Shown: piece by piece, positions 1 to 32,000 of the stretch
How positions within the stretch are numbered: the first letter of the stretch is position 1
Layout of the letters: each line of letters opens with the position of its first letter
Assembly: GCF_000284455.1 (NCBI RefSeq)
Contig: NC_017039.1
Location: 90,001-122,000, forward strand
Source of the DNA: Synechocystis sp. PCC 6803 substr. PCC-P
GTDB lineage: Bacteria; Cyanobacteriota; Cyanobacteriia; Cyanobacteriales; Microcystaceae
Direction of reading: 5' to 3'
DNA: 32,000 nucleotides
Made by a program: the position numbers and the translations under genes
The notes under the pieces: model-generated
What the model was told of the DNA's origin: nothing
The model's input: only the letters and a program-made list of their open reading frames with translations
Databases searched by the model: none

Positions 1-506
1 CTCTGTTCAGCACTGTCACAGACCCACAGTTCTTCCCCCCGCACGGTAATGTTTTCCACCCCAATGCCGGGACTGTAAAAAGTCGCCACTAGCTTGCGGG
101 TATCCCGGCCATAGACCCAGATGTGGCCCCGTTTATGGCAGGTGATGTACACAGTGCTTTCCCAGATGGCCACCCCATTGACTGGGTCATCAAACCAAGC
201 AAATACCTCGGGCTTGAGGTCTGGCCCCTCCAGATTACAGGTGTACACATACTGTCCTGAGCTAAACCATAACTGCCTGTCGGCGATCGCCAGGCCGGTG
301 GCCCCGATGAATTCCTGCCAGTACTGGCCATTGAGCAACTTAGTGTTGTTGGTGTAGGGATCGATTTCCAACAGATAACCATTTTTGCTGTCCACAGCCA
401 AGAGACGCTCTCCATCGAAGACAATGCCATGGATGGAAACAGCGGCCACGGGACGAATGGTTTTTCCCACAAAAGTAGATGAATCGGGCACAGAATCGAC
501 AACCAT
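1..506 (-). CDS. Hypothetical protein, first 168 codons only (3' end runs off the window start); beta-propeller-like repeat composition
   Basis: This gene is absent from the ORF track because it has no stop in the window. The reverse frame from ATG 506-504 is open to base 1 (MVVDSVPDSSTFVGKTIRPVAAVSIHGIVFDGERLLAVDSKNGYLLEIDPYTNN...ELWVCDSAEQ). Composition looks native and it contains a HIP1 site. Track ORFs 89..502(-) and 121..357(+) are off-frame shadows. GTG 512-510 is an alternative start. Confidence 0.6.
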   Translation of the reverse strand, partial: MVVDSVPDSSTFVGKTIRPVAAVSIHGIVFDGERLLAVDSKNGYLLEIDPYTNNTKLLNGQYWQEFIGATGLAIADRQLWFSSGQYVYTCNLEGPDLKPEVFAWFDDPVNGVAIWESTVYITCHKRGHIWVYGRDTRKLVATFYSPGIGVENITVRGEELWVCDSAEQ

Positions 507-736
507 AGACACTAGATGGCAGGACAGTTTAGGCAATTCTACAGCTTAACAAAGGGACCGGTGGAGCAGATGCTCATCACGAACGTTCCCCTCCTACTGT
601 CCCTAGAGGTCGTGCTACCATGCCGTTAGAATGGAAAGGAGGGCAACAAAAACCACTGTTAAACTGTCCTTCTGTCCTAGGAAAGTGCTTCTGTCTGGGC
701 ACAATGTTGAGAGAAATTGCCAAAAGGATTGAGACA

Positions 737-1411
737 ATGGCTAATAGGATAGGTTCACTAAGTTTGGGTTTACTCACTGCCCTAATGGGGGGAGAGTCCC
801 TGGTATCCGTGGCGACGGCCGTCCCTTCGGCCCCCCCCCTGGCGATCGCCCAGAATGGAGTTTCCCCTTTGACGGTGGACGTTTTAAAAAACCTGAGCTA
901 CACCATTCCCGACCAAGGTACATATTCCCTTAACAATGGTGTGTTCGCTGGGGGAACTTTTAGCCTTAATCTGATCAAGCCCATTGCCATTGGGGATGTG
1001 GACCAAGACGGCGACCAGGATGGGGCGGTGATTCTCCGCCGACAGAGTGTAGTTAGTGCCGACGAATTGATCTATCTAGCGGTGGTGACCGTGGAGCCCG
1101 ATGGTTCCCCCACTAACCCTGACACCTATTTCCTTGGCGATCGGGTGCGGGTGCAAAGTTTAGTGGTTAAAAATGGGCAAATCCGTCTCAACATCTTGAA
1201 GCACCAGCCGGGAGATCCCCAATGTTGCCCCAGTGCACTGGTTTCGGAGGCGTATCAGTTGAACAGTGGAGAAGGGACCCTCGCGCCGATCACCCTCAAT
1301 GAACAGCAACGCCAAGAAATTCACATTCAGGATTTACCAAGCCAGGCCCTTCCGGGGGATCAAGACGAGCCATTCCAGCCCTCCCTCGATCAATTCCAAA
1401 TTCAACTCTAG
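737..1411 (+). CDS. Secreted hypothetical protein (signal peptide; Asp/Gly-rich GDVDQDGDQDG motif)
   Basis: This is ORF 620..1411. The in-frame ATG at 737 gives MANRIGSLSLGLLTALMGGESLVSVATA, a typical signal peptide. ATG 704 is an alternative start. I recognise no catalytic motif. Confidence 0.6.
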   Translation: MANRIGSLSLGLLTALMGGESLVSVATAVPSAPPLAIAQNGVSPLTVDVLKNLSYTIPDQGTYSLNNGVFAGGTFSLNLIKPIAIGDVDQDGDQDGAVILRRQSVVSADELIYLAVVTVEPDGSPTNPDTYFLGDRVRVQSLVVKNGQIRLNILKHQPGDPQCCPSALVSEAYQLNSGEGTLAPITLNEQQRQEIHIQDLPSQALPGDQDEPFQPSLDQFQIQL

Positions 1412-1516
1412 CCTTTCCATATAGGGAAGTTAACTATTCGTTACCGCTCTTTTACTGAATTTATTGTTGGTTTTACTAAACATTGACCTTTTTCCCAGTC
1501 ACAGCGGAGCTAAACC

Positions 1517-2482
1517 ATGGAAGCCTTTTTTCTCTTCTTTCTCGTCTTCTTCGGATCGGCGATCGGTACATCCGTCAAAATTGTTAACGAAAAAAATGAA
1601 TACCTAGTGGAACGCCTAGGAAGTTATAACAAAAAACTTACCCCAGGGCTGAATTTTACGGTTCCTATTTTGGATCGGGTCGTTTTTAAGCAAACCACCA
1701 GGGAAAAAGTCATCGACATTCCCCCCCAATCCTGTATTACCAAAGACAACGTGGCCATCACCGCCGATGCTGTGGTCTATTGGCGCATTATCGATATGGA
1801 GAAAGCTTATTACAAGGTGGAAAATTTACAGTCCGCCATGGTGAACTTGGTGTTGACCCAAATCCGCTCTGAAATTGGCAAGCTTGAGTTGGACCAAACC
1901 TTCACTGCCCGGACGGAAATTAATGAATTACTACTGCGGGAACTGGATATTTCCACCGACCCTTGGGGGGTGAAGGTTACTAGGGTGGAATTACGGGACA
2001 TTATGCCTTCTAAAGCAGTGTTGGATTCCATGGAACTGCAAATGACCGCAGAGAGAAAAAAACGGGCGGCTATTCTCACTTCCGAAGGTCAACGGGATTC
2101 TGCCATCAACTCCGCCCAGGGGGATGCCCAAGCTCGGGTGTTAGAAGCGGAGGCTAAGAAAAAAGCGGCTATCCTCAATGCAGAAGCGGAACAACAGAAA
2201 AAAGTGTTGGAAGCTAAGGCTACAGCGGAGGCCCTCAGTATCCTTACGGAAAAATTGAGTTCTGATAACCATGCTCGGGAAGCGTTGCAATTCCTTTTGG
2301 CCCAGCAATATCTCAATATGGGCACCACCATTGGTAGTAGTGACAGTAGCAAAGTGATGTTCCTTGATCCCCGTAACATTCTTTCCACCCTGGAAGGAGT
2401 ACGGTCTATTGTGGGGGATGGGGCCCTAGATGAAGGATTAGAGGCGGCTTTGAATAAGGTAGACCGCCATCGGGCAGTTTAG
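1517..2482 (+). CDS. SPFH/Band-7 (stomatin/prohibitin-like) membrane protein
   Basis: The protein has an N-terminal TM segment ([14 protein letters not shown]). The SPFH core reads [15 protein letters not shown]...[25 protein letters not shown]...TRVELRDI, followed by an Ala/Glu/Lys-rich coiled-coil tail typical of the family. Confidence 0.9.
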
Positions 2483-3127
2483 GCAGTTAGCTTGGGGGCT
2501 GGGCTTTCTTGCTAAAGGCTACCATTTCAGGTTATATTCAGTTTAAATTCCTTGGGTATTAGGTTTATTTTTTGACAATGCCCGGGATATTTTGGGGGGA
2601 CTCCAACCCCTCAGGCTTGACGTCCAATGGAATCATTGACGTTGATCCAGGGATAACCAGCAAAAGTTATGCCCCTGTAGTGAATCGCCGTAAGCAGCCC
2701 CCGATTCTTCTTTTCTAATCGTTACCGGTTGTCGTTCTTGCGGTGAAGAAAAACAGATAGTTTTTTCCGTCTTAAACTGCCTCCAATACTCTTGCCTATC
2801 TATCTCCCCCGTCCGTGCGATGGGCGGCTGTCCCCTGGGAGTTTCCCTGGGAATATCTACGGCTTTCTCCAGCAAGCTGACTGTAACCCCTGTCCCCCAA
2901 AGGTCCCTGTTCACCCCCAATCGGGCAGCTGGGGTGGCAAAAAACGGTCACAACTATAGCAACTGAGATGACGGGAATAGTTCACTGGGCCAGAGGGTAG
3001 GTTGACCCTAGAGAGGAAAATATTCAGTTTACCCAATGTCCAACATTACAACATTTTTCTGTAGGCCACCTTGCCCCTGTCCACACCACTGGGACCGCTT
3101 TGGGATGGCCTTTTGAGGAATATATTT

Positions 3128-5152
3128 ATGCCAAAACAAATTGTCATTGCTGAAAAACATCAGGTTGCTGCTGTTTTTTGGAAGGATCAAATTCAAGAAT
3201 TGGTGGTGTCCACGGGCAGCCAACAGGTGGGAGATATTTATTTAGGCTTAGTTGACAATATTCTGCCCAGCATTGACGCCGCTTTTATTAACATTGGGGA
3301 CACCGAAAAAAATGGCTTTATCCACGTCAGTGACCTCGGCCCAGTTAGATTAAGGCGCACCGCCGGTTCCATTTCTGAACTTTTATCTCCTCAACAAAGA
3401 GTGTTGGTGCAGGTGATGAAGGAACCCACCGGCAATAAGGGCCCCCGCCTAACTGGAAATATCAGTATGCCGGGGCGTTATATGGTGTTGATGCCCTATG
3501 GCCGGGGAGTGAATCTTTCCCGTCGGATTAACCGGGAGGAGGAACGCAGTCGTTTGAGGGCTTTGGCTGTGTTAATCAAGCCACCGGGCATGGGACTGCT
3601 AGTGCGGACTGAAGCGGAAGATGTGCCGGAAGATGCGATTATCGAAGATTTGGAAAATCTGCAAAAACAATGGGAATTGGTGCAACAACAGGCCATGACC
3701 CGTAGTGCCCCCATGCTTCTGGACCGGGATGATGATTTCATCAAGCGAGTGCTGCGGGATATGTACTCCAGCGAAGTGAATCGCATTGTGGTGGATACCC
3801 CGGCGGGGATGAAACGGATTAAACAACAGTTGATGAACTGGGATCAAGGTCGTTTGCCGGAGGGAGTTTTAATTGATTGTCACCGGGAATCCCTCAGTAT
3901 TCTGGAGTATTTCCGGGTCAATGCCACTATCCGGGAAGCCCTTAAACCCAGGGTGGATCTGCCTTCGGGGGGTTATATAATCATTGAGCCGACGGAAGCT
4001 TTGACGGTAATTGACGTTAACTCTGGTTCCTTTACCCATTCGGCCAATTCCCGGGAAACGGTGCTCTGGACTAACTATGAAGCGGCGACGGAAATTGCGC
4101 GTCAGTTGAAACTGAGAAATATTGGCGGGGTGATCATTATCGATTTCATTGATATGGATTCCCATAAGGACCAGTTGCAACTTTTGGAGCATTTTAACCG
4201 CTGCTTGGAAACGGATAAGGCCAGGCCCCAGATCGCCCAGTTGACGGAGTTGGGACTAGTGGAGTTGACCCGTAAGCGCCAGGGACAAAATTTGTATGAA
4301 CTATTTGGACAGCCTTGTCCTGAGTGTGGTGGTTTAGGACATTTGGTGGAACTCCCTGGCGAGAAGGGTTTTGTTTCCCTGTCCCCCACAGCGGTCAACA
4401 GTAGCATTCCCCCCCGGTTGGTGGAAAAACCGATTCTCTCTCCCCCCGTTGCCAAGGTCAATGACCTGCCCAAGAAGGAAGAAGCAAAAATATCTAGCCC
4501 CCTGGACTTACTTTTCCATCCTAATTATCAAGAGCAGGGCGATCGGGATAGTAACCGTCGTCGTCGTCGCCGTCGAGGCTCGGAGTTTTCTGAAAAGGAA
4601 AATATTAAATCTGTGGGAATTTCCCGTAGTAAGGGTCCCAGCCCCAGCCCCACTAAGGAGAAAGTGACGGGCACTGCTCCTCCCCGCCGTGAACGGCCTT
4701 CCCGTCGAGTGGAAAAAACCTTGGTTCCGGTCGATGTCGCCATGACAACGTTGGAGCAGGATATTTATGCTCGTATGGGAATTTCTCCCCTAATCAAAAC
4801 GGAGTACGCTGATCAAGACCCCCGCTCCTTTATGGTTTCGGTGGTTACGGCGGGAGCGGCCTTGGAGGGAAACACTAACGGTAGTGGCAGTCTGGTTAAT
4901 GCTGTTATTACAACGGTGGACAATGGAGACAACGGGGATAACGTCCCCAGTGATGGGTTGACAATTGTATCTGAGGTCACAGCCCCAACCCCGGTTATTG
5001 AGCAACCAAGGGAGGAAACGGTTGAGCCGGAACAGGTTGTCTTACCCCAACTTGATGATGAAACTCCAGCCGCTCCGGTGGCAGAGGAGTCTGCTCCCAT
5101 AGAAACAAAAAAACGTCCTGGCAGAAGACGGCGGCGTTCTTCAGCGGAGTAG
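3128..5152 (+). CDS. rne: Ribonuclease E (compact cyanobacterial type, 674 aa from ATG 3128)
   Basis: It has an S1 domain (GDIYLGLVDNILPSIDAAFINIGDTEKNGFIHVSDL), DNase-I-like catalytic Asp motifs (VIDVNSGSF, IIIDFIDM) and a Zn-link (CPECGGLG). The C-terminal half is disordered with Arg-rich segments (RRRRRRR at 4556-4576; RRRRRSSAE at 5123-5149). The start is set at MPKQIVIAEK rather than the upstream TTG of the track. Confidence 0.92.
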   Translation: MPKQIVIAEKHQVAAVFWKDQIQELVVSTGSQQVGDIYLGLVDNILPSIDAAFINIGDTEKNGFIHVSDLGPVRLRRTAGSISELLSPQQRVLVQVMKEPTGNKGPRLTGNISMPGRYMVLMPYGRGVNLSRRINREEERSRLRALAVLIKPPGMGLLVRTEAEDVPEDAIIEDLENLQKQWELVQQQAMTRSAPMLLDRDDDFIKRVLRDMYSSEVNRIVVDTPAGMKRIKQQLMNWDQGRLPEGVLIDCHRESLSILEYFRVNATIREALKPRVDLPSGGYIIIEPTEALTVIDVNSGSFTHSANSRETVLWTNYEAATEIARQLKLRNIGGVIIIDFIDMDSHKDQLQLLEHFNRCLETDKARPQIAQLTELGLVELTRKRQGQNLYELFGQPCPECGGLGHLVELPGEKGFVSLSPTAVNSSIPPRLVEKPILSPPVAKVNDLPKKEEAKISSPLDLLFHPNYQEQGDRDSNRRRRRRRGSEFSEKENIKSVGISRSKGPSPSPTKEKVTGTAPPRRERPSRRVEKTLVPVDVAMTTLEQDIYARMGISPLIKTEYADQDPRSFMVSVVTAGAALEGNTNGSGSLVNAVITTVDNGDNGDNVPSDGLTIVSEVTAPTPVIEQPREETVEPEQVVLPQLDDETPAAPVAEESAPIETKKRPGRRRRRSSAE

Positions 5153-5160
5153 GTATTAGC

Positions 5161-5808
5161 TTGATTCACCCCTCCAGTGACTACAACGATCGCCAATGGT
5201 GGCAAGAAAGCCAAGGATTAGGTGGCGATCGCCTGGTGGCGGGGGTGGATGAAGTGGGGCGAGGCGCTTTATTCGGGCCAGTGGTGGCGGCGGCGGTGCT
5301 AGTGCCCATCGAAGCCATTAACCAATTGCAGGCCTTGGGGGTAAAGGATAGTAAACAGCTTTCTCCCCAACATCGTTCCCAGTTAGCCCAGGCACTGCCC
5401 GATTATGTCCATAGCTATGGCATTAGCTTTGCCGATGTGCCCACCATTAACCGGGTTAATATTCGTCAAGCCAGTCTGTTGGCCATGGAAAGGGCGGTGC
5501 AAAAATTGCCTGTTATGCCGGCCTGGGTGTTGGTGGACGGGCGGGATACTTTACCCCACATTGCCATGGCCCAAATGGCCGTTACGGGGGGGGATAGAAA
5601 ATCTTTACTAATTAGTGCTGCCAGCATTTTGGCTAAGGTGTGGCGGGATACTTTAATTACCCGTTTAGCAGAACGCTTTCCTGGCTACGACCTGGCCAGC
5701 AATAAGGGTTATGGTACGGCCAAACATCGTCAAGGATTAAGGCAGTATGGTGCGACTCCTCTACACCGACCGCTTTTTTGCCGCAAAATTATTGAAAACC
5801 CAGATTGA
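5161..5808 (+). CDS. rnhB: Ribonuclease HII
   Basis: It carries the VAGVDEVGRGALFGPVV (DExGRG) and DSKQLS motifs plus a C-terminal SNKGYGTAKH. It starts 9 nt after the rne stop, so it is probably co-transcribed. The start codon is uncertain (TTG 5161 or an internal GTG). Confidence 0.85.
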   Translation: MIHPSSDYNDRQWWQESQGLGGDRLVAGVDEVGRGALFGPVVAAAVLVPIEAINQLQALGVKDSKQLSPQHRSQLAQALPDYVHSYGISFADVPTINRVNIRQASLLAMERAVQKLPVMPAWVLVDGRDTLPHIAMAQMAVTGGDRKSLLISAASILAKVWRDTLITRLAERFPGYDLASNKGYGTAKHRQGLRQYGATPLHRPLFCRKIIENPD

Positions 5809-5817
5809 GTAGCCCGG

Positions 5818-6228
5818 TCAACTGAGAAACTTTTGGCGTAGGGCCTGGATAATTTCCCCATTAGCCTTGGGAAAACGGTACTCGCCCAAATCGGTGATCG
5901 CCACCCAGCGGATTTCTTCACAGGCAATGGTTTGGGGCTGCCCCGAGAGATATTGACAGAGATGGACGTAGAGAGTTAGGCGCACCTGGGGATAACTATG
6001 GTCAATGGTGATCAGAGATTCCCCCACCGCCACTTCAATGGCAATTTCCTCCCGCACTTCTCGGACAATACATTCAGCCGCCGTTTCCCCCGGCTCTAGT
6101 TTGCCCCCAGGAAATTCCCATAGCCCCCCAAAGGAACCTCCCACCGGACGGCGATCGATCAATACTTCACCTTGGTCATTAATAATTACCGCTACGCCAA
6201 TTTGTTTATGCTTGCTGGGAAAAGTCAT
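5818..6228 (-). CDS. mutT: Nudix hydrolase, MutT (8-oxo-dGTPase)-like
   Basis: The Nudix box reads GGLWEFPGGKLEPGETAAECIVREVREEIAIEV, which is close to the E. coli MutT pattern WEFPGGKxExGE. It is convergent with rnhB with a 9-nt gap. Confidence 0.8.
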   Translation of the reverse strand: MTFPSKHKQIGVAVIINDQGEVLIDRRPVGGSFGGLWEFPGGKLEPGETAAECIVREVREEIAIEVAVGESLITIDHSYPQVRLTLYVHLCQYLSGQPQTIACEEIRWVAITDLGEYRFPKANGEIIQALRQKFLS

Positions 6229-6257
6229 AGAATTTGCCAGAAATTTACAAAATGAGC

Positions 6258-6289
6258 AAAAAATCCCCCAAGATATCGAATCTTAGGGG
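6258..6289 (-). terminator. Putative intrinsic terminator downstream of pnp
   Basis: The arms 6265-6274 (CCCCCAAGAT) and 6280-6289 (ATCTTAGGGG) pair at 9 of 10 positions around a 5-nt loop. On the minus strand a run of six T (A-run 6258-6263 on plus) follows one base after the stem. The element lies 36 nt after the pnp stop. Confidence 0.55.
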
Positions 6290-6324
6290 AATAATACAGA
6301 GTTTTAATGGTCTTTGACTAACAA

Positions 6325-8481
6325 TTAACCCCGGCTAGCGTTACGACGGGCTTCCGCTGCTTCATCGGGGTGAATGCCCAAGCGGGTGAGGTTCAAGCGG
6401 CCTTTACTGTCAATTTCCCGTACTTTGACAATGACCTCATCGCCCACACCCACTTCATCTTCCACCTTGCCAACCCGGCCTTCCGTTAGCTGGGAAATGT
6501 GGATCATGCCTTCTTTTCCAGGTAGCACTTCCACAAAGGCACCAATGGGAATGATGCGGGTTACCCGACCGAGGTACACTTCCCCTTCGTTGAGTTTGCG
6601 GGTCATGTTATAAATCATTTGCCGCGCCCGTTCTGCCCGTTCCCCTTCACTGGAAGCAATGGTGACGGTACCGTCGTCGGCAATGTCAATCTTACAACTG
6701 GTTTGTTCGGTGATGCCCTTAATGGTTTTACCACCGGGCCCAATAACCATGCCGATGTGTTCCGGCTCAATTTTCAGGGTTAACAACCGGGGGGCAAAGG
6801 GAGACAACTCAGGACGGGGTTCCCGGATCGTCGCCAACATTTTGTCGAGGATATGGAGTCGGGCGGGGAGAGCTTGCATAATGGCTTTGGACACCACTTC
6901 CATGCTCAGACCATCAATTTTCATATCCATTTGCAGGGCGGTAATACCGGAATCGGTACCAGCTACTTTGAAATCCATGTCGCCAAGGAAATCTTCAATG
7001 CCCTGAATGTCGGTGAGAATGCGAATTTCATCCCCTTCCTTGATTAAACCCATGGCGGCGCCACTAACGGGTTTTTTAATCGGTACCCCCGCATCCATGA
7101 GAGCAAGGGTGGAGCCACAAACGGATCCCATGGAAGTGGAACCGTTGGAAGACAGCACTTCCGACACAACCCGTACCACATAGGGAAAGTCTTCCTGGGG
7201 GGGGAGCACTGGTATGATGGCCCGTTCAGCAAGAGCACCGTGGCCAATTTCTCGGCGGCCAGGGGAGCGCATGGGGCGGGCCTCACCGACGGAATAGGGG
7301 GGGAAGTTGTAGTGATGCAGATAACGTTTTTCGTCCTCGGGATGGAGGTCATCCGCTAAATCTTGGGCATCGCCGGGGGAACCAAGGGTAGCCAGGGAGA
7401 GCACCTGGGTTAAACCACGGTTAAACAGTCCACTGCCATGGACCCGGCGGGGTAGAAAACCGACTTCGCAGCTAATGGGGCGTACCTGTTCGAGTTTGCG
7501 GCCGTCTACCCGTACTCCATCATCAACAATCTGTTTCCGCATTAACTTTTTGGTCAATGCTTTGTAGAGGTTGCCGACTAGTTTGGGGTCTTCTTCTACA
7601 CTTTGTTTAACGGGATCGGTTTCTGGTAATTCGGCGATCGCCGTTTCCACTTCGGTGGCTTTAATTTCATCGAGGGCGGCATCCCGACCATCTTTACCCA
7701 GGTCAAATTGACCGAGCACGGTGATGATTTTTTTAGAGGCTCTGTTTGCAATGAACTCTTCCACGGCGGTATTGACCGGGGGCGGCTCGGAAGTGGCCAG
7801 GGTAATGCCCAGGTCTGTCATCAATTCCCGCTGGGCGTTGATCAGATCCTGCACTGCTTCATAGCCAAAATCAATTGCTTCGATGATGTCCTGTTCCGGC
7901 AACTGGTTCGCCCCAGCTTCCACCATGACAATACCGGCGGGGGTACCGGCCACCACCAGGTCCAAATCTCCGTTATGGACTTCCCGATAGGTGGGATTAA
8001 TAATGAAATCATCCCCTACTAAACCTACCCGCACAGCGGCCATGGGACCTTTGAAAGGAATTTGGGCCAGGATGACCGCCACGGAAGCCCCGGTCACCGC
8101 TAACACATCGGGGGGCACTTCCTCATCCATGGAGAGGGTGGTGGCTACTATTTGCAGTTCATCCCGCAGCCAATGGGGGAATAGGGGACGCAAAGGACGG
8201 TCAATGAGGCGGCTGATTAATGTGGCCTTTTCTGGGGGTCGGCCTTCCCGCCGCAAAAAACCGCCCGGAATACGGCCTGCGGCATAGAGTCGTCCTTCGT
8301 AGTCCACCGTTAAGGGTAGAAAATCAATGCCATCCCTTCCTTTAGCTCTGGTCGCCGTGACCAACACCGCTGTATCGCCGGATTGAATGAGGACTGAACC
8401 TCCTGCTTGGGGGGCTAGGGTTCCCATTTTGAGTCTTATATCCCGTCCGTCGAAGGATATGGACTTGTCAAACTCTTGCAT
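6325..8481 (-). CDS. pnp: Polynucleotide phosphorylase
   Basis: The 718-aa protein has two RNase-PH-like domains ([22 protein letters not shown]...; [29 protein letters not shown]). A KH domain ([14 protein letters not shown]) and an S1 domain ([33 protein letters not shown]) follow. Confidence 0.95.
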
Positions 8482-8608
8482 TTAACGTGTTTTCCTTATG
8501 TGCTATGACGTTTCTTCTTCTCAGCAGATCCTAACACCATTGACGAACCCTGGGCCGACCAAAGGTTGATCACCGGGGAAATGGGCCTTGTCCACCGGGT
8601 GTCGGGTA

Positions 8609-9199
8609 TTAGGTATTGATGATGGTACGGGCTGGGACAAAGGTGAAGCTACCCAGTTGGCCCCAACGGCTGGCGGGGAAAAAACGAAATAGGGCATGGC
8701 CGATGATATTTTGCTGGGGTAAAAATCCCCATACATGGGAATCATTGCTGTTGTTGCGGTTATCCCCCATGACAAACACCTGACCGTCCGGCACCCGCAC
8801 TGCGGGCAAATTATATTGGGGCGGCTCCAAAATATATTCTTCCTGTAAAGGTTGCCCATCCCGGTAAACAATGCCGTTGTTAACTTCCACTGTTTGCCCC
8901 GGCAACGCAATGACTCGTTTAATAAATGCCTGCCCTAGATCATAGCCTTGTACTTGCAGCAACTCCGGCGGATGGAACACAATAATGTCCCCCACCTGGG
9001 GTGGATGGAAATGGTAGGACACCTTCTCCACCACCAGGCGATCGCCTTGTTCGAGGGTGGGCAACATGGAATCGGAGGGAATGTAGCGGGGTTCCGCCAC
9101 AAAGAAACGCAGCAGCAGGGCCAGCACCAGGGCCACCATGAGCAGGGGGATGTTTTCCTTGATGAATTGCCAAGGGGAAGGGATGGGGGAATTTTGCAT
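8609..9199 (-). CDS. lepB: Signal peptidase I
   Basis: It has an N-terminal TM segment, the catalytic Ser box SDSMLPTL, the Lys box IKRVIALPGQ and the GDNRNNSNDSH box. Confidence 0.9.
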   Translation of the reverse strand: MQNSPIPSPWQFIKENIPLLMVALVLALLLRFFVAEPRYIPSDSMLPTLEQGDRLVVEKVSYHFHPPQVGDIIVFHPPELLQVQGYDLGQAFIKRVIALPGQTVEVNNGIVYRDGQPLQEEYILEPPQYNLPAVRVPDGQVFVMGDNRNNSNDSHVWGFLPQQNIIGHALFRFFPASRWGQLGSFTFVPARTIINT

Positions 9200-9401
9200 A
9201 AAAGGGAATCGAACGGGAAAAGCTCCTCGGGTTAGAATCTGGGGAGATTGATGGGGCTAGATACATGGGCAAACCCTGACAGCTAGGGCAAACCTCGGTA
9301 AGCAAAGGCCACAGATCAAGCATAATCGAGGAGAGACTGCGTACCCAAACGCCGCCTGACATTGTTGAATTTCGCTTTTCAAACCCTTTTTCCATCGCCC
9401 T

Positions 9402-10793
9402 ATGGTTAGCCTCACCCCCAATCCGAGTTATAGCGTCAGCCTACTGTTGGAACTCCCCAACCACGCCGGAACTTTGGCCAGCGTTACCCAGGCGATCGCC
9501 GATGCGGGGGGCAGTTTTGGGCAAATTTCCCTGATTGAGAGTAACTTAAAACTCACCCGGCGGGAAATTGCGGTGGATGCTTCCAGCAGTGAGCACGCCG
9601 AAAAAATTATTGGGGCAGTGAAAGCTCTGGATAATGTCAAATTGCTGAAGGTGTCCGATCGCACCTTTGATTTACACCGTCAGGGCAAAATTAGCGTGGT
9701 TAGTCGCATTCCCCTCACCTCCCAATCGGATTTGGCCATGGCCTATACCCCAGGGGTGGGGCGCATCTGTCGGGCGATCGCCGAAGATCCGGAAAAGGTT
9801 TATTCCCTGACCATTAAAAGCAATACGGTGGCGGTGGTGACCGATGGCAGTGCGGTGTTGGGGTTGGGTAACCTGGGGCCGGAAGCGGCTTTACCAGTGA
9901 TGGAAGGCAAGGCCATGTTATTCAAGGAATTTGCCCAACTGGACGCTTTTCCCATCTGTTTGGATACCCAGGATACGGAGGAAATTATTCGCACCGTCAA
10001 GGCGATCGCCCCGGTGTTTGGCGGCGTAAATTTGGAAGACATTGCCGCTCCCCGGTGTTTTGAAATTGAAGCCCGGCTGAAAAAAGAATTAAATATTCCT
10101 GTATTTCACGATGATCAGCACGGCACCGCCATTGTTACCCTGGCCGCTTTGTTAAATGCCCTCAAATTTGTTGGTAAAGCCATGGCCGCTGTCCGCATTG
10201 TCATCAACGGCGCTGGGGCTGCTGGGTTGGCGATCGCCGAATTGCTCAAGGAATCCGGAGCCACCGATATTTGGATTTGCGACTCCAAGGGCATTGTGGG
10301 CAAACATCGCACCGATTTAAACAGCAAAAAACAGAGCTTTGCGGTGGATGCGGAAGGGACTTTAGCCGATGCTATGGCTGGAGCTGATGTGTTTTTAGGG
10401 GTGAGTGCGCCGGGGGTAGTGACCAAGGAAATGGTGCAATCCATGGCCAAGGACCCGATTGTGTTTGCCATGGCCAACCCTATCCCCGAAATTCAGCCGG
10501 AATTAATCCAAGAGGATGCGGCGGTTATTGCCACGGGGCGCAGTGATTACCCCAACCAAATTAACAATGTGCTTGCCTTTCCGGGGGTTTTCCGGGGAGC
10601 CATTGACTGTAGAGCTAGCATTATTACCACCACCATGTGCATCGAAGCGGCCAAGGCGATCGCCTCTTTGGTGCACAGCAACACCCTAGATAGTGAGCAT
10701 ATTATTCCTTCGGTTTTTGACAATCGGGTCGCCACTACCGTAGCCAGTGCAGTGCAGTTGGCCGCCCGCAATGAAGGGGTGGCCGGTCAATAG
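9402..10793 (+). CDS. NAD(P)-dependent malic enzyme with N-terminal ACT-like domain
   Basis: It carries the motifs AMAYTPGVGRIC, VVTDGSAVLGLGNLG, FGGVNLEDIAAPRCF, VFHDDQHGTAIV and the dinucleotide fold INGAGAAGLAI. Confidence 0.9.
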   Translation: MVSLTPNPSYSVSLLLELPNHAGTLASVTQAIADAGGSFGQISLIESNLKLTRREIAVDASSSEHAEKIIGAVKALDNVKLLKVSDRTFDLHRQGKISVVSRIPLTSQSDLAMAYTPGVGRICRAIAEDPEKVYSLTIKSNTVAVVTDGSAVLGLGNLGPEAALPVMEGKAMLFKEFAQLDAFPICLDTQDTEEIIRTVKAIAPVFGGVNLEDIAAPRCFEIEARLKKELNIPVFHDDQHGTAIVTLAALLNALKFVGKAMAAVRIVINGAGAAGLAIAELLKESGATDIWICDSKGIVGKHRTDLNSKKQSFAVDAEGTLADAMAGADVFLGVSAPGVVTKEMVQSMAKDPIVFAMANPIPEIQPELIQEDAAVIATGRSDYPNQINNVLAFPGVFRGAIDCRASIITTTMCIEAAKAIASLVHSNTLDSEHIIPSVFDNRVATTVASAVQLAARNEGVAGQ

Positions 10794-11771
10794 TTAATCG
10801 GGAATTGTTAAACCTTTACTGGTCAACCATTCCTGATTGTAAAGACGGGATTGGTAACGGGCTCCTCCGTCACAAAGTACGGTAACAATGGTATGCCCCG
10901 GCCCAAGTTTTTTGGCCAATTGGTAAGCCGCTCCCACATTAATGCCCACGGAACCGCCCATAAATAGGCCATCCCGCCGCAGAAGTTGGTACACCACCCG
11001 CAACGCTTCTGGATCGTCAATTTGCACCGCATCGTCAATGGGCACATTTTCCATGTTGGCGGTGATGCGACTGTTGCCAATGCCTTCGGTGATGGAGTTG
11101 CCGCTGGGGTTAATCTCCCCAGTTTTGATGAAGCTATACAGCCCACTACCCATGGGGTCCGCCACCACGCATTGCACGGCCTCAGACTGTTCTTTAAGAT
11201 ACAGGGCTACCCCTGCATAGGTTCCTCCGGTGCCAGTGGCTGCCACCCAAGCATCTACTTTGCCGTCCGTTTGTTGCCAAATTTCGGGGCCGGTGGTGTG
11301 GTAGTGGGCATCACGGTTGGCCAAATTATCAAATTGATTGGCCCAAATGGCGTTATCTAATTCTGCGGCAATGCGTCCGGAGAGTTTGACGTAATTGTTG
11401 GGATCCCGGTAGGGCACGGCGGGCACGGTCCTGACTTCTGCCCCCAGGGTGCGGAGCAAATCAATTTTTTCCTGGGATTGGGTGTCGGGAATGACAATTA
11501 AGCATTTATAACCCTTGGCGTTGCAAATGTGGGCGAGACCAATGCCCGTATTACCCGCTGTGCCTTCCACCACAGTGCCACCGGGTTTGAGCTTCCCTTC
11601 CTTTTCGGCGGTTTCGATGATGCCCAGGGCGGCCCGGTCTTTGACAGAACCACCAGGGTTCATAAATTCTGCTTTGCCTAAAATTTCACAGCCGGTTTCG
11701 TCACTGAAACTGTTAAGGCGAATCAAGGGGGTGTGGCCAATGGAGTCCACAAAGCCGTGCTTAATATCCAT
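10794..11771 (-). CDS. PLP-dependent cysteine synthase / CBS-family enzyme
   Basis: The PLP-lysine motif is NPGGSVKDRAA, with a glycine loop ATGTGGTYAG and SITEGIG. The start is taken at ATG 11771 (MDIKHGF...). The track start at TTG 11795 is the alternative. Its stop abuts the malic enzyme stop (TAG 10791-10793, then TTA 10794-10796). Confidence 0.85.
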   Translation of the reverse strand: MDIKHGFVDSIGHTPLIRLNSFSDETGCEILGKAEFMNPGGSVKDRAALGIIETAEKEGKLKPGGTVVEGTAGNTGIGLAHICNAKGYKCLIVIPDTQSQEKIDLLRTLGAEVRTVPAVPYRDPNNYVKLSGRIAAELDNAIWANQFDNLANRDAHYHTTGPEIWQQTDGKVDAWVAATGTGGTYAGVALYLKEQSEAVQCVVADPMGSGLYSFIKTGEINPSGNSITEGIGNSRITANMENVPIDDAVQIDDPEALRVVYQLLRRDGLFMGGSVGINVGAAYQLAKKLGPGHTIVTVLCDGGARYQSRLYNQEWLTSKGLTIPD

Positions 11772-11883
11772 GCTGAGTTGAGGTAAGGCGGTCAAGCGGG
11801 GGTTAAAACCCTGTTAGGTTATCCTACCCCAGGGAGGATGGGCTGATGTAGGGGGAATTTCTGCCGCAATTGATTGATCCAGG

Positions 11884-12831
11884 TCAATTATTCATAATTT
11901 GGATGCCGTGGCCGATGGTGTGGGTTAGCCAAAAATCCACGTCGGGGTCGTTTAATTTTTCTTTGGCGATCGCCAGGACCTGTTCCGCTTCTGCTTGCTC
12001 CCGGCAAAGGGTAAACACGCTGGGGCCGGAGCCGGACATCATGGTGCCCAATCCCCCCGCTGACTGTAGGACCTGACGTAACTGGGCTACAGGCTGATGA
12101 GCCGGGAGCACAACTTTTTCTAAATCGTTGTGGATATGGCTGGCGATTTGCCCTGGGTTGCGGTGCTGAATGCCCTGGAGTAGGGGCCCTGCATGGATGG
12201 TTTTCCGCCGGGCTCGCTGGGACTGGTCATCGTTTAGGTAATTCTTGCCAAACTTTTGACGATAGGTTTGGTAAGCCCAGGGGGTAGAAACTTCTATGGA
12301 ACGATGTTTGGCCAATACCACCCAGAAGCAATTGCCGTCCGGTAAGGGGTCGAGGATTTCCCCCCGTCCCGTGGCGATCGCCGTGCCACCGCCAATGCAA
12401 AAGGGAATGTCGGAACCCAGTTGGGCCGCTAACTGTTCTAATTCCGGCCTGGTTAAGCCTAAATTCCAGAGCAGGTCTAAACCGACTAACACCGCCGCTG
12501 CATCGGCCGAGCCCCCCGCTAAGCCCGCCGCCATGGGAATATGCTTGGTCAAGGTGATATCTACGCCGCCGTAATTATCATGGGCTTGGGGAAAATTGTT
12601 AATCATCAACTGGGCCGCTCGGTAGGCCAAATTGGTGGCATCGTTGGCCAAGGGACTATCCCCACAACTGAGCCGGATGTCATCGGTGCCGTTGGCCCGC
12701 ACGGTAATTTTATCCCCCAGGGCAATGCTCTGCAACACCATTACCAATTCGTGGAAACCGTCGGGGCGATCGCCAAGAATTTCGAGGAAAAGATTAATTT
12801 TGGCCGGGGCATGGAGGGTGTAGGAATGCAT
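11884..12831 (-). CDS. ispE: 4-diphosphocytidyl-2-C-methyl-D-erythritol kinase
   Basis: The N-terminus [11 protein letters not shown] carries the catalytic Lys, and the GHMP-kinase loop reads [16 protein letters not shown]. Confidence 0.9.
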
Positions 12832-12921
12832 TAAGTTGGGGGTGAAAGAGGGGCAATAAATCAGTTAAATCTAACCACTCAAGTTATCGCCTAACATTTT
12901 ACGGCGATTGGCGAATCCTAA
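12768..12921. repeat. Left copy of the ksgA/ispE-junction direct repeat (154 bp)
   Basis: Positions 12768-12831 (the real ispE 5' end) match 17408-17471 at 62 of 64 nt. Positions 12832-12921 align to the ksgA 3' end (17472-17653) with about 80% identity over the first ~50 nt, a 1-nt indel, a deletion of about 92 nt, and then 37 of 39 identity (GTTATCGCCTAACATTTTACGGCGATTGGCGAATCCTAA). Confidence 0.9.
12832..12921 (-). pseudogene. Decayed 3'-terminal fragment of ksgA/rsmA
   Basis: Read on the minus strand it gives ...GFANRRKML...[10 protein letters not shown]..., compared with the intact ksgA C-terminus GFANRRKMLRNNLKG...EQWLELTNLLPTFLPPT*. It is frameshifted and internally deleted. It still ends in TAATG, overlapping the ispE start. 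Confidence 0.8.
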
Positions 12922-12929
12922 TTTGATCT

Positions 12930-15110
12930 TTATTTTTTGTCCTTAATAATTATATTCAAGATCTCTGGAAGAGTAAAATAAATATAGTAAAGAATTGGCG
13001 TGCCAACAACATCTATTGTCCCAAAATTACGACATAAATCAGAGTTGGGTATTTTAAGTTGAGGAACTTGAATCGGAGTGGAATCAATATGAAAAGTTAT
13101 ACACCATTTAACTTTAATTTTTAATTTTCTATGTTCATCTCTATCTTCTTCTTTTTCTCCCAAATCATAAAATAAATTGTCGTAAAAATAGTCTATATTT
13201 ATTTTATTAAATTCTTTACCAATAATACTTTGTGAATATGGAAAATAAGATTCCATAAGATTTGGAATATCCACTTGAATTTCTTTGAAAAAGATTTCTA
13301 CTTGTTCAAGAATATAAGTCCTGGCATTTTTTCTTTGCGCCTCATTTTGGAAAGTAATCAAAGGAATATAATTGCTTTTTAAGTCTTCATTTTCGAATAA
13401 AATAATTTCTTTTTTTTTAACTGAAGCATGAGCATTATTTTTTCGAAATTGGTAATAATTCTTCTCACGAATTGGGCTATCAAAGTCTGATGCCTCAGTA
13501 ATACCCAAATAAATATTTTGTATTGCAACAAAATTTGCCTTAAATATTTGAATACCTCTAATGTGAAATCTGTCCTCCATAATTCCCAGAAAATTACTCT
13601 CAGATTCGAGTTTGTCAACATAATAAAAAGGAATAAAAAAGTAATTTCCGATAGTGGCTTGAGGAAAAACTTGTTGCAATGCTAATTCATAACCAAGTTG
13701 TTTTTCCAAAGCTACTCTGTACCCTTTATCAGTTTCTTCTAAAGATTTATTTTCATAATCTTCATATTTTTTTAAAGAAATATTCTTAAAATCCACAATT
13801 GCAAAGTAACTTGAATCTTCATTTTTAGTAACAGTAACTAGGTCTGGCTGTGGATATCGACGCAACTGATTGGGGTAATCTGATCTAGTCACTTTATATT
13901 TCACGTCAGGAAAGATTCTCGCCTTTAAATCCCATTCAATACAGAATAATTCTCGCCAATAGAGTGGCTTGTAATTATTGGGATGGTCAACTTCAGACTG
14001 TTTTTTTTGATATAGCCACTGATTACTAGATTTATTTTTCCACCAACCAACTCTATTTTGTTCGCTTTCTGGTCTATGATGTTTAGAATTTCTAATTCTA
14101 TTATTTTTATAGCCTACTATCGGAATATCAGTATCTGCAAAGCCAATTTTATTAAAATCATTCTGAATAGGGTTAAAGTTCTTCTTAAAGAAGTAAGTTT
14201 GACACATATCTTCCCAAACATAATCAAAACCTTGTTCTCCTTGTATTCCCCAAAAATCGCCATCATCTAAGTTTGGGTTTAATCCCCCATACAAAAAAAT
14301 CTCGATAGCTTCATATAGCCCCCAATAATCAGCATCTTTATAATGCGTATTTCTATCTATATTATCAAGAGCCTCTTTGCAAATTGAAAGAGTTTCTTCA
14401 AAAGTATCTTGGTCAAAAAGAGAATGATTAATAGTTAAATAGTGATCTCTAAATCTTTGAGATAAAAATTGAATATCCTGACTTCTATCATAAATATGAT
14501 CAAGTACATCTTCCTGCAATTGTTGAATAATTTCATCGAGAATAAAACAATAAAGATCAACTATATCGGTGCTTTCATGACTTATCATTGAACGCGGTAA
14601 GTTCATAACATCGATATAAATTGCTCCATTATTTAAATAAATAGCTCTATCTAAATATTTATAAATTTTAGAATAGTCTATTTCTTCACTGCGTCGAGCT
14701 TTTTTTTCGATAGAATTGAGCGCCAAATCATCATAAGCCTCTAATATTCGTTCAATCATCGAAAGTTTACTGTATAAAATACACTCGCTTGCCTCTTTAT
14801 AGTCTAAACTAATACCACCCGTGCTTAAATTGACCTGGTCTTGGTTTTTCTTGTTTTTAGCATCTTTTCTTGTGACTCTTGAATTATTCTCATTATCACG
14901 ATCAAACTTCCTTAGTGTTCGATACATCAAAAAGAAAGAATCACGGACTTTATTGAATTTGTCGGTATCTTCAGAAGTAGCTGCATTTTGATATTTATCA
15001 ATAAAATTGTCAAAACCTTTTGGTAAATAAAAAGCATATCCATCAGGTTCAGATTTAATACCTACAAAGTCTGAGTTTGTTTTTAGATTAAGTTGCGAAA
15101 AGTTCCACAT
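12930..15110 (-). CDS. McrC/LlaJI-R2-like PD-(D/E)xK nuclease subunit, unusually long (726 aa)
   Basis: It lies 40 nt downstream of the McrB-like gene. The nuclease core elements are the helix GFDYVWE300DM, the strand QPD423LVTV and the motif AIVD440FK442N, followed by ALEKQLGYELAL. This matches the McrC pattern E...PD...(D/E)xK...Q..Y. About 120 aa of basic insert lie between E300 and D423, and about 250 aa after the core have no motif I recognise. Confidence 0.6.
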   Translation of the reverse strand: MWNFSQLNLKTNSDFVGIKSEPDGYAFYLPKGFDNFIDKYQNAATSEDTDKFNKVRDSFFLMYRTLRKFDRDNENNSRVTRKDAKNKKNQDQVNLSTGGISLDYKEASECILYSKLSMIERILEAYDDLALNSIEKKARRSEEIDYSKIYKYLDRAIYLNNGAIYIDVMNLPRSMISHESTDIVDLYCFILDEIIQQLQEDVLDHIYDRSQDIQFLSQRFRDHYLTINHSLFDQDTFEETLSICKEALDNIDRNTHYKDADYWGLYEAIEIFLYGGLNPNLDDGDFWGIQGEQGFDYVWEDMCQTYFFKKNFNPIQNDFNKIGFADTDIPIVGYKNNRIRNSKHHRPESEQNRVGWWKNKSSNQWLYQKKQSEVDHPNNYKPLYWRELFCIEWDLKARIFPDVKYKVTRSDYPNQLRRYPQPDLVTVTKNEDSSYFAIVDFKNISLKKYEDYENKSLEETDKGYRVALEKQLGYELALQQVFPQATIGNYFFIPFYYVDKLESESNFLGIMEDRFHIRGIQIFKANFVAIQNIYLGITEASDFDSPIREKNYYQFRKNNAHASVKKKEIILFENEDLKSNYIPLITFQNEAQRKNARTYILEQVEIFFKEIQVDIPNLMESYFPYSQSIIGKEFNKINIDYFYDNLFYDLGEKEEDRDEHRKLKIKVKWCITFHIDSTPIQVPQLKIPNSDLCRNFGTIDVVGTPILYYIYFTLPEILNIIIKDKK

Positions 15111-15150
15111 AATATGTAAATAAAACTATTCAATGAAAAGAAAACTTAGA

Positions 15151-16539
15151 TTATTTTGATTGATAATTTATGAGATTCATTACAAAAGCTTCATGATGTG
15201 TAATAAAGTCTCCAAAAGTTACTAATTTTTTATCATTTTTGTTAAATCCTAAAAGTTCTCGAAGTGGATTTTTGTCTCGGTTAAAAACACTATCCCAAAC
15301 AAAAAACATCAATTTATTTTTTATTTGATCTTCTGTAACTATTGCTGTATTTATGAAATGATAGCCTATTTGCATATCTTCTATTCTGCCACTTCTCACA
15401 GAATTATGATTATCTTTAATGAAGTTGTTAAATTTTTCTACTAAATCTGTCCACTTTAAATTAACATTTCCATAATCTATTAAAATAACATTATTTATTT
15501 CTTGATCATTATCTTGTTTCCAATCTACGTATTCCCACTCCCAACGTCTTTTAAAGGCATTATCCATAAAATATATAGAATTATCAGAAGTATTCATTGT
15601 TCCAAAAATGGAAAGATTGTAAGGAATACGAATTGAACTACCTACTGCTGTATTAACTTTTACTTTAATTTTAATTTCCTCAAATACAGTAAATTTTTCT
15701 AGCACGTTAGACGAACCTTTATTTTGATATTTGTATGTAGGATTACCATCATCTATTCCCGTTTGTTGAAAGCCTATTAGTTCAACCATTTTTCTAAATT
15801 CTAAATCGGAAATATTAATACCATAAGCTGACCAACCATCTCGACCTCGATCTAAAAGTTGAAAAACTGTCCCAAAAATTGCAGAAGAATTACCTCGATT
15901 AATTTCATCAATTACTAAGGCAACGTTTTGAGCTTGTACACCTTCCTTCTGAGCAATGATAATATTTTTATACGCTTGTGCTAGTGCCTTCAAAAAATGT
16001 CCTTCATAAAATTGATAATAAACACTCTTATCTTTATCATCATTCATAGTCATTGGCATTAATTTTCCCATAAAATCGCCATAGGTGTATTCGGGATGAA
16101 AAACAGTCTTAATTAAATTTTCAGGATGAATATTTTTATCAATACCTAAAACTTGTTTAACAATTCCACCATCATCATCATTAGAAATCTTATGGCTTTT
16201 GCCAGTACCAGGACAACCGAAAAATATTTTTTGAATTGGACTATTCATAACTTTGTAATGACCTTTGCTTTTATCATTGCCTTGATGCTGCAAGCGATCA
16301 AGTAAATCTAATAACTGTTCATCAGTAAGTTTATCGCGGACTATTTGCCCGTAAGTCTTGCGAATATAGTTGTACTGCTCTGATTGCCTCCATCTTAAAC
16401 GTTCAAACTCTTTATTGGTTTTAGCTATAAAATCTCTCCGCTTAAGAGATTCAAAATCTTCCATAGTTTCGTATGGTTGTTGCTTTTGTAGATCCGTTTT
16501 GAGCCACTTACTTAATATAATATTACTCACATTCCGCAC
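15151..16539 (-). CDS. McrB-family AAA+ GTPase subunit (AAA_5/McrB-like)
   Basis: Walker A is FFGCPGTGKSH (16195-16218), followed by the McrB signature FHPEYTYGDFMG and Walker B LVIDEINRGN. GTMNTSD is the NxxD GTP-specificity motif (NTAD in McrB). FKRRW is the Arg finger region, and IGYHF is also present. The start is ambiguous (GTG 16539, GTG 16530, ATG 16464). The ~100-aa N-terminal region is short, helical and lacks any reader domain I recognise. Confidence 0.8.
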   Translation of the reverse strand: MRNVSNIILSKWLKTDLQKQQPYETMEDFESLKRRDFIAKTNKEFERLRWRQSEQYNYIRKTYGQIVRDKLTDEQLLDLLDRLQHQGNDKSKGHYKVMNSPIQKIFFGCPGTGKSHKISNDDDGGIVKQVLGIDKNIHPENLIKTVFHPEYTYGDFMGKLMPMTMNDDKDKSVYYQFYEGHFLKALAQAYKNIIIAQKEGVQAQNVALVIDEINRGNSSAIFGTVFQLLDRGRDGWSAYGINISDLEFRKMVELIGFQQTGIDDGNPTYKYQNKGSSNVLEKFTVFEEIKIKVKVNTAVGSSIRIPYNLSIFGTMNTSDNSIYFMDNAFKRRWEWEYVDWKQDNDQEINNVILIDYGNVNLKWTDLVEKFNNFIKDNHNSVRSGRIEDMQIGYHFINTAIVTEDQIKNKLMFFVWDSVFNRDKNPLRELLGFNKNDKKLVTFGDFITHHEAFVMNLINYQSK

Positions 16540-16744
16540 ACGCTATATGGAGCGTAGCAGTATAAATAAATGCGCAGTAAACACAGTATAAGCAAAAACT
16601 ATTGCGCTATCAATAGCAGCAATCTGCGAAATGTCAGTATTAGTGAATAATTATTCATATTATATCTAAAAAGGTTATCCCACACAACAAAAAATGGGTA
16701 GTTATTAACCACCCTTCAAATCTATAATCAACCTACAGCGGTCA

Positions 16745-17208
16745 TGCTTTCCATCTGGTATACCAAAGTCATTGTAAAACAGTGGTTACAGGCATTTTAT
16801 ATGTGCCTAACTAATAGGGTATCCGCTGTATCCCTCTTCCGTCAAACCAAGAGAGATATTTTAGGATTAATTATTGAAAGTGCCTAATCGTAAGACTTTC
16901 AGAACTTGGCACTTGGTTTGCCCCCCTCTGGCAGTGCCTACAATTGATATGGACTGATAGCGCCTTTGTCGGAAAAGATTTTATCTAGTGGGTGGAGCAG
17001 ACCTTGGGCTGGAACTTTGGAAGTCGTCAGCAAAAAAGACGGGCAGAAGGGCTTCGAGATTTTACCGCGACGTTGGGTCGTTGAACGTACCTTTTCTTGG
17101 TTTGGTCACTATCGTCGTTTAAGTAAAGACTATGAATATTTACCTAACACTAGTGAGACAATGCTTTATTTCGCTATGATCAGTCTCATGCTCCGGAGGC
17201 TTGCCTAA
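16745..17208 (+). pseudogene. Decayed C-terminal remnant of an IS4/IS5-superfamily DDE transposase
   Basis: The intact tail reads [64 protein letters not shown], which fits the classic [16 protein letters not shown] family signature. Upstream pieces lie in other frames and include an in-frame stop ([28 protein letters not shown]). The N-terminal two-thirds is missing. The left limit is approximate. Confidence 0.7.
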
Positions 17209-17381
17209 AACTTTTCAAACACTTTCTAAAGCATTTTTAACAGAATCGTGGAAAATATCTTTGGCTGGCATAGGTTGCTAGAATTTAATTCTAATCTATT
17301 CGAAAAGCTGGATTAAAGATCCCATAAGTGTAAGAACTACAAACATAAATCTAAAACTTTCTAGCAAAACTTGATCCGCCG

Positions 17382-17471
17382 TCAGTGATACCCATAATTT
17401 GCTTGGTGATCGCCAAGAATTTCGAGGAAAAGATTAATTTTGTCTGGGGCATGGAGGGTGTAGGAATGCAT
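17382..17471 (-). pseudogene. Truncated duplicate of the ispE 5' end (29-codon [24 protein letters not shown]...)
   Basis: Its ATG (17471-17469) overlaps the ksgA stop as TAATG. The first 21 codons match real ispE except for A-to-D in APAKINL. The frame then runs into island sequence and stops at TGA 17384-17382. Confidence 0.8.
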
Positions 17472-17653
17472 TAGGTTGGGGGTAAAAAAGTCGGCAACAA
17501 ATTAGTTAACTCTAACCATTGTTCTAGGCTTAAGTCTTCCGCCCGGGCAGTGCTCGGCAAAGCTAACTGCTCCAATAAAGTAGTCAACTGTTCCGGGGCA
17601 ATTAATCCCTTGAGGTTATTGCGTAACATTTTACGGCGATTGGCGAATCCTAA
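17408..17653. repeat. Right copy of the ksgA/ispE-junction direct repeat (246 bp)
   Basis: See the left copy. This copy comprises the ispE' fragment (17408-17471) plus the intact last ~182 nt of ksgA. Confidence 0.9.
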
Positions 17654-18325
17654 GCAGAGAAGTTGATCCAGTAAGCGACGATCTCCTGGTAATTGCTCGA
17701 CGGGGTAAGGGGTTAAACGAATGACAGCGGAATCCACTTTAGGGGGTGGCGTAAAAGCTTTGGGGGGTACATCCACAATCCAATCCACCCTGGCTAGGTA
17801 TTGCATCCGTACCGATAGGGCACCGTAGGCTTTGGTGCTGGGTTGGGCCGTTAACCGTTCGGCAATTTCTTTTTGCACCAATAAAACAATGGTTTCAAAG
17901 CCTGGTACCCTCGGTTTTTGGATGGTACCCAACAGTAGTTCCAAAATCGGACTGGTGATGTTATAGGGAATATTAGCGACCACTTTATTGAGGGGAGAAA
18001 ATTGAGGAAAATCCTGTAATAAAGCGTTTAAATCTAGTATTAATACGTCCCCTTCGAGGAGCAGAAAATTTTCCCGTTGCCCTAACTTTTTGCGTAATTT
18101 AAGGCATAAATCCCGGTCTAGCTCCACCGCCACCACCGGATTCCCCGTAGCCAATAGCTGTTTAGTTAAAACCCCCATGCCAGGGCCAATTTCCAGCAGG
18201 CGATCTCGTAGAGATCCGCTTTGCGGTGCGCCGGACTGAATATCTGCGGCCGCCACAATGGCCTGTAAAGTTGGTTCATGGTTTAGCCAATGTTGGCCAA
18301 AGCGTTTGCGGGGTCGAAAAGCCAT
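17471..18325 (-). CDS. rsmA: 16S rRNA (adenine1518/1519-N6)-dimethyltransferase
   Basis: It begins FGQHWL, has the SAM-binding motif LEIGPGMGVLT and the catalytic motif NIPYNITSPI. Confidence 0.9.
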   Translation of the reverse strand: MAFRPRKRFGQHWLNHEPTLQAIVAAADIQSGAPQSGSLRDRLLEIGPGMGVLTKQLLATGNPVVAVELDRDLCLKLRKKLGQRENFLLLEGDVLILDLNALLQDFPQFSPLNKVVANIPYNITSPILELLLGTIQKPRVPGFETIVLLVQKEIAERLTAQPSTKAYGALSVRMQYLARVDWIVDVPPKAFTPPPKVDSAVIRLTPYPVEQLPGDRRLLDQLLCLGFANRRKMLRNNLKGLIAPEQLTTLLEQLALPSTARAEDLSLEQWLELTNLLPTFLPPT

Positions 18326-18478
18326 AAAATTCTAATCAATGCTTGGTTTACTACCCTGCCGGGGCAATGCCAGAAGCCCATTGTACAATTTGTCCTATCC
18401 CCCATCCTTGTTTCAACTAACTTAACTCCGTCAATCCTTTCTCTACCCGTCCAGGAAAAATCTTCTAGTTCTTTTGTT

Positions 18479-19201
18479 ATGGCCTACCGTTTGGTTGTTG
18501 CCCCAGAGCAAATTATCGAGGCTACTGTTACCCTAACCACGGCCCAACTCCACTATCTGCAACGGGTATTGAGACTACAAAAGGGCGATGGCTTTATGGT
18601 GTTGGACGGCGGCGGCGGGGTATGGCGGGCCCAGTTAAATGATTTGGCCCATGGCACAGCCCAGTTATTAGAAACAGTGAGCGAACAGAATGAATTACCT
18701 CTACCCGTCACTTTGGCGATCGCCTTGCCGAAGGGCAGTGGTTTTGAAGAAATTATTCGTCCCTGTACGGAGTTGGGAGCCACAGCGTTTCAACCTTTGT
18801 TGACGGAACGTACCCTATTAAAGCCCAGTCAAAATAAACTTGAGCGCTGGCAACGCATTGTCACGGAAGCGGCGGAACAGTCGGAGCGGCAATGGTTACC
18901 CCCGGTGGCAGCCCCGTTAACGTTTGGGCAATTTGTGGAGAAAGTTGCAGGGCCAGAAACCCTGGCCTTGCTCTGTGTGACCCGTTTAAATAGCCCCATG
19001 CTTGGGGCATACTTGAAACAGAGTAATTTACCAGCCCAAATTGTCTTGGCCACTGGCCCAGAAGGGGGATGGACGGATAACGAAATTTCCCTGGCGATCG
19101 CCAAAGGGTTTCAGCCGGTGTCCCTTGGTAAACGCATTTTGCGGGCGGTGACGGCCCCCACGGTGGCCCTAGCCCAGATCAATGCTCTGTTGGAAAGCTA
19201 A
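18479..19201 (+). CDS. rsmE: 16S rRNA m3U1498 methyltransferase RsmE family
   Basis: From ATG 18479 it reads MAYRLVVAPEQI...LHYLQRVLRLQKGD (PUA-like N-terminus), with the C-terminal SPOUT motif LATGPEGGWTDNEI. The upstream part of track ORF 18290.. overlaps ksgA and is unlikely to be coding. Confidence 0.8.
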   Translation: MAYRLVVAPEQIIEATVTLTTAQLHYLQRVLRLQKGDGFMVLDGGGGVWRAQLNDLAHGTAQLLETVSEQNELPLPVTLAIALPKGSGFEEIIRPCTELGATAFQPLLTERTLLKPSQNKLERWQRIVTEAAEQSERQWLPPVAAPLTFGQFVEKVAGPETLALLCVTRLNSPMLGAYLKQSNLPAQIVLATGPEGGWTDNEISLAIAKGFQPVSLGKRILRAVTAPTVALAQINALLES

Positions 19202-19221
19202 TTTTTTTGGCCCTTTTCCCT

Positions 19222-20313
19222 ATGTATAAAGCCATTGCCGATGCCATTGACAGCCAAGACCTGGCCACAGCGGAGCAACTGTTGGCAGCGATGGAGGGGG
19301 AGAGTTGGGAAAATCCCATGACGGCCTATTACCAAGCTCGGCTGGCGGAAGCCCAAGGAAATTTGGATGAGGCGGAGCAAAAATTTCGGCAATTGTTGAC
19401 TACTAGCCATAGTCCCCAACTAGTGGCCAAAATTAGGGCGGGACTGGGTCGCATTCAAGCCCATCGCCAAGCAGAATACCAGGCGGCCATTGAGGACGCT
19501 AAGGCAGATCCAGAGGCCCAGTCGGTGGGCATTTTTGTGTTGGAACCGGTTCCTCCAGCGGAAAAGCAAGCCAAGGCAGTACAGTTTGGCAAAATTATGG
19601 CCATAGACCCCTACACCGCTCGGCTCCAATTACCCAGTCGGGCGTGGCGGCTCTATCGCACCGGGGCGATCGGGGAATTGAACCATTACCATCAGCAATG
19701 TCAGGCCGCAGGGATTCCTAGTTTTTCGGTGGCGTTGGCGGACATTTTGGCGGTGAAAGTTTTCCCGATTTTCCACATTGAAAGTTTGTCCCCAGAGGTC
19801 ACCGTTACCTATCGGATTAGTCGAGAAGAAGAAGGCACTTTTAGTTTTAGTTGGCAAGATGTCAGTCAAATGGTGGAGGGTTTATTACCCATTTTTGAGG
19901 AATGTGTGGATGTGAATATGCGGGGCAAAATCCAGCGCAAAACGGAAATTTTAGATTACGCCCACATTTGTGATTTACATTTACCGCAACAGCAAATTAT
20001 TCTCCGTTTTTGTGACCAAATTTATGAGTTTACCCGGGGAATCAGTCTAGACACTGCTAACTCTAGTAAGGAGAAGCAAGGAACTTCCCACCAACAATGG
20101 CAACAACTGAGCCGCATTTGGCAAACAAATTTACCAGGTAAGCCGGTCTGGAAGGAGTTCAAAGCCTTTGCAGAAACGGCCCTAGATTTTCAGGAATTAC
20201 TCAAATCAGTGGAGCCCCACATTCCCTTTCTACGGCGGGAAGATACCAATTGGGATCGGGCTTTCCATCTCTACAGCACCCTGGCCTTCTGCCGCGATCG
20301 CCGTTTGGAATGA
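19222..20313 (+). CDS. Conserved hypothetical protein (TPR-like helical N-terminus)
   Basis: It is a long ORF with native composition and HIP1 sites. The start is ATG 19222 (MYKAIADAI...), with TTG 19207 as the alternative. I recognise no catalytic motif. Confidence 0.6.
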   Translation: MYKAIADAIDSQDLATAEQLLAAMEGESWENPMTAYYQARLAEAQGNLDEAEQKFRQLLTTSHSPQLVAKIRAGLGRIQAHRQAEYQAAIEDAKADPEAQSVGIFVLEPVPPAEKQAKAVQFGKIMAIDPYTARLQLPSRAWRLYRTGAIGELNHYHQQCQAAGIPSFSVALADILAVKVFPIFHIESLSPEVTVTYRISREEEGTFSFSWQDVSQMVEGLLPIFEECVDVNMRGKIQRKTEILDYAHICDLHLPQQQIILRFCDQIYEFTRGISLDTANSSKEKQGTSHQQWQQLSRIWQTNLPGKPVWKEFKAFAETALDFQELLKSVEPHIPFLRREDTNWDRAFHLYSTLAFCRDRRLE

Positions 20314-20318
20314 ACAAA
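20294..20318. repeat. 25-bp direct repeat, copy 1 (3' end of the 19222..20313 gene)
   Basis: GCGATCGCCGTTTGGAATGAACAAA compared with 21244-21268 GCGATCGCCATTTGGAATCAACAAA gives 23 of 25 identical. Eight of the matching positions are HIP1. Confidence 0.75.
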
Positions 20319-20391
20319 CCTCCACATTCGTTGACAAGACAATGCAGCCGCATTACCATCGGCGTATAGTTTTATGGGCTGAGGGACCACT

Positions 20392-20724
20392 ATGGCGGGA
20401 ATATTATCCCCATGTTCAGAATCTACCCTGACGGATCGCTATCAGACCACAGTGCCTGACCCGGTTCGCAAAGCCTTGGGGTTGAATAAGCGAGATAAAA
20501 TTTGCTACACCATTGAAGCCGATGGCAGAGTGTGGATTGCCAGGGCTGAACAGGCAGAAAATGATCCGGTGCTGGGGAAATTTTTGGATTTTTTGGCACA
20601 GGATATGGATAAAAATCCTCAGCATATACAAGCGGTCAGTTCTGAGTTGGTTGATCGTCTGCAATCGCTAGTCTCCGATGTTGATGTAGATCTAGATGCG
20701 CCATTGCTGGACGAGGATGAATAG
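20392..20724 (+). CDS. prlF: PrlF/SohA-family antitoxin (AbrB/SpoVT-like fold)
   Basis: The N-terminus ESTLTDRYQTTVPDPVRKALGLNKRDKICYTIEADGRVWIAR matches the PrlF swapped-hairpin pattern. It has an acidic C-terminal tail (DVDVDLDAPLLDEDE) and is followed 2 nt later by a YhaV-like gene. Confidence 0.8.
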   Translation: MAGILSPCSESTLTDRYQTTVPDPVRKALGLNKRDKICYTIEADGRVWIARAEQAENDPVLGKFLDFLAQDMDKNPQHIQAVSSELVDRLQSLVSDVDVDLDAPLLDEDE

Positions 20725-20726
20725 AT

Positions 20727-21224
20727 TTGCCAATAGATAAGCCTTTATTGATTAATGGGTGGAAGATATTTGCCCATCCCCTATTTCTTGAGCAGGTTGA
20801 AGAACTTGTGGCCCAGGTTGAATATCTGCGTCAAAAGAATCCCAAAGATTATAAAAAGAAAAATGCTACCAAGCGTCTAGCGGCGATCGCCAAATTAGCA
20901 TTTGAGGTTATTCCCCAAGATCCCACCCGCCATGAATATCGACAGGGAAATACCCTTGGAAATGATTATAAACACTGGTTTAGGGCTAAATTTTTTCAGC
21001 AGTATCGTTTATTTTTTCGCTACCACCAAGAAAGTAAAATTATTCTCCTCGCTTGGGTTAATGACGAAGACTCAAAACGTGCCTATGAAAGTAACACAGA
21101 TGCCTATAAAGTCTTTAGAAAAATGCTCGAAAATGGCCATCCTCCTGATGACTGGAATGATTTACTTACCGAGGCTAAACGTGTTGGCGATCGTTTACAA
21201 AAAATTGCCGAAGTTGAGCCTTAA
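20727..21224 (+). CDS. yhaV: YhaV-family toxin (RelE-superfamily ribonuclease)
   Basis: INGWKIFAHPLFLEQVEELVAQVEYLRQKNPKDYKKKNATKRLAAI...YRLFFRYHQESKIILLAWVNDEDSKRAYESNTDAYKVFRKMLENGHPPDDW closely follows my recollection of E. coli YhaV. The start is TTG. Confidence 0.8.
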   Translation: MPIDKPLLINGWKIFAHPLFLEQVEELVAQVEYLRQKNPKDYKKKNATKRLAAIAKLAFEVIPQDPTRHEYRQGNTLGNDYKHWFRAKFFQQYRLFFRYHQESKIILLAWVNDEDSKRAYESNTDAYKVFRKMLENGHPPDDWNDLLTEAKRVGDRLQKIAEVEP

Positions 21225-21243
21225 TTTTCCCGTCTTTCACACT

Positions 21244-21268
21244 GGCGATCGCCATTTGGAATCAACAA
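21244..21268. repeat. 25-bp direct repeat, copy 2 (downstream of yhaV)
   Basis: See copy 1. It translates as GDRHLE, compared with RDRRLE* at the end of the upstream gene, so it is a pseudo-duplicate of that gene's 3' end. Confidence 0.75.
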
Positions 21269-22750
21269 AAATGTTTTAACAATGTTAATTTTTCTCTCAA
21301 TCTCTCAAGATTGGGGTATTTAGAATCTGATTCCTTCGATATTGAGAACCCAGGTAGACTTCTCAAATATACTCTTTAGTATGTACTTGTGATAATATTG
21401 GGATAGCCTTATTATTATGCATTTCAGTGTACTCATGAAGTTAGAGCAAAATATTTGAGGCAATTCAAACATTTCGTAAAAGTCTAAAATAATGTGATAA
21501 CTATATAATGGATGATAGCTTTAGTATGAAAAACCACACAATCTCCCAGAACCCACAAACTACTTTTATCTACTTGCACATATAATGATGACTGACTATC
21601 CTACCAATTTATTTGAATTATCAACAGGCTTTCTAGACCACAGAATAATAAAAGAATTTTATGTTTATACAGTTTGTATTGAGAGAGGTAGATGGAGCGA
21701 CATTGAGTATGATGTGATACATGATCTACATATAGTAGAATTCAATTCTTTTACAGCTTTGATAAAGATAACAAATCGTGACAAAGTTGAACCAATAATC
21801 ATAGTGCCAAGACAGTACTGGAACCTCATAAGACCTTTCAATAACTTAAAAGAAAAGTGTGAAAGATTTTACACTTTTGATGATCTGAAAGAATCTATTT
21901 ACACAAAATGCTTTGTTAGCGTAGATAGTATAGATAAGATATTTCGTAGTATTCTTACCGCGCAAAAAATAACTGAAGAACAACATAATCAGTTAGAAAA
22001 ATACATAAACACGATTGAGGATTTTTGCAGAATGTTCATGCCAAAATTTGAGTCTATCAATGATTCATTAATGAGTGATGAAGAGTATTCAGAGAAAGTT
22101 TATAAAGAATTTTCATCACCCAGGTATGACTCTAATGAGCAGAATGAGCAGAGGTACAAATACAACTATAAATACGGAAAGGTAGGTGAAATGTATATAA
22201 TGAATAGCATGGCAAGTTTATTTCACCAAATGCATTCAATCGAAGAAAGCATAAAATTTTTGTATGAAAAGAAAAAAAGTGATGAATATATCAAGGAGCT
22301 CTGTGAAAACAAACTAATGGTGACCATAGAAAGTGAATTAAATGTATGCCGAGAACGCCTTAGAGAGTTAAAAAAGAAAAATATTTATATTTCACCAAAA
22401 GTATTCGATGGTCTATATGAAAAATACTTAATGTCAGACTATCAAGAAGAAGACGCTCGATTATATGCTGATTATAGAGAATCTAATCAAGGGCAAGAAT
22501 ATTTTGCCCCTAATGATGACTGCTACCTCCCACTTGTTGATGATGGTCAATACTCTTAGTTTGAATCATAATTAACACCAAATGATAGCTTGATTAAACT
22601 TTAAACCGAGAGTGCCAAAAAAGCTAACTAAGAACTGTCTGAAATCCTTTATTTTTTCATTGACATAACTTGGATTTAGACAAAATTTAAATCTCTATTT
22701 CAGAAAAACATAAACCACTTTAAAAATAGATAATTTAACTTGATGATCAG
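21269..22750. mobile_element. Second AT-rich insertion (about 1.5 kb) with a single orphan ORF
   Basis: Composition switches to strongly AT-rich right after repeat copy 2 and returns to native near 22770. It contains no HIP1 site. The boundaries are approximate. Confidence 0.55.
21585..22559 (+). CDS. Orphan hypothetical protein (324 aa), beta-rich N-terminal part and Glu/Lys/Tyr-rich helical C-terminal part
   Basis: It is the only long ORF in the AT-rich segment, which is notable because AT-rich DNA is stop-rich. I recognise no motif. It is preceded by a 25-codon ORF (21508-21585) whose TAA overlaps the ATG as TAATG. Confidence 0.5.
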   Translation: MMTDYPTNLFELSTGFLDHRIIKEFYVYTVCIERGRWSDIEYDVIHDLHIVEFNSFTALIKITNRDKVEPIIIVPRQYWNLIRPFNNLKEKCERFYTFDDLKESIYTKCFVSVDSIDKIFRSILTAQKITEEQHNQLEKYINTIEDFCRMFMPKFESINDSLMSDEEYSEKVYKEFSSPRYDSNEQNEQRYKYNYKYGKVGEMYIMNSMASLFHQMHSIEESIKFLYEKKKSDEYIKELCENKLMVTIESELNVCRERLRELKKKNIYISPKVFDGLYEKYLMSDYQEEDARLYADYRESNQGQEYFAPNDDCYLPLVDDGQYS

Positions 22751-22853
22751 ACAAACGTTGTTTAATCATTGGTTTTCCTCTCCCCAATCGGAAGGAGAGT
22801 CAATGCGGAAGGCGATCGCCTGGGGATAATATGGGGAGTGGTAATTTTGGGAG

Positions 22854-24188
22854 TTGCAGTTGAAAATCCCTTCCCATCTCTTGAAGAAAGAACAACTAGC
22901 GGTCTATTGGGGCTTGACCCTACTGCCCTTCAACGCCGTAGCGGGGTTACTGCCACTGCTGTTTGCGAGCCTGAGCCCCTGGTTTTTCCATGGCAAAAAA
23001 TTAGCGAGCCTACCCCTGGCCAAAGTGTGGGCCGCCCTGACCCTATGGTTTTTACTGACCACCATCACCGCCCATGACCGGGGAGAAGCCCTGTTGGGAT
23101 TGGCCAACTTTGTGCCCTATTTCATAGTTTTTCTTGCCTTTAGCCAAGTAATTTGCCAATTTAAGCAACTCAATACCCTAGCTTGGCTGTTAACTGCTAA
23201 TACCGTGGTGTTAGTCATCATCGGTTTTGGACAAGTCTATGGCGGCTGGGCCACCCCCAATTGGTTAGTGGCGATCGGTACTAACTTGGTGGCCGGGGGC
23301 AGACCAGAAGGGAGAATGTCTTCCCTATTAATGTATGCCAACCTATTTTCCGCTTGGTTATTGATGGTATTTCCCCTCAGTCTGGGGCTATTGATCCAAT
23401 CCGTCCGTCGTTGGCATTTCACCGCCCCCAGTAACCGCTTCAATCTTCCTCCCCTGGTATGGGCCCTGTTAGTAGCTTGCATCCTAGAGGCGATCGCCTT
23501 AGTGTTGACCGGTTCCCGCAGTGCTTGGGGCATTGGGTTACTAATTGGCATTGCCTACGCCATTTATTTAAGTTGGTACTGGTTAGTGGCCCTGGCTGGG
23601 GGAGCCACTGCCATGGTGTTATGGGCATCCTTTGGCCCCTTTGGCAAAGAACCATTGCGACAGATAGTGCCTAAATATTTTTGGGGCAGATTATCCGATG
23701 AACTTTACCCCGACCGTTACCGCACTGCTCTTCGTAGCACCCAATGGCAATTTAGCTGGGATATGTTCCTGGACCAACCCATTTTTGGCCAGGGCTTGCG
23801 GAATTTTACCCCCCTGTACCAAGCCGCCATGAACGTTTGGATTGGCCATCCCCATAACTTGGTGCTGATGATGTTGGGGGAAACGGGCTTGATCGGCACT
23901 GCGTTAATGCTGGGAGCGGTGGGCTTCATTCTGGCCCAGGGCATGGTGCTACTGATTCACCTCAGTCGTGGTGGCGGTTTTCGCCGTCGGTCCCAACATT
24001 TATTACTGCTGTCCTATGGCATTGCCTTTGCCGCCCTTTGTTTATACAACCTATTCGATGTCACCATTTTTGATATGCGGAATAATGTCTTGGGCTGGAT
24101 TTTCCTAGCGGCGATCGCCGGGGTGAGCCAACGGTATGGAACCAAATTAGCCCAGGGTGATCCGGCAAAATTACAGGTGCCTGGGTAA
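22854..24188 (+). CDS. O-antigen ligase/polymerase (Wzy_C)-like polytopic membrane protein
   Basis: It has many TM segments. The family loop motif reads GQGLRNFTPLY...IGHPHNLVLMMLGETGLIG. The start is uncertain (TTG 22854 in the track, with no nearby in-frame ATG). Confidence 0.75.
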   Translation: MQLKIPSHLLKKEQLAVYWGLTLLPFNAVAGLLPLLFASLSPWFFHGKKLASLPLAKVWAALTLWFLLTTITAHDRGEALLGLANFVPYFIVFLAFSQVICQFKQLNTLAWLLTANTVVLVIIGFGQVYGGWATPNWLVAIGTNLVAGGRPEGRMSSLLMYANLFSAWLLMVFPLSLGLLIQSVRRWHFTAPSNRFNLPPLVWALLVACILEAIALVLTGSRSAWGIGLLIGIAYAIYLSWYWLVALAGGATAMVLWASFGPFGKEPLRQIVPKYFWGRLSDELYPDRYRTALRSTQWQFSWDMFLDQPIFGQGLRNFTPLYQAAMNVWIGHPHNLVLMMLGETGLIGTALMLGAVGFILAQGMVLLIHLSRGGGFRRRSQHLLLLSYGIAFAALCLYNLFDVTIFDMRNNVLGWIFLAAIAGVSQRYGTKLAQGDPAKLQVPG

Positions 24189-24318
24189 AAGTCGTTGCTT
24201 TCAGGTTCTCGATGTTCTGGTCTACCATGGGAAATGTAGCAAGGTGAAATTAATTGCTCAATGCCGGCCATTGCCGATTGACCCTTCCCAATAAACCCCA
24301 TCGCCCTCCGAATTTCCC

Positions 24319-24624
24319 ATGACCTCAACTACCCCAGAGATTGAAGCCCTCGCCGCCGACATTGGTGAACAAATTGCCATTGACGTGGCCAAGTGGAATT
24401 TATTTTTGGCCGAAGCCCATTTGCATATTCCCCTGGCGGAAAGGGTTTATCCCCTGTTGGAGAAAGATGAACTGGGGCGGGCTGGGGTGGAAGCCGCTCT
24501 GAAGGATTTGTCCGTGGCGATCGGTGGGGGCAAAGTGAACATTTCCCTACTGGATGCCCTTTCCAGCACCATGGTTAACCGTTTGCTGACCCTGTTGGAA
24601 GAATATCAAAGTAAGAATTTTTAA
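24319..24624 (+). CDS. Small conserved hypothetical protein (101 aa)
   Basis: It is a clean ATG ORF with native composition and a HIP1-like site. The sequence appears helical. No function can be inferred. Confidence 0.55.
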   Translation: MTSTTPEIEALAADIGEQIAIDVAKWNLFLAEAHLHIPLAERVYPLLEKDELGRAGVEAALKDLSVAIGGGKVNISLLDALSSTMVNRLLTLLEEYQSKNF

Positions 24625-24771
24625 ACTTTTTCCGCCCTTAAAAGCTAGTAAAAATTCCCATTTGTTCAGTGTTTTTGCCATTGTCCTTAGAACGTGTTTG
24701 GAAAGTTTTATTCCGCCCCCTAAATCGACCCACTAAAGCTCCGGCAATAATGGGGGACTTTCACCCAGTTT

Positions 24772-24789
24772 CCCCCCAAATTTGGGGGG
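24772..24789. repeat. Perfect 18-bp palindrome CCCCCCAAATTTGGGGGG nested in a larger inverted repeat
   Basis: This is read directly from the sequence. The outer arms AAAGCTCC (24735-24742) and GGAGCTTT (24795-24802) are also complementary. The element lies in the 249-bp spacer between two plus-strand genes. Confidence 0.9.
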
Positions 24790-24873
24790 CCAGGGGAGCT
24801 TTTAAAACATGCTCTTAAACCTAGGCAACCTAAGCAAAGATTAAATTTTCATTCACCACCAAGCCCATTAACC

Positions 24874-25272
24874 ATGGCCAGCACCCCCATCCAGAGCGAA
24901 GCTCGTACCGACCTAGAACCTAGCTTTGTCATTCCCCTCGTACTGCTGTTTGGAGCCATACCGATTTTCTTTCTACAGATGTGGGTCGGCCTGGCGATCG
25001 CCGTGTTTGGTGTTTTTTTAATGGTGCAGACCGCCATTATCAAACTCAGCTTTACGGCCACCGCGTTGGAAGTGTACCGTGGGAGCAAGTTAATTCGTTC
25101 TTTTCCTTACACAGAGTGGCAAAACTGGCGAATCTTTTGGGAACCCGCTCCCATTTTGTTTTATTTTAAAGAGGTCAAGAGCATCCATTTTTTGCCGATT
25201 ATCTTTGACCCCGGCACCCTCAAAGCTTGTCTTGAGCGCCATTGTCCCCTCCAGTCCCTACGTGCGGAATGA
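24874..25272 (+). CDS. Small membrane protein (two TM helices plus a soluble C-terminal domain), conserved hypothetical
   Basis: The TM segments are FVIPLVLLFGAIPIFFLQMWVGLAIAVFGVFLMV. Its stop overlaps the next gene's start (ATGA at 25269-25272). Confidence 0.65.
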   Translation: MASTPIQSEARTDLEPSFVIPLVLLFGAIPIFFLQMWVGLAIAVFGVFLMVQTAIIKLSFTATALEVYRGSKLIRSFPYTEWQNWRIFWEPAPILFYFKEVKSIHFLPIIFDPGTLKACLERHCPLQSLRAE

Positions 25273-26477
25273 CCCCAGAATTGAATCCTAATTTTCCCGA
25301 AGAAACTACCTCCGATGCTTGGCTGACCCCAGCAGATGCCGGCCAGGATGGTGATGCCCAGGAACCGGCGGAAGATGGGGGAGAAGAAGGAGTAGTGTCG
25401 GAAGAACTGGCCCTGCCTGAGGACTTACCTCCTATGGATGCCATGGTGGCGGCAGTGGAAGAAATGACTCCGGTGGTGGTGCCCGAAACTGTACCAGAAA
25501 CAGAAACCCCAGCCTTAGAGGATTTGGTCGCCCAAAAGACCGCCCTGGAAAAGGACATTGCCGCTCTGCAACGGGAAAAAGCCCAGTGGTATGGCCAGCA
25601 GTTCCAGCAATTACAGCGGGAAATGGCCCGGTTAGTGGAGGAAGGCACCAGGGAATTAGGGCAAAGAAAAGCAGCTCTGGAAAAGGAAATTGAGAAGTTA
25701 GAGCGCCGTCAGGAACGGATTCAACAGGAAATGCGTACCACTTTTGCCGGGGCTTCCCAGGAGTTGGCCATCCGCGTGCAGGGCTTTAAGGATTATTTGG
25801 TGGGGAGTTTGCAGGATTTGGTTTCCGCCGCCGACCAGTTGGAATTAGGGGTGGGGGACAGTTGGGAGTCTTCCTCTACCCATGGGGATGCGATTATTGA
25901 AAATGCCGACCCAACTCCGGTGGTGAGTTTTGCGGAGCAGGGTTTTAGTAGCCAAAAACGACAAATCCAAGCTTTGCTGGAGCAATACCGCACTCGCCCT
26001 GATTATTACGGTCCCCCTTGGCAGTTGCGTCGTACCTTTGAGCCAGTCCACGCCGAACGGATTGAGAATTGGTTCTTTACCCTGGGCGGTCGGGGAGCAA
26101 TCCTCAGTTTAGACAGTCGTTTACAAAATATTTTGGTGGGTTCAGCGGCGATCGCCATTTTGAATCAGCTCTACGGCGATCGTTGTCGGGCGTTAATTTT
26201 GGCGGCCACCCCAGAAAGATTGGGGGAATGGCGACGGGGTTTACAGGATTGTTTGGGTATTTCCCGCAGTGACTTTGGCCCAGACCGGGGCATTGTTTTG
26301 TTTGAATCGGCCAATGCCTTGATCCAGCGGGCGGAAAGATTGGTCGGCGATCGCCAAATGCCGTTGGTGTTGGTGGATGAAACAGAGGAACAAATTGACT
26401 TAGCCCTGTTGCAATTCCCCCTTTTACTGGCCTTTGCACCTAGTTACCAAGTCGGAGGCAGTAACTATTTTTCTTAG
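25269..26477 (+). CDS. Conserved hypothetical coiled-coil protein (acidic N-terminus, long coiled coil, globular C-terminal domain)
   Basis: From ATG 25269 (MTPELNPNF...) it has a coiled coil EKDIAALQREKAQWYGQQFQQLQREMARLVEEG...EKEIEKLERRQERIQQEM. It contains several HIP1 sites. Confidence 0.65.
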   Translation: MTPELNPNFPEETTSDAWLTPADAGQDGDAQEPAEDGGEEGVVSEELALPEDLPPMDAMVAAVEEMTPVVVPETVPETETPALEDLVAQKTALEKDIAALQREKAQWYGQQFQQLQREMARLVEEGTRELGQRKAALEKEIEKLERRQERIQQEMRTTFAGASQELAIRVQGFKDYLVGSLQDLVSAADQLELGVGDSWESSSTHGDAIIENADPTPVVSFAEQGFSSQKRQIQALLEQYRTRPDYYGPPWQLRRTFEPVHAERIENWFFTLGGRGAILSLDSRLQNILVGSAAIAILNQLYGDRCRALILAATPERLGEWRRGLQDCLGISRSDFGPDRGIVLFESANALIQRAERLVGDRQMPLVLVDETEEQIDLALLQFPLLLAFAPSYQVGGSNYFS

Positions 26478-26517
26478 TCCAATCAAAGTCTAATTAGCCC
26501 GGCCATTCCCCTAACTT

Positions 26518-27693
26518 TTAGCCTTGGATGCTGGTCAACTGGGGACAGAGTTGAGCAAAAACTTGTTTAATCGTCCGGGCAGTGGTCTCAATATCCGCCA
26601 TGGTGGTTTCCCGGCCAAAGGTGAGACGAATACCCGCTAGGGCCTGTTGTTCCTGGTAACCCATGGCCAACAGTACTGGGCTGGGATTAAGTTTGCCGGA
26701 ATTACAGGCGGCCCCGGCACTAATGGCAATACCTTCCCGGTTCAAAGCCCGCACCAACTGTTTCCCGGTCAGCCCCGCAGTGCAATGGCGACGGGATTGG
26801 ACAACAAAGCTAACGTGATGGGGCAATCGATAAAGGCGATCGCCAGTGGGGGTCAAAAATTCGCAGTCGGCCAGCAGGTCGAAGCAACGGTCCCGCAGGG
26901 TTTGTAACCTAGTCATTTCCTCGGCCAATTCATGGTGGGCCAACTTGGCGGCTATCCCCAAACCAACAATGGCCGGCAGGGGAGGAGTACCGGATCTTAA
27001 ACCTTGTTCCTGCCCTCCTCCCATGAGTAGTGGGCCAATGGCCAGGTCGGGATGAATGTATAAAGCCCCAGCACCCTGAATACCATAAAGTTTGTGACTG
27101 GAAAGGGAGAGCAGATCCACTGGTAAACGCTTAACGTCCACTGGACAGCGCCCCGCCACCTGCACTGCGTCGGTGTGGAAGGGAATATGTCGTTGCCGAG
27201 CTATACGACCCAATTCTTCGATGGGTTGGAGGGTGCCTACTTCGCTTTGGCCGTAAATAACGGAAATTAGTACTGTATTGCTTTGTATTGCTTGCTCTAG
27301 TTCCAGCGGATTCACCCGCCCCTGGGCATTCACCCCTAATCTAGTTACTTGCCAGCCTTGGTTTTCTAGCCATCGCACTGGTTCGGCGATCGCCGAGTGT
27401 TCCACCGTGGAAATGATTAAATGTTGGGGACTGGGGTAATTGCGGGTGACCCCAAATATGGCTAGATGGTTGGCTTCGGTGCCACCGGAGGTGAAAACAA
27501 TGCTGTCGGGGTGGCTAGCGTTGAGCAGTTGGGCCACTTGCAGACGGGCGGTTTCTAAGGCCAAGGCGGCCCGGTTACCCCAATGGTGCAGACTAGCGGG
27601 ATTGCCCCAACTTTGGTCCAAAAAACTTTGTACGGCGGCCTTTACCTCTTGCCGGGGCGGAGTGGTGGCACTGTAATCGAGGTAAATTTTCAT
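26518..27693 (-). CDS. Cysteine desulfurase, NifS/IscS-like (class V aminotransferase)
   Basis: The motifs are GGTEANHLAI, HTDAVQ, the PLP-lysine motif LSLSSHKLYG and the catalytic Cys loop ISAGAACNSG. Confidence 0.9.
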   Translation of the reverse strand: MKIYLDYSATTPPRQEVKAAVQSFLDQSWGNPASLHHWGNRAALALETARLQVAQLLNASHPDSIVFTSGGTEANHLAIFGVTRNYPSPQHLIISTVEHSAIAEPVRWLENQGWQVTRLGVNAQGRVNPLELEQAIQSNTVLISVIYGQSEVGTLQPIEELGRIARQRHIPFHTDAVQVAGRCPVDVKRLPVDLLSLSSHKLYGIQGAGALYIHPDLAIGPLLMGGGQEQGLRSGTPPLPAIVGLGIAAKLAHHELAEEMTRLQTLRDRCFDLLADCEFLTPTGDRLYRLPHHVSFVVQSRRHCTAGLTGKQLVRALNREGIAISAGAACNSGKLNPSPVLLAMGYQEQQALAGIRLTFGRETTMADIETTARTIKQVFAQLCPQLTSIQG

Positions 27694-27868
27694 GGCACAT
27701 TGATCAGGTAACGGATAACACTCTTCCTATGGGATTGATCCCATTGTAATCTTCCTCAACCCTTCGGCGATCGCCTAGCAAATAATTATCATTGCAAACT
27801 GGGCGAAATTTGGCTGATCATTGCCGATAAAATATGGCGATACCTTTATTATTGACTGCTGCCCGTTC

Positions 27869-28336
27869 ATGAAACCAATCCACAGATACATCAGATTAAT
27901 ATTATCTAAGGATCAAGACTTACTGTTTTTGTCGCTGTTGCGTACTTTTGAGAAGATACTTTCCAAGTTGTTAGCCATCTGCCTGATGGTGGTAGTTTTT
28001 GTTGCGGTGTTCGACCTATTTAAGGTGCTAATTATCGAATTGCAGACGGAACCCTTTGGCTTTTTTAATCGGAGTTTAATTGAGATTTTTGGTTTATTTT
28101 TAAATATATTGATTGCCCTGGAACTGTTGGAAAATATCACTGTTTATCTGAAAGATAATGTTATCCAAGTGGAATTGGTGATTGTGACAGCTATGATTGC
28201 GGTGGCCAGGAAAATTATTATTTTTGACTTTGGCAAATATGAAGGCATGGATTTATTAGCTTTGGGCTTTGCCATTGTCTGTTTGGCGGCGAGCTTTTGG
28301 ATGGTTAAGAAGTTGAATGTTAATAATAAGCACTAA
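27869..28336 (+). CDS. PsiE-like (phosphate-starvation-inducible E family) membrane protein
   Basis: It has four hydrophobic segments with the family pattern ...FLNILIALELLENI...VELVIVTAMIAVARKIIIFD.... The start is taken at ATG 27869. Its GC content is somewhat lower than the neighbouring genes. Confidence 0.65.
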   Translation: MKPIHRYIRLILSKDQDLLFLSLLRTFEKILSKLLAICLMVVVFVAVFDLFKVLIIELQTEPFGFFNRSLIEIFGLFLNILIALELLENITVYLKDNVIQVELVIVTAMIAVARKIIIFDFGKYEGMDLLALGFAIVCLAASFWMVKKLNVNNKH

Positions 28337-29532
28337 CTTAGTACAAAGTTTGACAATATTTGGCAATTTTCCCATAGGGGCAATGACTCCAATTCCTGCC
28401 AACTAATGCCCTTGGCGATCGCCAGTTGTAATAGGTTCATACTTTCCCGGGCCCGTTGCCCAAACCAGTGGGCGCTGATAATCCGGTCTTGGGAGTCCAA
28501 TGCCAGTTTATACATCCCCCGTAGGTCACAGTGGTCGCTGTAGGGTTCAAAGCCTCGGATGATTTTTTCGGTGTAGTCTGTGCAGGCGGGGTCCCCGATA
28601 CGATACCAAGGGGGGTCTAGGTCAATGAGAAAGGGGATTTGGCCGTAGTTAATTGGAGTGGTATTTTTTCCCAAAACCTGGTGGACCACATACCTGGCTT
28701 CCTGCTGGGCAATGGCAGGGCAATGGTAGCCCTTTAACCAGTCGCCACAGGCATAAATTTGGCTATGGGCGGTTTGCAAATGATCATTAATGCTGAGGTA
28801 TGAACTATCCTTCAATGTTTGATTAAATTCCGGCAGATTAGCGAGTAAATTTCCATACTTCAGCGATCGCCCTATGGCGAGCAAATTATCCACGGCTAGG
28901 TGATGGCGAGATTCTTCGGAACCATGGTTGAACTGGATGCTATAGGTGCTTTTGTCTTGATTGTAATGGGAAGTTAAGTTAGTGCAATTAAACCAAAATT
29001 CAATGCCTAAACTAGCCAAATAGCATTGCAGAAGGCTAGCCATTTCCCGGTCTTCCCCTGGTAATAGGTAACCATTCCGACTCAGGATGGTGACTCCATG
29101 GCCCAGTTTGGTTAGCTTCTGGGCAAAAACCAAATTTTCTGGCAGTGTCCCCACGATGACCCATCTTTGAGGCATTACCTTATCCGAATTCGGACCAGGA
29201 ATGGCAAGGACATTCGAATCTTTAGAATCGGCTTTGCCACTGGTGAGTAGATAGCTTTCCCCCTCTAAGGTCCGCTCCTGGGTTTGACATAGCAATCCTG
29301 ATGATTGTGAGAAAATTCCCTGCCCTACCACCACATCAACTCCTTGGGCTGCTAGCAAGCGTAACTCTTCCCAAAAGTTTTCCTCCCCTAAGTCCCCATG
29401 GCGATCGCCAGACCAACCCTGTTCCCAACCCTGGGTGACTAGGGCAATGCGGGCTGTGGGATATCGTTCGATGCAACTATGGGCTGCCGTTAGCCCCTCC
29501 AGACTGGCCCCGATAATCACTAGCTGGTACAT
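28333..29532 (-). CDS. Pyridine-nucleotide-disulfide-oxidoreductase-like protein with degenerate dinucleotide-binding motifs
   Basis: The fold signatures are MYQLVIIGASLEGLTAA, WVIVGTLPENLVFAQKLTKLGHGVTILSR...LPGEDRE and IYACGDW. Both GxGxxG motifs are degenerate and there is no CxxxxC redox pair. It overlaps the PsiE-like gene by 4 nt, in convergent orientation. Confidence 0.6.
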   Translation of the reverse strand: MYQLVIIGASLEGLTAAHSCIERYPTARIALVTQGWEQGWSGDRHGDLGEENFWEELRLLAAQGVDVVVGQGIFSQSSGLLCQTQERTLEGESYLLTSGKADSKDSNVLAIPGPNSDKVMPQRWVIVGTLPENLVFAQKLTKLGHGVTILSRNGYLLPGEDREMASLLQCYLASLGIEFWFNCTNLTSHYNQDKSTYSIQFNHGSEESRHHLAVDNLLAIGRSLKYGNLLANLPEFNQTLKDSSYLSINDHLQTAHSQIYACGDWLKGYHCPAIAQQEARYVVHQVLGKNTTPINYGQIPFLIDLDPPWYRIGDPACTDYTEKIIRGFEPYSDHCDLRGMYKLALDSQDRIISAHWFGQRARESMNLLQLAIAKGISWQELESLPLWENCQILSNFVLS

Positions 29533-29569
29533 AAATTAACCTTTGACTGGTAATAGGCGATCGCCAAAC

Positions 29570-29962
29570 CTAGGGATTAATCACCGTTTCTAGTCCTAAA
29601 TTTTGCAGACTTAAGGCCGCCTGTTGAGCATTGAGAGGATCGCTAAAACTACCTATTTGTAATAACCGTTGCCCATTGAAGTTGGTGAAAAAAGCGCCAG
29701 GATAGGCTGCTTTAACCTGTTGTTCTTCTACTGGGGAAGTAATCAAGGCCATTACCCGGTAAGAAGTGGCATTGGGGGTGAAGCTCAGCGCACTCGGGTC
29801 CGGCACTGGATTGGGACTGGCGGGCGGCGGTGGTAACAGTTGAGTCTGACTCACCAACAGAGGAGGCTGAATGGGAATAGCTTGGACAGGGGCGATCGCC
29901 GAGATACATAAGCAGGCACCAAGGACGGCGATCGGAGAACGGTAATTGATAACGATGGCCAT
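29570..29962 (-). CDS. Secreted protein with Pro-rich linker and a tentative SPOR-like C-terminal domain
   Basis: The signal peptide is MAIVINYRSPIAVLGACLCISAIAPVQA, followed by the linker PPPPASPNPVPDP. The C-terminus YRVMALITS...QRLLQIGSFSDPLNAQQAALSLQNLG resembles SPOR repeats. The family call is weak. Confidence 0.5.
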   Translation of the reverse strand: MAIVINYRSPIAVLGACLCISAIAPVQAIPIQPPLLVSQTQLLPPPPASPNPVPDPSALSFTPNATSYRVMALITSPVEEQQVKAAYPGAFFTNFNGQRLLQIGSFSDPLNAQQAALSLQNLGLETVINP

Positions 29963-30297
29963 GGGCAAACAATTAAAGGGGGAATAATTCTCTTTCCTGG
30001 CAATTCTACCCCTAGCCTTGCTGCTGCGCTGATTTGGTGGGCTGGAACCTTCACTGTCCGGGGGTTAGCTTATATTAAGAATGTGATAATGAATGTTTCC
30101 GCATTCTTGAAGGGATATGGCAAATGCCAAGACAGAGGTGGGATTTATTTCTGTAGGTAAACTGTGATGACCGTCATAATTTCCAAATTTCGAAACAATG
30201 ATCATTGACCGTTTACGTTTAGCTCATCGTTATGGGTTGGGATTGGTTGTCCTCATTCCCGTAGTGGCGATTTAGGAGGGAATATCTTCTTAGAAGG

Positions 30298-30537
30298 CTA
30301 AGGGTTGGGGAAAAATGCAAACTTTGTCAAAATCCCCAGAAGTGCAATAAACATCCCCGAAATGAGAACCCATAAGCGGTTGTCCTGTTTATCAGCCTGT
30401 TTTTTGAGGTCTGATAGGTTGGATTCTATTGCATTTAACCTTTCATCGATCCGAGCCTGATTAACGTCGATTTTTTTATCAAGCCCATTGATTAAGTCTT
30501 TCAGTTCCTGTAGATCGGAATCAGTTATGGTTGCCAT
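30298..30537 (-). CDS. Small tail-anchored coiled-coil membrane protein (79 aa), XhlA-like architecture
   Basis: The coiled coil is DLQELKDLINGLDKKIDVNQARIDERLNAIESNLSDLKKQ, followed by a single C-terminal TM segment (LWVLISGMFIALLGILTKFAFF). The similarity is one of architecture only. Confidence 0.5.
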   Translation of the reverse strand: MATITDSDLQELKDLINGLDKKIDVNQARIDERLNAIESNLSDLKKQADKQDNRLWVLISGMFIALLGILTKFAFFPNP

Positions 30538-30718
30538 GATGAGTTAGACTCCTTGTAGACATTAGATGTTGGATTTTTGCCCCTAGATGGAGAGAGTTTA
30601 CAGCTTCTTCTTTTCTGCTTTTAGGGTAACGGATCAGACTCGGTCCCACGACTGCTATCAAACTATGTGACCCTTTTTGATGGTGAAAGAGTAAGAATCA
30701 CATAACAACTTCTTCCCT

Positions 30719-31660
30719 ATGTTCCTCCCTTCCCCTAACAATTTATCTGGGCTTAACCAAAATATCCTCGAAGAACTTCTGCGGGATAAAAGATCGCCTA
30801 ATACCAGGAGGACCTATGCCAAAGCGTTAAAGGATTTTTTTCTCACCATGGCCGGCGAAGAACCGTCCCCAGATGTCATTGCCTGGTTTTTGAGCTTGGA
30901 TCATTTCCAGGCGATCGCCATGGTTTTACGCTATCGAGCAGAGTTACTAGCCAAGGATCTCAAACCAGCCACCATTAATGTGCGATTGGCAGCAATTAAA
31001 AGCCTAGTGAACTATGCCCGGCGGGTAGGAAAATGCCAGTACACCCTAGAAGATGTGGAAGGTTTAAAAGCAGAAACCTATCGGGATACCACCGGAGTTA
31101 GTCCCACTTCCTTCAAACAAATCACCGACCACATTACCCCTGATTCCCTCAAAGGTAAGCGGGATTTAGCCATTATGCGTTTGCTCTGGGACAATGCCCT
31201 GCGGCGGGCGGAAGTTTGTGGACTTAACGTCGGGGACTATCAACCAACAGAGCGGCAATTACTAATTAAAGGCAAAGGAAAATTAGGCAAACAGGCCATC
31301 ACCCTCAGCGCCAAGGGCATGGCTTTAATCAACCAATGGTTAACTGCCATTGGCCCCCGCCCAAAAAATGAACCCCTATTTTGCACCCTAGACCGGGCAA
31401 CTTTTGGCCATCGTCTTAGTGGCAATGCCATCTATAACCTTGTCCGCACCAGTGCCGAATCCGCCGGCATTCATAAAGTTATGAGTCCCCACCGAGTCCG
31501 CCACAGCGCCATCACCGCCGCCCTAGAAGCCACCAATGGCGATACCCGCAAAGTGCAAAAACTCAGTCGCCACAGCAATCTAAATACTCTGATGATCTAC
31601 GACGATAACCGTCACCAGCACCAGGCTCAAATCACTGATATTCTGGCGGATCTGCTCTAA
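30719..31660 (+). CDS. Tyrosine recombinase, XerC/XerD-like
   Basis: It has an N-terminal SAM-like domain (RSPNTRRTYAKALKDFF). The catalytic residues are in the usual order: ALRRAEV (Arg), SPHRVRHSAIT (HxxR) and SRHSNLNTLMIYDD (His...Tyr). Confidence 0.85.
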   Translation: MFLPSPNNLSGLNQNILEELLRDKRSPNTRRTYAKALKDFFLTMAGEEPSPDVIAWFLSLDHFQAIAMVLRYRAELLAKDLKPATINVRLAAIKSLVNYARRVGKCQYTLEDVEGLKAETYRDTTGVSPTSFKQITDHITPDSLKGKRDLAIMRLLWDNALRRAEVCGLNVGDYQPTERQLLIKGKGKLGKQAITLSAKGMALINQWLTAIGPRPKNEPLFCTLDRATFGHRLSGNAIYNLVRTSAESAGIHKVMSPHRVRHSAITAALEATNGDTRKVQKLSRHSNLNTLMIYDDNRHQHQAQITDILADLL

Positions 31661-31705
31661 ATTTTCTGGCTTATGGGAGAAATTACCGAAATTTCTTCAA
31701 TTTTT

Positions 31706-31990
31706 CTAGCCAAACTTTTCCATCATCGTTTTAGCCCGTTTATGGTTGGCGATCGCCTGACGAAATTCAGCCTTCTGCTTAGCCTGTTCCAGAATTGCAG
31801 TCCAGGCCTCTTTGTCCTCTATATAGTGTTCGAATAAAGCCTCAAATAAAACTTCCCTGCTCAAACCTTCCTTCGCACAGAGCTTGGTGAGCCGCTCCAT
31901 CATCTTGCTCTCCAGGCGAATGGTGGTCTGCTTGGTGGAAAAATTTTTGCTGACTTTGCTCACAGAATTTAAGTTACTAGACTTCGACAT
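31706..31990 (-). CDS. Small putative ribbon-helix-helix DNA-binding protein
   Basis: TTIRLESKMMERLTKLCAKEGLSREVLFEALF fits a beta-strand, helix, helix RHH pattern. It has a helical tail and contains a HIP1 site. Confidence 0.45.
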   Translation of the reverse strand: MSKSSNLNSVSKVSKNFSTKQTTIRLESKMMERLTKLCAKEGLSREVLFEALFEHYIEDKEAWTAILEQAKQKAEFRQAIANHKRAKTMMEKFG

Positions 31991-32000
31991 ACTTAAAGTT

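Follow-up and report, generated by a model that had tools for sequence, protein, structure and literature searches.

What placed two direct copies of the same gene junction on either side of an AT-rich island in Synechocystis sp. PCC 6803, and do these copies belong to the island that they now enclose? The region of interest (genes sll0708 to sll0711) lies within an analyzed stretch of 32,000 nt, hereafter the window, in which a 4.5-kb island (12922-17404) separates ksgA from ispE. The overall GC content of the island is approximately 30% (25-33% for the most part and about 40% at its right end), compared with about 50% in the flanks. All features described below are located on the minus strand, except for a fragment of an IS5-family element.

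Architecture of the junction repeats

The island lies between two intact genes, ispE (sll0711; 11884..12831), encoding a protein with the Pfam domains GHMP_kinases_N and GHMP_kinases_C, and ksgA/rsmA (sll0708; 17471..18325), named as a dimethyladenosine transferase gene (Pfam RrnaAD, E = 1e-52). Global alignment distinguished a right, ksgA-side copy of the junction of 249 nt (17405..17653) and a left, ispE-side copy of 157 nt (12765..12921), whose difference in length (92 nt) is composed of a 1-nt indel and a 91-nt deletion. The right copy contains the 3' end of the resident ksgA (the last ~180 nt of sll0708), the TAATG overlap and a dead 5' fragment of ispE (67 nt; 17471..17405), which terminates in a mutated HIP1 site (GGCGATCACC; 17414..17405); S. 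salina and FACHB-383 have this site in its intact form (GGCGATCGCC). In the left copy, a decayed ksgA 3' pseudogene fragment, which carries a 1-nt frameshift in addition to the 91-nt deletion, runs through TAATG into the live ispE, whose initial 67 nt belong to the repeat; an intact HIP1 site is located at 12774..12765. A repeat search recovered the pair as two blocks, D1 (12765-12850 and 17405-17490; 93% identity) and D2 (12868-12921 and 17600-17653; 83% identity).

The direct repeat bracketing the island is real and far above chance expectation. BLAST with the right copy as a query revealed only these two copies in the whole window, and in 10 related strains the matches were confined to the ksgA/ispE junction; the segment is therefore not a dispersed repeat family, and its description as a junction duplication holds. 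The lengths given in the original prediction (154 and 246 nt) refer to the same repeats and fall short of ours solely by the final 3 nt of the HIP1 site, which they do not include. The ispE-derived parts are identical at 63 of 66 positions, and the earlier count of 62 of 64 was reproduced within its own limits. The ksgA-derived part had been described as about 80% identical, with a 1-nt indel and a deletion of about 92 nt; the divergence, the indel and the deletion (of 91 nt) are all present, and the identity over the alignable part is somewhat higher (76/88; 86%).

Cargo of the site in PCC 6803 and in related strains

On the ksgA side, the island begins with 133 nt (17272..17404) recognized by similarity to S. 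salina as the leader of an old xisH-xisI cassette, and with the first 15 codons of xisH (MPAKDIFHDSVKNAL; 17227..17271), cut by an IS end. The leader and the xisH remnant share ~97% nucleotide sequence identity with S. salina, and tblastn with the S. salina XisH protein gave 93% identity over residues 1-15. Conservation of the leader was not found upstream of other xisHI cassettes. The adjoining IS5-family fragment (16904..17228, plus strand; Pfam DDE_Tnp_1_2 and DDE_Tnp_1) is the 3' third of the element, comprising an ORF for the transposase C-terminus (16966-17208) and the right IS end, while the 5' two thirds are gone. Both of its break points were set by alignment with the pSYSM copy, and it shares 81-83% identity with IS5 copies on Synechocystis plasmids. 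The non-coding stretch upstream of sll0709 (16540..16903) contains a terminator-like hairpin (16714..16696) and a promoter-like site (16613..16585), both recognized by consensus matches only, as well as a 105-nt segment (16726-16830) sharing 82% identity with intergenic DNA of the PCC 6714 plasmid pSYLB.

The remainder is occupied by a predicted two-gene restriction module. The sll0709 gene (15151..16539) encodes an McrB-like AAA+ protein ('llaI.2' or 'McrB family protein'; PADLOC REase_II, E = 2.5e-34), whose matches to AAA_5 and McrB are weak, each under its curated cut-off. The product of sll0710 (12930..15110) is a putative LlaJI-family (R2/McrC-like) restriction endonuclease, assigned through its homologues: residues 1-535 share 50% identity with a Nostoc 'LlaJI family restriction endonuclease', some homologues carry PF09563, and sll0710 itself gave no direct domain match in Pfam, NCBIfam or PADLOC. 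An McrB-like AAA+ gene followed by a LlaJI-R2-like endonuclease gene suggests kinship with the LlaJI and McrBC-type GTP-dependent restriction systems, from which the module differs in an additional C-terminal extension of sll0710 (~190 aa); moreover, LlaJI has M1 and M2, whereas no methyltransferase genes are adjacent here. The downstream joint between the new cargo and the end of the old cassette is a 10-nt trailer (AAAGATCAAA; 12922..12931), which overlaps the stop codon of sll0710 and is common with the S. salina sequence directly past the xisI stop codon. Both genes occur in no other sequenced Synechocystis, and their 90%-identity clusters contain only PCC 6803 and unclassified-Synechocystis entries. 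The closest homologue of sll0710 beyond its own 90% cluster (Anabaena; 73% identity) is part of a bare two-gene module. Homologues of the module elsewhere stand alone, without such flanking repeats.

The Synechocystis-group comparison comprised nine sequences only. An empty site, with ksgA-TAATG-ispE contiguous, was found in PCC 6714, PCC 7338, PCC 7339, a LEGE strain and the MAG L001, and ksgA-ispE adjacency is common throughout cyanobacteria, which supports the predicted ancestral arrangement of ksgA overlapping ispE. S. salina LEGE 00031 and FACHB-383 have the order ksgA-ispE'-leader-xisH-xisI-'ksgA-ispE, with identical joints, the identical 91-nt deletion, and the two repeats enclosing xisH-xisI alone. 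In CACIAM 05 the site holds a cargo of a third kind, together with a decayed remnant of xisHI and a ksgA fragment with the same deletion. Depending on the strain, the cargo of the site is thus none, xisHI, a kinase/FHA/GTPase set or a restriction module. Two clades include strains with an occupied site, and three lineages have the site empty; as regards gain versus loss, exact loss through recombination between the repeats would leave no scar. The flanking genes place PCC 6803 with CACIAM 05 (94-98% identity). Its leader and left fragment, in turn, share 97-99% identity with S. salina, and the left fragment just 76% with CACIAM 05. An allele closer to that of S. salina, from another clade, than to that of the sister strain points to exchange by homologous recombination.

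The xisH and xisI genes of the Anabaena fdxN element encode accessory factors of the XisF serine recombinase. The ancestral cargo of our site resembles that pair in consisting of overlapping genes for Pfam XisH and XisI proteins, but in S. salina and FACHB-383 it is a stand-alone two-gene insert, with no xisF-type recombinase gene within 10 kb on either side. Many further genomes and plasmids of cyanobacteria contain stand-alone inserts of this kind.

HIP1 sites at the joints and decay of the copies

Both original novel joints sit exactly on HIP1 palindromes (GGCGATCGCC): the right copy ends with GGCGATCGCC abutting the leader, and the left copy of CACIAM 05 begins with GGCGATCGCC abutting the spacer. 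This second joint is kept in the CACIAM 05 allele alone, being deleted in PCC 6803 and S. salina. At a HIP1 density of ~1 per kb, two chance hits have a probability of about 1e-4, for a coincidence spotted after the fact. In PCC 7338 and PCC 7339 the same HIP1 site of ksgA is interrupted by an insertion of 24 nt. In both features the locus is reminiscent of the cyanobacterial rearrangements associated with HIP1 (GCGATCGC). HIP1 was tied to excision and recombination in previous studies (Robinson et al., 1997; Akiyama et al., 1998; as cited in PMC5861425, refs 15 and 19), and its link with recombination also appears in a preprint (Kamoku and Nielsen, 2024; bioRxiv 10.1101/2024.09.10.611283). 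The cases described in these sources concern excision, plasmid recombination and transformation efficiency, while at our locus HIP1 lies at both ends of a duplication that flanks an inserted gene pair; a causal role here may be proposed from the position of the sites.

The unequal divergence of the two parts of the repeat was originally explained by a different donor lineage or by gene conversion of the ispE part, and each idea received some support. We attribute the asymmetry to three causes: (i) very high conservation of the ispE 5' end, (ii) apparent gene conversion of ispE, and (iii) the nature of the ksgA fragment, an old, basal pseudogene. Much of the near identity of the ispE parts is due to conservation of the stretch itself, of which 66 nt are identical in PCC 6803, PCC 6714, PCC 7338 and PCC 7339. 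There are, nevertheless, signs of conversion between the two ispE copies, resting on 3-4 sites in 66 nt: S. salina and FACHB-383 each carry a G>C change in their two copies, S. salina alone has ctc>ctg in its two, and at a t/c site these sister strains show the two states in opposite copies. At three sites the left ksgA fragment agrees with the outgroup and disagrees with the resident copies of both clade A and clade B (at two of them with PCC 6714 as well), and it is approximately equidistant (80-88%) from every resident Synechocystis copy and the outgroup. These 2-3 sites in 88 nt lend some support to a position basal to all resident Synechocystis ksgA genes.

Proposed origin of the repeats and exchange of the cargo

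We consider it probable that the repeats are relics of an older xisH-xisI insertion whose cargo was later swapped, and not the attachment sites of the present island. The same repeats around xisHI, together with the leader and xisH remnant of PCC 6803, indicate that the repeats were already in place when the AT-rich module took over from an earlier cargo. The occurrence of repeats exactly at the island edges, the sharply lower GC content inside and the diverged ksgA part of the left copy would suit the original prediction, in which the 4.5-kb island integrated, by a site-specific or homology-driven process, with its own copy of the junction, and the repeats are attL and attR. Direct repeats of a gene end with the target genes left intact are also familiar from prophages and islands integrated into gene 3' ends, for which attP supplies a substitute gene end; here, however, the island contains no integrase and the window no tRNA gene, there is no tRNA or tmRNA target, the repeats are older than the present cargo, and the duplicated segment is HIP1-bounded and far longer than a typical att core. 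Moreover, the AT-rich part begins only past the IS5 fragment, the xisHI leader and 15-codon xisH stub remain within the 'island', and module homologues elsewhere are free of such repeats. This reading is hardly credible; S. salina and FACHB-383, in which xisH-xisI alone is flanked by the same repeats, joints and 91-nt deletion, in our view already refute it.

Two other explanations assume the xisH-xisI insertion and differ in how it arose. A circle carrying xisH-xisI and a junction copy of another lineage could have entered by a single, Campbell-type crossover within the highly conserved 5' part of ispE; donor DNA would then survive as the left ksgA fragment, and the ispE parts would be alike because the crossover took place there. 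The equidistance and outgroup states of the fragment agree with this, and the ispE 5' end is the longest perfect identity among the lineages, hence the best RecA substrate. A parallel is a Leptolyngbya plasmid, in which another xisHI cassette lies between two 99-nt copies of an hsdS 3' end differing at 12 positions, ~9 of them synonymous by our reading of the alignment, as expected of two alleles. The same divergence could nonetheless result from in situ duplication if the fragment then decayed neutrally and the live ksgA 3' end either evolved or underwent allele replacement; the crossover also requires an earlier occupied site or an unexplained circle, and leaves HIP1 at both ends of the duplicated segment unaccounted for, unless the circle was made by HIP1 joining. 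We regard it as rather unlikely. More doubtful still is that xisH-xisI is itself the mobile agent, with XisH, classed as a protein of the PD-(D/E)XK nuclease fold (PMC3424549), cutting at or near HIP1/CGATCG, and a staggered-cut insertion duplicating the interval. Isolated two-gene inserts within operons (dnaN/dnaX, hsdS/hsdR, hsdM/hsdS and drmA/methyltransferase) speak for it, as do two independent cassettes with long direct repeats that begin or end at GCGATCG, the downstream copy starting 14-16 nt past the xisI stop codon, and two more with short repeats, one ending beside a HIP1 site; a comparable score was reached by 3 of 598 random control segments, although the controls are chromosomal and most test cases plasmid-borne. 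On the other hand, ~17 of the 22 surveyed cassettes have no flanking repeat, the leader is not conserved between cassettes and so provides no defined 5' end, the Leptolyngbya case yielded no empty site, and among the matches listed an identical XisH in Crocosphaera stands at a single locus in all 10 places. A further candidate with flanking repeats (L114) was rejected, as its repeat proved to be dispersed.

Under the favored history of an old insertion with exchanged cargo, a xisH-xisI pair with a leader of ~130 nt joined the locus, in an ancestor or a related lineage, at two HIP1 palindromes, of which one precedes the stop codon of ksgA by ~215 nt and the other occupies ispE +55..+64. The DNA between these sites would have been duplicated, which yields the structure observed, in which a complete ksgA is followed by a dead ispE stub at one end of the insert, and a complete ispE is preceded by a dead ksgA tail at the other. 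Judging by the end points of the duplication only, the mechanism may have been HIP1-mediated illegitimate (microhomology) joining in a polyploid cell, with survival solely of events that left both overlapping genes intact. The dead ksgA tail evidently decayed afterwards, through the 91-nt deletion, the frameshift and the loss of another ~115 nt at its start, and the ispE stub evidently stayed near the live gene, because this stretch barely varies among strains and the copies appear to exchange by gene conversion. As sequence similarity shows, the occupied allele passes between lineages, apparently when the flanking genes undergo homologous recombination. The order of the remnants shows that, in the lineage of PCC 6803, the IS5 element inserted in codon 15 of xisH, and that the foreign, AT-rich two-gene restriction module (sll0709 and sll0710) came later, presumably displacing the rest of xisH-xisI, with its downstream joint in an A-rich run at the sll0710 stop codon. 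Conjecturally, the IS5 fragment took part in acquiring the module.

The site resembles the variable genomic islets and integration hot spots that lie between conserved core genes and are exchanged by natural transformation and homologous recombination of their flanks: one site between two conserved genes holds strain-specific cargo, and the PCC 6803 allele is nearer to that of another clade than to that of the sister strain. It differs from them in its position within a gene overlap of 4 nt and in its frame, a duplicated junction of ~250-280 nt that leaves both genes whole. We read the ksgA/ispE overlap in Synechocystis as a small slot for variable cargo rather than as a novel type of element.

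Structure of the duplicated ksgA/ispE junction

Exact protein matches placed the window on the chromosome of Synechocystis sp. PCC 6803 and identified the genes of the locus as sll0708 (KsgA/RsmA), sll0709 ('llaI.2', McrB family), sll0710 (hypothetical) and sll0711 (IspE), all four encoded on the minus strand. The interval between ksgA (18325..17471) and ispE (12831..11884) is mostly of 25-33% GC, within surrounding DNA of approximately 50% GC. As the original prediction held, this AT-rich island (12922-17404) is bracketed by direct repeats of the ksgA/ispE junction. The right copy (17405-17653; 249 nt) runs from the 3' end of ksgA through the TAATG overlap into a dead ispE stub of 67 nt; in the left copy (12765-12921; 157 nt) a fragment of the ksgA 3' end precedes TAATG and the beginning of the live ispE. 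Besides scattered substitutions, a 91-nt deletion and a 1-nt indel distinguish the copies, which are identical at 63/66 positions of the ispE part and 76/88 of the alignable ksgA part. No third copy was found in the window, and in the 20-kb loci of ten related strains the segment matched nowhere except the ksgA/ispE junction, which identifies it as a junction duplication and not a dispersed family.

A KsgA scan, with one genome per species, yielded 71 loci, and ispE directly follows ksgA in most close and many distant cyanobacteria. Nothing lies between the two genes (TAATG overlap or abutting) in PCC 6714, PCC 7338, PCC 7339, a LEGE strain (L077) and a related metagenome-assembled genome (MAG L001); a second assembly sharing the KsgA protein of PCC 6714 also has an empty site. 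Since such sites exist in relatives, the proposed ancestral arrangement, ksgA-TAATG-ispE, is upheld. The empty sites may be ancestral or restored via recombination between the repeats, both being compatible with these data.

Cargo between the repeats

Synechocystis salina LEGE 00031 and Synechocystis sp. FACHB-383 carry the same two repeat copies as PCC 6803, and the ispE stub end, the ksgA fragment start and the 91-nt deletion are identical across the three strains. The sole cargo between the S. salina and FACHB-383 repeats (approximately 0.9 kb) is a 135-nt leader followed by the complete, overlapping genes xisH (XisH, PF08814; 138 aa) and xisI (XisI, PF08869; 111 aa). In PCC 6803, positions 17404..17227 contain a leader approximately 97% identical to that of S. 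salina and the first 15 xisH codons; XisH is reduced to residues 1-15 in the window, the gene being cut at codon 15, where the right end of an IS5-family element adjoins. The last ~325 nt of this element remain (16904-17228), separated from sll0709 by approximately 360 nt of non-coding DNA, with sll0710 beyond sll0709. The sll0710 stop codon overlaps the 10-nt sequence AAAGATCAAA, which in S. salina comes after the xisI stop codon. CACIAM 05 shows a third state: 5.5 kb of unrelated cargo (DUF1232, DUF697 GTPase, FHA and Ser/Thr kinase), the remains of a decayed xisH/xisI and a ksgA fragment with the same deletion.

The presence of the repeats with xisH-xisI (xisHI) in S. salina and FACHB-383, and of an xisH remnant abutting an IS end in PCC 6803, argues that the duplication is older than the AT-rich module. 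From these comparisons the order of events is clear: duplication and xisHI preceded the IS and the AT-rich module, which replaced most of xisHI. The most fitting description of the locus is a persistent junction duplication, bounded by HIP1, that frames a swappable cargo slot; in PCC 6803 the slot now contains an IS5 remnant and a McrBC/LlaJI-like module in place of xisH-xisI.

The original prediction likened the repeats to attL/attR of the AT-rich island, a reading that is not supported: xisHI alone sits between these repeats and joints in S. salina and FACHB-383, and different cargo does so in CACIAM 05. A Pfam scan of the larger ORFs of 12922-17404 detected no tyrosine or serine recombinase gene, the only mobility gene being a C-terminal fragment of an IS5-family DDE transposase, and ARAGORN found no tRNA or tmRNA gene in the window. 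A target-site duplication of a transposon or IS was rejected on length, as 2-15 bp would be expected and the repeats are 157 and 249 nt long; no inverted repeat pairing the island ends was found, and the IS5 piece is an internal, truncated fragment of its element.

Several further observations were made on CACIAM 05. Its live ksgA ends in 'fragment'-type sequence (10800-10864 of L074, the CACIAM 05 locus; cc-cctctttt, frameshifted) and runs into the cargo, giving a 287-aa protein, with no ispE stub after it. An identical 287-aa KsgA is encoded by metagenome contig L121, which carries a further CACIAM-05-type allele and ends short of ispE. The 81-nt spacer preceding the left copy was aligned locally as a candidate stretch of further decayed ksgA and scored no better than shuffles. 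For the xisHI cassette, a metagenome scan for its source with a 20-mer of the xisH leader returned a single, unrelated chance match (L089).

The sll0709 protein matches PADLOC restriction-enzyme models containing a McrB-type AAA+ core (REase_II, E=2.5e-34) and is named 'McrB family protein' by NCBI; its matches to Pfam AAA_5 and NCBIfam McrB fall below the curated cut-offs. Since sll0710 has no direct family match in Pfam, NCBIfam or PADLOC, it was assigned via homologues: residues 1-535 share 50% identity with proteins named 'LlaJI family restriction endonuclease', some homologues contain PF09563, and the C-terminus has an additional extension of approximately 190 aa. The closest homologues (67-73% identity) include proteins of Nostocales, e.g., Anabaena and Okeanomitos, and Anabaena sp. 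4-3 has the same gene pair on its own, with housekeeping genes on either side. Neither gene was found in other sequenced Synechocystis. Unlike the LlaJI operon, which carries methyltransferases M1 and M2, the module has none (no such ORF in 12922-17404 and none adjoining the Anabaena homologue), and its layout would therefore be McrBC-like (type IV), if it is active. We consider sll0709-sll0710 a recently acquired McrBC/LlaJI-like two-gene restriction-type module of putative activity.

Upstream of sll0709, 105 nt (16726-16830) share 82% identity with intergenic DNA lying amid toxin-antitoxin genes of the PCC 6714 plasmid pSYLB, which hints at a plasmid context that the module may have passed through. 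Within the sll0710 3' end, a promoter-like site (12977-12949, minus strand; TTTACT-17-TATAAT, 10/12 matches, a consensus match only) lies approximately 118 nt upstream of the ispE start and could drive ispE, an MEP-pathway gene that is presumably essential, now that ksgA is split off; read-through would be the alternative.

HIP1 sites, strain history and repeat decay

The joints of the duplication coincide with the HIP1 palindrome. The ispE stubs of S. salina and FACHB-383 stop exactly on GGCGATCGCC; the corresponding site of PCC 6803 (17414..17405) is mutated to GGCGATCACC, and HIP1 is intact in the live ispE of this strain (12774..12765). The CACIAM 05 ksgA fragment extends approximately 33 nt beyond that of PCC 6803 on its 5' side and starts exactly at GGCGATCGCC; the matching HIP1 of the resident ksgA is perfect in S. 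salina and PCC 6714; the PCC 6803/S. salina allele has lost approximately 115 nt at the fragment start. Break points on GCGATCGC are thus seen at the right-copy end and at the CACIAM 05 left-copy start, which makes the original duplicated unit a HIP1-to-HIP1 interval of about 280 nt, spanning the gene overlap. With 34 HIP1 sites in the 32-kb window (approximately 1 per kb), two joints would fall on HIP1 by chance with a probability of roughly 1e-4, a figure for a pattern spotted after the fact. In PCC 7338 and PCC 7339 (L075 and L076) a 24-nt in-frame ksgA insertion (approximately 9770-9800; alignment columns 126-149) splits the HIP1 site at which the CACIAM 05 fragment begins, giving a KsgA of 292 instead of 284 aa.

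HIP1 has earlier been linked to excision and plasmid recombination (works cited as references 15 and 19 in PMC5861425), and a recent preprint (10.1101/2024.09.10.611283) associates it with a Chi-like enhancement of recombination during transformation. At the ksgA/ispE locus HIP1 would have supplied the microhomology at both joints and, because the two genes overlap, survival would be restricted to a junction-duplicating insertion, the only kind that would leave both intact.

Five flanking gene segments were used to define the clades: clade A comprises PCC 6803 and CACIAM 05, and clade B S. salina, FACHB-383, the LEGE strain and PCC 7338/7339; PCC 6714 is separate from both, and MAG L001 is the outgroup. 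Occupied sites are present in clades A and B. By sliding windows and direct counts, most PCC 6803 flanks are 92-100% identical to those of CACIAM 05, but the leader is 97-98% and the left-copy ksgA fragment 99% identical to their S. salina counterparts (76% for the fragment vs. CACIAM 05). The last 100-150 nt of PCC 6803 ksgA share 69-84% identity with CACIAM 05 vs. 97-99% with the empty-site strains of clade B. This combination of CACIAM-like flanks with an S. salina-like leader and fragment indicates an exchange of the PCC 6803 occupied allele with a lineage resembling clade B, through homologous recombination within ksgA and ispE. The occupied site exists in two old, coexisting types of allele.

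The asymmetric decay of the repeats is ascribed to three contributing causes: ispE conservation, gene conversion and an old ksgA pseudogene. PCC 6803, 6714, 7338 and 7339 share one and the same ispE 5' stretch, so a stub derived from any of them would seem 'nearly identical' to the live gene; that of PCC 6803 has three private G/C-to-A changes. Both ispE copies of S. salina and FACHB-383 carry a G>C change, both copies of S. salina alone carry ctc>ctg, and at one t/c site the two sister strains have the bases exchanged between their copies. Such within-genome sharing, seen at few sites, is a gene conversion signature and lends partial support to the prediction that conversion maintains the ispE part; much of the near identity is due to conservation. 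A 'ttagga' at the start of the PCC 6803 ksgA repeat was considered as conversion from the fragment and dropped, since most resident copies share that state.

The ksgA fragment is an old pseudogene. It has four changes common to both allele types and keeps the outgroup state at three sites at which resident ksgA has a derived base throughout clades A and B (PCC 6714 is also derived at two of the three), and the live ksgA 3' end is fast-evolving and mosaic. The retained outgroup states point either to a branching earlier than the divergence of the sampled strains or to a source outside them, and so lend partial support to the earlier proposal of a copy from another lineage.

A second AT-rich variable stretch (20392-22600; 31-35% GC) is flanked by a conserved gene of 368 aa and one of Wzy_C type. 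It contains a PrlF/YhaV-type toxin-antitoxin pair (20392-21224) and an AT-rich ORF of 324 aa (21585-22559), and the interval is occupied by different genes in CACIAM 05, PCC 7338, FACHB-383 and one metagenome contig.

xisH-xisI cassettes elsewhere and the meaning of the locus

XisH is a very large, conserved family (>2,700 matches). The xisHI pairs occur as bare two-gene inserts, often within replication or defence operons of cyanobacterial plasmids (dnaN|dnaX, hsdS|hsdR, hsdM|hsdS and drmA|methyltransferase), a placement in keeping with small selfish two-gene modules. The plasmid pairs examined (L090-L097 and L108-L119) recur in operons or among toxin-antitoxin genes, also at DUF1156|HEPN, and the dnaN|dnaX insert is found on three Nostoc plasmids. 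A search for an identical XisH in several contexts (Crocosphaera P0266) gave one locus in all 10 places listed.

Flanks of 500-600 nt on each side were compared for approximately 22 independent cassettes, and long direct repeats were found at the Synechocystis locus and on plasmid1 of Leptolyngbya sp. NIES-3755 (L094). In the latter, two 99-nt copies of the hsdS 3' end (1357-1455 and 2274-2372) surround xisHI between hsdS and hsdR; both start with GCGATCG and end with TAA, they differ at 12 positions (approximately 9 synonymous, as read from the alignment), and the downstream copy begins 16 nt past the xisI stop codon. No empty site for this insertion was found in the plasmid collection. Two more cassettes have short flanking repeats (39 and 27 nt); among the controls, only 3/598 random chromosomal segments reached a score of 30. 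Most of the ~22 cassettes have no flanking repeat, and the leader is not conserved between cassettes. A candidate third strong case, a 64-nt repeat around xisHI of L114 (1355-1418 and 2239-2302), was rejected as dispersed, since 5.5 kb of a related Pseudanabaena plasmid contain the repeat at least four times. Measuring 65-100 nt and edged by HIP1, the repeat was located at four places in L120, beside xisHI and toxin-antitoxin-like genes on a Pseudanabaena galeata plasmid.

A link between xisHI insertion and flanking repeats is suggestive but thin. We think it very improbable that stand-alone xisHI pairs propagate themselves as modules that insert at HIP1/CGATCG palindromes and thereby duplicate whatever lies between two such sites. 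If they were, HIP1 and the nuclease-fold XisH would share a role in cyanobacterial gene-cassette mobility, and the ksgA|ispE repeats of PCC 6803 would be a fossil 'long target-site duplication' of an xisHI insertion.

In PCC 6803, the main model cyanobacterium, sll0710 was already selected for engineering as a 'neutral' integration site (PMC8272380). Three layers of insertion (old xisHI cassette, IS5 remnant, recent restriction-type module) explain the odd composition of the locus and are a warning that it does not represent the species. It is also a clean natural example of how a 4-nt gene overlap may be entered without killing either gene, via junction duplication, and of cargo swap within a persistent frame whose dead stub is kept similar to the live copy. 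With both original joints exactly on HIP1, the locus offers a concrete, testable case for the long-open role of this palindrome.

Follow-up and report, generated by a model that had tools for sequence, protein, structure and literature searches.

Which function is encoded by sll0709 and sll0710, two neighbouring genes of Synechocystis sp. PCC 6803 substr. PCC-P, and how might a McrBC-like motor and nuclease choose their target DNA with neither a reader domain nor a methyltransferase at their side? Both genes were studied within a window of 32,000 nucleotides (NC_017039.1, positions 90,001 to 122,000), and all coordinates given below refer to this window.

The AT-rich insertion and its cargo

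Composition and direct repeats at the edges delimit approximately 4.5 kb of inserted AT-rich DNA between ispE and ksgA (12922..17404). The GC content is approximately 30% in 13000-16500 and approximately 52% in the flanks, and the insert is free of HIP1, CGATCG and GGCC sites over its whole length. On either side a copy of the ksgA-3'/ispE-5' junction is found. The left copy (12765..12921) holds the real ispE start and a decayed ksgA remnant, the right copy (17405..17653) an ispE 5' remnant and the real ksgA 3' end. Compared with the left copy, the right one shows 93% and 83% identity in two repeat families.

The insert carries two intact ORFs, both on the minus strand: sll0709 (15151..16539, 462 aa), which we call component A, and sll0710 (12930..15110, 726 aa), which proved to be a fusion of two components, B and C. 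Both were found where a first-pass annotation, made from the sequence alone, had placed them. Its description of the pair as the sole intact cargo of the island is in good agreement with our results, as the only other feature is an 80-aa C-terminal fragment of an IS DDE transposase (16966..17208, plus strand; PF13586 3e-10, PF01609 2e-8). The same holds for its observation that the island has no methyltransferase gene: none of the large ORFs in window positions 1-24200 was identified as a DNA methyltransferase.

Components A, B and C

All motifs that had led to the assignment of a full McrB-family motif set were located in sll0709, namely GCPGTGKS (108-115), FHPEYTYGDFMG (147-158), LVIDEINRGN (208-217), GTMNTSD (313-319), FKRRW (329-333) and IGYHF (391-395). 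The AAA+ NTPase domain, as delimited by PDB matches, alignment and motifs, comprises residues 96-462 (15154..16254, minus strand) and holds an insertion of approximately 65 aa (233-300) between Walker B and the consensus loop. A Y, H or F residue after the P-loop and an NxxD loop, MNTSD in sll0709, occur across the A family, and sll0709 also has the paired arginines (RR sensor/finger) of McrB-type AAA+ proteins. The protein matches PADLOC REase_II models (2.5e-34). Among PDB sequences, McrB of T. gammatolerans (8.5e-11) and of E. coli (5.4e-7) were matched, and the NCBIfam model for McrB of the E. coli type scores 4.9e-8, far below its equivalog cut-off. An identical protein carries the NCBI name 'McrB family protein'. 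Judged by its sequence, component A is thus assigned to the McrB-family AAA+ NTPases, with an intact catalytic motif set.

The region ahead of Walker A had been described as about 100 helical residues without a recognisable modified-base reader. A helical module of approximately 95 residues is indeed present in sll0709 (residues 1-95, 16255..16539, minus strand; pI 9.4), but it is optional: it occurs in a subset of homologs, whereas in the alignment most A proteins start a few residues ahead of Walker A. A reader is not recognisable here, as a Pfam search found no domain in residues 1-95 and most homologs lack the region. Residues 30-86 resemble the C-terminus of NCBIfam slr1353_fam (E 4.9e-9), and P0163 likewise matches the module (1.3e-4). 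In McrB, the N-linker confers GTP specificity (2026 Chappie-lab preprint). As this element is missing in most A proteins, the label 'GTPase' should be regarded as putative.

Component B (residues 1-537 of sll0710) shows the two-domain plan of McrC. An N-terminal finger/activator domain (residues 1-290, 14241..15110, minus strand), predicted from the AF2 model and Foldseek, shows the strongest conservation within the B family in the representative search. It is followed by a PD-(D/E)xK nuclease domain (residues 291-537, 13500..14240, minus strand), which is indicated by invariant columns, Foldseek and Pfam matches in homologs. The core residues named in the first-pass annotation, E300, D423, D440 and K442, are invariant in 92 aligned homologs, as are D326, D328, P422, K470, Y474 and E475. 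Using the AF2 model, the best Foldseek match is YdjA/BsuMI.R3 (9a5m_A; E 6e-11, probability 1.0, 609 columns), which spans residues 1-540. It is followed by the McrC proteins of E. coli and T. gammatolerans, while XisH, FokI and BamHI match the nuclease domain in part. Many B homologs are named 'LlaJI family restriction endonuclease' by NCBI, and 4 out of 18 family members match Pfam RE_LlaJI (PF09563) weakly (best 4.9e-8). In the Pfam search, sll0710 itself matched neither PF09563 (at E<=1) nor McrC or DUF2357. Taken together, the model and the invariant residues assign B to the McrC-like nucleases. A basic insert within the nuclease core had also been proposed. The whole family has a segment between E300 and D423, and its insert at residues 330-415 (13866..14123, minus strand; pLDDT approximately 75-89) is basic in sll0710 (net charge +8, pI 9.8), but this charge is not a conserved family feature (median +2, range -8 to +9).

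The remainder of sll0710 had been taken as an unassigned extension of about 250 aa (residues 480-726) on an McrC of double length. We observe that residues 480-537 are part of the conserved nuclease core and that the real addition comprises residues 538-726, about 190 aa. It consists of a linker made by the fusion (residues 538-569, 13404..13499, minus strand), which has low pLDDT and is present in the fused clade only, and of the component C module (residues 570-726, 12933..13403, minus strand). By BLASTP, this module matches stand-alone genes located downstream in other loci (2e-55 at L008, 5e-35 at L004). Such genes encode 156-193 aa and lie directly 3' of a nuclease gene of about 520 aa in other cyanobacteria; in most loci the stop codon of B and the start codon of C overlap by 4 nt. 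The fusion is confined to a small, close clade including Synechocystis, with separate genes in most relatives. C and B families are of about equal size (176 and 165 clusters). From these sequence comparisons we regard sll0710 as a gene fusion of nuclease B with a conserved third component C. Since this component has its own gene in most relatives and is conserved beside A and B, the system consists of three components and not of the two-protein pair assumed before.

All 176 C clusters are named 'hypothetical'. The C module gave no match in Pfam, NCBIfam, PHROG or PADLOC, and the fold search of PDB and BFVD with its AF2 model gave none either. Modelled alone, C reaches a pLDDT of 76.7; in the full-length model of sll0710 most of residues 558-726 remain below 50, and no confident B-C interface is seen.

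Distribution of the cassette and relation to known systems

Of 46 species loci, 38 have all three parts in the order A-B-C; the remaining eight are truncated by contig ends or degraded. A search of 1.84 billion representatives returned only 325 matches, and all named matches and loci belong to cyanobacteria. For a type IV system such confinement to a single phylum would be unusual; it counts against that reading and suggests that the cassette may depend on a host factor of cyanobacteria. Everywhere the cassette is richer in AT than its flanks. It occurs at differing sites of the chromosome, on plasmids and in a conjugative setting; in Prochlorothrix it adjoins the candidate defence pair HEC-01. 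Across the 46 loci, no neighbour family recurs except for a Nostoc synteny block. No DNA methyltransferase occurs within 8-10 kb in the seven Pfam-annotated loci, and one adjacent to the cassette was found in a single locus out of 46 (L026), where a Dam-class methylase lies directly upstream of A. Values of dN/dS against the orthologs of Anabaena sp. 4-3 (0.17 for A, 0.19 for B and 0.19 for C) indicate that the cassette is under purifying selection. All in all, the genes look functional and mobile.

With canonical McrBC (E. coli, T. gammatolerans; type IV) the cassette shares the P-loop with its aromatic residue, Walker B, the MNTSD (NxxD) loop, the RR sensor/finger, the two-domain McrC plan and the lack of a methylase. 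It differs in that A has no SRA-, YTH- or EVE-type reader, most A proteins have no N-linker, and a third component is present in a cassette restricted to cyanobacteria. LlaJI (L. lactis pNP40; M1, M2, R1, R2) likewise combines an McrB-like NTPase with a PD-(D/E)xK partner, and the names and weak Pfam matches of B homologs point in the same direction. However, the specificity of LlaJI is set by the large N-terminal domain of R1 (PMC1459862), which A lacks; moreover, the cassette has no 5mC methylases and possesses the extra component C. Without linked 5mC methylases and without the R1 specificity domain, it represents neither a standard McrBC nor a characterised LlaJI subtype, in agreement with the first-pass annotation.

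BsuMI (YdiR/YdiS/YdjA of B. subtilis) and LlaI resemble the cassette in the AAA+ motor, which has no fused DNA-binding domain in most A proteins here, in the McrC-like nuclease, and in the presence of a third protein component (bioRxiv 10.64898/2026.08.31.748284). Their third component, R1 (329 aa in LlaI), has two domains, of which domain 1 is ERCC4-like, binds DNA and is encoded upstream of the motor. In contrast, C comprises about 170 aa, is mildly acidic and is located downstream of the nuclease or fused to it. C thus differs from R1 in size, position and charge and has no fold match, although the PDB copy searched may not contain LlaI.R1. In the loci examined (seven annotated, 46 for gene order), no R1-like DNA-binding gene was found upstream of A. 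BsuMI and LlaI also come with methyltransferases, which the cyanobacterial cassette does not. Finally, CoCoNuTs and other McrBC variants have an accessory protein, fused to the McrC homolog or separate depending on the subtype (Bell et al., eLife 2024, PMC11090510). CoCoNuTs are characterised by an NxD motif, coiled coils and RNA-binding domains (PMC11090510), whereas the cassette has NxxD, and no long coiled-coil region is seen in the AF2 models of sll0710 and C, as judged from the models alone. C is unrelated to their accessory proteins.

Target choice and its biological meaning

Our preferred reading, to which we give about an even chance, is that sll0709 and sll0710 are the Synechocystis form of a McrBC-like restriction cassette that has three components, is self-contained, occurs only in cyanobacteria and behaves in a type IV-like manner. 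By comparison with McrBC, LlaJI and BsuMI we infer that A would assemble into a hexameric AAA+ motor driven by NTP. Residues 1-290 of B, its N-terminal domain, would plug into the ring of A and stimulate hydrolysis, upon which two B nuclease domains (D423/D440/K442) would cut both DNA strands. Because most A proteins have no DNA-binding domain, target choice must sit in B or C, and more probably it would come from the always-present small subunit C; that C acts as the specificity subunit is a conjecture. As the cassette travels without any methyltransferase, a methylase-independent discrimination of self and non-self is favoured, by which DNA with a non-host modification or feature would be cut, rather than classical restriction-modification.

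The nearest characterised relatives, LlaJI and BsuMI, act on sites that are unmodified and need methylases, which counts against type IV logic and points to a methylase acting in trans. Type IV logic, as deduced before from the missing methyltransferase, is thus one of two live readings, since the LlaJI-named homologs and the BsuMI.R3 fold belong to systems that cut unmodified DNA; what stands is the absence of a methylase in cis. According to the second reading, which is possible though rather unlikely, the cassette cuts unmodified sites in the manner of LlaJI or BsuMI, and the host is protected by near-universal cyanobacterial orphan methyltransferases (Dam-like GATC m6A, or CGATCG m5C in HIP1). 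It would then move among cyanobacteria without its own methylase and could not establish outside the phylum. This is consistent with the strictly cyanobacterial spread and with the Dam-class neighbour in L026. Both A, which matches REase_II better than E. coli McrB, and B, by the names and PF09563 matches of its homologs and by its best fold, also lie nearest to relatives that are linked to a methylase and cut unmodified DNA. Furthermore, deletion of the Dam-like M.Ssp6803III and M.Ssp6803IV was not achieved in Synechocystis, and pre-methylation of CGATCG improves the integration of foreign DNA (PMC6105098). However, the CGATCG methylase M.Ssp6803I is dispensable with growth as in the wild type (PMC6105098); CGATCG sites without methylation are therefore not cut lethally. 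The same paper reports that Anabaena PCC 7120 also requires Dam, whose essentiality therefore needs no restriction partner. In addition, 45 out of 46 loci have no linked methylase, and nothing like the site-specific DNA-binding domain of LlaJI.R1 or LlaI.R1 is present.

Component C could also be an autoinhibitory or immunity module that holds B off until a phage-derived trigger appears, with an abortive-infection-like outcome. The C family is mildly acidic and not basic (median pI 5.9), always directly follows the nuclease or is fused to it, and has no detected DNA-reader fold, all of which would suit such a role. We nevertheless consider it improbable: no known antitoxin or inhibitor is homologous to C, and its many invariant aromatic residues could equally form a base-binding pocket. 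In Geminocystis-type loci, C has an additional N-terminal IF2_N domain (PF04760), a domain thought to contact nucleic acid, which fits a targeting role better.

It is very unlikely that horizontal transfer left Synechocystis PCC 6803 with a cassette that is now silenced or decaying and has no present function. In favour of this reading, cyAbrB2 broadly binds and represses AT-rich DNA in this organism (PMC11368403), RACE found no transcription start for sll0710 (PMC3159480), restriction activity is considered absent from the strain (PMC6105098), and about 6 of the 46 loci, in other species, hold truncated copies. Against it, both ORFs are intact with all catalytic residues, dN/dS is low, the protein sequence is identical on the many recorded Synechocystis contigs, and sll0710, a member of transcriptional unit TU97, is not silent, as the first-pass annotation had allowed for, but shows transient induction in the dark under microoxic conditions (PMC11368403).

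Among motor-driven defence nucleases, McrBC-type enzymes form a major class, and target choice by motors without a reader domain is at present addressed for LlaI and BsuMI only. To these two the cassette would add a further solution unrelated to theirs, in which a small conserved subunit, in one clade fused to the nuclease, is employed. It would also add a defence system overlooked by current detectors; neither B nor C has a PADLOC model. Its host is among the cyanobacteria most amenable to genetics and, if active, the cassette is a candidate for the unexplained methylation-dependent DNA-uptake barrier of Synechocystis, which matters for strain engineering. More speculatively, and with considerable doubt on our part, C may be a previously unrecognised specificity or sensor subunit that reads a cyanobacteria-specific signal, either the HIP1/GATC methylation state or a cyanophage DNA modification. 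In the former case, DNA lacking the phylum-wide methylation would be cut without a linked methylase. If C is such a sensor, sll0709 and sll0710 would be the missing restriction activity of the 'restriction-free' Synechocystis PCC 6803 and would explain the effect of pre-methylation on its transformation efficiency.

Component structure of the system

Both open reading frames of the first-pass annotation lie where it had placed them, on the minus strand, sll0709 at 15151-16539 and sll0710 at 12930-15110. A homolog search gave 100% identity between sll0710 and the 726-aa product of the window, and matched the 462-aa product to a Synechocystis 'McrB family protein', which corresponds to sll0709. 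For sll0710, the search returned around twelve relatives of full length (724-760 aa) and more than 100 relatives of ~520 aa which cover just 74% of it, many of them under the name 'LlaJI family restriction endonuclease'. In the alignment, residues 1-537 are common to long and short relatives, and residues 538-726 occur in the long clade only. Four short-clade loci, from Nostoc, Prochlorothrix, Fischerella and the filamentous cyanobacterium ESFC-1, carry a gene of 156-183 aa on the 3' side of the nuclease gene, either overlapping it or at most 10 nt from its stop. The small product resembles sll0710 residues ~570-726 (BLASTP 2e-55 with 54% identity, and 5e-35). Of the unassigned C-terminal extension that had been annotated at residues ~480-726, the existence of an added part thus stands but its extent does not: everything up to residue 537 is shared, and ~570-726 is the fused homolog of a separate gene.

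Judged from the sequences, the system consists of three components, the motor A (sll0709), the McrC-like nuclease B (sll0710 residues 1-537) and the small component C (residues 570-726), with B and C fused only near sll0710. The fusion was found in 13 of the 267 B-family proteins tested, all in the close sll0710 clade. The two families are about equal in size (165 clusters for B, 176 for C); every C cluster is annotated as 'hypothetical', and all those with an organism name are cyanobacterial. Strict co-occurrence, overlapping stop and start codons and the fusion speak in favour of C being a physical partner of the nuclease at a 1:1 ratio.

No family match for C was obtained in scans of Pfam, NCBIfam, PHROG and PADLOC. 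Its model, built from 68 sequences (alignment A5), is alpha/beta and fairly confident (pLDDT 76.7, residues ~45-190 well predicted), and a Foldseek search with it gave chance-level matches only (best E 0.44 in the PDB and 0.14 in BFVD). The family is mildly acidic (median pI 5.9) and has numerous invariant aromatic residues. Geminocystis-type C proteins are longer, ~290-300 aa, and start with an IF2_N domain (PF04760, E ~1e-12; L021:11728-12591 and L049:11732-12637, two further cassette loci). In the full-length sll0710 model the C part is poorly supported, and no claim on a B-C interface is drawn from it.

Assignment of nuclease and motor

B could be assigned only through structure prediction. 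Scans of sll0710 and B against Pfam, NCBIfam, PADLOC and PHROGs gave no usable match, nor did sequence searches of the PDB in which sll0710 or the B-family profile was the query; Pfam RE_LlaJI is matched by 4 of 18 B members, sll0710 not being among them. B and C were predicted from separate alignments, that of B comprising 92 sequences (A4). A joint alignment (A3), in which fused proteins stood together with B-only and C-only ones, was dropped, as MAFFT scattered the C sequences across the N-terminus. AlphaFold2 with the 92 sequences yields a confident core at residues 1-540 (overall pLDDT 69.5, pTM 0.67). The top PDB match of B in Foldseek is YdjA (BsuMI.R3) of B. subtilis in the YdjA-YdiS model (E 6e-11, probability 1.0, 609 columns), and McrC of E. 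coli (E 3.8e-3) and of T. gammatolerans (E 3.4e-2) are also found; the nuclease half of B finds XisH, FokI and BamHI. E300, D326, D328, P422-D423, D440-x-K442, K470, Y474 and E475 are invariant in all 92 B sequences, catalytic residues included. The PD-(D/E)xK assignment proposed for the 726-aa partner holds. A profile search detected just 325 B relatives among 1.84 billion representative proteins, and the named distant ones are cyanobacterial.

All motifs quoted for the 462-aa protein are present, at the kind of position stated for them. Pfam reports AAA_5 only, below threshold. Clearer matches come from two PADLOC 'REase_II' models (2.5e-34 and 3.5e-26), from NCBIfam McrB (4.9e-8) and from PDB sequences of McrB from T. 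gammatolerans (8.5e-11) and E. coli (5.4e-7), the latter two spanning Walker A, Walker B and the MNTSD loop. sll0709 carries the NxxD signature, as do most of the proteins surveyed by Bell et al. (PMC11090510). Among 17 aligned A homologs the AAA+ part is strongly conserved, while the first ~95 residues occur in only about half; homologs lacking this module begin a few residues ahead of Walker A. As far as sequence tells, most motors of the A family are 'bare', and in this they resemble LlaI.R2 and BsuMI.R2, which for want of the N-linker are not GTP-specific (2026 Chappie-lab preprint, bioRxiv 10.64898/2026.08.31.748284). The label 'GTPase' for sll0709 is thus an assumption. The N-terminal helical module of sll0709 itself (residues ~30-95, 16255-16450) resembles one family only, NCBIfam slr1353, in that family's C-terminal ~55 residues (E 4.9e-9). 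It is a small module common to two Synechocystis protein families. A further protein, P0163, also matches the slr1353 family (1.3e-4).

The island in Synechocystis

The GC content drops from ~52% to ~30% over 13000-16500. Besides sll0709 and sll0710, the insert (~12922-17404) encodes nothing more than an 80-aa fragment of a DDE transposase and short chance ORFs. It is bracketed by a duplicate, ~250 bp in length, of the old junction between the ksgA 3' end and the ispE 5' end. Two stretches of this repeat can be paired, 12765-12850 with 17405-17490 (93% identity) and 12868-12921 with 17600-17653 (83% identity), and the left copy (12765-12921) carries a 92-nt deletion relative to the right one (17405-17653). 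Target duplications left by a transposase are far shorter than ~250 bp, and the arrangement suggests that the insert was acquired by a single homologous crossover (Campbell-type) of circular DNA and not by transposition.

The insert separates ispE (sll0711), an essential gene, from ksgA, its earlier upstream neighbour. ispE now starts 98 nt past the stop codon of sll0710, with which it shares the strand (region 11884-12977), and a promoter-like site, TTTACT-17-TATAAT, lies at 12977-12949 on the minus strand within the sll0710 3' end; ispE may depend on transcription from the island. A segregated sll0710 disruption was not obtained, and the gene proved unusable as a neutral integration site (PMC8272380), which the position of ispE directly downstream may explain. 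We do not accept essentiality of sll0710 on this ground, as a polar effect on ispE is at least as likely. sll0710 is listed as 'unknown protein' in TU97, with transient induction under dark microoxic conditions, and cyAbrB2 binds and represses AT-rich regions (PMC11368403). A SyCrp1 site was reported for sll0710 (PMC3159480); a pattern search for CRP-type sites matched the window no more often than expected by chance. Promoter and terminator scans of the window stay at background level, and Rfam families were not found in it. The island contains 0 CGATCG, 0 GGCC and 15 GATC sites, counts which are uninformative because they are the same as expected from 30% GC. M.Ssp6803II (sll0729) might have been expected in the window, but the ORFs scanned, the large ones of 1-24200, hold no methylase domain.

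A second AT-rich patch (20500-23000, 31-36% GC) contains a YhaV-family toxin gene (20727-21224; PF11663, E 4.5e-65) and a 324-aa ORF (21585-22559) without a Pfam or PADLOC match. This patch may be a further small module gained by horizontal transfer.

The cassette in other genomes and its probable mode of action

With one genome per species, the survey yielded 46 cassette loci, all of them cyanobacterial apart from a 4.2-kb contig that was assigned to a Rickettsiales MAG. This contig (L010, CAIKLL010000199.1, 4204 nt, 'uncultured Rickettsiales') carries a cassette with 82-90% amino acid identity to sll0709/sll0710 and is most likely a mis-binned AT-rich cyanobacterial fragment. A, B and C follow each other in that order on a single strand in 38 loci, the remaining 8 being degraded or interrupted by contig ends. 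The A and/or B ORFs are truncated in about six loci (L033, L040, L047, L053, L054 and L055), and the cassette appears to decay repeatedly. dN/dS against the orthologs of Anabaena sp. 4-3 is 0.17 for A and 0.19 for both B and C.

The flanking housekeeping genes differ and are unrelated from lineage to lineage, and plasmid-borne copies of the cassette occur too, as do copies in a conjugative setting. Its GC content is below that of the flanks in all 21 loci measured, by 4.5-18 points (median ~10). Clustering of neighbouring ORFs over the 46 loci gave no recurrent family beyond one Nostoc synteny block (UbiE-type small-molecule methyltransferase, atp operon, apcE). Prochlorothrix hollandica provides a defence-island context, with a complete HEC-01 candidate defence pair directly 3' of the cassette (L005:10327-11948; PADLOC 1.4e-141 for HEC-01A and 7e-54 for HEC-01B). 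Within the fused clade, a DUF2887 gene (PF11103) directly follows the cassette in Okeanomitos (L002:12248-13030) and Anabaena sphaerica (L003:12275-13045); it is absent from the window and from the cassette locus L001.

Judged by homology, a hexamer of A together with the finger domain and the nuclease of B should, with high confidence, form an NTP-driven endonuclease. DNA methylases are absent from all seven Pfam-annotated neighbourhoods. A crude regex scan of the 46 loci gave five matches that were checked by Pfam, three of which contain DNA-methylase domains; L026 is the one locus with a Dam-class gene adjoining the cassette, and in one further locus HsdM is encoded at a distance of 4 kb. 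As the cassette comes without any linked methylase, a methylase-independent logic is favoured, which matches the type IV logic of the first-pass annotation. The same absence speaks against a restriction-modification system protected in trans by orphan methylation. That reading is nonetheless plausible, given that the nearest relatives cut unmodified DNA and that the family is limited to a phylum in which orphan methylation is nearly universal. According to Hagemann et al., the strain has virtually no restriction endonucleases and shows methylation at five motifs; it can do without M.Ssp6803I (CGATCG), and M.Ssp6803III (GATC) and M.Ssp6803IV could not be deleted (PMC6105098). No paper found in our literature search attributes restriction to sll0709 or sll0710. 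C could act as an autoinhibitory module; we favour the reading that it would serve as specificity subunit.

The cassette is a cyanobacteria-specific, methylase-less, three-component type of the McrBC/LlaJI/BsuMI kind, whose third subunit is novel and fused to the nuclease in Synechocystis. The enzymology is as expected of the McrBC/LlaJI/BsuMI class, and the new subunit and its fusion, in a tractable host, make for a concrete, testable question.
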